The notes beneath the pieces are model-generated. The model searched no databases, was not told the origin of the DNA, and saw only the letters and a list, made by a program, of their open reading frames with translations. A stretch of DNA of 64,000 nucleotides, taken from assembly GCA_016721825.1 (NCBI GenBank), contig JADKHI010000001.1, forward strand, positions 769,084 through 833,083, given 5' to 3'. Within the stretch, counting starts at the first letter, position 1. Every line of letters begins with the position of its first letter. Shown piece by piece: positions 1 to 64,000 of the stretch. A program made the position numbers and the translations under genes. This DNA comes from Flavobacteriales bacterium. GTDB taxonomy: Bacteria > Bacteroidota > Bacteroidia > Flavobacteriales_F > PHOS-HE28.

Positions 1-1605
1 CGTACCTATATCGATGTGCTCACCAAGCCCTTCCTGAAGGACAACCCCAACTTCGGCGGCAGCGGCTACTATTTCTACGACCTCAACGCCAAGGCCAACT
101 ACCGCATCAGCGACAAGGACCGCGTGTACTTGAGCGGTTACTTCGGGCGCGATGTGTTCGACTTCGGCACCAGCAACCCGGGCGATCCGAAGTTCAAGAT
201 CCCCTGGGGCAACGCCACCGTGGCGGGCCGCTGGAACCACGTGTTCGGGCCCAAGCTCTTCATGAACGCCACCGCCACCTTCAGCGATTACAAGTTCGAG
301 TTCCAAGGGGACCAGGACCAGTTCAGCTTCAGCCTGAAGAGCGGCATTCGCGATTACGGCCTCAAGGTGGACCTGAACCAGTATGCCAGCGTGCAGCACA
401 ACCTGAAGTACGGCGGTCAATACATCAACCACCTCTACACACCCAGCACCGTGGTGGTGGAGAGCGGGGACACCGACTTCAACATCGACACCCCTTCCCG
501 CTTGAAGGCCCATGAAGGTGCCCTCTACATCTCCGACGAGTTCGAAGCCACGGACCGCCTGCTGATCACCGCTGGTCTGCGCCTCACCACCTTCACCCAC
601 GTCGGCTCCTACAACGAGTACATCTTCGACGACCAGGGCGTGCAGACAGGCACCAGGTCATACGCCGCGGGGGAGAAGATCGCGAGCTACGCTGCATTGG
701 AGCCTCGCCTCTCCGCACGCTTCAAGCTGAACAAGAACAGCAGCGTGAAAGCCAGCTACAACCGCGGTCAGCAATACGTGCACCTGGCCAGCTTCAGCAG
801 CATCGCCCTGCCCACCGACGTGTGGATCCCCAGCAGCAAGAACGTGAAGCCCCTCATCGGATCGCAATACGCCGCAGGCTACTACCGCGACTTCGCCGAG
901 CGCATGTTCGAGACCAGTGTGGAGGTCTATTACAAGGACATGCAGAACCTGATCGAATACGCCGAGGGTGTGCAGCCGCAGGACAACGGCAACAACAACT
1001 ACGACGCGAACCTTGTGTTCGGCAAGGGCTACAGCTACGGTGCCGAGTTCTTCGTGAAGAAACGCACCGGCAAGTTGAACGGTTGGGTCGGCTACACTTG
1101 GAGCAAGACCATGCGCATCTTCGACGACATCAACAACGGCGAGGAGTTCCCCAGCCGCTGGGACCGCCGCAACGACATCAGCGTGGTGGTCGGCTACGAC
1201 CATAGTAAGCGCTGGCAGTTCGGCGCCACCTTCGTGTACAGTACCGGTCAGGCGGTCACCTTACCGGTGAACCGTTACTGGATCGAGGGGCGACTGGTGA
1301 GCGAGTACACCCAGCGCAACGGCTACCGTATGGCTCCTTACCACCGCTTGGACCTGGCTGCCACCCTGCACAACCGCGACACCAAGGAAATGACCGACCC
1401 CACCACTGGCGAGGTCACCGAAGTGCCTAGGAAATGGCGCAGCAGCTGGACCTTCTCCGTGTACAACGCCTACAACCGCGCCAACCCCTACTTCATCTAC
1501 TTCGCCAACAGCGGCGTGCCGGCCGAAGGCACCTTCCAGGTCGTGGCCAAGCAGGTGTCGCTCTTCTCCATCCTCCCATCCATCACCTGGAACTTCAACT
1601 TCTGA
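1..1605 (+). CDS. TonB-dependent outer-membrane receptor, C-terminal beta-barrel portion (gene starts upstream of window)
   Basis: ORF is open from nt 1 in frame with 16..1605. Beta-barrel-like Gly/Tyr/Asn-rich repeats. C-terminal NAYNRANPYFIYF...WNFNF is a typical TonB-dependent receptor terminus. Confidence 0.8.
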   Translation, partial: RTYIDVLTKPFLKDNPNFGGSGYYFYDLNAKANYRISDKDRVYLSGYFGRDVFDFGTSNPGDPKFKIPWGNATVAGRWNHVFGPKLFMNATATFSDYKFEFQGDQDQFSFSLKSGIRDYGLKVDLNQYASVQHNLKYGGQYINHLYTPSTVVVESGDTDFNIDTPSRLKAHEGALYISDEFEATDRLLITAGLRLTTFTHVGSYNEYIFDDQGVQTGTRSYAAGEKIASYAALEPRLSARFKLNKNSSVKASYNRGQQYVHLASFSSIALPTDVWIPSSKNVKPLIGSQYAAGYYRDFAERMFETSVEVYYKDMQNLIEYAEGVQPQDNGNNNYDANLVFGKGYSYGAEFFVKKRTGKLNGWVGYTWSKTMRIFDDINNGEEFPSRWDRRNDISVVVGYDHSKRWQFGATFVYSTGQAVTLPVNRYWIEGRLVSEYTQRNGYRMAPYHRLDLAATLHNRDTKEMTDPTTGEVTEVPRKWRSSWTFSVYNAYNRANPYFIYFANSGVPAEGTFQVVAKQVSLFSILPSITWNFNF

Positions 1606-2570
1606 TGCGCAGTTCCATCCTCCCCTTCCTCGCCGTCGCCAGCTTGCTTACGGCCTGCACCAAGGACATTACCGTGGATCTGCCTACAACCGACCCCAAG
1701 CTGGTGGTCGAAGGCACCATCGAGATCGGTGGCCCGCCGCTGGTGATCCTCACCCGCACCCAGAGCTACTTCGACCCGACAAGCTTGGAGAGCATCGCCA
1801 GCATCTTCGTTCGGGATGCGGTGATCACCGTGAGCGATGGCATTACAACCGTTCCTCTGACCCAGATCTGCAGTTCGGCCATCCCCGACTCACTGATCGA
1901 CGAGGCCGCCGCGCTGACCGGCCTGGACCCCGCGCTGCTCGCCAGCGCTGACATCTGCATCTACGCGTACACCGGCAACGATTTCCTAGGCGTGGAAGGC
2001 CGGACCTACAGCCTGAACATCGATGCCGGCGGTGAGCTCGCCAGCAGCGTCACCAGCATACCCTACGCGGTGGCGTTGGATTCGCTCTGGTTCCGCTTGG
2101 CGCAGCAGCAACCGGACGACGACAGCCTGGGCTTCATCTACGCCACGCTCACCGACCCGGATACCATGGGCAACGCCTATCGCTGGTTCGCCAAGCGCAT
2201 CAACCAGGACTACGACGGCGACCAGAAAGATGACCAGTTCATCGCCCCGCTCTTCTCCGTGTTCGAGGACCGATACATCAATGCCCTCACCTTCGACTTC
2301 AACTTCAACAGAGGCAGCAGTCAATACAGTTCCGATGAGGACGATGAGAACGAGGAGGCCGGCTATTTCAAGCGCGGCGATACGGTGGTGGTGAAATTCG
2401 TGAGCATCGGCATCCCTGAGTTCCAGTTCTACAACACCTACGCGAACAACGTGGCCTCCCAAGGTGACCTGTTCAGCACCCCGGCCAACGCGCGCACCAA
2501 CATCTCCGGCGGGCTGGGCGTGTGGGCCGGCTACGCCCAAGCCATCGACACGATGGTCTGCGTTCCCTGA
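1605..2570 (+). CDS. DUF4249-family lipoprotein (partner of TonB-dependent receptor)
   Basis: ATG at 1605 overlaps the receptor stop (TGATG). Signal peptide with lipobox LLTAC. Position immediately downstream of a TonB receptor is typical of DUF4249 proteins in Bacteroidota. Confidence 0.55.
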   Translation: MRSSILPFLAVASLLTACTKDITVDLPTTDPKLVVEGTIEIGGPPLVILTRTQSYFDPTSLESIASIFVRDAVITVSDGITTVPLTQICSSAIPDSLIDEAAALTGLDPALLASADICIYAYTGNDFLGVEGRTYSLNIDAGGELASSVTSIPYAVALDSLWFRLAQQQPDDDSLGFIYATLTDPDTMGNAYRWFAKRINQDYDGDQKDDQFIAPLFSVFEDRYINALTFDFNFNRGSSQYSSDEDDENEEAGYFKRGDTVVVKFVSIGIPEFQFYNTYANNVASQGDLFSTPANARTNISGGLGVWAGYAQAIDTMVCVP

Positions 2571-2646
2571 CAGCCGTCCAAGGGAGTGATGGGCGTCACC
2601 CGGTGGTCGCCCCCGCAGCCGCTACATTTGCGGCCCGAACACACCC

Positions 2647-3597
2647 ATGAACACCGCTCCCGAACATGTGAAGTGCCTGATCATCGGATCAGGTCCCGCA
2701 GGCTACTCAGCCGCCATCTATGCCGCACGCGCCGACCTGAAACCGGTGATGATCGAAGGCCCACTGCCCGGCGGCCAGCTCACTCAGACCACCGAAGTGG
2801 ACAACTACCCGGGCTACCCGAACGGGCGCAGCGGACCCGAAATGATGGAGGACCTGAAGGCCCAGGCCAAGCGCTTCGATACCGATGTGCGCAACGGCTG
2901 GGTGACCAAGGTGGACTTCAGCGGCCCTGTGCACAAGGTGTGGGTGGATGAGAAGACCGAGATCCATGCCGATTCCATCATCATCAGCACCGGCGCCAGC
3001 GCCAAGTGGCTGGGCCTGCCCAACGAGATCCGCCTGCGCGACATCGGTGGCGGCGTAACGGCCTGTGCGGTGTGTGATGGCTTCTTCTTCAAAGGCCAGA
3101 CCGTGGCCCTGGTGGGCGCAGGTGATACCGCCTGCGAAGAAGCTTCCTACCTCGCCAAGCTCTGTCCCAAGGTCTACATGCTTGTGCGTAAGAACGAGTT
3201 CCGCGCCAGCAAGGCCATGGTGCACCGCGTGGAGAACACGCCCAACATCGAGGTCCTCTTCAACACCGAAGTGAAGGACGTGCTCGGCGAACACGGTGTG
3301 GATGGTCTGCTTGCCATCAACAACGTCACCGGCGAAGAGCGCAAGCTCGACATCACCGGCCTCTTCGTTGCCATCGGCCACAAGCCCGCCACCGACCTCT
3401 TCAAGGACTGGTTGGACATGGATGATGCCGGTTACCTGCGGCACGATGCCGACCGCACCAGCACCAAAGTGCCCGGCGTGTTCGTGGCGGGCGATGCGGC
3501 TGATAAGGTGTACCGCCAAGCGGTGACCTCGGCCGGAACGGGTTGCATGGCGGCGCTCGATGCCGAGCGCTACCTCGCGGCCAAAGGGATCCATTGA
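2647..3597 (+). CDS. trxB: thioredoxin-disulfide reductase
   Basis: GSGPAGYSAAIYAARA FAD motif, CAVCD redox-active disulfide motif, second Rossmann GAGD/GGG motif. 316 aa. Confidence 0.92.
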   Translation: MNTAPEHVKCLIIGSGPAGYSAAIYAARADLKPVMIEGPLPGGQLTQTTEVDNYPGYPNGRSGPEMMEDLKAQAKRFDTDVRNGWVTKVDFSGPVHKVWVDEKTEIHADSIIISTGASAKWLGLPNEIRLRDIGGGVTACAVCDGFFFKGQTVALVGAGDTACEEASYLAKLCPKVYMLVRKNEFRASKAMVHRVENTPNIEVLFNTEVKDVLGEHGVDGLLAINNVTGEERKLDITGLFVAIGHKPATDLFKDWLDMDDAGYLRHDADRTSTKVPGVFVAGDAADKVYRQAVTSAGTGCMAALDAERYLAAKGIH

Positions 3598-3607
3598 TGC
3601 CACGGTC

Positions 3608-4936
3608 ATGAGCCGGTCAGCCCACCTGCTGATCATCGACGATGAGCCCCAGCTGCGTAACATGCTGCAGAGGCTCTTCGCCAGCGAGGGCTATGCCGTG
3701 ACCACCGCCGAGACCGGCGCCCAGGCCATGCAACGGCTGAAGGCCCAGCGCTTCCACGTGGTGCTCTGCGATGTGAAGCTGCCGGATGCCAACGGCGTGG
3801 AGCTCACCGGCGCCATCAAGGCCCAGCAGCCCGATGCGGAGGTGATCGTGTTCACGGCTTTCGGCAACATCCCTGATGCGGTGCGGGCCGTGCAGAACGG
3901 TGCCTTCCACTACCTGGTGAAGGGCGACGACAACGACAAGCTGATCCCGACCGCAAGCCGCGCGCTCGCAAAAGCGCAGGCCCAGCAGCAGGTGGAGAAG
4001 AGCTCCCATGCCGATCCCTTCGACGCGGTCACGGGTCGCACGCCCGCCATACAGCAGGTGGTGGCGTTGGCCCGGAAGGTCGCACCCACCGACACCTCCG
4101 TGTTGCTCACCGGTGCCACAGGAACCGGCAAGGAAGTGTTCGCGCAAGCGATCCATGCGGCAAGCGCCCGGGAGAAGAAACCCTTCGTGGCCGTTAACTG
4201 CGGTGCCCTCAGTCGTGAACTCCTAGAGAGCGAGCTGTTCGGCCATGTGGCTGGCGCCTTCACCGGAGCGCTGAAGGACCGCAAAGGCCTTGTGGAAACG
4301 GCGAAGGGGGGAACGCTCTTCCTCGACGAGATCGGTGAGCTGCCGCTGGACCTGCAGGCCAAGCTATTGCGCGTGCTAGAGACCGGCGACTACCTACGCG
4401 TGGGCGACACCGCACCACAGAAAGCAGATGTGCGCATCATCGCGGCCACGCACCACGACCTGCTACAGGAGAGCTCCGAAGGCCGCTTCCGCCAGGACCT
4501 GTACTATCGCCTCGCCACCTTCACCCTGCGCCTACCGTCGTTGGTGGAGCGGAGATCCGACATACCGCTGCTGGCCGAGGTCTTCATTGAACGCTTCGCG
4601 GCCAAACTGAAGAAGCCGATAACCGGCGTTGACGCTGATGTGAAGATGCGACTGCTGAACTACACCTGGCCCGGACAAGTGCGAGAGCTCCGCAACGTCA
4701 TCGAACGCGCGTGCATCCTCAGCGATGGTCCACTGCTCGATGCGGCCTCACTGCCGCTGGAAGTGCTGGGCCTCCCCGAACAAAAGACCGGAGCGATATA
4801 CGAACTCGAACAGATCGAGCGCGAGCACATCCGCCGCGTGCTCGCCCACACCGGCGGCAACAAGACGCTGGCCGCCGAGCTGCTCGGCATCGGCCTCACC
4901 ACGTTGTATGCGAAGGTGAAGCGTTTCGACCCCTGA
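3608..4936 (+). CDS. sigma-54-dependent response regulator (NtrC/Fis family): receiver, AAA+ sigma-54 activator and HTH domains
   Basis: Receiver domain LLIIDDEP...D. AAA+ Walker A LTGATGTGKE and ESELFGH/GAFTGA motif. C-terminal Fis-type HTH GNKTLAAELLGIGLTTLY. Start chosen at ATG 3608 after the trxB stop. Confidence 0.85.
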   Translation: MSRSAHLLIIDDEPQLRNMLQRLFASEGYAVTTAETGAQAMQRLKAQRFHVVLCDVKLPDANGVELTGAIKAQQPDAEVIVFTAFGNIPDAVRAVQNGAFHYLVKGDDNDKLIPTASRALAKAQAQQQVEKSSHADPFDAVTGRTPAIQQVVALARKVAPTDTSVLLTGATGTGKEVFAQAIHAASAREKKPFVAVNCGALSRELLESELFGHVAGAFTGALKDRKGLVETAKGGTLFLDEIGELPLDLQAKLLRVLETGDYLRVGDTAPQKADVRIIAATHHDLLQESSEGRFRQDLYYRLATFTLRLPSLVERRSDIPLLAEVFIERFAAKLKKPITGVDADVKMRLLNYTWPGQVRELRNVIERACILSDGPLLDAASLPLEVLGLPEQKTGAIYELEQIEREHIRRVLAHTGGNKTLAAELLGIGLTTLYAKVKRFDP

Positions 4937-5080
4937 CCCTTCCATTCCTGCACCGCACCCTTCCATTTCGGCAGGGTCGCTGAGTAGCTGCTCGTTCATC
5001 CGGCCCGCATCCATCCTACGCCCGATGGGCGTTCCTTGCTATTCGTTCGTTCCGGGCATTCCATTCGCCAATGGCGCGGC

Positions 5081-5170
5081 ATGGACATCCTCACACTGCT
5101 GTTGGTCGCCGCCGGTCTGCTCGGTTTCGCGCTGTGCTACCGGTGCATCAACTGGTTCGAAAAGATCTGA
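5081..5170 (+). CDS. unannotated 29-aa single-TM hydrophobic peptide (MDILTLLLVAAGLLGFALCYRCINWFEKI), candidate KdpF-like or leader peptide
   Basis: ATG at 5081, TGA at 5168-5170, read directly from the sequence. Below the ORF-track length cutoff. Lies immediately upstream of kdpF on the same strand. Confidence 0.3.
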   Translation: MDILTLLLVAAGLLGFALCYRCINWFEKI

Positions 5171-5174
5171 TCCC

Positions 5175-5252
5175 ATGATCGCGCTGCTCATCGTTTCCAT
5201 CCTCCTCTTCGCCTACATGTGCTACGTGCTGGTGAAACCAGAAAAGTTCTGA
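5175..5252 (+). CDS. kdpF: potassium-transporting ATPase subunit F
   Basis: 25-aa peptide MIALLIVSILLFAYMCYVLVKPEKF. The single TM helix and PEKF ending are typical of KdpF. Located 5 nt before kdpA. Confidence 0.6.
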   Translation: MIALLIVSILLFAYMCYVLVKPEKF

Positions 5253-5256
5253 CACC

Positions 5257-6954
5257 ATGATGAACACTGAACTCTTCGGCATTGTGACCATGTTCATGGT
5301 CGCCTTGCTCCTCGCCATCCCACTAGGGCGCTATATCGCCCGCGTTTACAGCGGCGAACGTTCGCTGCTGGACCTTGTGATGGGTCCGTTGGAGCGTCTC
5401 TTCTTCCGTGCCTCGGGCATCGACTCCAAGCGCGAGATGGACTGGAAGGAGCATTTGAAGGTGTTGCTCACCATCAACATGGTCTGGTTCCTCTGGGCAA
5501 TGTTCGTGTTGACCAACCAGGGCTGGCTGCCTTGGAACCCGGACGGCAATCCAAGCATGAGCGCCGATCTGGCCTTCAATACGGCCATCAGCTTCGTGGT
5601 GAATTGCAACCTGCAGCACTACAGCGGCGAATCGGGTGCCACCTACTTCAGCCAGATCTTCGGCTTGATGTTCCTGCAGTTCGTGAGCGCAGGGACGGGC
5701 ATGGCCGCTGCGGCGATGGTCTTCAACGCATTGAAGCAGCGCACCGCCGCCAAGCTTGGCAACTTCTACGACTACTTCCTGAAGAGCATGACGCGCGTGC
5801 TACTTCCGATATCGCTCGTAGTGGCCGTACTGCTGATGTTCAACGGCACACCGCAAACCGTCGAAGGCAAGGACAGCATCGTGACGCTGCAAGGCGATAG
5901 TGTGCAGGTCTCACGTGGGCCGGTCGCGGGTTTCGTTGCGATCAAGCATTTAGGCACCAACGGCGGTGGCTACTACGGAGCGAACAGTGCGCATCCGCTG
6001 GAGAACCCGAGCTACTTCACCAACATGGTGGAGATGGTAGCGCAGTTGATCATCCCCTTCGCGATGGTCTTCGCCTTGGGCTTCTACCTGAAGCGGAAAC
6101 GGTTCGCGTGGATGGTCTTCGGTGTGATGACGGTCGGCTTCCTGCTGCTCGCCGTTCCGAACATCATCATGGAAGTGAACGGCAACCCGAACATCACGGC
6201 CATGGGCATCGACCAGACCACGGGTGCCATGGAAGGCAAGGAAGTGCGTTTCGGTGCAGCGGCCTCGGGTTTCTGGAGCATCGTGACCACGGTGATCAGC
6301 ACCGGCTCGGTGAACGCGATGCACGATAGTACCATGCCCTTGAGCGGCATGAACGAGCTGCTGGCCATGATGACCAATGCATTCTACGGCGGGGCGGGCG
6401 TAGGCATCCTCAACTTCTTCGTCTTCATCGTCCTCGCTGTGTTCATCAGCGGCCTCATGGTGGGCCGTACGCCGGAGTTCATGGGCAAGAAGATCGAGGC
6501 ACGCGAAATGAAGATCGCGATGATCATCGCGCTGTTGCACCCGTTCTTGATCCTCACCGGCACGGCACTCGCGGCCTACGGCATCACCCACACGCCGGAC
6601 CACGCCTGGTTGAACAACCCCGGTTCGCACGGCTTCAGTGAGATGCTCTACGAATACACCAGCGCTTCCGCCAACAACGGCAGTGGCTTCGAGGGCCTTG
6701 GCGACAACACGCCGTGGTGGAACATCAGCACGGGCATCATCCTGCTGCTCTCGCGCTTCCTGCCGATCATCGGGCCGCTGGCGATCGCTGGCCTGCTCGC
6801 ACAGAAGAAGTACATCCCCGAAAGCGCGGGCACATTGAAAACGGACACCGGCACCTTCGGCGTGGTTGTGTTCGCCGTGATCGCCATCGTGGCCGCACTC
6901 TCGTTCTTCCCGGCGCTCGCCTTGGGCCCCATCGCCGAATACCTCAGCTTCTGA
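5257..6954 (+). CDS. kdpA: potassium-transporting ATPase subunit A
   Basis: 565 aa, about 10 TM segments. The N-terminus and overall sequence match the KdpA family. Confidence 0.95.
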
Positions 6955-6958
6955 TCCC

Positions 6959-8995
6959 ATGAACGCTCAACAACCGACTTCGCTTTTTCAACGCGCGCTG
7001 GTCATGGAGGCTGTGAAGCAGTCCTTCGTGAAGCTCGACCCTCGCATCCTGATGCGCAACCCGGTGATGTTCACCGTCGAAGTTGGCACAGCGGTGATGC
7101 TCGTCGTCTCGCTCTGGGTGCTCTTCGGCGGAGGTGGCTCACAGGGCACCCTGGGCTACAACATCGCCATCTTCCTGCTCCTGTTCCTCACCCTGCTCTT
7201 CGCCAACTTCGCCGAGGCCATCGCCGAAGCGCGCGGAAAGGCGCAGGCCAATTCGCTGCGGAAGACCCGCGAGGAAACGCCGGCGAAAGTCGTGGGAGCG
7301 GATGGGAAGATCACGCTGCGTTCCTCCAGCGACCTGCGCAAGGGCGATGTGTTCGTGTGCGAGGCCGGTGACCTGATCGCAACGGACGGCGAGATCATCG
7401 AGGGCCTCGCCAGCATCGACGAGAGCGCCATCACGGGTGAAAGCGCGCCGGTGATCCGCGAGGCTGGCGGAGACAAGAGCTCTGTCACGGGTGGCACGAA
7501 GGTGCTGAGCGATCGCGTTAAAGTCCGCGTGACCAATGAGCCCGGTGAAAGCTTCCTGGACCGCATGATCGCGCTGGTGGAAGGCGCCAGCAGGCAGAAG
7601 ACCCCGAACGAGATCGCGTTGACCATCTTGCTCGCGGGCTTCACACTGGTGTTCATCATCGTGTGTGTCACGCTACAGCCTTTTGCGGGTTATGCGAACG
7701 CCACCGTGACCATCGCGGCGCTCGTTTCACTTTTCGTGTGCCTGATCCCCACCACGATCGGCGGGTTGTTGAGCGCCATCGGCATCGCGGGCATGGACCG
7801 TGCGCTGCGAGCCAACGTGATCACCAAGAGCGGCAAGGCGGTGGAAACGGCGGGCGACATCGACGTGCTGTTGTTGGACAAGACCGGCACCATCACCATC
7901 GGCAACCGCAAGGCCACGGCCTTTCATCCGGCAGCGGGCGTTGACCGGAACATGTTCATCCGTTCGTGTGTGCTCGGTTCACTGGCCGACGAAACACCCG
8001 AGGGCAAGAGCATCTTGGAGCTTGCCGGTGCGGATGTCACCCGTGGGCTTTCGTTGGACGGCGCCGAGCTGATCAAGTTCACAGCGGAAACGCGCAGCAG
8101 TGGTGTGGATATGCCCAACGGTCAACGCATCCGGAAAGGCGCGCAGGATGCGATGAAGAGGTTGGCCGAACGTGCTGGCAACAACGTACCCAGCGATGTG
8201 GACACTGAAGTGAAGCGCATCGCAAGCAACGGCGGAACGCCCTTGGTGGTCGCCGAGAACGATCGCATCTTCGGCTGCATCGAATTGCAGGACATCATCA
8301 AGCCCGGCATCAGCGAACGCTTCGAACGCCTGCGGAAGATGGGCGTGAAGACCGTGATGGTCACGGGTGACAACCCGCTCACCGCGAAGTTCATCGCACA
8401 GAAGGCCGGTGTGGACGACTACATCGCCGAGGCCACACCCGAGGACAAGATGGCCTACATCAAGAAGGAACAACAGAGCGGCCGTCTGGTGGCCATGATG
8501 GGCGATGGAACGAACGATGCGCCCGCCCTTGCACAAGCGGATGTGGGTGTGGCCATGAACAGCGGTACCGCGCCCGCCAAGGAAGCCGGCAACATGGTGG
8601 ACCTGGACAACGACCCCACCAAGCTCATCGAGATCGTGGAGATCGGCAAGCAGTTGCTGATGACACGCGGCACGCTCACCACCTTCAGCATCGCGAACGA
8701 CGTGGCGAAGTACTTCGCCATCGTGCCCGCGCTCTTCATCGCCAGCATCCCGGCCTTGCAGGGGCTCAACATCATGCACTTGAGCAGTCCGGAGAGCGCC
8801 ATCCTTTCAGCCGTGATCTTCAACGCGCTGATCATCCCCGCCCTCATCCCGCTGGCATTGAAAGGTGTGGCCTACAAGCCCATCGGGGCCTCCGCCATCC
8901 TGCGCCGCAACCTGATGATCTACGGCGTTGGTGGCCTCATCGTGCCCTTCATCGGCATCAAGGCCATCGATCTGGTCGTTTCCCTCTTCATCTGA
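6959..8995 (+). CDS. kdpB: potassium-transporting ATPase subunit B (P-type ATPase)
   Basis: DKTGTIT phosphorylation motif, [26 protein letters not shown] hinge motif. 678 aa. Confidence 0.95.
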
Positions 8996-9002
8996 TCCAA
9001 CA

Positions 9003-9566
9003 ATGAAACAGCACCTCCTTCCCGCCATCAAACTGACGCTGATCTGCCTGATCTTCTTCAGTGGCCTCTATACGGTGATCCTGTTGGGCATCGCGAAGCT
9101 CACGCCGAACGGCGGCAACGCCGGGACCGTGGACCACGCTGGCAGCACGCAATACACCAACCTGGCGCAGTCGTTCACTGATGACGGCTACTTCTGGAGC
9201 CGTCCCAGTGCGGTGGGCTACAACGCCGCCGGTTCCGCGGGCAGCAACAAAGGGCCCACGAACCCGGACTACCTGGCCACCGTGCAAGCACGCATCGACA
9301 CGTTCGTGGTGCACAACCCCAGCGTGCAAAAGGCCGATATCCCGAGCGAACTGGTCACGGCCAGCGGAAGTGGCCTCGATCCGCACCTGAGCGTGAAGGC
9401 CGCGAACGTGCAGTCGCAGCGGATCGCACTGAGCCGTGGCCTTTCACAAGATGTCGTGCATCAGCTGATCATTGAACATACCGACGGACCTTTGCTCGGG
9501 CTGTTCGGTCCTGCCACGGTGAACGTACTGGAACTCAACATGGCGCTGGACGCCGCAACCAAATGA
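9003..9566 (+). CDS. kdpC: potassium-transporting ATPase subunit C
   Basis: Start at ATG 9003 just after the kdpB stop. N-terminal TM helix followed by a periplasmic domain typical of KdpC. Stop overlaps the next start (ATGA). Confidence 0.9.
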   Translation: MKQHLLPAIKLTLICLIFFSGLYTVILLGIAKLTPNGGNAGTVDHAGSTQYTNLAQSFTDDGYFWSRPSAVGYNAAGSAGSNKGPTNPDYLATVQARIDTFVVHNPSVQKADIPSELVTASGSGLDPHLSVKAANVQSQRIALSRGLSQDVVHQLIIEHTDGPLLGLFGPATVNVLELNMALDAATK

Positions 9567-10636
9567 AACGCATCTGCCTCCTGCCCGCCATGGGCATCTG
9601 TCTTTCCACTACCGCGCAGCAACTCGACAGCGCCATTACCCTGAGCGCCTATGCCGAGGCCTATTACAGCTTCGATCTGGCGCAACCGGACGACCACCTG
9701 CGGCCGGGCTTCTTCTACAGTTACAACCGCCACAACGAGGTCAACCTGAACATGGGCATGATCAAGCTGGCCTATGCGAAGGACAACGTGCGCGGCAACA
9801 TCGCCCTGATGGCAGGGACCTACCCCCAGTACAACCTGGCTGCCGAGCCTGAACTTTTGCGCAGTGTGTTCGAAGCGAACGTCGGGGTGAAACTGAGCAA
9901 GACGAGGAACCTGTGGCTCGATGCGGGCATCATGCCCAGTCACATCGGTTTCGAGAGCGCCATCGGTAAGGACTGCTGGAACCTCACGCGAAGCATCCTG
10001 GCGGACAACACACCCTACTACGAGGCCGGTGCACGCGTCAGCTATACCAGCAATAACGCGAAATGGTACGCCAGTGGGCTGTTGCTGAACGGGTGGCAGC
10101 GGATCGCCCGGGTGGATGGGAACAATACGCCTTCTTTCGGCACACAGCTGACCTACAAACCGAACGGCAATACCACGCTCAACTGGAGCACTTTCATCGG
10201 CAACGACAAGCCGGACACCGTGAGCCAGTCGCGCATCTTCAACAACCTCTACGCCCAGCTACAGCTCACCGAGCGTTTCGGACTGATCGTGGGCTGCGAC
10301 ATCGGCATGGAGCAGGCCGCTAGCGGGGACAGCAGCAGCACGTGGATCACACCGATCCTCATCCCCCGCTATAAGCTCGGGGAGAAGAGCTACCTCGCGG
10401 CCCGCTTGGAATACTACCAGGATGAACAGGGCGTGATCATCGCCACGGGCAGCCCCAACGGGTTCCAGACCATCGGCTATTCGCTGAACTTCGACCATTG
10501 GGTGAGCCCCAATGTCCTTTGGCGCATCGAGGCACGCAGCCTCAGCAGTGAGGACAAGATCTTCGTGGACGCTGACGGTGATCCCACCACCACCAACACG
10601 TTCTTCACCGCCAGCATCGCCATCACCCTGCCGTGA
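9563..10636 (+). CDS. outer-membrane beta-barrel porin encoded within the kdp operon
   Basis: Signal peptide MKRICLLPAMGICLSTTAQ. Alternating beta-strand pattern. Translationally coupled to kdpC (ATGA) and to the KdpD gene (GTGA). Bacteroidota kdp operons commonly carry a porin at this position. Confidence 0.6.
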   Translation: MKRICLLPAMGICLSTTAQQLDSAITLSAYAEAYYSFDLAQPDDHLRPGFFYSYNRHNEVNLNMGMIKLAYAKDNVRGNIALMAGTYPQYNLAAEPELLRSVFEANVGVKLSKTRNLWLDAGIMPSHIGFESAIGKDCWNLTRSILADNTPYYEAGARVSYTSNNAKWYASGLLLNGWQRIARVDGNNTPSFGTQLTYKPNGNTTLNWSTFIGNDKPDTVSQSRIFNNLYAQLQLTERFGLIVGCDIGMEQAASGDSSSTWITPILIPRYKLGEKSYLAARLEYYQDEQGVIIATGSPNGFQTIGYSLNFDHWVSPNVLWRIEARSLSSEDKIFVDADGDPTTTNTFFTASIAITLP

Positions 10637-11817
10637 TCGCCTCCGACGGAACCGACCTCCTGCTCCGACCGGCTTCCCAAAGGGGCCGGCTGAAGGTCTA
10701 CATCGGCATGAGCGCGGGTGTGGGCAAGAGCTACCGCATGCTCGAGGAGGCGCACCGACTGCTCGGCCAGGGGGTGAACATCCAGGTCGGTTACATCGAA
10801 ACCCATGGCCGTGTGGAAACGCATGCCTTGCTCAAGGGGTTGCCATTGATCCCGCGCCGCGAGGTATTCTACAAAGGCAAGCGGCTGGACGAGTTCGACC
10901 TGGGTGCGACCTTGCTGTTGGCTCCCACTTGGGTGATCGTTGATGAGCTGGCGCACACCAACGTGCCCGGCAGTAAACATCCCAAGCGTTGGCAGGATGT
11001 TCTGGAACTGCTCGACAACGGGATCAACGTTATCACTGCGGTCAACATCCAGCACATCGAGAGCATTAACGAGGAGGTGCAGCGGATCACGGGCGTGGAG
11101 GTGACGGAGCGGGTGCCGGACAGCTTCCTTCAACGCGCGGACGAGGTGGTGAACATCGATCTCACGGCCGACGAGCTCATCACCCGGATGAAGGAGGGAA
11201 AGATCTACGACCACGCCAAGGTGGAGATGGCCCTGCGCAACTTCTTCCAGCCGGACAAGATCCTGCAGCTGCGCGAGCTGGCGCTGAAGGAGGTGGCCGG
11301 CCAGGTGGAGCGCAAGGTGGAAGCAGAGGTGGAACGCCCGAAGCAGTTGCGGCACGAACACTTCCTGGCCTGCATCAGCAGCAATGCCGATGTGGCGCGC
11401 AAGATCATCCGCAAAACGGCGCGGCTCGCCAACTACTACCACAGTGACTGGACCGTCCTCTACGTCCAGACCTCGAACGAGCGGAGGGACCGCATTCCTC
11501 TCGACAAGCAGCGGCACCTGCTGAACAACTTCAAGCTTGCCGTGGAGATGGGTGCCGACGTCATCCAGGCCCAGACGGACGCCCTTTCCGCAGTGAACGG
11601 TTCCGGCATGGGCTTCCTTCCGGCGAAAGTGCTGAACTTGGACAAGGCGAACATCGCTGATGCCATCATGCAGGTCGTTCAGGACAAGCACATCACAACG
11701 GTCTGCATCGGCAAACCGCATCTGAGCATCTGGCAGGTGATCCTGCGCACCAGCGTGTTCAACCGGCTCCTCACAGCACTCGCGGAGAACGATGTCGACC
11801 TGGTGATCCTGTCATGA
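10633..11817 (+). CDS. kdpD: KdpD N-terminal sensor-domain protein (KdpD plus Usp domain) without a kinase domain
   Basis: Strong identity to the E. coli KdpD N-terminus: GRLKVYIGMSAGVGKSYRMLEEA, HPKRWQDVLELLDNGINVITAVNIQHIESINEEV. 394 aa and ends before any HisKA/HATPase domain. Confidence 0.85.
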   Translation: MIASDGTDLLLRPASQRGRLKVYIGMSAGVGKSYRMLEEAHRLLGQGVNIQVGYIETHGRVETHALLKGLPLIPRREVFYKGKRLDEFDLGATLLLAPTWVIVDELAHTNVPGSKHPKRWQDVLELLDNGINVITAVNIQHIESINEEVQRITGVEVTERVPDSFLQRADEVVNIDLTADELITRMKEGKIYDHAKVEMALRNFFQPDKILQLRELALKEVAGQVERKVEAEVERPKQLRHEHFLACISSNADVARKIIRKTARLANYYHSDWTVLYVQTSNERRDRIPLDKQRHLLNNFKLAVEMGADVIQAQTDALSAVNGSGMGFLPAKVLNLDKANIADAIMQVVQDKHITTVCIGKPHLSIWQVILRTSVFNRLLTALAENDVDLVILS

Positions 11818-13493
11818 GAACGAAGACGCGCTTGAGCTTGTGGCTTGGCATGCTGGCCTTCCTGGTCCTGGTATTGGGAGGCGTGAGCTTGGGCACCATC
11901 TGGAACATGGGCAGCGAAGGGAAGGACGTGCTGAAAGCCAACTACAACAGCATCGCCTATGCGCAACGCATGCTGGAGGCCATCGACCTCGAAGAGGATA
12001 CCACCGAGCGCGCCCGGACGCTCGTTTCAGAGCTTGCGAGCCAGAAAGCGAACATCACTGAACCGGGTGAAGCAGAGCTGACGGAACGGCTCTCCCAGGC
12101 CATTGTGGCCTTCCGTTCCTCACCAGGGGATATCGCGAACACCCGGGAAATGCGAAAGCATCTGAACGGGGTCATTGACATGAACCGGGCCGCCATTGTG
12201 CGCAAAGCGTCGGATGCCGAGGACCGTGCGGACAAGGCGTTCGTGTGGATCAGCATCGCGGGCACCTTGTGCTTCCTCATCACCTTCACGCTCTTCCTCA
12301 GCCTGCCGGAGCGGATCGCCGAACCCATCCGGGTGCTCACCGAGGGCATCGACCGTATCGCTGCGGGGCACTACAATGAACGGGTGGAGCTGGAAGGCGG
12401 CGGGGAATTCGGTCACATGGCCGATCGCTTCAACGCGATGGCCAGTGAACTGGAACGTTGGGAGAACAGCAACCTGGCCCGCATCATGGAGGAGAAGGCA
12501 CGCGCTGAGGCGGTCATCAACTCCCTGCGGGATGCCAGCATCGGAGTGGATGATCAAGGCGCCATCCTCTTTGCCAACCGACAGGCGCTGGAGCTGCTTG
12601 GGCTCACAGAGAATGACCTTGTGGGAAGGTCTGCCCCGGAGGTAGCTTCACGCAACGACCTGTTCCGGCATGTTCTATCAGATAAAGCTGCCACACCCTT
12701 CAAGGCGGTCCTGGATGGGAAAGAGCAGTATTTCATCGCCGACACCTCCCCCATACAGGGCCGAAGCCGCGCCCTCGGGATGGTCCACACGGTCCGAAAC
12801 ATCACCCCCTTCCAGGAGCGCGACCAGGCCAAGACCCATTTCCTCGCCACTGTGAGCCACGAATTGAAGACCCCGTTGGCCAGCACGGACATCGGCCTGG
12901 GATTGCTCGAACGAAGTACATGGACCACTGACGATCAGCGGGCCATCTTGGCGGACCTTCGAAAGGACCATCAACGCCTGGTGCGGATCGTCAGTGAGCT
13001 GTTGGATCTGGCACAGGCCGAGTCCGGCAACATCAAGTTGCACCTGAGCGAGACACGCATCAGCGGTATTGTGACCAATGCCATGGAAGCCGTGAAGGCC
13101 AGCGCTCTTCAGAAGTTGATCCACTTCGAGGTGCTCACCGGTAAGGAGGAACCGATGGTGCGGGCTGATGCGGACAAGGCGGTCTGGGTGTTGGTGAACC
13201 TCCTTTCAAATGCGATCAAACACTCGCCAGCCGAAGGCATCATCACGGTCACTTCAAGTCAACAAGAGAGCTGGGAGGTCCTGACCGTTGGCGACCAAGG
13301 CCCCGGCATACCCGTTGACGAGCAGGACAATATCTTCCAGCGCTTCGCGAAAGGCTCATCCGCCAACCAAGGCACCGGGCTGGGCTTGTCCATCGCCCGT
13401 GAATTCATGCAGGCCATGGGCGGTTCGATCACGTACGACCGCACCGCTGGATCCGGGGCCACCTTCTCGCTGCACTTCCGGTCCGTACAATAG
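11814..13493 (+). CDS. membrane sensor histidine kinase (two TM helices, HAMP, PAS, HisKA, HATPase_c)
   Basis: H-box SHELKTPLAS. N, G1 and G2 boxes (NLLSNAIKHS, GDQGPGI, GTGLGLSIA). Start overlaps the KdpD-N stop (ATGA). Confidence 0.85.
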   Translation: MRTKTRLSLWLGMLAFLVLVLGGVSLGTIWNMGSEGKDVLKANYNSIAYAQRMLEAIDLEEDTTERARTLVSELASQKANITEPGEAELTERLSQAIVAFRSSPGDIANTREMRKHLNGVIDMNRAAIVRKASDAEDRADKAFVWISIAGTLCFLITFTLFLSLPERIAEPIRVLTEGIDRIAAGHYNERVELEGGGEFGHMADRFNAMASELERWENSNLARIMEEKARAEAVINSLRDASIGVDDQGAILFANRQALELLGLTENDLVGRSAPEVASRNDLFRHVLSDKAATPFKAVLDGKEQYFIADTSPIQGRSRALGMVHTVRNITPFQERDQAKTHFLATVSHELKTPLASTDIGLGLLERSTWTTDDQRAILADLRKDHQRLVRIVSELLDLAQAESGNIKLHLSETRISGIVTNAMEAVKASALQKLIHFEVLTGKEEPMVRADADKAVWVLVNLLSNAIKHSPAEGIITVTSSQQESWEVLTVGDQGPGIPVDEQDNIFQRFAKGSSANQGTGLGLSIAREFMQAMGGSITYDRTAGSGATFSLHFRSVQ

Positions 13494-13506
13494 GGCAAGG
13501 GGCCTA

Positions 13507-13965
13507 TCAAGCAGAGGCCAGAAGCCAGGCAAGCGCACCTTCGGCGTCGTCGAAATAGGCCACCTCGAACGGCATCTCCGGTGTGGCGGCCTGCATGATG
13601 CGGTCCACGCTCATCTGGTTGAAGTAGTCGGAGCTCATGAGGATCGCCATGCGTTTCAACCCGGTCTTGGCCAAGGTGGGGAACCACTCGTTCACCGTCC
13701 ACTGTTCGTCCTGCCGAAGGATCGCGTTCATGCCACGCAGATCCGCGAGCCATCGTTCCAATTGATGCAAGCCGACGTTCATGCGTGCATCCTCCAGAAT
13801 TCCACGGTACTCGGTGCTCGGAGCGTAACCGGACCACTTCAGACGGATCAATCGATCCTCCTTGTCCGCCGTCACGGTTACATACGCGTCCTGACGGAGC
13901 ATTAACAGGGGGCGTTCGGATGCTACATTCATTCGACGTCTAAAATAGTCAATTCGTCGAAACAA
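13507..13965 (-). CDS. hypothetical protein (possible STAS/SpoIIAA-like fold)
   Basis: 152-aa ORF convergent with the kinase gene. No diagnostic motif recognised. Confidence 0.35.
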   Translation of the reverse strand: MFRRIDYFRRRMNVASERPLLMLRQDAYVTVTADKEDRLIRLKWSGYAPSTEYRGILEDARMNVGLHQLERWLADLRGMNAILRQDEQWTVNEWFPTLAKTGLKRMAILMSSDYFNQMSVDRIMQAATPEMPFEVAYFDDAEGALAWLLASA

Positions 13966-14012
13966 GTAAAGCGCTCATACGACCCGTTCATCCCACGCCC
14001 TGAAGAACCCAC

Positions 14013-14579
14013 CTACTTGGGCAGCACCACCGGAATGTCCAAAGGCGGCAGATCCGGTGCGATGGTCGGCGCTCTGCGCTCCAAAGAATCGGTGAACTGC
14101 TTGAGCTTAGGCCGCCGGAATTCGCTATAGGCTTGGTCCCACTCGAACTGCCCACTGTTCATGTTGAAGCCACAGCGACCCACAGGCTCATCGAACACCG
14201 AAGCATCAAGGCCGGGCATCACCCTTACCAAGGCCATGTCCACGTTCATGGCGAACCCGTCCTTCCATTGCGCCGCGCTCGGCCCGCGGAGGTCGAAGAG
14301 CATGTGTTTCGGGGTGAAGTCCGGTGCTCTGTAGATCAAAGCATAGACCCGGTCCGCATGCATGACCAGCTCGAACTTGCCTTTGGCATCCGTGCGTGCG
14401 CGCAAAGCATCAGTGGTATCCCGCACGTTCACCGCCAGCACTTCGTAGCCAAATGGCGCCTGACCCGTGGCGTAGTTCCTCACTTTCCCATAGACATAGA
14501 GCGTGGAATCCTGGGCCGTGGACAACAGCGAGACGCCGAACACGGTCACCAACAAGGACCAACGACACGCTCCTACCAT
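14013..14579 (-). CDS. secreted hypothetical protein with a carboxypeptidase-regulatory-like N-terminal domain
   Basis: Signal peptide MVGACRWSLLVTVFGVSLLSTAQ. LYVYGKVRNYATGQAPFGYEV resembles the CarbopepD_reg fold. Start chosen at ATG 14579. Confidence 0.4.
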   Translation of the reverse strand: MVGACRWSLLVTVFGVSLLSTAQDSTLYVYGKVRNYATGQAPFGYEVLAVNVRDTTDALRARTDAKGKFELVMHADRVYALIYRAPDFTPKHMLFDLRGPSAAQWKDGFAMNVDMALVRVMPGLDASVFDEPVGRCGFNMNSGQFEWDQAYSEFRRPKLKQFTDSLERRAPTIAPDLPPLDIPVVLPK

Positions 14580-14659
14580 GCTCAAATATCCAGCTATTCG
14601 ATCGTAGCCCACAGGGACAAGCCTGACTCAAGAACCGGGCCTAGCGGAGCCAGTGAGGC

Positions 14660-14899
14660 TCAGTACGTCCCATCCACGCCACCCTCTTCGGCCGTGGCCC
14701 CGCCCGCTTGGGTGAGGCGCTCCAGCAGGGCGAAAGCGTTCAGGCGGTTACCATAGCGCACGGTGCGGTTCAAACTCACGATGTGACCAAGGCGTTGACC
14801 GGCCGGTAGCTCCAGCAGGTAGACCAGATCCTGGGGATCCAGCTCCATCAGCAACGGTTCGTTCTGATCGATCACGGTCAAATTGCCCAGGTGTACCAT
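14660..14899 (-). CDS. small hypothetical protein (79 aa)
   Basis: Only the C-terminal 79 codons of ORF 14660..15370 are free of overlap with the AlkD-like gene. Starts at ATG 14899 and has non-repetitive composition. Confidence 0.25.
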   Translation of the reverse strand: MVHLGNLTVIDQNEPLLMELDPQDLVYLLELPAGQRLGHIVSLNRTVRYGNRLNAFALLERLTQAGGATAEEGGVDGTY

Positions 14900-15027
14900 T
14901 GCGAGAGGAGGTCTGCTACACATCAAAGGTGAATACGCGCCTAGGGCAATGCACGATCCGACCCGACGGAACCTTCCATTCCAGCGACGAAGCGGCAAGG
15001 CCGATCGAAGTGGCCGAACTACGGCCC

Positions 15028-15693
15028 TTAAAGGTGCTTCATGGCTTCCCGCTCGCTGAGGGGGCTCAGCTTCCGCGAACGCACGAAGGCGCTTACCGCC
15101 TCTGGATCCGTGGCGCCCAGCTCGCGCAGCGACCAACCGATGGCTTTCCGGATGAAGAAGTCCTTGTGGCCAACGTGCCGGTCGATGTTCGCGAAAAGCA
15201 GTGCCTGATCCGTGTCCTCCTTCCAACGCGCCTGAAAGAGGATCGCTGTCCGGTTCAACCACATGTCGCTGCTGCCGATCCATCGCTTGCTCCACTTTGC
15301 GATCTCCTTCGGATGCTTCTTCAGGATCACACCCGCCACATGTATGGCCAGGCCATCCACACTGTCCCACCAGCTCTTGGTGGTGATCAGCTCCTCCACC
15401 AATGGCAGATCGGCGGGGCCCAACTTCTTTGCATGCTTCATGAACAGGTCCACCGCCACCTGGTGCAATTCGCGCTGCGGAAGAGCGAAGGCTGAACGCG
15501 CGATGGCCGGAAGCTCATCCAAGGCCGGAGCACCGTAAAGTGCGCTATGCTCCTTCACCAGTTCCCTCCGCTGCGGTGCCTTGATACCGAAGAAGGGGAA
15601 ACGGTCCTTCATGTAGGCGCTCATCGCTGCTGCGTTCTCCGCGTTCGCATGATGCTTGAACGTGGCGTGCAGCGGAGCGATCCAAGGGTGCAT
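15028..15693 (-). CDS. DNA alkylation repair enzyme (AlkD/AlkC-like HEAT-repeat glycosylase family)
   Basis: 221 aa with a helical-repeat sequence typical of the DNA alkylation repair enzyme family (the WWDSVDG region). Confidence 0.75.
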   Translation of the reverse strand: MHPWIAPLHATFKHHANAENAAAMSAYMKDRFPFFGIKAPQRRELVKEHSALYGAPALDELPAIARSAFALPQRELHQVAVDLFMKHAKKLGPADLPLVEELITTKSWWDSVDGLAIHVAGVILKKHPKEIAKWSKRWIGSSDMWLNRTAILFQARWKEDTDQALLFANIDRHVGHKDFFIRKAIGWSLRELGATDPEAVSAFVRSRKLSPLSEREAMKHL

Positions 15694-15842
15694 GGTGCGA
15701 AGTTGGCACCCGAACGGCTTATGGAGCTCATCGAGAGATCACTTCCGCATTGCCTGCATCCGTTCTCTCTTGGAGCCCATCCACCAATGCCAGCCAAACA
15801 CGACAGTTGCATTGCTGGAACCACACTACTAGTATTACCTAC

Positions 15843-16520
15843 ATGTTCAACCTCTTCAAACGGCGTATACCCAAGGAGCTGTTCCACAAGGACCTCCCCT
15901 CGCGTGAGCGGATCACACTCGTGATCGAAGAGTTCATTGAGCCTGCGCTGACCGATGCTGGTTTCACCTTCAAACGCCGCGACCTTGAGTTTCATAGGAA
16001 ACGCGAAAGCGGCGTGCGCGAGGAGATCAAACTGTTCACGCACCGCTACAACAGCAAAGCCACCGGTCAGGCCATGTTCCATCCACAGGTCACCTTGGGA
16101 TACGGTCCGTTCGATCGGTTCTGCACCAAGGTGTTCGGCTCCAAAGACCCTTCGACCGTATGGTACGGGTTGCCTTCCGAGCTACATGGATCCACACAGG
16201 ACTTTCTGCGCGAAGGCTACTACGACCTGGGCGAGGATGACAACCGGCGGATCATGGAGGCCTGTAAGCACAACGTTGTGGATGTGCTGTTGCCCCGGCT
16301 GAATGAACTCTCCACACCAGAGAGCCTGATCACATTCCTCGGTGAACTTCCCACACCTGAGGTCCAAACGCAGCTCCTGCTGGCCGCCATGAACACCGAC
16401 AGGCAGGCTGCGGAGATCTTTTTCGCCCAATACGAAGCGGACTGTGCGAAGGACAAGGACCCCGCCAGCCGGACAGCCCGACTGGAGCGGTTCAGAAAGA
16501 TCGTAGAAGCGGTCCAGTAA
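15843..16520 (+). CDS. hypothetical protein
   Basis: ORF with start chosen at ATG 15843 (MFNLFKRRIPKE...). No recognised domain. Confidence 0.45.
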   Translation: MFNLFKRRIPKELFHKDLPSRERITLVIEEFIEPALTDAGFTFKRRDLEFHRKRESGVREEIKLFTHRYNSKATGQAMFHPQVTLGYGPFDRFCTKVFGSKDPSTVWYGLPSELHGSTQDFLREGYYDLGEDDNRRIMEACKHNVVDVLLPRLNELSTPESLITFLGELPTPEVQTQLLLAAMNTDRQAAEIFFAQYEADCAKDKDPASRTARLERFRKIVEAVQ

Positions 16521-16704
16521 GACCACTGGACTTTCGATACGTGTCCGCACGCTAGGATCTTCCTGCAGGACCAGTTCCTCCTCCGCTGAATGCTGCTGCC
16601 GAAAAGCGAGATAAGATCGACCGGTTGATCTGATGGGAAAGCGGTTCAGTTCGTCAACGACAGTAGGCGCAACGCCCAATGATAAAGGTCGTTCAGCTCC
16701 GGTC

Positions 16705-17139
16705 CTACGCCACCACTTCCAGCTTCCCGGTCTTCAGGACCCGTTGACCGCGCTTCTTCACAGGTCCGTTACTCTTAACGCGCTCCCTGTGCTTCACGCC
16801 CCACATGCGCAGGTCCTTCAACACAGACTCAAGCGTACGACCGTAGGGTGTGATCTCGTACATCACTGTAACGGGCATGGTGTCGAGCATGGTCCGTTTC
16901 ACAAGCCCGTTCGCCTCCAGGTCCTTGAGTTCCTTGCTCAGCGTCTTGGCGGTGATGCCCTTGTTCAATCGTTGCAGTTCACCGAAGCGCATGCTGCCCC
17001 AAAAGCCCAGGCCAAGCAGGATCACGCTCTTCCACTTCCCGCTCACGATGTCCAAGGCGTCGCGGAACGAGAGCAGAAAGCCCGTGCAGGCTGCTTGATC
17101 GTGCGGCTGTAGGTCCGGGACGGTGGCTTTGCGCGGCAT
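16705..17139 (-). CDS. HxlR-family winged-helix transcriptional regulator
   Basis: LSFRDALDIVSGKWKSVILLGLGFWGSMRFGELQRLNKGITAKTLSKELKDLEANGLVKR is the HxlR HTH signature. Adjacent to a DoxX gene, a classic pairing. Confidence 0.8.
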   Translation of the reverse strand: MPRKATVPDLQPHDQAACTGFLLSFRDALDIVSGKWKSVILLGLGFWGSMRFGELQRLNKGITAKTLSKELKDLEANGLVKRTMLDTMPVTVMYEITPYGRTLESVLKDLRMWGVKHRERVKSNGPVKKRGQRVLKTGKLEVVA

Positions 17140-17176
17140 GTTGGCGTTGTTCAAAGGTAGGCGGCCCGGCCGTGGT

Positions 17177-17551
17177 TCAGGCGAAGGCGAGCGTGGCCTG
17201 ACGCTTGTGTGCGTACACGTACGACACCGCGAGGATCACCAGCGAAACCAGTGGCGCGATGCCCGTGGAAGCACCATCCACAGACGCGTGGGCAATGAAG
17301 GCCGATACGAAAGCGATGGCGAGACCTGCATAGGTCCACTCCTTGGCACGCATGGGGACCATGGGCAGCAGTAGCAGTACCGCAGCGATCAGTTTGGCGG
17401 CGCCCAGCTCCACGCGGAAATAGTCAGGGAAACCGAGGTGCGTGAAGCCGGTGGCCACCTCTGGCGAAGTGAAGTAGAGAACACCTGCGAAGGCCACTTG
17501 CAGGCCCAGCAATGCGGTGGAGATCCAGTAGATGATGTTGGTGAGTTTCAT
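17177..17551 (-). CDS. DoxX-family membrane protein
   Basis: 124 aa with four TM helices. Typical DoxX size and topology. Confidence 0.75.
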   Translation of the reverse strand: MKLTNIIYWISTALLGLQVAFAGVLYFTSPEVATGFTHLGFPDYFRVELGAAKLIAAVLLLLPMVPMRAKEWTYAGLAIAFVSAFIAHASVDGASTGIAPLVSLVILAVSYVYAHKRQATLAFA

Positions 17552-17730
17552 GTTGTGAGCGCCGAAGCCGGCGAAGGCGTTGAGATGTTGATCGGCCGCA
17601 AAGCTTCCATCAACTCAAGTCCCGATCCACGTGGGTTCCCAGGTGGAAACCGGTATCCTTCAGGAAACCAGCAAGCCCTTCGGCGCGACAGGCAACTGGC
17701 TGCCCACTGCCCGGTCACCCGACCACAACG

Positions 17731-18279
17731 TCACTCCGAACGGTCCAATGCGCTGAACAGGTCCTCCTCGAACGCCAACGCGCCTTCCAACTGCAACAGC
17801 CGCTTCTTCACCGGCAGGCCGCCAGCATAACCGACCAGTTCACCAGCGCTGCCGATGATGCGGTGGCAGGGAACGAAGAGGGAAAGCGCATTCGCGCCAT
17901 TGGCAGAGGCTACTGCACGGATAGCCGTTGCTTCACCCACCTGCGCGGTCAACTGGGCATAGGTGAGCGTAGTGCCATGGGGAACAGCTTGCAACGCCTG
18001 CCATACACGTTGTTGAAAGTCTGTACCGACCAAGCGCAGGGGCACATCGAAGGTCGTCCGCTCTCCGCCGAAGTAAGCGTTGAGCTGCTCCATGGCCCGC
18101 TCGATCACCGTGGATGTTCCGTCCACGTACTCAGCACCCAAACCCCGCTGAACACGCGCATCCACGGCATCGCGCATGCGGCGGTAACGCCAGTCGCACA
18201 CACAGAGTTCCTCCTCGAACGAGCCTAGAAGCAGTTCACCATAGGGCGTTGGGAAAGGATGGAGTTGAATGCTCGGCAT
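17731..18279 (-). CDS. ogt: methylated-DNA--protein-cysteine methyltransferase
   Basis: Active-site PCHRII motif (VPCHRIIGSAGELVGYAGG). N-terminal Ada-like domain. Start at ATG 18279 (MPSIQLHP...). Confidence 0.85.
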   Translation of the reverse strand: MPSIQLHPFPTPYGELLLGSFEEELCVCDWRYRRMRDAVDARVQRGLGAEYVDGTSTVIERAMEQLNAYFGGERTTFDVPLRLVGTDFQQRVWQALQAVPHGTTLTYAQLTAQVGEATAIRAVASANGANALSLFVPCHRIIGSAGELVGYAGGLPVKKRLLQLEGALAFEEDLFSALDRSE

Positions 18280-18428
18280 GGGTGTTCGGGGGAAAGGTAG
18301 CGGCTCATCGTTGGCGATCGCGCACCGAGCGGATCGCGGGACCACGTAACTTGGAAAGTGTCCACCCAATACCACGCCCAAGCAGCCGTTCAAGCCACCA
18401 ACACGTCTTCCTGAAAAACCCGAATACC

Positions 18429-19820
18429 ATGCGCTTCCCCACACTCTTCCTCGTCAGCATCGTCTGTCAGACACTAGCCGCACAAGGGTCCATGCGCAAC
18501 TGGCATTTCGGGATGAATGCTTCGGTGGACATGCTCGCAGGACCACCAGCCTTTCAGATCGGCTCCGCCATCGGCACAGGTGAATCGTGCGTGACCGTGA
18601 GTGACGTTAACGGCGATCTGCTTTTCTACAGTGAGGGCATGAATGTGTGGAACGTCAACCATGCGACCATGCCGAACGGGACCGGATTGCTTTGCAACAG
18701 CGGCGACTGGCAGCAGGGTGTGGCCACCTGCCCCTGGCCCGGCATGCCGAACAAGCACCTGCTCTTCCACACGGACATTGACCACACGCTCTACTGGTCC
18801 ACTGTGGACATGAGCTTGAACGGCGGTACGGGCGATGTCATCAACAAGAACACCTTTCTGGCCACAGGCATCGGCGAAGCCATGACGATCGCGCGGCACG
18901 GCAACGGCACCGACCACTGGCTGGTGGTACGTGACTTCGCAGCCGACCTGTTCAAGGTTTACCCGATCACGAACGCGGGCGTGGGCGCCATGTCCTCCTC
19001 CGTGGCATGTGGCATGGACGATTTCGACTTCACCGGCATGGCACGCTTCAACCATGCGCACACATGGATGGCCACTACCATGCGTGGAGGCTTTGGGAAT
19101 GGAGGCCTACTGGGCCTCTTCCCGTTCAATGCGACCACTGGGGTCCTGGGCGCAGGCACCGTCATTCCGCAATACGCGCCGTGGGGGCTGGAATTCTCCT
19201 GCAGCGACCGCCGCCTCTACCTCAGCCACAACGACCTCGTGCCGATCCAACAGTTCGACATGTTGAACGGCAGCCCGTCGAACATCCTGACCAACCCCGT
19301 CGATGCCACCATCCCGATCACCGCTTTCGACATGGCCAACGCCCCGGACAACCGCATTTACTTCGTGTGGAACGATGGCTGGAACCGTGGCGCGCGTGTG
19401 CTCGGGGCCATCCTCGAACCCGCAGAAGCCGGCCTCGCATGCAACATGGTCGACTCAGCCGTCGTCTGGACCTATCCCTTCGCCGCGAACAGCACCTGCC
19501 TGCCCAGCTTCATTCAACAACAAGCCTCTGTGGTCGGAAACTGCGCACCGGTCTCCGTGTCTTCGATCGAAGCCGCGAACGAACTGCCCGTGCTCTGCAA
19601 TACCATCATTGACAATGGCGCCTGGGTCCGTTGGCCAGCACAGAACGAAGGCTACCAGCTCACGGTGATCAGCGCAACGGGCAGCATGGTCCGCAGTACG
19701 CGATCGGAGGGTGCTGATCACTGGCTGAATACTGAGAATTTGAGCGCGGGTCTGTATGTGCTTCGCCTCTCCGTTGCCAAGGTTGGCACCGTACGCTCCT
19801 TAAAGTTCATAAAGGAGTGA
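18429..19820 (+). CDS. secreted protein with T9SS C-terminal sorting domain (paralog of 26321..27754)
   Basis: Signal peptide MRFPTLFLVSIVCQTLAAQG. C-terminal GLYVLRLSVAKVGTVRSLKFIKE is a T9SS CTD. N-terminal region is co-linear with the 26321 gene (WHFGMNASVDM vs WYFGEDAGLRF; LLFYSEGMNVWN..MPNG vs MLFYTNSETVWN..MPNG). Confidence 0.7.
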   Translation: MRFPTLFLVSIVCQTLAAQGSMRNWHFGMNASVDMLAGPPAFQIGSAIGTGESCVTVSDVNGDLLFYSEGMNVWNVNHATMPNGTGLLCNSGDWQQGVATCPWPGMPNKHLLFHTDIDHTLYWSTVDMSLNGGTGDVINKNTFLATGIGEAMTIARHGNGTDHWLVVRDFAADLFKVYPITNAGVGAMSSSVACGMDDFDFTGMARFNHAHTWMATTMRGGFGNGGLLGLFPFNATTGVLGAGTVIPQYAPWGLEFSCSDRRLYLSHNDLVPIQQFDMLNGSPSNILTNPVDATIPITAFDMANAPDNRIYFVWNDGWNRGARVLGAILEPAEAGLACNMVDSAVVWTYPFAANSTCLPSFIQQQASVVGNCAPVSVSSIEAANELPVLCNTIIDNGAWVRWPAQNEGYQLTVISATGSMVRSTRSEGADHWLNTENLSAGLYVLRLSVAKVGTVRSLKFIKE

Positions 19821-19963
19821 CCCGCAACGGTGTGGGCGCGTAGAGCCCTCTCCCCATTCTTCCTAGCTACGGGGAGCTGAATTCCCGTGTCCGCACCGGC
19901 ATTCCATTCCCACTCGAGGTTCGGCATGCTGATGGCCTTTGGGTGTGGACAAGACCCAACACC

Positions 19964-20554
19964 ATGCGCTTCCCAGCTCTCCTTCTTGCCTGCGCAGCCT
20001 TCCTGCTGAGCAGTTCCGCGCTTCACGCCCAACGGCTCTTCGATCTAGGGCTCAAAGGCGGCGTGAACATGGACGACCTTTCCACCACCTTCTCACACAC
20101 GGCCATCGTAGGTGGGAACTTCGGCGTCTTCGCCAGAGTGAAACCGCCTTTGCTTCCTGGCCTGCAAGGTGAGGTGCTCCTGTCCAGCGTCGGCAGTTCC
20201 GTGACCGTGGAAGGCCAAACAGCGGAACTACGATCGGTGGACCTGCAGTTGCCGCTTTTCCTCATCATGGCCTTCGGACCTGCCGAACTCCATGCAGGTG
20301 GATATTACGCCCGCCATCTGATCAAGTCCATCGATGGGGAACAGGCGATCACGATCAACGGCGAGAAGGTGAGCCTCAGCGCGCTGAACGATGACTCGTA
20401 CGGGATCCTGGTCGGAGCCGGATTGCGCCTGAAGCAGTTCTATGCCGGTGCGCGCTACAACTTCGGCCTGGGCAGCATCGGCACCGGCCCCTATCTGGAT
20501 GATGTGAAGAACCGCCAGGCACAGCTCTATATCGGCTGGGGTTTCTTTAAGTGA
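19964..20554 (+). CDS. outer-membrane beta-barrel (porin-family) protein
   Basis: Signal peptide MRFPALLLACAAFLLSSSALHAQ. About 197 aa with alternating hydrophobic beta-strand pattern ending in a C-terminal aromatic (GWGFFK). Confidence 0.55.
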   Translation: MRFPALLLACAAFLLSSSALHAQRLFDLGLKGGVNMDDLSTTFSHTAIVGGNFGVFARVKPPLLPGLQGEVLLSSVGSSVTVEGQTAELRSVDLQLPLFLIMAFGPAELHAGGYYARHLIKSIDGEQAITINGEKVSLSALNDDSYGILVGAGLRLKQFYAGARYNFGLGSIGTGPYLDDVKNRQAQLYIGWGFFK

Positions 20555-20581
20555 ACGTGAGCCTGTCTTTCCAACCAGACC

Positions 20582-21118
20582 TCAATGCCAGGTCCGACCT
20601 CCTTCCTCCACCTTCTCCTCAGCATAGTGGAACAGCCGTTCACGCGGGCTGGTACATGTGCGCACTGGTGCTGTGGCTGGCACGAAAGGTTCATTGCCCC
20701 GACGGTAGATGAACTCGCTGATGAAGGGCTCGTAAGCATACAAGCCTGTACGTTCCACCGTGACCCGGAGCGTGTCATCCATAAGCACCCAGCTGCCGCT
20801 CTGCATTGAAAGTGTGTCACCCTCCAAAGGCTCGCACGGATCGGACACACCGTAGTTTCCGATGTACAAGATGCTCCATACATCCTCGAAGGTGATCTGC
20901 TGGAACGCGCCATCGGCGAAGAAGAACAGGCGGCTGTCCTCTTCGGTGTAGCCAGCGATGCATTCACCATTGGGACCGTGCATCATCGGCAGGCCGCTCC
21001 AATGTTGATACTCACGACCCACCCAAGGCAGAGCTGCGATCGTGTCGGCCTGCGCGACCATCACGACATGGACTCCACACATACTGAACAGACCGGTGAA
21101 AATGCGAAGGGTCCACAT
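20582..21118 (-). CDS. secreted hypothetical protein
   Basis: Start at ATG 21118 gives a signal peptide MWTLRIFTGLFSMCGVHVVMVAQA. No known domain recognised. Confidence 0.4.
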   Translation of the reverse strand: MWTLRIFTGLFSMCGVHVVMVAQADTIAALPWVGREYQHWSGLPMMHGPNGECIAGYTEEDSRLFFFADGAFQQITFEDVWSILYIGNYGVSDPCEPLEGDTLSMQSGSWVLMDDTLRVTVERTGLYAYEPFISEFIYRRGNEPFVPATAPVRTCTSPRERLFHYAEEKVEEGGRTWH

Positions 21119-21262
21119 CAGCTCCTTTGACGTATGCCCTCCGCGTTCCGTTGGTCGGCACATGAGGGATGTGACGGATCCGATCGCGTCGGGACGAAAC
21201 GTGCCCAAGGAGGCAACACACCCCCCCGGTCCCGCATGGACGGAATCGCTACTTTCGATGGC

Positions 21263-22087
21263 ATGCGCGCATCCCTCCACCTCACCCTCTGGTCACTGCT
21301 CTTCAACGGCGTTGTCCAAGCGCAATGTGAGCAGAACAACCTGTTGAGCAACGGCGCCTTCAACGGCACCGAAGGCGAGGGTGTGACCGCGACAGGCTGG
21401 ACAGGCGCCGGCACTCCTGACCTGAACGATGAGAACGGCCCGTTGAACACCACTTCCGGCTATCTATGGCAAGGAACGCCACAGGCCTCGCCGAACGGGG
21501 GCACCTGGCAGAACATCTGTTGCGCGGAGGAAGGGGTCCAACAGACGGTGACCACGATCCCCGGACAAGCGTACACCCTGTGCTTCAGCTACCAGTCGCA
21601 GGGCATCTACTATCCAGGGGAGACCTTTGTGTACTCGGACCCGGCTTGCATTTCGGTGTTGATCGATGGCACCCCGTGGTATGCCACCCCGCTCGATTCC
21701 TCGCTCTTCACCTGGGAGCAGGCCTGCACCGACTTCACCGCCACCGGCACCTCCACCACCATCACATTGGAGACCTGCGGCGGCCCGCAGGTGTACGTGG
21801 CCATCGACGGCATGTGTCTCTACACCTCGTTCAACGTGGGCATTGATGAAGCCGCCCTTTTCACACCCACGCTGTTCCCCAACCCCGCGACCGGTGATTG
21901 CCGGATCACGCACGCCGGGCCCTTCGACCACCTGGTCGCCACGGATGCCACCGGCCGCATCACCTTCCTGCAGGTGAACGGCGATCGCGTGGACCTCTCC
22001 GGCCTTGCGACCGGCATCTACACGGTGCAATGCTGGTCCGCGAAGGGACCTGTTTCAAGTACTACGCGATTGGTGGTGGTGGGGTGA
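21263..22087 (+). CDS. secreted DUF642/CBM-like protein with T9SS C-terminal sorting domain
   Basis: Signal peptide MRASLHLTLWSLLFNGVVQAQ. C-terminal LFPNPATGDCRI...GIYTVQCWSAKG is a T9SS CTD. Confidence 0.6.
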   Translation: MRASLHLTLWSLLFNGVVQAQCEQNNLLSNGAFNGTEGEGVTATGWTGAGTPDLNDENGPLNTTSGYLWQGTPQASPNGGTWQNICCAEEGVQQTVTTIPGQAYTLCFSYQSQGIYYPGETFVYSDPACISVLIDGTPWYATPLDSSLFTWEQACTDFTATGTSTTITLETCGGPQVYVAIDGMCLYTSFNVGIDEAALFTPTLFPNPATGDCRITHAGPFDHLVATDATGRITFLQVNGDRVDLSGLATGIYTVQCWSAKGPVSSTTRLVVVG

Positions 22088-22137
22088 GTGAACCGATCCG
22101 ATGAACGGGGATCGACCGTTGAGCGATCTTCGCCCAC

Positions 22138-22731
22138 ATGGCCAAGCGCACCACCCCCATCGAAGAGTCCGAAGTGCACGTGTTCACCTCGGCCGGTGAG
22201 TGGCACACCTGGCTGAAGAAGCACCACGCCAAGAACAGCGGCGTGTGGCTCCGCATCGGCAAGAAGAACAGCAGCTTCGTCACCATCAGCTACGACGAGG
22301 CTGTGGAGACGGCGCTCTGCCATGGCTGGATCGATGCCATCCGCAAGTCGTACGACGGTCTCTCATTCGTGCAACGTTTCACGCCGCGCAAGCCCCGGAG
22401 CATCTGGAGCCAGGTGAACCGCAACCGTGTGATCGCACTGATCGAGGCGGGCGTCATGATGTCCGCCGGGCTGGCGGCCGTGGAGGTGGCCAAGGCCAAT
22501 GGCGAATGGGACCGTGCCTACAGTCCCGGCTCCACCATCACCGAACCCAAGGACCTGCTCGCCGCCCTGCGCAAGAGCCCGGCCGCAAAGGCGTTCTACA
22601 AGACCTTGAACGCGCAGAACCGCTTCGCTATCCTGCACCGAATGGAGAAGACCGCCAAGCCCGAGACCCGCGCCAAGCGCTTGGCGCAGTTCGTGAAGAT
22701 GCTGGAACGGGGCGAGCGGATCCATCCGTGA
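22138..22731 (+). CDS. YdeI/OmpD-associated family protein (DUF1801-like)
   Basis: 197 aa with a sequence pattern typical of the YdeI/OmpD-associated family (WLRIGKK...HGWIDA region). Confidence 0.65.
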   Translation: MAKRTTPIEESEVHVFTSAGEWHTWLKKHHAKNSGVWLRIGKKNSSFVTISYDEAVETALCHGWIDAIRKSYDGLSFVQRFTPRKPRSIWSQVNRNRVIALIEAGVMMSAGLAAVEVAKANGEWDRAYSPGSTITEPKDLLAALRKSPAAKAFYKTLNAQNRFAILHRMEKTAKPETRAKRLAQFVKMLERGERIHP

Positions 22732-22936
22732 GTAGAAAGGCCATCCGACCCATAATACCCTTGGCGCCATGAGTTCACGCTCAACCACTGATCGGTGCCT
22801 GGGTCGACAAGTGCGCTAAGGCAACCATTCTCCGCTCCGATCAGTCTGCTCTATAAGTGGCACGCTCATCCATTGGACCGAGCCGATCCCGAACGCGCAC
22901 CTTCATTCCAACAGATCACCCGTTACGCTCCGCAAG

Positions 22937-23842
22937 ATGGCATACAACTCTAGGATTTCCGCGTTCACACTCTTCTGTATGCTGTCTTTTGTTGCACGCG
23001 CGCAACCGCCTTGTTCCGCCCGCGGATTCATCATCAACACATCGCTCAACATTTCCGGCTTCGGCGTGCAGAACCATCCGAACGACCAGATCGATTCCCT
23101 GCTATGGGATTTCGGGGATGGGCAAACCGAGCTCCAGACAGTGAACATAGGGACCGGATCAGCGGTACACACCTACGCCGCACCGGGTACGTATACCGTG
23201 ACCTTGGAGCAATGGGGGGTGGAAGATTACCCGCTCAACCCTACACCGTTCCACTGTGTCTACAGTCTCACGAACCAAGTGTACGACGTCTTCACCGACT
23301 CGCTCTGCGGAGGCGATTTCCTCGTCACGATCTCGGGTGACCATGTAACGTTCACGAACCGATCAGTGATCCATGCACCTAGCTTCAACAGCCACTCCAC
23401 GCAACCTCTATGGGTCTTCGGCAACGGCCAGGTCGGCATTCAGATCAACACGATCTATGAGGTGATCTATGCCCCTGGCACGTACACGGCCTGCCTGTAC
23501 TATGGCGGATTCTCTTTCCTGAACAATGGGTACCTGTACGACTGCGAGACATGCTAAACCTTCACGATAACGGGACCACAGGGCTTTGCCGAACGTTCGA
23601 TCCAGGATCTGGACCTATACCCCAATCCATCCGCAGAATGGATCGAGCTCCGCAGCACACAACCCTTGAACGGTGCCACGGCGACCATCTTCGACCTCAC
23701 TGGCCAGATCCTGGATGAGCGTGCTCACCGAACCGAAGACGGTCACTTCAGGATCGATGTACGCGATCTTGAACCAGGTGCTTATCACATTCGATTGAGC
23801 GACTCGCGGTCCGATCGAACAGTACGGTTCATCAAATTGTGA
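22937..23842 (+). pseudogene. PKD-domain T9SS cargo gene interrupted by an in-frame TAA (23555-23557) that separates the PKD region from an intact T9SS CTD
   Basis: PKD motif WDFGDGQ...HTYAAPGTYTVTL. Same reading frame continues after the TAA and encodes LYPNPSAEWIELRSTQPLNGATATIFDLTGQILDE...GAYHIRLSD...RFIKL, a T9SS CTD, ending at TGA 23840-23842. Confidence 0.55.
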
Positions 23843-24048
23843 TCAAGCCACGGCCCCATTGACCGGAGCGTTGCCTGCCATCTGCTCCTTCAGCCGTTCT
23901 CCACTGGATGTTACATACCTAGCATCCTGAGTAGGCCGACATCATCTCATCCTCTGCTGCGCGGTCGCACACCTCGCTTGGGGTGGGCCATTGTGTGACG
24001 AAATACCTTTGGCCCGTGGGGTCAAGGTCAATGACCGGGTGACCCTCA

Positions 24049-24519
24049 ATGACCTGCATGGAACGAAGAAACCCTCAACTGATCCGCACTGACGCGAGCG
24101 ACCCGGCCTTCCGGGAACTCGTCGCTGAACTGGACAAGGACCTCGCGATCCGCGACGGCAGCGAACACGCCTTCTTCGCCCAGTTCAACAAGCTGGATAA
24201 CATCCGGCATGTGGTGGTGGTGATGGATGGCCAGGTCGCCGTTGGCTGTGGCGCGTTCAAACCGTTCGATGAAGATGCCGTGGAGATCAAGCGGATGTAC
24301 GTGCCTCCGACGCAGCGGCAGAAAGGCATTGCCTCGTTGGTGCTGGGTGAACTGGAGCGTTGGGCCCAACAACTCGGGTACCAACGATGCGTGCTGGAAA
24401 CAGGAAAGAAGCAACCGGAAGCGATCGCGCTCTACACAAGACGTGGCTACCACCTCATCCCGAACTACGGGCAGTATGTGGGTGTGGAGAGCAGCGTGTG
24501 TTTCGAGAAGCGTTTCTGA
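24049..24519 (+). CDS. GNAT-family N-acetyltransferase
   Basis: GNAT motif A (QRQKGIASLVLGELERWAQQLGY) and GNAT-fold beta-strands. Confidence 0.8.
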   Translation: MTCMERRNPQLIRTDASDPAFRELVAELDKDLAIRDGSEHAFFAQFNKLDNIRHVVVVMDGQVAVGCGAFKPFDEDAVEIKRMYVPPTQRQKGIASLVLGELERWAQQLGYQRCVLETGKKQPEAIALYTRRGYHLIPNYGQYVGVESSVCFEKRF

Positions 24520-24549
24520 ACGCCAGCGGCCCAAGCCTGGTGAGGTAGA

Positions 24550-25014
24550 CTATTGCGCACGGGCGCGTTCCTCCGCGATCTGTTTCAACACGGCGTTCCG
24601 CTTCTCCAGAAAGCGCGTCATGTAACGCTTCAACACCAACGTGTCGAACAGCACACCCAAAGGCCAGAACGGTGTTTCGTACGCAAAGTGGTCGGACATC
24701 ATCGTCACACCATTCGTCTCCTCGAAACTGTGCTTGTGCACCATGGAGCGAAAGCGGCCCTTCACCTGGCGATCCTCGAAATGGAAGGGTGCTTCCATCG
24801 CCGTGATCTCCACCGTGAGCTGCTGCCTCATGCCGAAGTGAATAGCCTCCCAGGTGATCCGGTCCCCCGCCTCGCACACGCCACTGGTGCGGCCTGCGAT
24901 GGCCCGCTCGCGCGTATCCGATGTGCTGGCCTGATGCAGATCGATATCGCGTGCGGCATCGAAACAGATCGCGATGGGTGCATGGATGTGTGTGCGTAGT
25001 TCGATCACCGCCAT
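24550..25014 (-). CDS. SRPBCC-family protein (Bet v1/START-like ligand-binding fold)
   Basis: 154 aa with a sequence pattern typical of SRPBCC/polyketide cyclase-like proteins. Confidence 0.6.
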   Translation of the reverse strand: MAVIELRTHIHAPIAICFDAARDIDLHQASTSDTRERAIAGRTSGVCEAGDRITWEAIHFGMRQQLTVEITAMEAPFHFEDRQVKGRFRSMVHKHSFEETNGVTMMSDHFAYETPFWPLGVLFDTLVLKRYMTRFLEKRNAVLKQIAEERARAQ

Positions 25015-25076
25015 GCCTCAAAGATGGGGTCTTGTAGATCCAAGGCTGCTCATCGCGAGCGGGGCTACAGCGAAGC

Positions 25077-25754
25077 TCATCGGTCCCTCACGCACCTCAC
25101 CGCGTAGCCATCGCTCTTGTTCATATAGCCAACCCCGGTCATCATGGCAGGGACACCCGGAAGGTCGGCATAGTGGATCAGCCGGCCGCACCAGGCATCG
25201 CTCACGCTTCCTTCCACGGAGGTCCAATACACAGCTGAGCTACCGCCATGACTGAACGCACCTCCTTCCGAACGGATCCCGCTCGGAAGGCCGTTGAAGC
25301 CGCTGCTGTTGTCGATGACCGTGGCCGGACCGGGCCATTGCCCCGAACTTGCAGCCCGCATGCGGAACCCGACCGAATCCTCGCCCAGGCACGTTTCCAT
25401 CGCTTCCCACTCCAAGTCGGTGAGCACATGCCAGCCTTCCGGTGCGAGGCCGCGCGGATCGTTCACCGCATACCAATTGTAAAGTCGGCCATACGCGTGA
25501 TAGGTGGCCGAGTCGTTGTTGTACCAGCACCACGCGCCAGAGGTCAACTTCACCCATTCGCCCGGATCCGTTACCTGTGGGATGGGGTCACCGTTGCGGT
25601 AGGTGGACACGTCGAGGTTCCGGGTCGACCACGTGTGACCGCAGATCGTTGCGGGCTCGTTGGATGGAGTGATACCAGTTCCCTGCTCTCCTGCCGGTAC
25701 GGGCGAGCACGAGCAGATCGGTAGGAAGATCACAAGAACCGGGATGAACTTCAT
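25077..25754 (-). CDS. FISUMP-domain (Fibrobacter succinogenes major paralogous domain, TIGR02145) lipoprotein
   Basis: Start at ATG 25754. Lipoprotein signal MKFIPVLVIFLPICSCS. Hallmark GRLYNWYAVND and WHVLTDLEWEA motifs. The Arg/Gly-rich N-terminal extension in the track is spurious. Confidence 0.75.
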   Translation of the reverse strand: MKFIPVLVIFLPICSCSPVPAGEQGTGITPSNEPATICGHTWSTRNLDVSTYRNGDPIPQVTDPGEWVKLTSGAWCWYNNDSATYHAYGRLYNWYAVNDPRGLAPEGWHVLTDLEWEAMETCLGEDSVGFRMRAASSGQWPGPATVIDNSSGFNGLPSGIRSEGGAFSHGGSSAVYWTSVEGSVSDAWCGRLIHYADLPGVPAMMTGVGYMNKSDGYAVRCVRDR

Positions 25755-26125
25755 GGGGTAGATCGCCGGGCAGCGACAGGTTTGGGTGACAGGAACGAAC
25801 CAAGCAGCAGGAAGAGCAAACCTGCTCCGCCCAACAACAATTGCAGAAACTCCATGTCGTTGTTGCTCCCCGGCTGCATGCCGATCCAGAGGCTTGTGAA
25901 GCACAGCATAGCGCCGAACACCAGCACCACCACACGCTGCCAGGGGCGACGTCTGAACACATAGCCCACCGCGACGACCAACCCAGCGACCACCGCAGCC
26001 ACGACCACCGCACCGAACATGACCGCAGCAGCGATCGCATTCTCCGTGCCTTGGGCGCACAACGGCAATGTGACCACCGCCATCAGGACAGCCAACGAAG
26101 AACGCAGGTGATGCGCGGCGTGCAT
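25751..26125 (-). CDS. hypothetical membrane protein
   Basis: 124 aa with 3-4 hydrophobic helices. Stop overlaps the FISUMP start (ATGA). Confidence 0.4.
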   Translation of the reverse strand: MHAAHHLRSSLAVLMAVVTLPLCAQGTENAIAAAVMFGAVVVAAVVAGLVVAVGYVFRRRPWQRVVVLVFGAMLCFTSLWIGMQPGSNNDMEFLQLLLGGAGLLFLLLGSFLSPKPVAARRSTP

Positions 26126-26320
26126 GGTGACAAGATAGCCTCGGCATGAGCAGCGGTCACAGCCACAACCCCGGGGTCGTCCGTTATCGCATCAGCAGCG
26201 CGTGCACCCCGGGCCAACGCTCGAACCGGAGCTACCGGCCCATTGCCTGCTGGCCAACGAAGCCGTAACATTGACAGGAACGACCTAGGGTATCGTTCAT
26301 CCCGGTCAACACCCATCCCC

Positions 26321-27754
26321 ATGCGCAAACTGCCTGCTTTGATCGCGCTTCTGCTCTCCTTCAACGCCCATGCCCAAGTGGAAGGGAGCACGTGGTACTT
26401 CGGGGAGGACGCTGGTCTTCGCTTCAGCGAGTGCTCGGTCACCGTGCTCACCAATGGAGCAAGCCCCGGGTTCGAAGGCTGCGCTACCGTCAGCAATGCG
26501 GTGCTGGGCATGCTCTTCTACACGAACTCCGAGACGGTGTGGAACCGGCAGCATCAACCGATGCCCAACGGAACCCTGATCCCCAGCGGTAGCACACTGA
26601 GCCAGGTGCTGATCGCGAAACGCCCCCTCTCCGACTCGCTCTACTACATCATCACCACGCGCATTCAGGGCCAGGGGACCGAACTCCTGAAGTACCATGT
26701 GGTCGACATGACGCTCGCTGGAGGATACGGAGATGTAAGCTCGGCCAACAACGTGCTCACCACCGATAACGTTACCGAGACCGTGACCGCCACCCGCCAC
26801 GCCAACGGGACCGACGTGTGGATCGTAACGCACGGCTATCCCTCGAACACCTTCCAGGCCTGGCTGCTCACCTCTTCCGGCATCGCCCCCACACCCGTGA
26901 TCAGCAACGTGGGCCGTGCCTTCGTGCCCTGCAACTCGAACGTGAACGCACGGGGCGAACTGAAGTTCTCGGTGGACGGGACGCGCATCGCCATGGCCGG
27001 TGGCGGTACCGGCAACGAGCCCAACACCGACATGCTCGCGGTCTTCGACTTCGACGCGAACACCGGGGTCGTTAGCAACGCCCTTGCATTGCCTCCCCTA
27101 CGCGGTGATTTCGCCGTGTCCTTTTCGCCCGACGGAACCAAGCTTTACGGCGCCACCTGGAAAGCGCTCAACTTCTTCTCCACCGATTCCAACTACGTGT
27201 ACCAGTACGACCTGTCCAGCGGCGACTCCACCACCATCGCCAATTCGCTCACCATCCTGTGGTCGAGCACGGTGAGCGAATCGTACGGGTCCCTTCAGCT
27301 CGCGCCCGATGGGCGCATCTACTCCGCCCGCAACAACAGCGACCACCTTGGCGTGATCAATGACCCCGACCTGCCGGGCAGCGCGTGCAACTACGTGCAC
27401 AACGGCCTATTCCTCGCCGGAAAGACCAGTCGCTTCGGCCTGAACAATTTCATCCAATACGTGGACTGCGGGCTCACCACTTCCGTCAACGAGGTCCCAT
27501 CACCCCGCAACGAGCTCTTCGTCCACGCCGATCCGGGCAGTGGCTCTCTCACCATCGGTGGCACGGCCTTGGCGCCCGGCATCGTGGTGGGCCTACGCGT
27601 CACGGATGCGGCCGGTCGCATCGCGCTCAGTGTGCCGCGGATGAGCGGCTCCACCTGCAGCACAGCGGGACTGCCGGCCGGGGTGTATGTGGCCACCGTG
27701 CTGAACGAACGGAACGAACGGATCGCGAGCCGGTCCTTCGTGTGGTGCCCGTGA
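26321..27754 (+). CDS. secreted protein with probable T9SS C-terminal domain (paralog of 18429..19820)
   Basis: Signal peptide MRKLPALIALLLSFNAHAQ at ATG 26321. N-terminal homology to the 18429 gene. C-terminal LFVHADPGSGSLTIGG...AGVYVATVLNERNERIASRSFV is CTD-like. Confidence 0.65.
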   Translation: MRKLPALIALLLSFNAHAQVEGSTWYFGEDAGLRFSECSVTVLTNGASPGFEGCATVSNAVLGMLFYTNSETVWNRQHQPMPNGTLIPSGSTLSQVLIAKRPLSDSLYYIITTRIQGQGTELLKYHVVDMTLAGGYGDVSSANNVLTTDNVTETVTATRHANGTDVWIVTHGYPSNTFQAWLLTSSGIAPTPVISNVGRAFVPCNSNVNARGELKFSVDGTRIAMAGGGTGNEPNTDMLAVFDFDANTGVVSNALALPPLRGDFAVSFSPDGTKLYGATWKALNFFSTDSNYVYQYDLSSGDSTTIANSLTILWSSTVSESYGSLQLAPDGRIYSARNNSDHLGVINDPDLPGSACNYVHNGLFLAGKTSRFGLNNFIQYVDCGLTTSVNEVPSPRNELFVHADPGSGSLTIGGTALAPGIVVGLRVTDAAGRIALSVPRMSGSTCSTAGLPAGVYVATVLNERNERIASRSFVWCP

Positions 27755-27982
27755 GGTCCGATCGGTGCGCTCGCCACGATAACGCAGCCTGAAGGTCACA
27801 AGTGGCCCGCTCACTTCATCCGCCGCGCGATAGGAACTCTTGCTATACGGAGGCGGACACCCTGCGGTGGTTGAACTACTTGTGGTCCGCACGGCATGGA
27901 AGGCCATTTGAATTGTGCGATCAAACAACGCAGTTGTTCGATCGCTTCCAACGGTGATCGGGCGCATCCTATTTTTGACAGT

Positions 27983-30451
27983 ATGAAGAATTTCCTGTCT
28001 GCTGGGGCAATCTGCCTCTGTTCAACAGTTGTGTGCGGTCAATTCGCAGATGAGCGCATCATCGCCCCGTTGGAACGGGTGGGCGATCGGTTGGCGGGCG
28101 ATGTGGATGGCGACGGCTTGAACGACTTGGTGATCTGCGGCAACGAAGGGCCCATCTTCCTCTACCGTGGTGCCGGCAATGGCGCCTTCCTTCCACCCGA
28201 GACCATCGGACTTCACGGGTACTACGCGGAGGAACAGAGCGGCCTCGTGGACGTGGATGGCGACCTGGACCTGGACGTGCTCTATCACGATGGGTTTGAT
28301 GCCATGCGCCTGCTGCGCAACGACGGATCCGGAGGCTTCGCGCCAGCGGAAGATCTCTTCCTTCTGTACTCGTTCGTAAATGATGCCATGGAACTCGCCG
28401 ACCTGGACGGCGATGCTGATGTGGACATCATATTCTCGATCGACTCGAACAACGATGACCGGATCGTTTGGTACGCGAATGATGGCTCCGGCGCGTTCAC
28501 CTCCATGGGCACAGTGGCATTGTCAACCAACGGATGTCGTTGGGTCCGGTCCGCCGATCTGGATGGTGATGGAGATGTTGACCTGATCAGCAGCCGCGCC
28601 TCGGATGGCAAGATCCTGCGCTACGACAACAATGGGAGCGGCTCGTTCTCCGCTGCCACCCTGTTGACGAGCGGCGCATTGAACGACGTTGAGCGTTGCC
28701 GTACAGCGGACCTGAACATGGACGGGCGCGAAGACATCTGTTTCAATGATGGTAGCGACCACGTCCGTCTCGTGCTCTCTGACACCAGAGGCTTCCAAGC
28801 ACCCGTGCTGCTCTACTCGCGGCAGGGCATCCCTCCCATCGGCGACATTCGACTCGCCGACATGGATGCCAATGGAACCACGGACGTGGTCTTTGGCGGT
28901 GGAGCGCTGATCGGCTACTTCAACAACCCGGGCAATGCTTCTTTCTCGATCATCCCGGACACCCTTGTCCGTTTCCCACGCTCCAGCGCCGGCACATCAT
29001 TCATCACATCGGACCTGAACAACAATGGCGTGCAGGACATCGTGCTGCGGGCGAACAATACGCTGGTGTATTTCCAGGACCAAGCTGGCGCCCCCATGCA
29101 GGGCCTTGAAGTGGTCTCACGCGGCATGAACGAAACGAACCTGCTGATGGCGGATATCGATCTGGATGGGGATCCTGATGCGCTGGCCGTTGAGAGCTAC
29201 CTGAGCGATGCAGGAGGTTCGATCATCCTTGCAGCGTTCAATGATGGCACCGGCATTTTCACTCGACCAGATACCCTTGTGGACCATGACCTTGACCTGG
29301 GATGGGTCCGCCCACCATGGCAGGTGCACGACATGGACGATGACGGGGACCCGGATATCCTGTTCATGGATGTCCGCGATGATGCGACGAGCAATTTGAA
29401 CTGGCTCGTGAACAACGGGACCGGCTATTACGACAGTCTGGTGGTACTGCTTGAAGGCCCCGAGGCCTTCGAACTCACTGACCTGGATATGGATGGTCAG
29501 GAGGATCTGATCGCGATCAGCACGTCGACCGGCTCCGAAACAGGCTGGTACCGCGGCTTGGGGGCCGGGGCCTTCTCCAACTTCAACAGCCTGGGTGTGG
29601 GTCTGTTCGGGAATGATGTGACCACCGCTGATCCGGACAACGACGGAGACCTGGATATCATGACCACCAGCGGAAGCGGCCAATTCGTAGTAGTGCGCAT
29701 CCACGAGAACCAAGGTGGCGGTGTCTTCAGCCTGCTCCCGGGGTTGTTCACCACGAACTATGGCGATGAACTGCATCTTGTGGACCTGGACGGTGACGCC
29801 CTCTCCGATGTGCTCGTCACCACCATTTTCGACAACGGGATCACTTGGTTCAAGAACATGGGCGGACTACAGTTCCAATTCGAAGCGAACATCCTTAACG
29901 CGAATGACCTGGACCCCGTCCTAACGGACATGGATGCTGACGGTGACACCGACATACTTTTCACCATGGCCGCCTCACAGGGCATCCACTGGATCCAGAA
30001 CCTGGGTGCTGGAAATTTCGCCACGGCCACGGAAGTCGTGGCCGTGCATGGCATACCCTCCGGGGTGAGCATCGTGGATGTTGACGGCAACGGGCTGCTG
30101 GACCTGGCTTACAGCCTTCTGCCCGACTCCACCAGTGGTGCCTTTGCGTACACCCAAGGTTGGATCGGGGGCACCGGAATTGTCCTTTCGGCAACGGCCA
30201 TTGCGCCGAACGAGGCGACGATCTATCCGCTCCCACTGGCACAAAGCGCCACGATACAACTAAAGGTGCCTTTGGGCTCGAACGAGCAACTCGTCGTGAC
30301 CGATGGCACAGGCCGCGTTGTACGAATACTGCATGGAGCAGGATCGGACCGGATCGTTCTGGAACGAGGTGATCTGGTGGCCGGCGTTTACCTTATTCAC
30401 AAGCGTTCGGCGAAAGACGAAGTGTGCGTTGGGCGTGTCGTGGTGGAATAA
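27983..30451 (+). CDS. FG-GAP/VCBS-repeat (integrin-alpha-like) protein with T9SS C-terminal sorting domain
   Basis: Signal peptide MKNFLSAGAICLCSTVVCGQ. More than ten DxDGDG(x)D repeats (DVDGDGLNDLVI, DLDGDADVDII, DLDGDGDVDLI, DIDLDGDPDAL...). CTD IYPLPLAQSATIQL...AGVYLIHKRSAKDEVCVGRVVVE. Confidence 0.75.
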   Translation: MKNFLSAGAICLCSTVVCGQFADERIIAPLERVGDRLAGDVDGDGLNDLVICGNEGPIFLYRGAGNGAFLPPETIGLHGYYAEEQSGLVDVDGDLDLDVLYHDGFDAMRLLRNDGSGGFAPAEDLFLLYSFVNDAMELADLDGDADVDIIFSIDSNNDDRIVWYANDGSGAFTSMGTVALSTNGCRWVRSADLDGDGDVDLISSRASDGKILRYDNNGSGSFSAATLLTSGALNDVERCRTADLNMDGREDICFNDGSDHVRLVLSDTRGFQAPVLLYSRQGIPPIGDIRLADMDANGTTDVVFGGGALIGYFNNPGNASFSIIPDTLVRFPRSSAGTSFITSDLNNNGVQDIVLRANNTLVYFQDQAGAPMQGLEVVSRGMNETNLLMADIDLDGDPDALAVESYLSDAGGSIILAAFNDGTGIFTRPDTLVDHDLDLGWVRPPWQVHDMDDDGDPDILFMDVRDDATSNLNWLVNNGTGYYDSLVVLLEGPEAFELTDLDMDGQEDLIAISTSTGSETGWYRGLGAGAFSNFNSLGVGLFGNDVTTADPDNDGDLDIMTTSGSGQFVVVRIHENQGGGVFSLLPGLFTTNYGDELHLVDLDGDALSDVLVTTIFDNGITWFKNMGGLQFQFEANILNANDLDPVLTDMDADGDTDILFTMAASQGIHWIQNLGAGNFATATEVVAVHGIPSGVSIVDVDGNGLLDLAYSLLPDSTSGAFAYTQGWIGGTGIVLSATAIAPNEATIYPLPLAQSATIQLKVPLGSNEQLVVTDGTGRVVRILHGAGSDRIVLERGDLVAGVYLIHKRSAKDEVCVGRVVVE

Positions 30452-30602
30452 CGACCGACACGCACAGATCCGATCTGTCGCTCGCATGCCCGCCCAACGC
30501 ATGACCCCATTGATCAGTCAGGGCGATTCGTGCAGTGTAGTTGACTAGCGCTTCGCGAGCAGCGGACAGAGGGCGGTGGTTCAGAGGACGCCCTGCGGTG
30601 GT

Positions 30603-31730
30603 CTAGTGTTCACTTTCACTCGGCGGTTCATACGGTCCAAGATCGATCAACCCTTCCCGCGTCTCCTGGGGCAACGTGGTCCACTCCAAACCCTCCAGGA
30701 TGGTCATATTGCCGCTCATTCCGCGGTTCAGTATGAAGCCCATCGCATTCGATCGCATCTTGTAGACCGCCTTGGCCCTCTGTTGTTCCTTGGTGCATAA
30801 GCCCAACGCGGCCCTGCGGGCGTTAAGCGCCGCATCTACGTCCGGGCGACCCACGTAGCATCTTCCTTCGATCACCAGGATGCCCATCTCCTGCGCGAAA
30901 TCGATACCCTTCTGGAAGTCCCCGGAGCGGTCGTGGAGATAGGCGAAGACTTCCGGATGCAAGCTGCCTTGTTCAACGGCTTTCATGAGTTGATCGGACA
31001 CATCGGTGGCTTCTGCTGCGGTCCTCAGGCCGTTCGGGTTATCGGTCCCCGTGGTATCGTAGCTGTTGTAATTGTGCAGGAGGATGATCACCAAGGGCTC
31101 CGTTTCCCAGGAAGGGGCTTGAGGTCCCCAACGCACGCCGAGCCTTTGTTCGCTGGGATAGTCGGTATTCAACAGGGGTAGCAGCGCGCGCATGATCCGC
31201 ATATCCTCTCGGTAGATGGAATCACGGAGGAACGAGTATTCTGGATCGGCAAGCCGCATGGTCTGATCGATCGTGAAGAGCGAATCCACTTTCCCGCGCA
31301 CAGCATGATCCACGTTGCGTTCATTGATCATACGATCGGCGTCATAGCCGTTCAAGAACGGTTTGTAGTACGTGCTGTTCACGAAGCCCTTCAGGTTGGG
31401 GTTGTTCGCGAACACCTCGAGGGGGCAACCGAGCCGTGCGAGCCCATGCGCGTGCGCCTCAGCCACATCGTAGCGTTGCTCATGTGTGGCACACAGCAAT
31501 GCGTTGAACAGGTCTGTAGCAAAGGGCTGCTGCTTGCTATGGAAGGCTTCGATGTAGTGATCGCTGGCCGCAGCGAAGTCGTCGTTCACAATGCTCTCTT
31601 CGGCCTGGTTCACGGATGTGAGATAGGCCCGGAACTGGGGATCGTGCAGTTGTAACGATTGTCCATGAGTGGCTGCCATTGCAGCGGACCAGAACCCGAG
31701 ATACACGGCGAAAAGACGTAGGGTGGTCAT
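30603..31730 (-). CDS. secreted hypothetical protein
   Basis: 375 aa with signal peptide MTTLRLFAVYLGFWSAAMAATHGQ. No recognised domain. Confidence 0.45.
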   Translation of the reverse strand: MTTLRLFAVYLGFWSAAMAATHGQSLQLHDPQFRAYLTSVNQAEESIVNDDFAAASDHYIEAFHSKQQPFATDLFNALLCATHEQRYDVAEAHAHGLARLGCPLEVFANNPNLKGFVNSTYYKPFLNGYDADRMINERNVDHAVRGKVDSLFTIDQTMRLADPEYSFLRDSIYREDMRIMRALLPLLNTDYPSEQRLGVRWGPQAPSWETEPLVIILLHNYNSYDTTGTDNPNGLRTAAEATDVSDQLMKAVEQGSLHPEVFAYLHDRSGDFQKGIDFAQEMGILVIEGRCYVGRPDVDAALNARRAALGLCTKEQQRAKAVYKMRSNAMGFILNRGMSGNMTILEGLEWTTLPQETREGLIDLGPYEPPSESEH

Positions 31731-31905
31731 GCTTGTGTGTTAGGTTGTACACATGCTTAATGTCAAGCATCAGAATAGGTGACCCAGTATCTCGAAGATA
31801 CATACCTCCTCCTGTCCATTTTCATTTCGACCACCTCAACCCGGATGTGGTGTAGGAAGAGCACGGATCACAGACCCGCGATAGCGGGGGGCTGGTCTAA
31901 AGCCG

Positions 31906-32472
31906 CTACTTCTTTCCCTCCTCCTCACCCCCCATCATGCCCAGCTGCTCCATCATCTTCATTTCCTCCATGTAGCCCCAGTGCTCCACCACTTTCCCGT
32001 TCTCGAAGCGCAGCACATCCACGGTATGCACATCGATGGGCTTGTTGGTGGCGGGCATGCCTTCGCCCATGGAACCGGTGTTCACGCCCTTCCAGCGGTA
32101 ATGCGCCACCACGCGGTCGCCTTCCGCGATCAGGTGCAGGTCCTCCGTCTTGTTGTCCGTGAAGGCCGTCGAGGACATGGCGATCATGTCCTTCAGCTGC
32201 TGGATGCCTGTGGAGGTGACACCCGGCATGGGGATGTTCGACTTGAAATCCGCCGCCACGATCTCCTCGATGCCGTCCGTCTTCCCCGAGAACCACAGGT
32301 CGAGGAAGCGCTGGGTGGTCTGCTTCATCTGCTCCATCTCCGCCTGCTTCGCGCTGTCGGCCGTCATCTGAGCCTTGTGCTCAGCCGTCATCGTATCGTG
32401 CTCGGGGTTGGATCCGCCGCAGGAGCACAGGATCGCTACCACGGGCAGCGTGAACAGCAGTGAGTTCTTCAT
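31906..32472 (-). CDS. SnoaL-like (NTF2-fold, ester cyclase-like) lipoprotein
   Basis: Start at ATG 32472 gives a lipoprotein signal MKNSLLFTLPVVAILCSCGG. NTF2-like core (RFLDLWFSGKTDGIEEIVAADFKSN ... HYRWKGVNTG ... VDVLRFENGKVVEHWGY). Confidence 0.65.
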   Translation of the reverse strand: MKNSLLFTLPVVAILCSCGGSNPEHDTMTAEHKAQMTADSAKQAEMEQMKQTTQRFLDLWFSGKTDGIEEIVAADFKSNIPMPGVTSTGIQQLKDMIAMSSTAFTDNKTEDLHLIAEGDRVVAHYRWKGVNTGSMGEGMPATNKPIDVHTVDVLRFENGKVVEHWGYMEEMKMMEQLGMMGGEEEGKK

Positions 32473-32732
32473 GGCGTTTGGGGTTGGAAGTCGAAGGTAG
32501 GAATGGGTGGCAAGCCAGCAAAGGGGCGGCGGGGTTGGAAGAGTGTTCACGGATTGGAACAGCAGTGACCTCCAACTGGCCCAGCCTCTTGCTCCGCCGT
32601 GCCTACGGCAAGCACGCTTGTCCGCGGGTTCGGGGTGAGTTCACTATCTACCTATCTCGAACAATTGCTTTCTCAATGGAGGCCCTAGGTGATGCGTATC
32701 TTGGCTTTGACTGCTTCAGCAACCACCGATCC

Positions 32733-34406
32733 ATGAGGACACCCGGCTCAATCCTGCTCCTACTTGTTCTTCTATCTGGCATGCACACAACGCTTGCCCA
32801 AACTCCGGATTGGATGTGGGCGAAAAGTTCCGGATCCGTGAGCAACGACTACAGCAACGCCGTGTGCATTGATGCCGATGGCAACGTATACACTACGGGG
32901 ACCTTTCAAGGTGCCACGATCTCATTTGGATCATACGTCTTGCAGAACACAAGCGAGGGTTTCCTGGACTTCTTCATTGCGAAGTATGATCCTCAAGGGA
33001 ATGTGTTATGGGCTGTCAGTGATGGCGGAGCAAAGGACGACTATGCGTATGGTATCTGCGTGGACGTTGAAGGCAATGTCTTCATAACCGGTCACTTCAA
33101 CAGCCCATCGCTCACGATCGCGACCTCAACGCTGACCAACATTTCGACGTCCGTGAATGCCCCAGATATCTTCACAGGGAAGTATGACCCGAATGGTGTG
33201 GCGTTGTGGGCAAGAAGCGGCAATGCTGGAGCAACAAACGAGGCAGCCTTCACCTCCGGCATCGGATCGGATGCGTCCGGTAATGTCTATATCACAGGCT
33301 CATACGGATATGGCTCGGACATCAGCTTTGACGGCAACACGCTTCAGAGCTTTGGGTCATACGATATGTTCCTGGTCAAGTACGACACCGATGGCAATGT
33401 TCAATGGGCCAACCGGATGGGTGGTTCGAATAATGATGACGCTCGAGCCATCCATGTCGACACGAATGGCAACACCTACATCACTGGCTCGTTCATTAGC
33501 ACAGCCGATTTCGGAGGTGTCACGTTGGTCAGCACGAACCCCGCATATCAGGAGATATTCGTTGCCAAGTATGACAGCAGCGGCAATACTGTTTGGGCCA
33601 ACTACGCGCTTGTCCCTTATGCCGGGAACTACGCCTCAGGAACCGGCATCACATCTGACCCATCGGGGAGCGTGTATCTAACCGGCTACTTCCAATACTC
33701 CCTCAGCTTCGGGAACGACACGTTGAGCAATGCAGGTAACCGAGGACTCTTCCTCGCCAAGTACGATAGTGATGGGACCCCACTTTGGGGACGGAGCCCC
33801 GGTGGTACAGGCAACGACGTAGGTGCGGGGATGTGCACGGAACCCAACGGGAACGTACTGCTCACCGGATACTTCGAAAGTTCATTTCTCAACTTCGGTG
33901 GTTTTCCGGCCATCAATTCCAATGTCGGCTATAACGATGCCTTCGTAGCGCGATACGACCCGGATGGCACAGCACTTGGGGCAGTGAGCATAGGTGGCCC
34001 GGATCATGAGTATGCGATGGGGGTTGCGGCCGGCTCAGATGGAGGCATCTATTCCACAGGGTACTTTGCTAGCTACTCCCTCAACTTTTCAGGCACTGTG
34101 CTCACCAATACGGGAAGCCATGACACGTTCCTTGGGAAGTTGTCCAGTGATGCCTTGAACAGCGTTCGGGACGACACGGGAATCACTGATGTACAACTTT
34201 ACCCGAATCCTGCACAGGAACACATCAACGTCTTGTCTGAAGGGCGTACGGAGATCCGTGTCTATGATTTGGCCTCAAGAAAGATCCTGGAGCGGCATTT
34301 CACGAACCTGACGACGATCGATGTCAGTGCACTACCAGCGGGGCTCTACGTCTATGAGCTGATGCGGAAAGGAATTCTGACAAAAGGGAAGTTCATCCGG
34401 GAGTAG
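32733..34406 (+). CDS. SBBP/beta-propeller repeat protein with T9SS C-terminal sorting domain
   Basis: Signal peptide MRTPGSILLLLVLLSGMHTTLAQ. Repeated D(A/G)xGNVYxTG...F blocks of about 45-50 aa. CTD LYPNPAQEHINVLSEG...AGLYVYELMRKGILTKGKFIRE. Confidence 0.7.
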   Translation: MRTPGSILLLLVLLSGMHTTLAQTPDWMWAKSSGSVSNDYSNAVCIDADGNVYTTGTFQGATISFGSYVLQNTSEGFLDFFIAKYDPQGNVLWAVSDGGAKDDYAYGICVDVEGNVFITGHFNSPSLTIATSTLTNISTSVNAPDIFTGKYDPNGVALWARSGNAGATNEAAFTSGIGSDASGNVYITGSYGYGSDISFDGNTLQSFGSYDMFLVKYDTDGNVQWANRMGGSNNDDARAIHVDTNGNTYITGSFISTADFGGVTLVSTNPAYQEIFVAKYDSSGNTVWANYALVPYAGNYASGTGITSDPSGSVYLTGYFQYSLSFGNDTLSNAGNRGLFLAKYDSDGTPLWGRSPGGTGNDVGAGMCTEPNGNVLLTGYFESSFLNFGGFPAINSNVGYNDAFVARYDPDGTALGAVSIGGPDHEYAMGVAAGSDGGIYSTGYFASYSLNFSGTVLTNTGSHDTFLGKLSSDALNSVRDDTGITDVQLYPNPAQEHINVLSEGRTEIRVYDLASRKILERHFTNLTTIDVSALPAGLYVYELMRKGILTKGKFIRE

Positions 34407-34552
34407 GAAGCAGCGGAGCTCCTCACTGTTAGAGCTCGTCCTTGTCGCATGTGTTCCTGACAACGCCCCGGTGTTCGTTGATCTTTGGAAAGTCACAAGT
34501 GGCCCGAACGCTTGCTCCGCAGCGATCGGAACACTTGCGACAATGAGAGACG

Positions 34553-35197
34553 CTAAAGGTGCCGCAGCTTCTTCAGCTCGTCAAGGAGTTGAGCGGCGCT
34601 ACCCACCCGCATAGTGATCTGGTTATTCATGTTCTCTCTCAATGCGTCCGCATACGTGCAATGGAACATATGATCGATGTGGGTCTCATTCTCCTCGCGG
34701 TCATTGGATAGCTTGAAGTGCTCAAGATTCAGCTTGTAGAATGAATCAAGGATGGCTGCGGGCATCTTCTCCCGATGATAGTCTATTGAGTAAAACGCCT
34801 CGAATAACAAGCCGTACTTGGACTTGTCGTGCAGACATCGATACACCTCTTGCGGGGGAAGGCGCTTGATGAGGTCACTGTTGAACATTGGCATCTGATC
34901 AATCTGCTTTTTCTTCTCAGCATTGTACTGCTCAATACTGGAGCTCATTATCACCTTCCGCACCTGCTCATAATCTCTGATAAGCCTCTCAGTCTTTGGA
35001 ACCAGAACGTCCTTGACATTGTGTTCAATGGCCTTTCTGAACGCTCTTCTTTGCAAGCCCTCCTTGACCTCATCGTACATCGCTTTAAGGATGAGCGCAA
35101 TTGCGGCGCCGGCGAAGGCAATGAACAGTTTCTCAGCAAGCTCATGTGTCATAAGGCCAAGATATCCAAAGAGCACCCAGCATTCTTTTTCACCCAC
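34553..35197 (-). CDS. hypothetical protein with N-terminal TM helix, encoded in a lower-GC segment
   Basis: 214-aa ORF with non-repetitive, Lys/Glu-rich composition. Local GC is roughly 45-50% against about 61% in the flanks. No recognisable domain. Confidence 0.4.
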   Translation of the reverse strand: MGEKECWVLFGYLGLMTHELAEKLFIAFAGAAIALILKAMYDEVKEGLQRRAFRKAIEHNVKDVLVPKTERLIRDYEQVRKVIMSSSIEQYNAEKKKQIDQMPMFNSDLIKRLPPQEVYRCLHDKSKYGLLFEAFYSIDYHREKMPAAILDSFYKLNLEHFKLSNDREENETHIDHMFHCTYADALRENMNNQITMRVGSAAQLLDELKKLRHL

Positions 35198-35342
35198 GGC
35201 CCGAAGAGGGATACTCTGAGGGAGCAGAACTCAGTGCTTGGCTCGGCGTGAGCGATTGAAGCGGGTACGCCGCAGCGAGGAACGCGCGAGGAGTACGAGC
35301 TAAAAGCGCGACCCGAGGCTTTGCGAGGGGCACGCCCAAAGA

Positions 35343-35480
35343 ACCTACCTGCTCAAGTACATGCTCCGCTCCCCATACACCTGCCTGAAGAACGGATCCT
35401 TCAGGTCCTTGATAGTAGATGGCCTCACCGGTGCCATCTCGGGCCTGAGGCTCTTGTCCACATTGGAGAACTTGTCGGTG
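35343..35480. repeat. R3: near-identical copy of the carB 3' end (one mismatch over the last 70 bp, small indel further in)
   Basis: ORF 35345..35572 (-) ends ...STIKDLKDPFFRQVYGERSMYLSR*, identical to the carB C-terminus. Confidence 0.7.
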
Positions 35481-35481
35481 T

Positions 35482-36558
35482 TCATTCGCTGAGCTCTCGT
35501 TCGATCTCTTTCACGCTGGGCAGGGCGGCACGGAGACCCTTGGGCAAGGTAGCCACCAAGCGCGTACGCCATTCAGCCACGCCGATGGGCTTGGCCATGT
35601 CGCGCAGGGCGTACTCCACCACGAGCTTGTCGTTGTCTTTGCACAGGAGCAGACCGATCGAGGGCTTGTCGTCCGGGTGGCGTAGTTGCTCATCCACGGC
35701 GGTGAGGTAGAAGTTCATCTTGCCCGCATGTTCGGGCTCGAAGGCTTCCATCTTCAACTCCACCACCACATAGCAACGGAGCTTCAGGTGGTAGAACAGC
35801 AGATCGAGGAAGTAGTCCTTGCGGCCCACCTTCAGCGGCACTTGCCTACCCACGAAGGCGAAGCCCGATCCAAGCTCCAGCAACACCTTCTGGATGTGAC
35901 CGACCAGCGCCTGCTCCAGGTCGCGTTCACGTGCATCCGCAGCAATGTTGAGGAACTCGAAGGTGTACGGATCCTTCAAGGTCTGCTGCGCCAGGTCCGA
36001 GCGTTCGGCGGGAAGCGTGCGCTTGAAGTTGGTGAGCGCCTTCCCCTGCCGGCGGTGCGCGTGCGTGGCAACTTGCGCATCGAGCACGGTACGGCTCCAG
36101 CCATTGGCGATGGTGGCCTGCGCGTACCAGAGCCGGTGTTCGGACTTCTTCAGCTTGGTGAGCAGCAGCACGTTGTGCCCCCATGGCAATTGTCCAACAA
36201 GCTGTTGGACAATTGATCCATCTGGATAAGCCTCCGCGAAAGAGCGCATGTACAGAAGGTTCGAGCGAGAAAAACCGCCCATGCCGGGGAACTCGCGGTG
36301 AAGGTCCTTCGCCAGTCGTTCCACCACCTTGCTGCCCCAGCCTTCCTTGTCCTGGCGTTCGATGATCTCCTTTCCGATGTGCCAGTAGAGCAGGACCAGT
36401 TCATGATTGACCGCGAGCGCCGCTTTCAGTTGAGCCGCACGGATACGCGCCTTCACCGCCTCCAGCACCGCCGTGTAATTCTTCGGCAACACGGTCACGG
36501 AAGTCTTCTTCCGCTTCTTCACGGTCCGCAGTGCTGTGGATCTCTTCTTCACGGGCAT
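35482..36558 (-). CDS. YhcG-like PD-(D/E)XK nuclease domain protein (DUF1016 family)
   Basis: Start at ATG 36558 (MPVKKRSTALRTVKKRKK...). C-terminal PD-(D/E)XK core GRKDYFLDLLFYHLKLRCYVVVELK. N-terminal DUF1016_N-like helical domain (ELVLLYWHIGKEI...). Confidence 0.7.
   Translation of the reverse strand: MPVKKRSTALRTVKKRKKTSVTVLPKNYTAVLEAVKARIRAAQLKAALAVNHELVLLYWHIGKEIIERQDKEGWGSKVVERLAKDLHREFPGMGGFSRSNLLYMRSFAEAYPDGSIVQQLVGQLPWGHNVLLLTKLKKSEHRLWYAQATIANGWSRTVLDAQVATHAHRRQGKALTNFKRTLPAERSDLAQQTLKDPYTFEFLNIAADARERDLEQALVGHIQKVLLELGSGFAFVGRQVPLKVGRKDYFLDLLFYHLKLRCYVVVELKMEAFEPEHAGKMNFYLTAVDEQLRHPDDKPSIGLLLCKDNDKLVVEYALRDMAKPIGVAEWRTRLVATLPKGLRAALPSVKEIERELSE
36187..36215. repeat. 29-bp palindrome CAATTGTCCAACA-AGC-TGTTGGACAATTG, copy a, lying inside the nuclease coding sequence
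   Basis: Perfect 13-bp inverted arms. Encodes SIVQQLVGQLP within the nuclease. Confidence 0.8.
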
Positions 36559-36655
36559 GCAACCAAGATAACCGACGCACCGGAACCAACACTTCCGCGA
36601 AAGGCCGAAAGCGCTGCAACTCAATGCCCGCAGGACTTTCCGGACATCTGCCGAT

Positions 36656-36722
36656 CAATTGTCCAACAGGCTGTTGGACAATTGAGGAGATGGTTGAGCA
36701 ATTGTCCAACAAGCTGTTGGAC
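36656..36722. promoter_or_regulatory. two further copies of the 29-bp palindrome (b: 36656-36684, complete; c: 36699-36722, truncated right arm) about 100-165 bp upstream of the nuclease start and abutting repeat R2
   Basis: Copy b is CAATTGTCCAACAGGCTGTTGGACAATTG. Copy c is CAATTGTCCAACAAGCTGTTGGAC followed by GATCG. Confidence 0.5.
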
Positions 36723-36731
36723 GATCGAACA

Positions 36732-36826
36732 TACCTGCTAGTACATGCTCCGCTCCCTATACACCTCCCTGAAGAACGGATCCTTCAGGTCCTTGATGAA
36801 GTAGATCGCCTCGCCGGTGTTCTTCA
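36732..36826. repeat. R2: degenerate copy of the carB 3' end (about 95 bp, a few mismatches and a 3-nt deletion creating a premature stop)
   Basis: Would encode MKNTGEAIYFIKDLKDPFFREVYRERSMY*, against carB ...EMKSTGEAIYFIKDLKDPFFRQVYGERSMYLSR*. Confidence 0.7.
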
Positions 36827-36834
36827 TTGCCGGT

Positions 36835-37281
36835 TCATGGGAATACCTTCTGGGTCGTCATGAGCCACGATCGGCAAGCACTATCCATTCCATAGGTCAT
36901 ATCCAGGTACAATGTCAGCGAGCTAGACTCATCGCGCAGAGAACAACTCCATCCTACTTGCACCTTTGGATACACGCGGTTGATAGAATCAATCACCTGG
37001 ACGCTGCCCCAGTATTGCTCCTTGCCAAGCCCTTGCGCCGTGTCCTCGTACTGGATGATGTTCCTCATGTTCTCTTCGCAGAAAGACTCAATCGAGTCCC
37101 GGACCGCGTGAGGTTGAACGAGCACATGAAGTGAATCGTAGTCGGTGGCCCCATTCCACAAAGCGGGATGTTCATTGACCCAAGCTTCAACTTCCTTTTC
37201 ACCCGGTTTCGGTTGGCAACAAGACAGGAGCATGCTCGCAAGGAGCATGACCAGCAATTTCAACCTGAAAGCGTAGATCAA
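36835..37281 (-). CDS. hypothetical lipoprotein
   Basis: N-terminal MLLASMLLSCCQ lipobox. 148-aa ORF located between carB 3'-end copies R1 and R2. Confidence 0.4.
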   Translation of the reverse strand: MIYAFRLKLLVMLLASMLLSCCQPKPGEKEVEAWVNEHPALWNGATDYDSLHVLVQPHAVRDSIESFCEENMRNIIQYEDTAQGLGKEQYWGSVQVIDSINRVYPKVQVGWSCSLRDESSSLTLYLDMTYGMDSACRSWLMTTQKVFP

Positions 37282-37283
37282 AA

Positions 37284-40095
<2,812 letters not shown>

Positions 40096-40251
40096 GTCCG
40101 GATGGTATCCGGGCCGCGAAAGTACCCAGCGCGGAATGGGCAAATGAGGGAATGTGGAAAATGTGGGGCGATCGTGGAGAAGTGCGAGAGGCCATGGGCA
40201 CATGCGCACATTCCCACATGGGCACATGAACATGCTTATCACCTTTACCAC

Positions 40252-41079
40252 GTGCATTCCACCTCCTCCTTCACCCACGGCCCCACCACCCTCGCCTACC
40301 GCAGCTACGGTCACGGGCCTACGGTGGTACTGGCCTTCCACGGCTTCGGGCGAACGGGTGCCGACTTCGCGCTGTTCGAGCCGATGCTGGCCGAGCGGTG
40401 CACCATTCATGCCTTCGACCTGCACTTCCATGGCGAAAGCAGCACGCCGGGCGAACGGGCGCATGACCCTTTCACGCCGGCGGAACTGGCGGCCTACTTC
40501 ACGGCCTTCGCGGACCACCTTGGTGCGGACAAGCTGACCCTGCTGGGCTACAGCCTTGGCGGCCGCATCGCCCTGAGCCTACTGAACACCATGCCGGATC
40601 GTGTGGCGAACGTAGTGCTGGTGGCGCCGGATGGCCTGAAGACCCGGCCCTGGTACCGGGGACTGGCCGCTTCCCGTTTCGGGCGCCACCTCTATGGCCG
40701 TTTCGTGGAGAACCCGCACCGGGTGCACGCGATCATGAACACCCTGCATGGTGTCGGCTTAATGCGCCCCAAGCTGCACCGTTTCCTTATGGGGCAGACG
40801 GACAACAGGGTGAAACGGCAGCAGGTGCACGACGTGTGGCTGAGCTACCGCCTGATCGAACCGGACTTGTCGGACGTGGGGCGGGTGCTGCGGGAACGGG
40901 CCATCCCCCTTCACCTCTTCCTCGGGCGCACCGACAGCGTGATCCCCGCCCACCTGGCGCAGGGGCTGAAGAGCCAGGCACCCGAGCTGGTGCATGTTCA
41001 ATTGCTGGAGGCCGGCCATGTGTTGCTGACCCCGGAACTGGCCCCTCCGATCGCGAATGTCCTTGGGAAAGGGGCATGA
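40252..41079 (+). CDS. alpha/beta-fold hydrolase
   Basis: HGFGRTGADF oxyanion region and GYSLGG nucleophile elbow. Start uncertain: GTG 40252 is preferred; ATG 40144 would add a His/Cys-rich leader. The ORF-track N-terminal 270 aa is antisense to carB and spurious. Confidence 0.6.
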   Translation: MHSTSSFTHGPTTLAYRSYGHGPTVVLAFHGFGRTGADFALFEPMLAERCTIHAFDLHFHGESSTPGERAHDPFTPAELAAYFTAFADHLGADKLTLLGYSLGGRIALSLLNTMPDRVANVVLVAPDGLKTRPWYRGLAASRFGRHLYGRFVENPHRVHAIMNTLHGVGLMRPKLHRFLMGQTDNRVKRQQVHDVWLSYRLIEPDLSDVGRVLRERAIPLHLFLGRTDSVIPAHLAQGLKSQAPELVHVQLLEAGHVLLTPELAPPIANVLGKGA

Positions 41080-41082
41080 AAA

Positions 41083-41100
41083 AGGGGCCCGAAGGCCCCT
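41083..41100. terminator. bidirectional intrinsic terminator hairpin (AGGGGCC-CGAA-GGCCCCT) between the hydrolase gene and rpmH
   Basis: Perfect 7-bp GC-rich stem with a 4-nt loop, preceded by an A-run on the plus strand. Confidence 0.45.
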
Positions 41101-41125
41101 CTGTGATGAAAGCTTGGTGGTCGAA

Positions 41126-41284
41126 TTACTTCTGACCTGGGCGCTCGTCGCTCACGGTGAGCTTGTGGCGGCCTTGCTTGCGACGGCGTGACAACACGGC
41201 CCGGCCGGCGGCAGAGCTCATGCGCAGACGGAAGCCGTGCTTGTTGGTACGCTTGCGTTTGCTGGGCTGGAAAGTGCGCTTCAT
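41126..41284 (-). CDS. rpmH: 50S ribosomal protein L34
   Basis: Translated by hand: [52 protein letters not shown] (52 aa), a classic L34. Absent from the ORF track because of its size. Confidence 0.9.
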
Positions 41285-41379
41285 GACCGTCTGTCGTTTG
41301 CTAAAGGGACGGCAAAAGTAGGCGTTTTCGTCATTCGGCCAAATGTGATCGCATTCTCTTGGCGATCAGCCCCTTCCCG

Positions 41380-42150
41380 CTAGCGTGGAGCGAAGCGCAA
41401 ACGGTCCAGCCCGTAGGCCAGCACCCCTCCAGCCTCCCCTTCCACCAGCAGGCGCCCATCGGCATCCACATCGACCGGTCGGCCGGTGAACGGCTGCCCA
41501 TCCAGCTCGAAGTCCGCATAGCGGCCACGTGCCCAAAGGCGCTCCACATAGCTCGCGTCCACCTGAGCTGGATCGGAAGCCAGCAGGTCCCACCAGTGCT
41601 CAAAGACCTGACAGAGGCGTTCCAACAGGGCCATACGGTCCTGCGGCTGTCCCACTTCCAGCCGAAGGCTGGTGGCGTGGTGCTCGTGGTTGAGCTCGCT
41701 GCTGTTCACGTTCAGCCCGATGCCCACGATGGCGCTCTGCACCTGGCCGCCCACGACATCGTTCTGGATCAGGATGCCCGCGATCTTCTGCCGGTCCACG
41801 AGAATGTCGTTGGGCCACTTGATACGCACTTGTCCGCCCCCCACCCCTTGTGTCACCTTCAGCGCTTCCTCCACCGTCTGGTGCACGGCCAACGCCGCGA
41901 CCTTACCCAGGCGGAAATGGTCCGCGGCCTTTAAGCCCTGGGGCCGCAACACGATGCTGTACGTAAGGTCCAGCCCGTTCGAGGAGGTCCAGGTGCGCCC
42001 ACGCTGTCCGCGGCCTGCGGTCTGGTCGTGGGCCAGGATGACAGCCCCGTGCTGCAATTCCGACAGGCTCAGGTGTTCGGCAGCATAGTTGTTGGTGCTG
42101 TCGACCGATGCAAGCTCGATGAACTGCGCGCCGATGACCTTGGTGTGCAT
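41380..42150 (-). CDS. birA: biotin--[acetyl-CoA-carboxylase] ligase
   Basis: GRGQRGRTW biotin-binding motif. KWPNDIL motif. Start at ATG 42150 (MHTKVIGAQFIEL...). Confidence 0.8.
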   Translation of the reverse strand: MHTKVIGAQFIELASVDSTNNYAAEHLSLSELQHGAVILAHDQTAGRGQRGRTWTSSNGLDLTYSIVLRPQGLKAADHFRLGKVAALAVHQTVEEALKVTQGVGGGQVRIKWPNDILVDRQKIAGILIQNDVVGGQVQSAIVGIGLNVNSSELNHEHHATSLRLEVGQPQDRMALLERLCQVFEHWWDLLASDPAQVDASYVERLWARGRYADFELDGQPFTGRPVDVDADGRLLVEGEAGGVLAYGLDRLRFAPR

Positions 42151-42225
42151 GGAGGAAAGGCCCGAACGGAAGGGCCGGTGCGGCGGATGTTCCTGATTAC
42201 CTTTGAACGGTCCAAGATATACCGT

Positions 42226-42603
42226 ATGACAAAAAAGCGGAGCACAGGCTCCAACACGCCCCTCGTGGACACCGTCGTGGACGGGATCCAGGAAGTGAAG
42301 GGCAAAGACATTGTGCACTTGGACCTCCGAGGCGTACCGAACACTGTGTGTGACCACTTCGTTATCTGCCACGGCGATAGCGATACGGCGGTGGAAGCCA
42401 TCGCCGGATCGGTGGAAAAACTGGTGCGGGAGAAGCTGGGCGAACGCCCATGGCACGCGGAAGGTCGCGAGGCCCGTGGGTGGATCATCCTCGATTACGT
42501 GGACGTGGTCGTGCACATCTTCCACCGAGAAAAACGCACCTTCTATGCCCTGGAGGACCTCTGGGCCGATGCTGTGAGCCGTCGCTTCGATAACGTGGCC
42601 TGA
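42226..42603 (+). CDS. rsfS: ribosome silencing factor RsfS (Iojap family)
   Basis: VDGIQEVKGKDIVHLDLRGVPNTVCDHFVICHGDSDTAVEAIA...ILDYVDVVVHIF is typical of RsfS. Confidence 0.85.
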   Translation: MTKKRSTGSNTPLVDTVVDGIQEVKGKDIVHLDLRGVPNTVCDHFVICHGDSDTAVEAIAGSVEKLVREKLGERPWHAEGREARGWIILDYVDVVVHIFHREKRTFYALEDLWADAVSRRFDNVA

Positions 42604-42623
42604 TTGACGACCTGAACAACAAC

Positions 42624-44636
42624 GTGGAGAACGAGAATCCGACCAAGAACGACCGCGGTGGCAGCGAACGCCCTCGTAAGTCCTTCAACTTCTATTGGAT
42701 CTATGGGGTGATCATCGTGGTCATCCTTTCCATCCAGCTCATGCAGCTCAGTGGCGGCACACGCCCCATCGAGATCAATGAGTACGAGCGCTACCTCAAC
42801 TCCGGTGATGTGCGCCGCATCGACATCGTGAACGATGAGACGGTGCTGGTGACCATCAAGAAGGACAGCCTGGCCAAGAAGGTCCACACGGACAAGTTGG
42901 GCAAAGAGGCTGCTGGCAATTCCGCCGGCCCCCATTACCGCTTCACCATCGGCAATTCCGATGCTGCCCAGAACAAGCTCGTGGCCAGCGCCGATGCCCA
43001 TGGCGTGGAAATGAACTACGAGACCCAGGACAACTGGGGACGCGACATCATCCAGTGGGTGCTGTTCATCGGCATCATGCTGGCGGTGTGGATGTTCTTC
43101 ATGCGCCGCCTTGGCGGTGGCGGTGGTCCCGGTGGGCAGATCTTCAACATCGGCAAGAGCCGCGCGCAGGTCTTCGAGGCCGGCAAGAGCACCAACATCA
43201 CCTTCAATGATGTGGCCGGCCTGGATGAGGCCAAGGAAGAACTGCAGGAGATCGTCGACTTCCTGAAGACCCCGAAGAAGTACACGGCCCTGGGCGCCAA
43301 GATCCCCAAGGGCGCGCTGCTGGTAGGCCCTCCCGGTACCGGGAAAACACTGCTGGCCAAGGCCATCGCCGGTGAAGCCAACGTGCCGTTCTTCAGCCTC
43401 AGCGGCTCCGACTTCGTGGAGATGTTCGTGGGCGTCGGCGCCAGCCGTGTCCGTGACCTCTTCAAGCAGGCCAAGGAAAAGGCACCGGCCATCATCTTCA
43501 TCGACGAGATCGACGCCATCGGTCGTGCCCGCGGCCGCAGCGTGAGCATGGGCGCCAACGACGAACGCGAGAACACCTTGAACCAGCTCCTTACCGAGAT
43601 GGACGGCTTCGGCACCAACAGCGGCGTGATCCTGATCGGGGCCACCAACCGCGCCGACGTGCTGGACCGTGCCCTCATGCGTCCGGGACGTTTCGACCGC
43701 CAGATCTTCGTGGACATGCCCGACCTGAACGGTCGCATCGACATCTTCAAGGTGCACCTGAAGCCCTTGAAATTGGATACTGCACTGGACGTGGAGTTCC
43801 TCGCCCGCCAGACCCCCGGATTCAGCGGTGCCGATATCGCCAACATCTGCAACGAGGCCGCCCTCATCGCTGCGCGCAAGAAGAAGACGCACGTTGAGAA
43901 ACAGGACTTCCTCGATGCTGTGGACCGCGTGATCGGTGGCTTGGAGAAGAAGAACAAGATCATCACCGCCGACGAGAAGCGCGGCGTGGCCTACCACGAG
44001 GCAGGCCATGCCACTGTGAGCTGGTTGGTGGAGCATGCCAGCCCGCTGATCAAGGTGACCATTGTACCCCGCGGACGTTCGCTGGGTGCCGCCTGGTACC
44101 TGCCCGAGGAGCGCCACCTGACCACGGCCGAACAGATGCTCGACGAGATATGCGCCGCCCTGGGTGGTCGCGCCGCCGAGGATGTGATGTTCGGCAAAGT
44201 GAGTACCGGCGCCCTGAGCGATCTGGAGAAGGTGACCAAACAGGCCTATGCCATGGTGTCCGTTTACGGGCTGAACGCCAAGGTCGGCAACATCAGCTTC
44301 TACGATAGCACCGGCCAGAGCGAGTATTCCTTTGGCAAGCCTTACAGCGAACGCACCGCCCAGACCATCGATGAGGAGGTGAGCAAATTGGTGGAGATCC
44401 AGTACGAGCGTGCCAAGAAGATCCTGGTGGAGAACAAGGACAAGCTCACCGCCCTGGCCTCGCAGCTGCTGGAGAAGGAGGTGATCTTCAAAGAGGACCT
44501 GGAGAAGATCTTCGGTGACCGCACCTTTGCCCGCGACGTGGCCGAGCGTACTGCGGCCGCCAATAGCAACGGGACCACCGTGGGAGGCCCTGCTCCGACG
44601 CCCGACGAGACCCCTTCCTTGCCCGCTTCCGCGTGA
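42624..44636 (+). CDS. ftsH: ATP-dependent zinc metalloprotease FtsH
   Basis: Walker [19 protein letters not shown]. Second region of homology. HEAGHA zinc-binding motif. GTG start at 42624. Confidence 0.95.
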
Positions 44637-45436
44637 GCGAACTCATCACCCGGGCCATCACGGGCGCAGCCTATGTCGCGCTCACGCTCGGGGCCGCATG
44701 GGCGGGACCGTTCACCACGGCGATGCTCTTCCTACCTGTTTGCGCCATCGGCGCGCGGGAATTCCACCGCCTGTACTGGCACGATGCCCAAGGGCCATTG
44801 CCGTTGTGGAGCATCATGCTGGCCTGCACCGTGTACGTGACCGTGGCCGCCGGGGCCTTCACGAACGTCTGGTTACCTGGATACGCCGTGGGGCTCACGT
44901 TCGTGCTGCTGCTCGTGGGCATCACCATGACCTTGCGCCGGGGCTCCCCGGCCCCGGCCGAGGAGTTCGCCGGGCAGATGCTCCTGGTCAGCTACATCGC
45001 GCTACCCTTCGCCTTGCTGCCGCATATGCTGGTTAACGGCCCTGCGGAGCTGGCCTGCACCTTCATCCTGCTATGGACCAACGACACCGGTGCCTACCTC
45101 GTTGGGCGGTCGATCGGGCGCACCAAATTGCTTCCGGCGGTGAGCCCGAAGAAGACGATCGAAGGGCTGCTGGGGGGCATCGCGCTCACCCTGGGGGTCG
45201 CCTGGCTCCTCGGCTCCTTCTGGACCGAGCTTCCGCTTCAGGACCGCTTGGTCTGTGGTCTTCTGGTAGCCGTTTCCGCGACACTTGGCGACCTGCTGGA
45301 ATCCGCGTTCAAGCGCGCCCGCGGTGTGAAGGATTCGGGGAACGTGTTGCCAGGCCACGGTGGCATCCTGGACCGTTTCGATGGCTTCCTGCTGGCCATC
45401 CCAGCGGTCTATCTCTACTTGCACCTCCTCCGCTGA
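44633..45436 (+). CDS. cdsA: phosphatidate cytidylyltransferase
   Basis: CTP_transf_1 signature ILLWTNDTGAYLVGRSIGRTKL...SPKKTIEGLLGG...GHGGILDRFD. GTG start overlapping the ftsH stop. Confidence 0.85.
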   Translation: MSELITRAITGAAYVALTLGAAWAGPFTTAMLFLPVCAIGAREFHRLYWHDAQGPLPLWSIMLACTVYVTVAAGAFTNVWLPGYAVGLTFVLLLVGITMTLRRGSPAPAEEFAGQMLLVSYIALPFALLPHMLVNGPAELACTFILLWTNDTGAYLVGRSIGRTKLLPAVSPKKTIEGLLGGIALTLGVAWLLGSFWTELPLQDRLVCGLLVAVSATLGDLLESAFKRARGVKDSGNVLPGHGGILDRFDGFLLAIPAVYLYLHLLR

Positions 45437-45451
45437 GGAGCTCTTCTATCT

Positions 45452-46117
45452 TTGGCGACCATGACTATTCATCGCGAGGGTATGGCCACCATCGGCTTGG
45501 TCGGTTCGGTGTTACTGTTCACCGCACTGCTCCTCCCCTCCCGTTCACCCGAATGGGTATTCCTTCCCATACTCGGTGTATTGATCGCCGTGATGCTGAT
45601 CGTGCTCTGGTTCTTCCGCGTCCCGAGCCGCACAGTGAAGCAGCAGGATGATCTGATCATCTCCCCGGCCGATGGCAAGGTGGTGGCGATCGAAGAAGTG
45701 ACCGAAGGCGAGTACTTCAAGGACCGTCGAATCCAAGTGTCGGTGTTCATGAGCCCGTTGAACGTGCACGTGAACTTCTTCCCCATCGGCGGCACCACGA
45801 GCTATTACAAGTACCACCCCGGCAAGTACCTGGTGGCCTGGCACCCCAAGAGCAGCACGGAGAACGAACGCTCCACCGTGGTGGTGCGCCACCCGAAGCA
45901 TGGCGAAGTGCTCTTCCGCCAGATCGCAGGAGCCTTGGCGCGCCGCATCTGCACGTACGCTGTGGAAGGACAGCCGGCCGCACAAGGCACCGAGTTCGGC
46001 TTCATCAAGTTCGGTTCCCGCGTGGACCTGCTGCTGCCCCTGAACGCCGACATCACCTGTCGCCTCGGTGACGTGGTGCAAGGCTCCATCACCCCACTCG
46101 CACGATTCGCATCCTGA
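45452..46117 (+). CDS. psd: phosphatidylserine decarboxylase family protein
   Basis: Short PSD-type proenzyme with FGSRVDLLLP-type cleavage region and N-terminal membrane anchor. Confidence 0.8.
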   Translation: MATMTIHREGMATIGLVGSVLLFTALLLPSRSPEWVFLPILGVLIAVMLIVLWFFRVPSRTVKQQDDLIISPADGKVVAIEEVTEGEYFKDRRIQVSVFMSPLNVHVNFFPIGGTTSYYKYHPGKYLVAWHPKSSTENERSTVVVRHPKHGEVLFRQIAGALARRICTYAVEGQPAAQGTEFGFIKFGSRVDLLLPLNADITCRLGDVVQGSITPLARFAS

Positions 46118-46122
46118 TCCCC

Positions 46123-46584
46123 ATGCGCATCCCCTCCATCCTCCTCCTGCTGACCCTTGCCGTGGCCTTCGCTGCCTGCGGTGGAACGAAGACCGAGACC
46201 GAGAACACCGACAAGGCAACATCCCTGGCGCCCCGGTATGACGGCATCTACATGGGCACCTATGGCAACCTGACCCAATTGCTGCACTTCTATCCGAGCG
46301 GCAACGTGGTCACCATCACGGGCTATGCGACCAGCGGTGATTCGCTACGCTCACTGTTCCGCGCGGACCTGCCCGTTAACATCGAAAAAGGGATCCACAA
46401 CGTACCTGTTACGCTGCGCAACGACAGTGTGCTGTTCCGCACCACGGTGATGCAGGGCTTCATCCACTACGATGGTCGCATCTATGGGGGCGATTCATTG
46501 GTGGTGCTGAAGAGCAGCCAGGCCAACGGTCGCAAAGCCGCGATCACCTACTACTTCAGCAAGGATCAGGCATCAGCCCAGTAG
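46123..46584 (+). CDS. hypothetical lipoprotein
   Basis: Lipoprotein signal MRIPSILLLLTLAVAFAACGG. Confidence 0.45.
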   Translation: MRIPSILLLLTLAVAFAACGGTKTETENTDKATSLAPRYDGIYMGTYGNLTQLLHFYPSGNVVTITGYATSGDSLRSLFRADLPVNIEKGIHNVPVTLRNDSVLFRTTVMQGFIHYDGRIYGGDSLVVLKSSQANGRKAAITYYFSKDQASAQ

Positions 46585-47268
46585 GACCGCCAGCTCGTCG
46601 AAGTGCGCGAAACGGATGGTCGCCTCCGGGTCGGCCTTCTCGGGTGCGGCGTAGTGTGCCTGGTCCATTCCCACACCACGGGCGCCCAGTATGTCCGTGG
46701 CTTGCATGTCGCCGATCATCAGGCTTTCGTTCACTGTGGCACCCGCCTTCTTCATGGCCACCTCGAAGATGCGAGCATCCGGTTTGCGGGCGCCAGCCTT
46801 CTCGCTCGTGAGCATCACGTCGATGTAGGGTCCCAGTCCGCTGCAGCGCACCTTCACATGCTGCACCTCGTCGAAACCGTTGGTGATGATGTGGATGCGG
46901 TGGTCCTTGCGGACCGCGTCCAACATCTCCCGCGCACCCGGTGAAAGGGCCGTTCGCTGTGGGCAACGCTCGATGTAGGCATGACCGAGCTGTGTGGAAA
47001 GGCGATCGTTGCGGACACCGAAACGCACAAGTGTGTTCCTGAAGCGGAGGACGCGCAGCACCGCCTTCTCGATCTGCCCGGCCTCATAGCGCTGCCAAAG
47101 ACCCGCGTTCACCTCCTCGTACACCTCGATGAACTCCTCCACCTTCTCGACGCCCTTGTTGGCCAGGTCAAGCTCCGTGTACAACTCGTTCAATGTGGCC
47201 CGCGAGTTGGCCTCGAAGTCCCACAGCGTGTGGTCCAGATCGAAGAACAGGTGGCGGTAGCGCTTCAC
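46573..47268 (-). CDS. HAD-family hydrolase (YjjG-like nucleotidase subfamily)
   Basis: Motif I FFDLDHTLWD and HAD core motifs. GTG start at 47268 overlapping the upstream stop (GTGA). Confidence 0.7.
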   Translation of the reverse strand: MKRYRHLFFDLDHTLWDFEANSRATLNELYTELDLANKGVEKVEEFIEVYEEVNAGLWQRYEAGQIEKAVLRVLRFRNTLVRFGVRNDRLSTQLGHAYIERCPQRTALSPGAREMLDAVRKDHRIHIITNGFDEVQHVKVRCSGLGPYIDVMLTSEKAGARKPDARIFEVAMKKAGATVNESLMIGDMQATDILGARGVGMDQAHYAAPEKADPEATIRFAHFDELAVLLG

Positions 47269-47750
47269 GGAACGAGACCGACCAGCTGGTTCGCCGCACC
47301 GGTGAGGACGGCCGAAACACACAGTGCCTGGAACACCACCGAGAGCAACAGCGCAGGGATGGTGCGCCGATCATGATGGAAGAAGCGCGCTGCAAGGATG
47401 CTGCCCACCGGGATCGTTAGCACCAAGGGCGTAAGAGCCGCCACACCCACGAACCCACTGACGTGCTTGAGCCGGATGATCCAGCGGTTGCGCTTGGTGA
47501 ACACCCGAACCACGGAGGCTGCGCCCGAAGCAATGGCCTGCGCGCGCTTGCGCATGGACCTCAAACGTGCACGCTCCGTCAACCGCGCGCTCAGGTTGTA
47601 GAACAACAGCACGCCCAGGCAACCACCCAGGCTGGTGAACAGGAAATTCTGAAGGAAGCTGAAACCGAAACCCGCACCGAAGCCGGCGGCCACCAACATC
47701 TTCAGGGCGCCCATGGTGATCACGGTGACTATTTCGGCCAGTTCATGCAT
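47265..47750 (-). CDS. hypothetical membrane protein
   Basis: 161 aa with about four TM helices. Confidence 0.4.
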   Translation of the reverse strand: MHELAEIVTVITMGALKMLVAAGFGAGFGFSFLQNFLFTSLGGCLGVLLFYNLSARLTERARLRSMRKRAQAIASGAASVVRVFTKRNRWIIRLKHVSGFVGVAALTPLVLTIPVGSILAARFFHHDRRTIPALLLSVVFQALCVSAVLTGAANQLVGLVP

Positions 47751-47755
47751 GTGGT

Positions 47756-48406
47756 TCAGAGCTTCACGCCATAAGCAAGGTCTCCGGCATCGCCCAGGCC
47801 AGGCACGATGTAGGCTTGGGCCGTCATCTCCTCATCCACTGCGCCGAGCCAGATCCGTGTGTTGGGCGGCATGTGGCTCTTCACGTACTCCAAGCCCTCA
47901 CTGCTTGCGATCACTGATACGATATGCACGGCCTTCGGTTTCCCAAGACGCAACAATGCCTTGTAAACCAGCACCATGCTACGGCCTGTGGCCAGCATGG
48001 GATCGCATAGCACGAGCACCCTGTCCTCAAGGGAAGGGCTGCTCATGTACTCCACCTCGATGTCAAAGCCATCCTCCCCCTTCCGGTGCTTGCGGTAAGC
48101 GCTGACGAAGGCGCTGTCCGCCCGGTCGAAGTAGTTCAGCATGCCTTGGTGCAGCGGGAGGCCGGCCCGTAGAATGGTGGCCAGCACGGGTTGGTCCACC
48201 GGTAGGAAGGTATGCGCAACACCGAGCGGGGAGGTCACCTCTTGCTCCTGGTAGTCCAGTGTCTTGCTCAGCTCGTAGGCGAGCACTTCTCCGATGCGCT
48301 CAAGGTTCCGCCTGAACCGCATCGGGTCCTTCTGGATCGACCCATCCCGGAGCTCCGCAAGGAACTGGTTCACCACGCTGCGTTCGTTCGCCAACTGCAC
48401 GACCAT
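47756..48406 (-). CDS. upp: uracil phosphoribosyltransferase
   Basis: PRPP-binding motif VLVLCDPMLATGRS. Family-wide identity. Confidence 0.9.
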   Translation of the reverse strand: MVVQLANERSVVNQFLAELRDGSIQKDPMRFRRNLERIGEVLAYELSKTLDYQEQEVTSPLGVAHTFLPVDQPVLATILRAGLPLHQGMLNYFDRADSAFVSAYRKHRKGEDGFDIEVEYMSSPSLEDRVLVLCDPMLATGRSMVLVYKALLRLGKPKAVHIVSVIASSEGLEYVKSHMPPNTRIWLGAVDEEMTAQAYIVPGLGDAGDLAYGVKL

Positions 48407-48409
48407 GGG

Positions 48410-49306
48410 TCAAGGCTTCAGGTTTCGTACCAAGGGTGGCAATCGGTTGATCACCGTCCGTAAATATACCGTTCGCTGTGCACCGAAGCCCCGATAGAAG
48501 CGGGCCAGGTCCTCGTCGTTGGAGCCGGCGAAGTCCAGGACCAACGGTGAGCCCGCGTGCGCTTCGATGACGCTATCGATGAGCAGGGGCATGGCACGCA
48601 AGGTCCGGCCCTGCTCGTTCGCCAAGCCCTTCAAGAAGATGAGCCGGCCACCGGCATTGACGAAGTAGGCACCGGCCACCAGAACGCGACCCGAACGGAC
48701 CGCCACGGCAAAGCCATCACCCCGCTCCTGCGCACCGCGCAATGTTCGTTGCATGCATGCGATGCGGCGTGCATCCACACCCCAACGCTTGAACTGCTCC
48801 GAACCGATCAAGAACGCCAGCACTTCTTCCACATCCGCGCTTGGCTCGTAGGTCAACTCAGCCCCCGCTGCCTTCTTCAAGTTGCGTCGCAGGTTCTCGC
48901 TGTAGCCTTTGCGCAAGACTTCAATACTGGTGTTCAGATCAAGCTCGAAGTTCTGCTGCTCGCTGATGCGGATCGTGCGACCAAAGCCGCCAACTTCACC
49001 TGGGTTCAGATAGATATCCGCGTAGCGGAACCGCTTGGGAATGGCAGCAAGGAAAGGGCCTGGCTCCCCCCCGAACACCCCGATCCGCTGCAACAGGAAG
49101 GGCTGGTGCAGGTAGGCGATACCGAAGCGCTTCCGCCAAGGAAGGGCCATCTGCGCGCCCGAGGTCTCATCCACCAGGGCCTCCCAGCCGGGAGAGGCCG
49201 CATCGAGCACCCAGCTGCGACCGTACCACCACGGCGTTGCGCAGCGCCCTAGGCGTGCATCCCAAGCCTGCTTGTCGATCTCCTCGTGCCGCAGATGCCG
49301 GATCAT
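48410..49306 (-). CDS. GNAT-fold acetyltransferase of the FemAB/BioF2-like family
   Basis: About 298 aa of FemAB-like GNAT architecture. Start ATG 49306 overlaps the upstream stop (ATGA). Confidence 0.5.
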   Translation of the reverse strand: MIRHLRHEEIDKQAWDARLGRCATPWWYGRSWVLDAASPGWEALVDETSGAQMALPWRKRFGIAYLHQPFLLQRIGVFGGEPGPFLAAIPKRFRYADIYLNPGEVGGFGRTIRISEQQNFELDLNTSIEVLRKGYSENLRRNLKKAAGAELTYEPSADVEEVLAFLIGSEQFKRWGVDARRIACMQRTLRGAQERGDGFAVAVRSGRVLVAGAYFVNAGGRLIFLKGLANEQGRTLRAMPLLIDSVIEAHAGSPLVLDFAGSNDEDLARFYRGFGAQRTVYLRTVINRLPPLVRNLKP

Positions 49307-50595
49307 GCCTTGGCGTGTTGGACCACTTGTTCGAAGACCGCAGGCCAAGGCGCGAACTCCCGATGGCCACTGAGGTAGCGATCGTGCCACACGCTCACGA
49401 AGGTGCCGCTCACAGCACGCACCGCATCGCTGATCGCGTTCATCGTGCGCACGACTTCATCAGGCCCCATCCCCATGTGCTCGATCAAGGCGCTGTCCAT
49501 GACCGCAAAAGGCCAGAGCATGAGCTTCGTCTCTTCCTCACGCTCCAGGTCGTACCAAGGGAACGGTGTGCATGTTGAAGCCCGGAAACCGGGCCTTTCA
49601 CTGAACCCGAGTGAATGTTCCTCCTTGAACCCCATGGTGGCCACATGACGCAGGGTACCAGGCAGTCTCCAGCGAAGGAAATGTTGGCGACTAGCATCGC
49701 GTGGGACCCGCATGTCCATCTCGAACGCGAACACCTGCTTGAAGTGCGCGCGCTCATCCTCGCTCGAACGGTAAGAGGGGTGGATGCCATAACGAAGCCC
49801 TTCAACTCCGAGCGGTCCGTCGAGCAGCTGCCGGAAATATCGAGGCCACCGGACCGCAGCGTGATCGTGCATACCGTCCCCCTTGGTGAGGAAGAACAGG
49901 ATGGGACGACCCAGGACCGGGGCATGCTGTTGCACAAGCTCGATGGCCTGCACATAGGGATCCCTGCGCATGCCGGAGCGCACAAGCCAGCGTTCCACCA
50001 CCGCACCGAAGCGGAGCGCGCACAGATCCTTCAGGGAGGCTCCGATCGCCCGTAATAGCGGCCGCCCGGCGTAGCGCAGCACATTGTCCATATCCACGGT
50101 GGCCGTGTGCGTATAGCGTCGATGCGCGGAAGCAAGCTCGGGCCAACGCTCGCGTAGCCGCCGGTGCAGGTCCAGCGCCCAGCGGTCCAGCCAGGGCTCA
50201 TCAGCCAGGCCCGCGCGAACGACGAACAGGTCATCTGCGGGAATGCGGTCGTGCATATCGCGTGCGGTGCAGCGCTCTTCATCCACTAGCGCAAGCAGGA
50301 AGAACGTCGCGGCGAACAGGTCGAAGCCATTGGATACCGGGTACAGTACGGGCATGCCGTTCAACTGCCCGAGCGTTGGATCCCCGGCGGGCGGCCTGTT
50401 CAACACACCACTGAACGGAACATGCAGGGCACCTTCCACAGGTGCTGTGCCATAGATCAGGCGAGGGCCCTGTTCCGCAAGGAATGCCGCACGGTCCTCG
50501 ACCATGCGGAACGGAATGCCCAGCATCCGCTCGAACACATGTCGGATGACATATGTGCTTCTTGTGGAAGGATGCTCAACGTGGATCAGCAGCAT
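49303..50595 (-). CDS. polysaccharide deacetylase-family protein (N-terminal unknown domain plus NodB-like domain)
   Basis: 430 aa with overall resemblance to Bacteroidota polysaccharide deacetylase-family proteins. Confidence 0.45.
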   Translation of the reverse strand: MLLIHVEHPSTRSTYVIRHVFERMLGIPFRMVEDRAAFLAEQGPRLIYGTAPVEGALHVPFSGVLNRPPAGDPTLGQLNGMPVLYPVSNGFDLFAATFFLLALVDEERCTARDMHDRIPADDLFVVRAGLADEPWLDRWALDLHRRLRERWPELASAHRRYTHTATVDMDNVLRYAGRPLLRAIGASLKDLCALRFGAVVERWLVRSGMRRDPYVQAIELVQQHAPVLGRPILFFLTKGDGMHDHAAVRWPRYFRQLLDGPLGVEGLRYGIHPSYRSSEDERAHFKQVFAFEMDMRVPRDASRQHFLRWRLPGTLRHVATMGFKEEHSLGFSERPGFRASTCTPFPWYDLEREEETKLMLWPFAVMDSALIEHMGMGPDEVVRTMNAISDAVRAVSGTFVSVWHDRYLSGHREFAPWPAVFEQVVQHAKA

Positions 50596-51430
50596 GGATG
50601 GTACGGGCCTGACCCGGTCGGATGCCGAACGTACGAAGCAAGGCCTTCAACATGTCACGCACCCACCATTTCCAACGGAACTGATGGATGCTCCTTGCGT
50701 CGTTGGTGCGGATGTCCTGTTCGATGATGGCATGGGCCTTTTCGAGGTCCACTACAAGCACCTTCACGCCGTCCAACGTGTGCTCCACAAGCGCACCACC
50801 TTCGGCCAACAACCCGCTGAGCGCGGTGAACCGCATGTGGTGCCCAGGCCGTTTCGCATAGATGGACCAGCGACGACCGGACCGCTTGCCGTCCTTGTCG
50901 GTGTACTGGAAACGAGCCTCGCGATGCTTGCGGTAGGACACTTCGACACATTCCTCCACGTAGTGTACGTAGGTCAGCGCGTCATCCAACCGCAGGTCGA
51001 GGGCGATGAGCCGGCCCTTGTGCCGATGCAGGTAGCCAAAGGGCGAGGCCGGCCCGAAGCTGCCCTGCTCAGCGTTGGTCACGAGATCCTCGGTCGCTGC
51101 GCCGGCAACCGCGAAGGAATGGAGTGGATGCGGAGTTCGGTGGAATCTGGCACTCGCCAATGCGGCATTGGCCAGTATACCGCTGATGGAACGGGTGCTC
51201 CGCACATCGAAGACGTCGCCATCCTCCAGATCGAAGGTGTAGGTGGGCACGAGCACACTTCCGTTAGGACCCACAGCACTGGCGAACGCATCCAACAGCA
51301 GATCAGGCGAGAACGTGGCGTTCTCCCTCCGGAAACGGAGGGACAGGCGCGTGAGGTCCGCCATCAACTGCACGGTATCACCGGGGGACGCTCCGAGGCG
51401 AAGGGGCCATGTGCGGAGGTCGGGAAGCAT
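50576..51430 (-). CDS. AAC(3)-family (Antibiotic_NAT fold) N-acetyltransferase, probably acting on an amino sugar
   Basis: AAC(3)-like core (FASAVGPNGSVLVPTYTFD, RSISGILANAAL). Start at ATG 51430. Confidence 0.6.
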   Translation of the reverse strand: MLPDLRTWPLRLGASPGDTVQLMADLTRLSLRFRRENATFSPDLLLDAFASAVGPNGSVLVPTYTFDLEDGDVFDVRSTRSISGILANAALASARFHRTPHPLHSFAVAGAATEDLVTNAEQGSFGPASPFGYLHRHKGRLIALDLRLDDALTYVHYVEECVEVSYRKHREARFQYTDKDGKRSGRRWSIYAKRPGHHMRFTALSGLLAEGGALVEHTLDGVKVLVVDLEKAHAIIEQDIRTNDARSIHQFRWKWWVRDMLKALLRTFGIRPGQARTIHAADPR

Positions 51431-51441
51431 GCGCGGGCGTA

Positions 51442-52623
51442 TCAGTGAGGGGCTTTGCCCCCGGCCCAAAGTAGCGCATCGGCCAGGTACTTGGTGGCCC
51501 AGTTCGGGTAGGCGAACTTCTCATACCGGCCCCAAAACGGGAACGAACCGGTCACCGCTCCGCGGCCATGGACAGGCCCTTCCGAAGAACGTAGCTGCAG
51601 CTCCACCAGCAACATGCGCATCCGAACAGCAGCAGTGCGGTAGGCATGTGCTTCGGTATGCTGAGCGAGCTTCTCCCAAGCGATGCACAACTGCGCGCAA
51701 CCCGTGGTGATCAAGGCTTCGCTGCCCTGCCAGTTCCGGTCATAACGCCCGTTCAGTCGGTCATCGCGGAGGAAGATGTCACGCAAGGGTTCAGCCGCTC
51801 GATGAGCGTGATCCATTAGCCCGACATCGTTGAGCAAGTACGCGCAATCGGCGAGCCCATCGATGGTGTAGGCAATGGTGTGGATGATCGGCCGATCGTT
51901 GTGCCTTATGGTGTTGTCCGCATCGGCGAACCAACCGTTGGGTTGTTGCTTGGTGATCACCCATTCCAGGTTTCGCACAGCGGCCTGCTTGTAGAGGTCT
52001 TCCCCCGTAACACCGAACAGTTGAAGCAAGGGAGCATCCACGTAACTGTCGTAGACCCGCGCCACGCCCATGAAATTACTACGGCCCCAGGTACCATCCG
52101 CCTCCTGCACGGACACGATCCAATCGCCTGCCCTTCGGGCGGCCCGGAGGTAGCGGTCATCCTTGGTCCGCTGATGTACAGCGAGCATCCCGCGGATCAC
52201 TTGCGCTGTGTTGAACACTACCGATGAACGTTCCTCTCCGACTCGCCCCCCCTGCCATCCCCCATCCGCGCGCTGAAGTTTCAGAAGCACCTCGGCGGCT
52301 TGCACAGCACGCTGCGCCAGCTCGGGGCGCTCCAAGCGGTCGGCCAACGCGAACATGGTGGGTATGATGTAGCCGGTGGTCTCGGGATACGTCCGCCCCC
52401 AGCCGGTCACCAAATGGTAGCTACCCATGCCACCATCGCCATTGCTATCCTGGGCATGGCAGAGCCAATCCGCCGCGCCTTGCATGGCACGCACCAGATC
52501 GACCGGGCCACTTACCTGTGCTTTCGGAAGTGGGCGACGATGCGCAGCCAGCAACCGACGACCTTCGGCACTACCCACCACATGGGCAAAACACCTGGTG
52601 TAGTCGATCAGGCTGCGCAACAC
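51442..52623 (-). CDS. prenyltransferase/squalene-oxidase repeat (alpha/alpha-toroid) protein
   Basis: Repeated xDGGW(G/Q) motifs (NGDGGMGSY, RADGGWQGG, EADGTWG, QPNGWF) characteristic of terpene cyclase/prenyltransferase beta-subunit toroid repeats. Confidence 0.45.
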   Translation of the reverse strand: MLRSLIDYTRCFAHVVGSAEGRRLLAAHRRPLPKAQVSGPVDLVRAMQGAADWLCHAQDSNGDGGMGSYHLVTGWGRTYPETTGYIIPTMFALADRLERPELAQRAVQAAEVLLKLQRADGGWQGGRVGEERSSVVFNTAQVIRGMLAVHQRTKDDRYLRAARRAGDWIVSVQEADGTWGRSNFMGVARVYDSYVDAPLLQLFGVTGEDLYKQAAVRNLEWVITKQQPNGWFADADNTIRHNDRPIIHTIAYTIDGLADCAYLLNDVGLMDHAHRAAEPLRDIFLRDDRLNGRYDRNWQGSEALITTGCAQLCIAWEKLAQHTEAHAYRTAAVRMRMLLVELQLRSSEGPVHGRGAVTGSFPFWGRYEKFAYPNWATKYLADALLWAGGKAPH

Positions 52624-52626
52624 GGC

Positions 52627-53781
52627 TCAGCGGTATCGAAGAAGCTCAGCACAGATGCGCTCCGCCGCATGACCGTCGCCGAAGATGGACGGGCATGGCG
52701 GTGCTCCGTTGGTGAGAAAGTGGGCCGCGGCCTCGGCGATGCGTGAGGGGTCGGCATCAGCTAATACGGCCTGACCATGCTCCACCAGTTCCACCCATTC
52801 GGTCTCGGGCCGTAGGATTACACACGGACGGCCGAAGAAGAAAGCCTCCTTTTGCACCCCACCTGAATCGGTCAGTACCAAACGAGCATCACGCTCCAAG
52901 GCGATCATGTCGAGGAAGCCCGCAGGGGGGATCAAGTGGATGGAGGGGCGGGCCGTCAGCGCATTGCGAAGTGACGGATCGAGGAACTGCTCAAAGCACT
53001 TGCGTGTGCGCGGATGCACCGGCAGCACCAAGGGCAGCTTGTGCGTATCGTGCAAAGCGATCAGCGCACCGACGATGGCGTTCAGCCGCTCCGGCACGTC
53101 GGTATTGTGGTCGCGGTGCACGGTGACCAAGGCATAGTCGCCGGCGGTCAGCCTGAGGTCCTTCAGTAGGGTGGAGCGCTCACTGGCCAACGCAGCGAAG
53201 TGCATGCTGTTGTCGTACATCACGTCGCCGCAAAGGAGCACATGCGGTCGATCCACATCAGGAGCGGCCGAGGTATCCGGGCTGAAGCCCTCCCGCCCTA
53301 GGTTCTCGACGGCCGTGCTGGTGGGGCAGAAGAGCCAAGTGCTGCAGTGGTCGCAGATGATCCGGTTGATCTCCTCGGGCATGCGCTTGTTGAAGGAGCG
53401 CAAGCCGGCCTCCACGTGCGCCACCGGGATGTGAAGCTTGCTGGCGGCCACCGCCCCTGCCAAGGTGCTGTTGGTGTCACCATACAACAACACCACATCG
53501 TGATCGCCGTTCTTCAGTTCCTGTTCGATCCCCTCGATCATGCGGGCTGTCTGCACACCATGCCCTCCGCTACCCACGCCCAGCTCCACATCCGCACGCG
53601 GAATGCCGAGCTCGTCGAAGAAGACCTGCGACATGTTCGCGTCGTAGTGCTGACCGGTGTGAAGCAGGGTCTCTTCGATCCGGTCGGGGAACGACGTAGC
53701 GATGGCCCTGCTGATGGCCGCGGCCTTGATGATCTGCGGGCGGGCGCCGATGACGGTGAGGATGCGGAGCGGTCGTTCCAT
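52627..53781 (-). CDS. wecB: UDP-N-acetylglucosamine 2-epimerase (non-hydrolysing)
   Basis: N-terminal LRILTVIGARPQIIKAAAISRA and HTGQHYD motifs. 384 aa. Confidence 0.9.
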   Translation of the reverse strand: MERPLRILTVIGARPQIIKAAAISRAIATSFPDRIEETLLHTGQHYDANMSQVFFDELGIPRADVELGVGSGGHGVQTARMIEGIEQELKNGDHDVVLLYGDTNSTLAGAVAASKLHIPVAHVEAGLRSFNKRMPEEINRIICDHCSTWLFCPTSTAVENLGREGFSPDTSAAPDVDRPHVLLCGDVMYDNSMHFAALASERSTLLKDLRLTAGDYALVTVHRDHNTDVPERLNAIVGALIALHDTHKLPLVLPVHPRTRKCFEQFLDPSLRNALTARPSIHLIPPAGFLDMIALERDARLVLTDSGGVQKEAFFFGRPCVILRPETEWVELVEHGQAVLADADPSRIAEAAAHFLTNGAPPCPSIFGDGHAAERICAELLRYR

Positions 53782-53782
53782 G

Positions 53783-54490
53783 TTACATCAGGCCATTGTC
53801 GGCAAAGCTGTAATAACCGCCCGAAGTAACGATCAAGTGGTCCTGCACGGTGATATCGATGAGGCGACCGCCCTCCACCAGCTTTCGCGTCAGGCGAAGG
53901 TCCTCTTCACTGGGCCGCAGCTGCCCGCTGGGGTGGTTGTGGCAGAGGATGATGGCTGAAGAGCGACGGTCCAACGCCTCTTTGAAGATGACCTTCGGAT
54001 CAGCCACCGTGCCATGCATGCCTCCGGTGCTGATCCGGCATAGCTCGGTGACCCGTAGGCCACGGTCCAGCAACAACAGCCAGAATTCCTCGACGGGCAG
54101 GTCCGCCACCCGACCTCGCAGCACTTCATAGGCGTCCGCGCTGGTCGCTATCCAGGGTCTCTCTGTGGAGCCGGCCTCACGTCGGCGCATACCAAGTTCC
54201 AAGGCCGCCGCGATCGTCAACGCCTTCACCTTGCCCACACCTTTGATCTTGCGCAGGTCCGCCACCGTGGATCGGCCCACACGGTCGAGATCGTTCCCGT
54301 TGCGGCTGAGTATCAGTTTGGAAAGGTCGACAGCCGTGTGCTCGGTGGTGCCGGTGCGGAGCAGGATGGCGATCAGCTCCGCATCACTGAGGGCCTTGGC
54401 CCCCAGCTTCATAAGCCGCTCCCGGGGCTTGTCATCCTCCGCCCAGTCCTTGATGCGTAGGCGTTCATTCGGCTCCTCGGTCGTTCCCAT
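53783..54490 (-). CDS. radC: RadC-family JAB/MPN-domain protein
   Basis: HNHPSG JAMM motif. HhH region ALSDAELIAILLRTG. Start at ATG 54490. Confidence 0.8.
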   Translation of the reverse strand: MGTTEEPNERLRIKDWAEDDKPRERLMKLGAKALSDAELIAILLRTGTTEHTAVDLSKLILSRNGNDLDRVGRSTVADLRKIKGVGKVKALTIAAALELGMRRREAGSTERPWIATSADAYEVLRGRVADLPVEEFWLLLLDRGLRVTELCRISTGGMHGTVADPKVIFKEALDRRSSAIILCHNHPSGQLRPSEEDLRLTRKLVEGGRLIDITVQDHLIVTSGGYYSFADNGLM

Positions 54491-54557
54491 GATCCCCTGA
54501 AATGCAACAGGTCCCCTGCGCGGGGACCTGTCCGGTTCGTACAAGGAAGAGCAAGCT

Positions 54558-54812
54558 TTACTTCAGCTTGTTCACCTGAGACTTGAGGCTGCTCTTCAAG
54601 TTGGCGGCCTTGTTCTTGTGGATGATGTTGCGCTTGGCCAACTTATCCAGCATGCTGGTGACCTCTGGAAGGAGCTTTTCGGCTTCCTTCTTGTCCTTCA
54701 GGCTGCGCAGGGTGCGCACGGCGTTCCGGGTGGTCTTATGCTGATAACGGTTCCGCTCGTTGCGGGTCTCCGTTTGACGTACGCGCTTGAGTGCTGACTT
54801 GTGGTTGGCCAT
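54558..54812 (-). CDS. rpsT: 30S ribosomal protein S20
   Basis: [36 protein letters not shown] is a classic S20 N-terminus. 84 aa. Confidence 0.9.
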
Positions 54813-54875
54813 GACCTTTCCGAAAAGGGACCGCAAATATAGGATCTTTTACTTCTAACGGATCGCCTGTGAATG

Positions 54876-54904
54876 AAAAAGGCCGGTGCGGCACCGGCCT
54901 TTTT
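54876..54904. terminator. intrinsic terminator hairpin (AAAAA-GGCCGG-TGCGGCA-CCGGCC-TTTTT) downstream of the sugar-transferase gene
   Basis: Palindromic GC stem flanked by A5 and T5, so it would function in both orientations. Confidence 0.5.
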
Positions 54905-54919
54905 CATGAACCGCAGGGT

Positions 54920-56071
54920 TCAGTAGGCCATCGGGTCCTTTCCGAACATGTTCGTCACGGTCTTCACCACGATCTTGAGGTCAAGCCAGAAGGACCAATT
55001 CTCCAGGTACCAGATGTCGAGTTCAATGCGACGCTCCATCATTTCCGGCGTGCGGGTCTCACCGCGGAAGCCGTTCACTTGAGCCCAACCCGTGATACCG
55101 GGGCGAACGAAGTGGCGCACCATGTACTTGTCGATGATATCGCGGAACTGATCGTTCAGGCGCAGCGGGTGCGGACGGGGGCCCACCACGCTCATCTGAC
55201 CGAGCAGCACGTTGAAGAACTGTGGCATCTCGTCCAGGTTGCTTTTCCGCAGGAAGGCACCCACCTTGGTAACGCGGGGATCGTTCTTGGTGGCCTGCTT
55301 GCTATCGGCCTCCTTGTTCATGCGCATGCTGCGGAACTTGAAGCAGACGAAGGTCTTGTTGCCTTCACCCAAGCGGGTCTGCTTGAAGAACACGGGGCCC
55401 TTCGAGGAAAGCTTGATGAGCACGGCCAGGATCGGGAACAGCCATGTGAACACCATGGTGATCACAAGGAAGGAGAATACGATATCGAAGGCACGCTTGA
55501 CCGCACGGCTGACACGGGCATCCAAAGGCTCCTTGCGCAACTTGCTCACCGGAACCGCACCGTGGAACTCCAATTGGGAACCAGGCACCACCGGAATGAA
55601 GCTGTCCGAACTGGGGATCACCCGGAACCGGATCGTATTGCGCTCGCAGAACTCCATCAGCTCCGTGATCTCAGCCTTGCGAGTGCCTGGAAGCGCGCAG
55701 TAAACGATGTCGATGCGGTTCTGCAACGAAAAGGCCTTTACCGATGCGATGTCACCGATGCGGCGCTCGCCCAAAGGACCATCGATCGGCCGCTCACTGA
55801 AGACACCGCGGAAACGGTAGCCGCGCACGGTCTGATCCTCACAGTACTGGAAGATCTCTTCCGCCGCAGGCCCTTCGCCCACGATCACAAGATCCTTCAC
55901 CGTGGTCAATGGCTCAAGTGTGAGCACACGGTTCAAGCCTGACTGCATTTGTTGGCGGCTGTTGCGGAGCAACGCGGCCAGCTCTCCGTTCAGATCATTG
56001 CCCGAAGCCTTGCGGTCACCAAGTAGGCCTTGGAGTCCGTTGCGCTTGCGTGTAGTAGAGATGTTCTCCAT
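54920..56071 (-). CDS. undecaprenyl-phosphate sugar phosphotransferase (WbaP/WcaJ-like initiating transferase)
   Basis: C-terminal Bac_transf domain (SVVGPRPHPL, ITGWAQVNG) preceded by TM region and CoA-binding-like domain. Confidence 0.85.
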   Translation of the reverse strand: MENISTTRKRNGLQGLLGDRKASGNDLNGELAALLRNSRQQMQSGLNRVLTLEPLTTVKDLVIVGEGPAAEEIFQYCEDQTVRGYRFRGVFSERPIDGPLGERRIGDIASVKAFSLQNRIDIVYCALPGTRKAEITELMEFCERNTIRFRVIPSSDSFIPVVPGSQLEFHGAVPVSKLRKEPLDARVSRAVKRAFDIVFSFLVITMVFTWLFPILAVLIKLSSKGPVFFKQTRLGEGNKTFVCFKFRSMRMNKEADSKQATKNDPRVTKVGAFLRKSNLDEMPQFFNVLLGQMSVVGPRPHPLRLNDQFRDIIDKYMVRHFVRPGITGWAQVNGFRGETRTPEMMERRIELDIWYLENWSFWLDLKIVVKTVTNMFGKDPMAY

Positions 56072-56360
56072 CGATGGGCTTGGTGTGGCTATGGGGCCAG
56101 CTTCTGAACGAGTGGGTCAAAAGTATACGGAAGGTCGGCAACTTGTCAAGCTCGTCGGATCTTTTTGGCCATTCGTCGAAATCCGAAGCATGCTCAACCT
56201 TGAGACCGGGTCATGGCCGATCCGTCACTAGCGTTCATATTTCTCATCGCATCTACTTGTTTTTCAGCGACATACATCATTCCCTTTCATTCTTGATGAG
56301 CTTCCGATCACACTGGACCGGTATCACCCTCGTCGAATTATGGCCACATTGTCGCACCCT

Positions 56361-57122
56361 TCATTTCGAAAAAAGCCTTCCGACGGCCTCCTTTGCGAAC
56401 AGCCAAACAAAAACGCTATTGGTCACCAAGTACCTCTTCCAAAGCCGCCCAGGCTCCAACGCTAGGCGGTAAAGCCACTCCAGCGAGAGATCGCGCATCC
56501 ATTTTGGTGCGCGTGAATCGACGCCCGCGTAGAGCAGGAACGCGCCACCGAGTCCCAACATCACGGCGTTCACACGCCCCTTCATGGCCGCCATCCAGCG
56601 CTCCTGCTTCGGGCAACCCAAGGCGACCATGACAATGTGAGCGCCGCTCGCGTTGATCCGCTCCGCCTCTGCCATCATCTCCGCTTCGGAAAGCGCTCTG
56701 AAGGGCGGAGAAACAACCCCGGCGAACCGCAGCTGGGGGTGCTCCTTCGCCGCACGAGCGACCATGGCGTCCAGCACCTCCTGCTTGCCTCCGTAGAGGT
56801 ATACCGAAAGTTGCAGGCGTTCCGCCTCCACCAGTAGGGCCGGAAGAAGGTCGTTCCCGGCAACGCGCTCCTGTTGGACGCTATGGAAGAGCTTCACGGC
56901 CTTCCGTACAGGCATGCCATCCGCCGTGGCCGCATCAGCTCCGTTCACAATGGCCGCGAAGGATGGATCGTTGTGCGCCTCCACGGTCATGTGCGCGTTC
57001 ACGCAACACACGTAGCTCGACCGATGCGCGTGCGCCCACTCGGTGAACACCGCGATGTGCTCCGCGAAGGTGCCGGTGGAGATGTCCACCCCGATCACGC
57101 GTTCCCGTGTCAGCAAGTTCAT
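56361..57122 (-). CDS. WecB/TagA/CpsF-family glycosyltransferase
   Basis: 253 aa of the Glyco_tran_WecG/TagA family (VNAH...DGMP region, GVDSR, LSLEWLYRLALEP). Confidence 0.8.
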   Translation of the reverse strand: MNLLTRERVIGVDISTGTFAEHIAVFTEWAHAHRSSYVCCVNAHMTVEAHNDPSFAAIVNGADAATADGMPVRKAVKLFHSVQQERVAGNDLLPALLVEAERLQLSVYLYGGKQEVLDAMVARAAKEHPQLRFAGVVSPPFRALSEAEMMAEAERINASGAHIVMVALGCPKQERWMAAMKGRVNAVMLGLGGAFLLYAGVDSRAPKWMRDLSLEWLYRLALEPGRLWKRYLVTNSVFVWLFAKEAVGRLFSK

Positions 57123-57135
57123 TGTTCCGGAAGCG

Positions 57136-58152
57136 CTACTTGGCGGCTTTCTGCCGCACGTCCTTCAGTGTGTGTGCCTGGATCCGCTCGCTGCCGTTAT
57201 CATACCAACGCACCATCTCCTTCACCCCAGCTTCCACGCTGTAGGGCGCTTCACCAAAGGCCTGGATGGTGGCGTCCATCGGCGTGATGTAGTCGCTTGT
57301 CATGCTACGGAAGCGGCCCGTGGTGATCGGGAACGGGATCCGTACCGCTTTCAAGATGTCGCCCCCGAAGGCGACCGTCCGGATCAACCACGTAGGAATG
57401 AAGCGGACCGGATGATGCACCAGCTCACGTGAAATGGCATCCGCCCAGGTCTTCAGATCGAAGGGGCGGTCGCCCACATAGAAGACGCGGTCATTCACGT
57501 TCTCCCGTGGGGCGTTGAGTATCCGATCGATCTGCCACACCACATTGCCAACGTAGCCGTAGGAGCGGATCACCTGTTGTTTGGAGGGATGGAAGTAGAG
57601 CCCCTTGCGCATTACCTTGAACATCACATCCCGATAGCGTAGGCTCCAGGGGCCCCAGATGGTGGTCGGACGGATGATCGTCCATGCGCAAGTAAGGCCT
57701 GCCTCTCGGGTAGCCATCTCCGTCAAGCGTTTCGTTTCCCCATAAAGCGTGAACGGCTTGAAGTCGAGGTCGTGCTTGGGCTGGTAACCGGCCTCGCAAA
57801 CGAACTGCGTACTGGTCACAATGATGCGCTCAATCGTTGGGGTGGTCTTCACCACTTGCAACAGGCGACGTGTACCCTCGTGGTTCTGGATGTAGGCATT
57901 GATGTCGTGTGGCTCATCGGTATCCGCCCGGGCGGCCAAGTGCACCACATGTGTGGGCTTGAATTCCTCGAAGTGCCGCCGGACGGTCGGCTGATCCATG
58001 ATGTCACACTCCCGCCAGGTGGGCTTCTGGGCCGTATCCAGCGGTGGGTTCCAATCGAGGTTCAGGAGCGTAACGCCCTTACGGGAGTAGAACTCCACAA
58101 GGTTGGTACCGATGAAACCGGACCCGCCGGTTATGAGCAGTCGCATGGTCAT
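57136..58152 (-). CDS. NAD-dependent epimerase/dehydratase-family protein
   Basis: N-terminal Rossmann motif LLITGGSGFIG. SDR-extended fold. Confidence 0.85.
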   Translation of the reverse strand: MTMRLLITGGSGFIGTNLVEFYSRKGVTLLNLDWNPPLDTAQKPTWRECDIMDQPTVRRHFEEFKPTHVVHLAARADTDEPHDINAYIQNHEGTRRLLQVVKTTPTIERIIVTSTQFVCEAGYQPKHDLDFKPFTLYGETKRLTEMATREAGLTCAWTIIRPTTIWGPWSLRYRDVMFKVMRKGLYFHPSKQQVIRSYGYVGNVVWQIDRILNAPRENVNDRVFYVGDRPFDLKTWADAISRELVHHPVRFIPTWLIRTVAFGGDILKAVRIPFPITTGRFRSMTSDYITPMDATIQAFGEAPYSVEAGVKEMVRWYDNGSERIQAHTLKDVRQKAAK

Positions 58153-59279
58153 TGCTGATCGGGGGGCGTCACGAGGGAAAGGGCATCTTCCATGTTGCGG
58201 TGGAAGCGTTCCAACGTAAAACGCTGCTCAAAGATGCGTCGGCCTTCACGGCCCATGCGTTGGCGCAGTTCCGGATCAGCGACAAGCAATGCCAATCGGT
58301 CGGCAACAGCGCTGGGATCCCGGGGTTCCACCAGGTATCCGTTCACCCCGTCCTCTACAACGGAAGGGATACCGCGCCAACGTGTGCTGACAACCGGTTT
58401 CGCGAACTGCATGGCCTCGACCAGCACGAGGCCGAAGCTCTCCGCCTCAAAGTAGCTCGGGAAGCAGAATATGTCGCAGCCAGCGAAACACGCGAATTTC
58501 TCCAGATCGCGCTTAACGCCTAGGAAGGTGACCTTATCCGACAGGCCGTGGTCGGCAACGAAGCTCCGGCAGGAAGCCTCGAACGCTCCATCCCCCCATT
58601 TTCCCATCAATTGAAGGCGCAGATCCAGGCCGCGATCATTCAACAGCTTGAAGGCCTCCAGCAGCACTTGCACCCCTTTACTGGGGATCAACACGCCAGT
58701 GAACAGGATGTTGAGCGGCTGGCCAACGGCGGCGGTACGCTCCGGAACACGGCCTCGCATGTCAGGCACACCGTTCGGCACCACCACATCTTGCAAAGCG
58801 CCCAGGGCCTTCCCATCTTCGGGGTTCTGAGGCGCTGTGCGGATGGCGAGCGTCGGCTTCCGATAGGCCAGTTTGAACAGGGGCCTGAACAATGCAGGCA
58901 GGCTTGGGGCGAAGCCGGATACACCACCCGCATGGAAATGGAACACAGTGGACCGAAAGATCCAACGTGTGCTGCACAGGAAGACGATGTCGCGCAGCAC
59001 GGGCACCATGTTCGGGCCGCTGGGTGGATAGTAGAGCACCGGTGTACCGTACTTGAAACGGGCGATCCAAACACGCAGGATGGTGGTGAACAGCACCCAG
59101 ACCTTCCGCAAGGCGAACTTGCCCACGCTCTCCATGTCGTCTGAAAAGGCCAGACGGACGTGGAACAGGCGGATGCGCTCGTAACGACCGTTGAGAAGCT
59201 CCTGGATCATGACCGCCTGACCACCGAACGGCGGAGGGGTCTGTCCAACGACGAGAACGTGCAGGGGGGCTTTCTCCAT
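58149..59279 (-). CDS. GT4-family glycosyltransferase
   Basis: EAESFGLVLVEAMQFAKPVVST...DGVNGYLVE is the GT4 E-x7-E region. Confidence 0.8.
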   Translation of the reverse strand: MEKAPLHVLVVGQTPPPFGGQAVMIQELLNGRYERIRLFHVRLAFSDDMESVGKFALRKVWVLFTTILRVWIARFKYGTPVLYYPPSGPNMVPVLRDIVFLCSTRWIFRSTVFHFHAGGVSGFAPSLPALFRPLFKLAYRKPTLAIRTAPQNPEDGKALGALQDVVVPNGVPDMRGRVPERTAAVGQPLNILFTGVLIPSKGVQVLLEAFKLLNDRGLDLRLQLMGKWGDGAFEASCRSFVADHGLSDKVTFLGVKRDLEKFACFAGCDIFCFPSYFEAESFGLVLVEAMQFAKPVVSTRWRGIPSVVEDGVNGYLVEPRDPSAVADRLALLVADPELRQRMGREGRRIFEQRFTLERFHRNMEDALSLVTPPDQQ

Positions 59280-59468
59280 GAGCTAGGGCGCCGCGAAAAT
59301 ACCGGCAGTTGCCCCCTCCCCTTCAACCTGTATCGGTCCGCATCAACAGTAGCGCGTGGATGGGTCGTCCCAAGCTCGTCGCAGGTTCATCGGGCCTCAG
59401 GCGGCACTGGTCGAATATTCTGAACCGCAGCCTCCCGGATGGGGTTGAACCGACCAGAATCAGCAACC

Positions 59469-62219
59469 ATGCGAAACCTCAACCCGATCCGTCGGACCGT
59501 CCAACGCCTCCTGCTAAGCCTTTGGTCGGGATGCGTTGTGCTGGCCGCACAGGCCACCACCTATTATGTGGCCGAGACCGGCAACGATGCGAACAGCGGC
59601 ACCACCCAGGCACAGGCGTGGCGCACGGTCGATCGTGTGAACCAGATCGCCTATACCATGCAGCCCGGTGACCAGGTGCTCTTCAAAAAAGGAGGCATCT
59701 ATCGCGGCACCCTCATCATCGGCTCCTCCGGCACCACCAGCTCGCCGATCACCGTGGGCGCCTACGGTAGCGGTGCGGCCCCCGTCCTTGCGGGAAGTAC
59801 TGCGCTTACCGGATGGACGGTCCATAGCGGCAACATCTGGAAGGTACCCGTGACCACACCCGTGAAGTACCTCTTCAGCGGCGGCCAGCTCATGACCCTG
59901 GCACGTTTTCCGAACACGGGCTGGTTGCGAAACGACAACGGCTCCAGCACGGAGATCAATGATGCCGGCCTCACCCAGGCCGCAGGCTACTGGAACGGTG
60001 CGGAAGTGGTGGTGCGCAGTTCCAACTGGAGTTACGATGTCGCCCCTGTGACCGGCCATACCGCTAGCCGCCTTCAGTTCAACAACATCTGGTTCGACCT
60101 CGACACCAACCACTGGGGCTACTTGCTCCGCAACAAGCTCAGCGAGCTCGACGCACAGAACGAATGGTTCTACGCTGCTGCTGCTGGGCTGCTCTACTTC
60201 CGTGCACCAAACAATGCGGACCCGAACACCCTTCTCGTAGAAGCCAGCACGGTGGACCGTGGCGTCTGGGTTCAGCTGAACCGCCACGATGTAGTGGTCG
60301 ATGGACTCACCTTCCACCACCAACATGAGCGCGGCGTGTTCATCGATGGCGCTCACCATGTCACGGTACGCAACTGCACCTTCGAAGACCTCGCCCAGTC
60401 CATGTACAGCTACGGACATGATGATGTTTTCCAGAACAACATCGTGCGCCGCACCTTCAAGACCGGCCTCTATGTGATCGACAACAACACCGTGATCAGT
60501 GGCAACTTGTTCCAGGATGTGGCCATGGAACCAGGTCTGGGCGAATCGAACTGGGGCTACATGGGCGTCCGTGTGAGCGGCAACAACAACATTGTCCGTG
60601 AGAACCGCTTGGAAACGATCGGCTACATCGGCATCAGCGTGGAGAGCAACACCCTGGTGGAGCGCAACTTCGTACAGCACGCCTTGGCCCTGCTCAACGA
60701 TGGCTGCGGTATCGGCATGGACAACTCCAACGGGATGATCATCCAGGACAACATCATCGTGGATATCACTGGCAACCTGGAGAGCGGCGCGCCGAACAGC
60801 GGTGTGTACTGGCCCATCGCCTTCGGCATCTACTTCGGCAACCTGTCCGTGCAGAACACCATCATCCGCAGGAACACCATCGCCAACTGTTCAGGCGGTG
60901 GCATGCACGTGGACCACACCATGCTCTCGCAAGGAAACCAGATCGTCGACAACCTGCTCTTCAACAACGCGAAGCAGATCAGCCTGAGCGACTTCTCGAA
61001 CTTCACAGGACCCGGTGCTGTGGCGCCTTTCTCCATGCCTAGTTACAACCAGACGATCAGCGGCAACGTTTTCCATAGCATCACCTCGGACCAGCTCTGC
61101 ATGCACCAACTCCAGGTGTGGACACCGGGCTGGTGCGACTTCGGGACCTTCAGCAACAACCGCTTCATCAATCCCTACAACGACCAGAGCATCTACATCG
61201 AGGACCTGAACCAGTACCAGTGGCGCCGCTTCACCCTTGCCCGCTGGCAGGCTGAACAAGCTGAGGAGACCGGTTCCACACCAAGTCCTGTGCACTATGA
61301 CCCCTACGCGGTGACCAACGTGATCGGCGCCAACCTCGTGGCCAACGGCACGTTCGACAACAACGTGACCGGCTGGAGCGGCTGGCCGAACAACGCGCAG
61401 GTCACCCAGGACTACACCTTCCTTGACAATGGCGCACTGAAAGCCAACCTGCCCAATGCCAATGTGTACCCGAGCTTCAGCCTGCGTAACCCGGACCCCT
61501 TCGCCATGCAAAGCGGCCAGTGGTACCGCATGCAGTTCAGCATCCAGAGCAACGCGCACGGCGAAGTGGAATGCGGTGTGAAGGGCAGCACGCAGATGAC
61601 AGGGCCGCAGATGATCCACAAGCGGAACATCCCTTTCGACGGAACACGCCGCGATGTGAACCTCTTCTTCCAGAGCGCATTGAGCGATCAAAGCCTGGTG
61701 CAGTTCACCAACAGCTACACCGAGCCGATGTACTGGCTTGACAATGTGCGCCTGGAGCGGGTGGCAGTGCAACCCATCGATCCGTTGGAACAGAACAAGC
61801 TGCTCTACAACGACCAGCTCACCGCACAAACCTTCGCCATCACCGGCTGCTGGCGCGATGCACAGGGCACCCTCCACAGTGGCTCCATCACGCTCGCTCC
61901 CTTCAGCGGCATCTCACTGATGAAAGAGGACGACATCCTCTGCGGCCTTTCCACCGGAGTGGATGAGAACAACGATCAGTCCTCACGCCCGGCCATCTAC
62001 CCGAACCCGGTGCACGCCGGCGGCGAGGTGTTCTTCGCAAAACCTGCGGATGGCGGCCGACTGGACATCTTCGACGGCCAGGGACGCTTGCAGCGTAGCG
62101 AAGTGATGAGCAACGGACAGCGCTCCATCACACTTGATGCAGGGCTGGCCACCGGCGTTTACACGTTGGTCGCACAGGGCACCACCTCCACCTGGCATAG
62201 CCGCCTTGTGGTGGAATGA
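59469..62219 (+). CDS. large secreted right-handed beta-helix (pectate-lyase-fold) protein with T9SS C-terminal sorting domain
   Basis: Signal peptide at ATG 59469. Parallel beta-helix-type NxI/V repeats (NNIVRRT..., NNNIVRENR, QDNIIVD, RRNTIANCSGGGMHV). CTD IYPNPVHAGGEVFF...GVYTLVAQG. Confidence 0.7.
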   Translation: MRNLNPIRRTVQRLLLSLWSGCVVLAAQATTYYVAETGNDANSGTTQAQAWRTVDRVNQIAYTMQPGDQVLFKKGGIYRGTLIIGSSGTTSSPITVGAYGSGAAPVLAGSTALTGWTVHSGNIWKVPVTTPVKYLFSGGQLMTLARFPNTGWLRNDNGSSTEINDAGLTQAAGYWNGAEVVVRSSNWSYDVAPVTGHTASRLQFNNIWFDLDTNHWGYLLRNKLSELDAQNEWFYAAAAGLLYFRAPNNADPNTLLVEASTVDRGVWVQLNRHDVVVDGLTFHHQHERGVFIDGAHHVTVRNCTFEDLAQSMYSYGHDDVFQNNIVRRTFKTGLYVIDNNTVISGNLFQDVAMEPGLGESNWGYMGVRVSGNNNIVRENRLETIGYIGISVESNTLVERNFVQHALALLNDGCGIGMDNSNGMIIQDNIIVDITGNLESGAPNSGVYWPIAFGIYFGNLSVQNTIIRRNTIANCSGGGMHVDHTMLSQGNQIVDNLLFNNAKQISLSDFSNFTGPGAVAPFSMPSYNQTISGNVFHSITSDQLCMHQLQVWTPGWCDFGTFSNNRFINPYNDQSIYIEDLNQYQWRRFTLARWQAEQAEETGSTPSPVHYDPYAVTNVIGANLVANGTFDNNVTGWSGWPNNAQVTQDYTFLDNGALKANLPNANVYPSFSLRNPDPFAMQSGQWYRMQFSIQSNAHGEVECGVKGSTQMTGPQMIHKRNIPFDGTRRDVNLFFQSALSDQSLVQFTNSYTEPMYWLDNVRLERVAVQPIDPLEQNKLLYNDQLTAQTFAITGCWRDAQGTLHSGSITLAPFSGISLMKEDDILCGLSTGVDENNDQSSRPAIYPNPVHAGGEVFFAKPADGGRLDIFDGQGRLQRSEVMSNGQRSITLDAGLATGVYTLVAQGTTSTWHSRLVVE

Positions 62220-62241
62220 GAAGAACAACATCCGAACAGAA

Positions 62242-62267
62242 CGAAGGGCCCGATCAAGGGCCCTTCG
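62242..62267. terminator. bidirectional terminator hairpin (CGAAGGGCCC-GATCAA-GGGCCCTTCG)
   Basis: Perfect 10-bp stem between convergent genes ending at 62219 (+) and 62290 (-). Confidence 0.45.
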
Positions 62268-62289
62268 ACGTTCGTGATAGTTGAAGTGA

Positions 62290-63147
62290 TCAAGCCTTCG
62301 AGGCCGCCTGCCGATCGGAAGCAAGGTGCTCGTTGAACCAGAGCTTCAGGTGTTGGGGCACGTAGAGGGCCACACGCACGCCCATGCTCAAGTACTGGCC
62401 CAGCAGGCCCATGCCCACGGAGCGGCTCAAGCGACGCGTTTCCTTCAGCGCCTTGCCGAACGGAATGGCGAAACTGGCCCCGCCAGCGCTGTGGTGCGAT
62501 AGCGCTTCCGGGATGTAGTGGAACTGTCCTGGATCCTCCAGGTAAGCCCGCACGGTCCATTGATGGTCGCCACTGACCCGGAACTCAGGGTCGAACGGGC
62601 GGCCCTTGTAGAAGGACCGGCGGACGAAGAAGGTAGGGTGGTTCAGTACCATCTCCCAGTACTTCAGCAGGAAGCCCGAACGTTTGGCGTGCTTCACGCG
62701 CATCTGTCCGTTGGGGTAGTGGATCCACATATCGCCATGCACGATGTTCACGGTGTCCGGTCGGCTTCTCGCCTCACGCACCATCCGTTCGATCGTGTCC
62801 GGCTCATACCAGTCGTCAGCATTGATCATGGCCACCCATTCCCCCGTGCATAGGGCGATGCCCTTGTTCATGGCATCGTAAATGCCGCGGTCCTTCGCGC
62901 TCATCCACAGATCCAGCTGGTCCGCGTTACGCTTGATCACATCCAGTGTTCCATCCGTGGAAGCACCATCAACGATGATGTACTCGATGTTGGCGTAGGT
63001 CTGCCCTTTTACGCTTCGGATGGTCCGCTCCAATGTGTCGGCGGCGTTCCAAACAACCGTCAGCACACTGACCAATGGCTTGTCCGCTGTTCCGCTGCGC
63101 GTGTTGCCGAGGGTCCTTCGGCCACCTTGCTGGATCGTTTCGCTCAT
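62290..63147 (-). CDS. GT2-family glycosyltransferase
   Basis: VSVLTVVWNAADTLERTIRSV...IIVDGASTDGT...INADDW shows the DxD/GT-A signatures. Confidence 0.85.
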   Translation of the reverse strand: MSETIQQGGRRTLGNTRSGTADKPLVSVLTVVWNAADTLERTIRSVKGQTYANIEYIIVDGASTDGTLDVIKRNADQLDLWMSAKDRGIYDAMNKGIALCTGEWVAMINADDWYEPDTIERMVREARSRPDTVNIVHGDMWIHYPNGQMRVKHAKRSGFLLKYWEMVLNHPTFFVRRSFYKGRPFDPEFRVSGDHQWTVRAYLEDPGQFHYIPEALSHHSAGGASFAIPFGKALKETRRLSRSVGMGLLGQYLSMGVRVALYVPQHLKLWFNEHLASDRQAASKA

Positions 63148-63995
63148 GCTAATGGAAGGCCTTTCATGTCCAGCCGCTGGCGGGTGATGTACTGCTGTTT
63201 GACGCAGAAGACCGCGAAGATGCTGAACAGGATCGGGTTACCGATGTCCATGCCATAGCAGAAGATGTCGATCTGCCAGATGAACATCAAGTACACCATG
63301 GCGGCGTACATCGGTGCATCCTGCGAACCGTCCATGTACTCACGCCGGAAATGACGGTGACCGCGGTAGGTGAGCACGTACAGCAGCAACAGCACAAGGA
63401 GACCTTGGTCCACAAGGACCTCCAGAAAAGTGCTGTGCATATGGATGAGGTGCGGATCCCCATCCCAGAGCTTCGCCATGTAGTCGAGCATGCCGATGTG
63501 CGCTTGACCCATATAACCGTTGCCGAAGAGGAGTCCGCGGCGGTCACTGAGGAACCAATCCCAGACCCCTTCCCAGATGTACGTGCGTCCATTGAAGGTG
63601 GTCACATCTTCCTTGCTCACACGGTCCAGCATGGCTTGGAAGAATGGCAGCGTGAGGACCTCGTAAACCAGCAACGAGAACGACATCAGCAACGGCATGG
63701 TGAATACCGATATGCTGAACAGGCCCTTGACCGCCTTGATCGCCCGCGTGAGGAAGAGGACCATGAGCGCAAAGAAGATCATGATGGACAAGCGCGAATT
63801 GATGTTCGCCATCATCGCCAAGCACACCATGAACGCAACGTACATCGCCACCGTGGTGATGGGCTTGTTCCGGAAGTCGCTCATGTAGAAGATGAGCATG
63901 AGGTTGATAATGGCGAGGAGGTGGGCCCCATCGTAGATCCCCATCATGAAGGGCAGGCTCAGGCGACCCGCGAAGCCGTGCACGAGGTTATGCAT
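63144..63995 (-). CDS. O-antigen ligase/polymerase-like (Wzy_C) integral membrane protein, possibly extending beyond the window edge
   Basis: More than eight TM helices with a large loop typical of the O-antigen ligase family. Stop overlaps the GT2 start (ATGA). Confidence 0.65.
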   Translation of the reverse strand: MHNLVHGFAGRLSLPFMMGIYDGAHLLAIINLMLIFYMSDFRNKPITTVAMYVAFMVCLAMMANINSRLSIMIFFALMVLFLTRAIKAVKGLFSISVFTMPLLMSFSLLVYEVLTLPFFQAMLDRVSKEDVTTFNGRTYIWEGVWDWFLSDRRGLLFGNGYMGQAHIGMLDYMAKLWDGDPHLIHMHSTFLEVLVDQGLLVLLLLYVLTYRGHRHFRREYMDGSQDAPMYAAMVYLMFIWQIDIFCYGMDIGNPILFSIFAVFCVKQQYITRQRLDMKGLPLA

Positions 63996-64000
63996 GCCCG

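Follow-up and report, generated by a model that had tools for sequence, protein, structure and literature searches.

A self-complementary element within yhcG/DUF1016 nuclease genes and at their edges

The nuclease gene and its palindromes

The window, i.e., the whole stretch of 64 kb of Flavobacteriales DNA analysed here, carries a nuclease gene on the minus strand together with three copies of a palindrome and two duplicated 3' ends of carB (Table 1). Domain searches of the deduced protein revealed DUF1016_N (E = 5e-46, 156.6 bits vs. a Pfam gathering cut-off of 32.8) and YhcG_C (E = 6.5e-65, 218.2 bits vs. 32.5), and the PADLOC profile HMMs for PDC-S02, a system listed in the literature as a phage-defence candidate only, matched with E = 8.4e-154. 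An identical protein was found in a Flavobacteriales MAG. The catalytic motif E-D-E(I/L/V)K defined for the YhcG/DUF1016 family (Kosinski 2005, PMC1189080) is present, with E228, D252, and L268-K269 as invariant alignment columns and VVVELK at residues 264-269 of the window protein, and the nuclease domain of YhcG was reported to be similar to archaeal Holliday-junction resolvases and YraN (PMC1189080). A PDB sequence search with the nuclease resulted in no match; the AlphaFold model (pLDDT of 58.8) was poor in the nuclease domain, and Foldseek returned nothing with E <= 0.001. Genes of this family, for which at least 8000 hits were scored in our homologue search, occur on plasmids, ICEs, and prophages and in RM loci.

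Table 1. Coordinates of the features at the nuclease locus (positions in the window)
Feature	Position	Strand	Remarks
Duplicated carB 3' end, copy 1	35342-35477	minus	starts 4 nt after nuclease stop
Nuclease gene (DUF1016_N + YhcG_C, PD-(D/E)XK)	35482-36558	minus	358 aa; Pfam, PADLOC
Palindrome a	36187-36215		in frame in nuclease gene; 13-bp perfect arms, 3-nt centre, 0 mismatches
Conserved non-coding stretch	36559-36654	minus	between palindrome b and ATG; blocks kept across loci, sequence between them otherwise divergent
Palindrome b	36656-36684		proximal upstream satellite; 0 mismatches; extends to 36655-36685 (15-bp perfect arms, 1-nt centre)
Palindrome c	36699-36727		distal upstream satellite, probable 5' edge of nuclease cassette; 2 mismatches, outer arm
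Duplicated carB 3' end, copy 2	36723-36827	minus	immediately upstream of palindrome c

An earlier note on this DNA had described a palindrome of 29 bases with perfect 13-bp arms, and the pattern search bore this out, detecting copies a and b without mismatch. The in-frame copy reads TCA ATT GTC CAA CAG CTT GTT GGA CAA TTG on the minus strand and encodes, as had been stated, S-IVQQLVGQL-P within the nuclease ORF. The third copy was thought to be truncated at 36722; since the full-length pattern is present with two mismatches, it is not truncated but slightly degenerate, its outer right arm being GACGATCG instead of the expected GACAATTG. Measured from the nuclease ATG at 36558, copy b lies 98-126 nt upstream (the extended copy ends at about 97 nt) and copy c 141-169 nt upstream. 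The pattern CAATTGTCCAACA-NNN-TGTTGGACAATTG has three matches in the window and none in 100 shuffles, and the 13-mer half-site does not occur again within the 64 kb. Counting all perfect palindromes whose arms reach 9 bp or more, we found seven in the whole window and 0-6 in block shuffles, in which the arms usually had 9-11 bp. Given the peptide and the local codon usage, a mean of 5.1 complementary pairs is expected in palindrome a, while 13 of 13 were observed (P = 1.5e-7). Folding as single-stranded DNA resulted in -14.7, -14.0, and -7.3 kcal/mol for copies a, b, and c, respectively. We also considered the upstream copies as fragments of a duplicated gene and rejected this, as their similarity to the in-gene region ends at the palindrome plus 3 nt.

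Copy 1 of the carB 3' end can be read as a short ORF; its ATG shares bases with the nuclease stop codon (ATGA), and this arrangement recurs in three other loci, where it is called as a gene of 48-76 aa. Copy c adjoins the duplicated carB sequence, as had been noticed before, and this junction is the same in the window and in five further loci; the homology shared by the window and loci L001 and L002 starts at palindrome c. Copies b and c are best explained as satellites marking the 5' edge of a nuclease cassette of about 1.25 kb within the duplicated carB 3' end. Cassettes are arrayed downstream of carB, and a neighbouring lipoprotein cassette carries no palindromes. In the stretch between copy b and the start codon, the box TTATCTTGG at 36563-36571, 4 nt upstream of the ATG, may represent a Bacteroidota -7 promoter element. 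An antisense ORF runs in frame through palindrome b and resembles a GC-rich antisense artefact.

Occurrence of the palindrome across the family

We compared 80 homologues, each from a different species of bacteria or Methanosarcinales and with 51-86% identity. In 65 of them, a palindrome whose perfect arms measure 9 bp or more lies within residues 100-135, while such a palindrome was present elsewhere in the remaining c. 900 nt of the gene in only 7/80. Archaeal copies, plasmid homologues at 34-40% identity, and yhcG of E. coli K-12 likewise carry it at these codons. The K-12 gene harbors four in-gene palindromes (#2 and #3 imperfect) and a further one (#5) 16 nt after the stop codon. Generally, there are one or more palindromes per gene, with arms of 9-18 bp and a centre of 0-5 nt, located at codons for I/F-V-Q-Q-x-V-G/A-Q-L/I. 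In many lineages, satellites are found just upstream or downstream of the gene (downstream in E. coli and three other loci) or as in-frame tandem repeats of 12 codons, the tandem duplications having a period of 36 nt. Copies arrayed within one gene differ in sequence, yet each is self-complementary, and the arm variants TCC/GGA and TGC/GCA occur together in one locus. Imperfect copies persist too, such as copy c of the window and a hybrid form of copy b, found in five loci, that contains a G·A mismatch.

Altogether, the proposed tie between palindrome and nuclease gene held, but it extends to the yhcG/DUF1016 family as a whole, E. coli K-12 included, which had not been seen earlier; we found no mention of the palindrome in the literature on DUF1016, yhcG, or PDC-S02. 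Based on these sequence comparisons, the 29-mer of the window is best explained as the local copy of an ancient DNA palindrome that is conserved in structure and belongs to the yhcG/DUF1016 genes themselves.

A dispersed REP- or MITE-like repeat, located in and near the nuclease gene by chance, would likewise be palindromic and multicopy, and in a few metagenome matches the fetched locus indeed contained no DUF1016 gene. However, the window holds just three copies, all at the gene, and about 90 of 120 metagenome matches are located at residue ~115 of a homologue, most of the others flanking a homologue or a relic of one; both viral matches (2/2) are in-gene. Together with the constant in-gene position across the family, these sequence data largely refute the dispersed-repeat explanation, which the earlier note had named as an argument against a nuclease-specific role and which we regard as extremely improbable.

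Pairing of the arms and its possible causes

In the alignment, 89% of the cells were paired compared with 27-38% in slid controls, and none of 500 shuffles reached the observed values. Double, i.e., compensatory, changes were detected in 11 of 13 pairs, and they extend to the protein: Gly/Ala changes together with the third base of a Val codon and Val/Ala with the third base of a Gln codon, and further coupled replacements were Q..G to K..S, I..L versus F..I, and FLPQAVAEI. Within the palindrome, the Gly/Ala codon ends in A in 47/48 genes and in G in 1/48, compared with 15% and 27%, respectively, elsewhere in the same genes; the last Gln codon shows a CAA:CAG ratio of 47:2, with CAA accounting for 37% elsewhere. 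Among the rare mismatches, G·T and A·C are equal in number. At the level of sequence, this comparison shows that what is kept is the strict Watson-Crick self-complementarity of each copy and not its sequence, a distinction absent from the earlier note. Orthologues that encode the same peptide in other codons and lack the palindrome, which would have spoken against a role linked to the nuclease, were not what the alignment revealed; the palindrome was kept through compensatory changes.

Covariation of this compensatory kind is classically taken to indicate RNA structure, transcription of the in-gene copy is unavoidable, and the stems are stable. An RNA hairpin might thus serve in the mRNA as a processing site for RNase III or another enzyme, as a stabiliser, as a translational brake, or as a protein-binding site, with copies b and c acting in carB read-through transcripts. 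We consider this quite unlikely, since G·U is avoided even where it is codon-preferred, as the Gln and Gly/Ala codons given above illustrate, and G·T is no more frequent than A·C among the mismatches. Moreover, none of the Rfam 15 covariance models reached its gathering score, with only sub-threshold matches to miRNA-like hairpins, and satellites are located upstream of the likely promoter (itself inferred) and downstream of the stop codon.

The earlier note had suggested three roles for the palindrome, namely an operator for autoregulation, a site for the adjacent nuclease, and an att arm of the inserted cassette, of which the operator is the least favoured. It would be bound as a duplex dyad by a homodimeric repressor, either the DUF1016 protein or a host factor, and looping between the upstream and in-gene sites would autoregulate a toxic nuclease. 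Sites upstream of and inside the same gene recall lac O1/O2 or gal OE/OI, and symmetric changes of half-sites are expected if a dimer co-evolves with its site. In addition, many loci have copy b at a distance of 96-98 nt from the start codon (an equivalent perfect copy was identified in eight), though this constant spacing of about 97 nt may reflect no more than common descent, given the homology of the blocks in between. Against an operator stand the arm-to-arm gap of 2 or 3 nt in the non-coding copies, the differing arm variants in one locus, the differing sequences of arrays in one gene, and the satellites downstream of the gene rather than at its promoter. Sequences differ so widely between phyla that no conserved host factor fits. 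The auxiliary operators lac O2 and gal OI also repeat a dyad upstream of and inside the gene, but they are specific to one repressor and show no family-wide covariation, whereas here both spacing and sequence vary. Thus, we regard an operator as unlikely. Taken together, the avoidance of G·T wobble against codon usage and the gap of 2 or 3 nt speak for intrastrand pairing of the DNA, as a hairpin or cruciform, rather than for an RNA hairpin or a rigid dimer operator.

A further explanation, somewhat unlikely in our view, is a neutral quasipalindrome that perpetuates itself: in an ancestral inverted repeat of the gene, template switching during replication would copy or revert mutations of the arms, the protein segment would tolerate the changes, satellites and tandem copies would arise incidentally through slippage or template switching, and junctions would reflect the generic fragility of palindromes. 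Strictly Watson-Crick pairing without wobble, arms that change in concert with amino-acid changes included, and local tandem duplications with a 36-nt period are in line with this, and strict pairing with concerted arm change also arises without any function from template-switch correction, for which quasipalindromes are known hotspots in E. coli (PMC7202029). Nevertheless, while the arms of such quasipalindromes are likewise made uniform at the level of DNA, they are known for being hotspots of mutation; conservation at a single codon position throughout a protein family, in two domains of life, is not known for them. In our data, the palindrome recurs at this codon position in 65/80 species and in homologues with protein identities as low as 34%, against codon usage. 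Elsewhere in these genes, long palindromes are rare, and satellites appear independently on both the upstream and the downstream side of the gene in distantly related lineages. Furthermore, imperfect copies remain uncorrected in several lineages (copy c, the hybrid copy b, and #2 and #3 of K-12), which indicates that template-switch correction is not overwhelming.

A possible DNA structure and its place among known systems

We tentatively prefer, partly by inference, a structure-conserved palindrome of yhcG/DUF1016 genes that acts as DNA, either folded into a hairpin when single-stranded or extruded as a cruciform, and that would be bound and/or cut by a structure-specific enzyme. The most plausible enzyme would be the encoded nuclease, as its catalytic domain is reported to resemble archaeal Holliday-junction resolvases. 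The palindrome would then serve as a point of breakage and rejoining, which agrees with its location at the borders of the gene cassette and of gene halves that can be exchanged, and it could also feed back on the expression of the gene. A site for the adjacent nuclease and a recombination junction of the inserted cassette are both roles that the palindrome may have, in agreement with the evidence. For a cruciform to extrude spontaneously, arms of 13 bp are short, which counts against the preferred reading. A wider and more speculative possibility is that yhcG/DUF1016 genes are self-contained modules of a hairpin and a junction-resolvase-like nuclease, which carry their own DNA target within the coding sequence and copied to the gene edges; the DNA structure would partly dictate the protein, and the pair would drive autoregulation and/or the exchange of cassettes and modules.

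If true, such a module would represent a new class of cis-element and enzyme system in a widespread candidate defence gene, and the hairpin within the gene would be the first concrete handle on what the large orphan DUF1016/YhcG nuclease family recognises. Sites that promote breakage and rejoining would also help to explain mosaic alleles, truncations, and cassette arrays at yhcG/DUF1016 loci. Amino-acid covariation that is forced by base pairing across two domains of life bears, in addition, on how conserved protein motifs are read and on codon-aware searches for hidden DNA or RNA elements.

Structural junctions were detected at palindromes in a few cases, and a contig that ends at a palindrome may reflect an assembly artefact. 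An E. coli allele found in 718 of 5426 genomes is truncated at palindrome #4: homology to K-12 stops where this palindrome has its edge, and another sequence takes the place of the nuclease half; an IS1 junction is located inside the same palindrome. Locus L105 shows the order truncated gene, palindrome, hsdS, while in L183 the palindrome pair is kept and the gene is replaced by a ParE-type toxin-antitoxin pair. Maximum chi-square analysis of protein and DNA revealed strongly mosaic genes, the N-terminal part with 67% and the C-terminal part with 98% identity. Breakpoints cluster at about residues 100-135, a position confounded by the faster divergence of the N-terminal part, and the only breakpoint of the Flavobacteriales clade resolved at the DNA level (L218 versus L219) lies about 190 nt downstream of the palindrome; for these two reasons, we do not claim a precise hotspot at the palindrome. 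The idea of a swappable segment between copies b and a was discarded, the most variable stretch being that from -100 to +100 around the ATG. An inversion between b and a that gives an alternative N-terminus was also rejected, since no inverted variant was seen and the antisense ORF looks artefactual. A homing endonuclease is likewise not indicated, since its target site would occur in alleles without the gene and be disrupted by the gene insertion, while the palindrome is intact and inside the gene.

Copy c at the cassette edge beside the duplicated carB 3' ends, the arrays downstream of carB, and the conservation of structure rather than sequence recall an att or attC-like site of a cassette moved by a dedicated site-specific recombinase. 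Like the palindrome, integron attC sites are structure-conserved hairpins at the DNA level found at cassette boundaries. However, they need an adjacent IntI/attI, and no integrase or recombinase was detected among the ORFs from 25 to 45 kb, i.e., about 10 kb on either side of the nuclease locus. Furthermore, attC is an imperfect hairpin with extrahelical bases at the 3' end of a cassette, whereas the palindromes are short and perfect, with the main copy inside the ORF in all lineages, most of them without a cassette array, and with satellites 5' of the gene; a centre of 0-3 nt is also too short for tyrosine-recombinase sites. The att arm in its classical form is therefore very improbable.

REP/REPIN sequences also are hairpin palindromes beside the gene of the enzyme that presumably acts on them, but RAYT is an HUH Y1 transposase, in contrast to the PD-(D/E)XK nuclease, and REPs occur as tens to hundreds of scattered intergenic copies, in contrast to an element confined to a gene and its edges. 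In L218, a weak Y1_Tnp fragment was found about 1 kb away, which is not a general feature. An enrichment of DUF1016 genes in the neighbourhood of programmed inversions has been reported (PMC9881135). Sites of shufflons and invertible segments (sfx/Rci, gix/Gin, hsdS repeats) lie within ORFs between exchangeable gene modules as well, but they are conserved in sequence, are not self-complementary hairpins, and need a linked recombinase; an inversion was not demonstrated here. Rickettsia palindromic elements provide another example of palindromic DNA tolerated in frame within coding genes. They are mobile insertions of about 100-150 bp in many unrelated genes, unlike the palindrome of 20-40 bp described here, which is confined to a single protein family and lies at the same homologous position in different phyla.

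Palindromes at the nuclease gene

A pattern scan of the window with CAATTGTCCAACA-N3-TGTTGGACAATTG revealed three copies. Those at 36187-36215 (copy a, inside the nuclease gene) and 36656-36684 (copy b) are perfect, as the earlier note had described them, while the third (copy c), which it took to end at 36722, runs over 36699-36727 with two mismatches, both in the outer arm. Copy b extends to 15-bp arms at 36655-36685. Copies b and c are located 98-126 and 141-169 nt 5' of the nuclease ATG, and the duplicated carB 3' end directly adjoins copy c. The pattern was absent from 100 of 100 shuffles of the sequence, the half-site did not occur elsewhere in the 64-kb window, and perfect palindromes with arms of 9 bp or more numbered only seven in the whole 64 kb. 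The longest perfect palindrome of the window (54873-54907, 17-bp arms, ATGAAAAAGGCCGGTGC-G-GCACCGGCCTTTTTCAT) looks like a bidirectional intrinsic terminator unrelated to the nuclease palindrome.

The nuclease matches the PADLOC phage-defence candidate PDC-S02, and an identical protein was found in a Flavobacteriales MAG. Copy a is translated as S-IVQQLVGQL-P, and the peptide IVQQxVxQ[LI]PWGHN was the top conserved motif among close homologues. The amino acids dictate 3 of the 13 base pairs, and the remaining ten place a wobble position opposite a fixed one; for this peptide and the codon usage around it, the probability of 13/13 pairs is 1.5e-7. The codons ATT, CAA, GGA, TTG, and GTT of this copy are minority codons. 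As a side observation, all close homologues displayed a box TTAYYTTNGG 4-8 nt 5' of the ATG (window 36563-36571; fetched homologue loci L001-L013 and L091-L194), which is similar to the -7 promoter element of Bacteroidota (TAnnTTTG); if it acts as such, a leaderless or near-leaderless mRNA would be predicted.

Features of the nuclease gene and the carB cassettes (window coordinates)
Feature	Position	Strand	Remarks
Nuclease ORF	35482-36558	minus	DUF1016_N + YhcG_C domains
carB true end	37284-37483		
carB 3'-end copies	36723-36827 and 35342-35477		
Putative lipoprotein cassette	36835-37281	carB strand	148 aa
Orphan ORF cassette	34553-35197	carB strand	214 aa

Distribution in the gene family

The palindrome belongs to the gene family and not to the window locus alone. 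At other genomic sites, close homologues (L001-L013) harbored an in-gene copy and one or two perfect upstream palindromes. Among 80 genomes, one per different species (Flavobacteriales, Cyanobacteria, Verrucomicrobia, Acidobacteria, Proteobacteria, Planctomycetes, and Methanosarcinales; homologues 51-86% identical), 65 possessed a perfect palindrome (arms ≥9 bp) inside residues 100-135, while such arms occurred elsewhere in the gene (remaining ~900 nt) in only 7/80. Plasmid homologues from Citrobacter (PIVVTLSRQLSW = CAATTGTCGTGAC-GCT-GTCACGACAATTG) and Klebsiella (AATTCTCGTATCA-C-TGATACGAGAATT), both with 34% identity, keep the palindrome, and one from Segatella (40%) carried three arrayed copies whose arms measured 18, 12, and 11 bp. 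In some family proteins, two to five units are arrayed in frame at a 36-nt period. The yhcG gene of E. coli K-12 (NC_000913.3; locus L217, 8110-8240) has an in-frame array of four; its biggest in-gene palindrome has 15-bp arms at codons 126-136, and a fifth, related one follows 16 nt 3' of the stop codon (L217 8971-8995).

A metagenome and a viral collection were scanned for the exact 29-mer, with S permitted at one arm position and the centre free. Both viral matches were in-gene. About 90 of the 120 metagenome loci carried the 29-mer at residue ~115 of a homologue and about 10 directly upstream or downstream of one, while the remaining ones include relics, namely a frameshifted fragment (L113/L152) and a truncated gene (L115). 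In L105, a truncated DUF1016 gene is followed by the palindrome and then hsdS; in L183, the palindrome pair is retained and the nuclease gene is swapped for a ParE-type toxin-antitoxin pair; in L201, the neighbour is what we take to be an IS110-like transposase C-terminus. A few loci had no homologue inside the fetched region. Since the matches lie mostly in or beside homologues or relics, this gene-linked distribution largely rules out a dispersed REP element. Many metagenome contigs stop at or within ~60 nt of the palindrome (L005-L008, L099, L115, L177, L187), probably as assembly tends to break off at inverted or multicopy repeats; database entries for truncated "DUF1016 N-terminal" proteins may therefore be artefacts in part.

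Conserved pairing and its candidate reader

The conserved property of the palindrome is pairing. In 63 distinct 51-nt segments, 89% of cells were paired, versus 27-38% with the partner column slid as control, and both sides had changed in 11 of the 13 pairs (84 cells); none of 500 shuffles attained the observed values. Coupled replacements comprised GTC..GGA (V..G) versus GTG..GCA (V..A), CAA..GTT versus CAG..GCT (V to A), GTGAAACA/TGTTTCAC (Q..G to K..S), CAATTG/CAATTG (I..L) versus AATTTG/CAAATT (F..I), and TTTCTGCCACA/TGTGGCAGAAA (FLPQAVAEI). The upstream copy of L159 shares the rare arm variant TTTTGC/GCAAAA with its in-gene copy but has the centre reverse-complemented and is thus an inverted copy; in L094, L115, L121, L149, and L183, copy b combines the old left arm with a new right arm, leaving a G·A mismatch. 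Such hybrid and inverted copies suggest short-patch conversion between copies. In-gene centre triplets of the metagenome matches (L091-L210; n = 85) were nearly all drawn from three reverse-complement pairs (GGC/GCC 44, GCT/AGC 28, GGT/ACC 10), which may reflect extended pairing (G..C) or a centre that flips.

Pairing is also strict. The third base of the Gly/Ala codon was A in 47/48 genes and G in 1/48, compared with 15% A and 27% G in the rest of the same 54 genes, and the last Gln codon was CAA:CAG in a ratio of 47:2 (CAA 37% elsewhere). Wobble pairs are shunned even where the preferred codon would give them, the rare mismatches G·T and A·C were equally frequent (4 each), and an Rfam search gave no match above threshold. 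Pairing this strict points to DNA, or to a mutational process acting on DNA, and away from a typical RNA helix. A rigid dimer operator is argued against by the arm gap of non-coding copies, either 2 nt (L001, L002, L011, L091, L145) or 3 nt (window, L003), by TCC/GGA and TGC/GCA variants side by side in one locus, and by array copies that differ in sequence within one gene, each self-complementary.

The best-supported reading is that yhcG/DUF1016 genes possess an intrinsic DNA-level element, a hairpin or cruciform conserved in structure, with satellites at the gene edges. The main rival, which we consider less likely, is a neutral, self-perpetuating quasipalindrome whose arms are kept perfect by template switching (PMC7202029). 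It accounts for the strict pairing, but is weaker on the retention, against codon usage, of one codon position in two domains of life, on independent satellites in distant lineages, and on lasting uncorrected copies such as c, the five hybrid copies b, and the second and third in-gene palindromes of K-12.

For the intrinsic element, a reader may be close at hand. A cruciform is a four-way junction, and the YhcG nuclease domain has a reported likeness to archaeal Holliday-junction resolvases (PMC1189080), which makes the gene's own product the most economical candidate for reading or cutting the site. In that case, the site might be autoregulatory and would also be a point of breakage and rejoining, in agreement with the junction cases described below. 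Like integron attC sites and REP/RAYT, the palindrome is a DNA hairpin site associated with the gene of an enzyme, and like shufflon and gix sites it lies inside ORFs at module borders, but it lacks the defining features of each of these systems. No mention of it was found in the literature on DUF1016, yhcG, or PDC-S02. We place the palindrome with systems of the kind "structure-specific DNA hairpin site plus dedicated enzyme"; should its tie to the encoded nuclease be confirmed, it would form a new class. Since E. coli K-12 carries the palindrome, the question is directly testable.

Recombination and carB cassettes

A variant yhcG allele in 718/5426 E. coli genomes retains the N-terminal part; homology to K-12 stops exactly at the edge of the fourth in-gene palindrome, and an orphan ORF substitutes the nuclease half. 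The same palindrome contains an IS1 junction in strain MIN9. E. coli genomes show unusually high polymorphism at this locus (90-95% identity to K-12 in 1596 genomes), with IS3, IS1, and replacement alleles. Family genes are strongly mosaic, e.g., identity between P0009 and P0033 rises from 67% in the N-terminal part to 98% in the C-terminal part. As the only breakpoint resolved at the DNA level lies ~190 nt 3' of the palindrome, we claim frequent recombination and not a precise hotspot.

The nuclease cassette lies between carB 3'-end fragments with matching junctions in the window, L002, L009, L010, L011, L206, and L218. At the 5' junction, the carB stop and 2-8 nt precede the palindrome; at the 3' junction, 4-9 nt past the nuclease stop, carB restarts ~138 nt before its own stop. 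Overall, the last 100-140 nt of carB are present three times in window 34553-37483, dividing small cassettes in the order lipoprotein, nuclease, and orphan ORF, all on the carB strand, and the junctions recur in other Flavobacteriales MAGs. The window cassettes look as if they had entered the carB 3' end one after another, by Campbell-type or homology-driven insertion, and no recombinase or integrase was found within ~10 kb of them. In one locus only (L218 3182-3586), ~1 kb 3' of the nuclease cassette, a fragment of an IS200-like Y1 transposase gave a weak match (Pfam Y1_Tnp, E = 6e-6). In the window, a frameshift at ~39335-39345 (...GDSITVA|(P)AMTLSDRTYQRMR) divides carB into overlapping ORFs (39220-40518 and 37284-39335), which marks either a misassembly or a carB pseudogene in this MAG. 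The carB fragment past the nuclease (35345-35484) forms a putative open reading frame MNTDKFSNVDKSL...DLKDPFFRQVYGERSMYLSR, whose ATG overlaps the nuclease stop codon (ATGA); this coupled mini-ORF is annotated as a gene of 48-76 aa in L218, L220, and L002.
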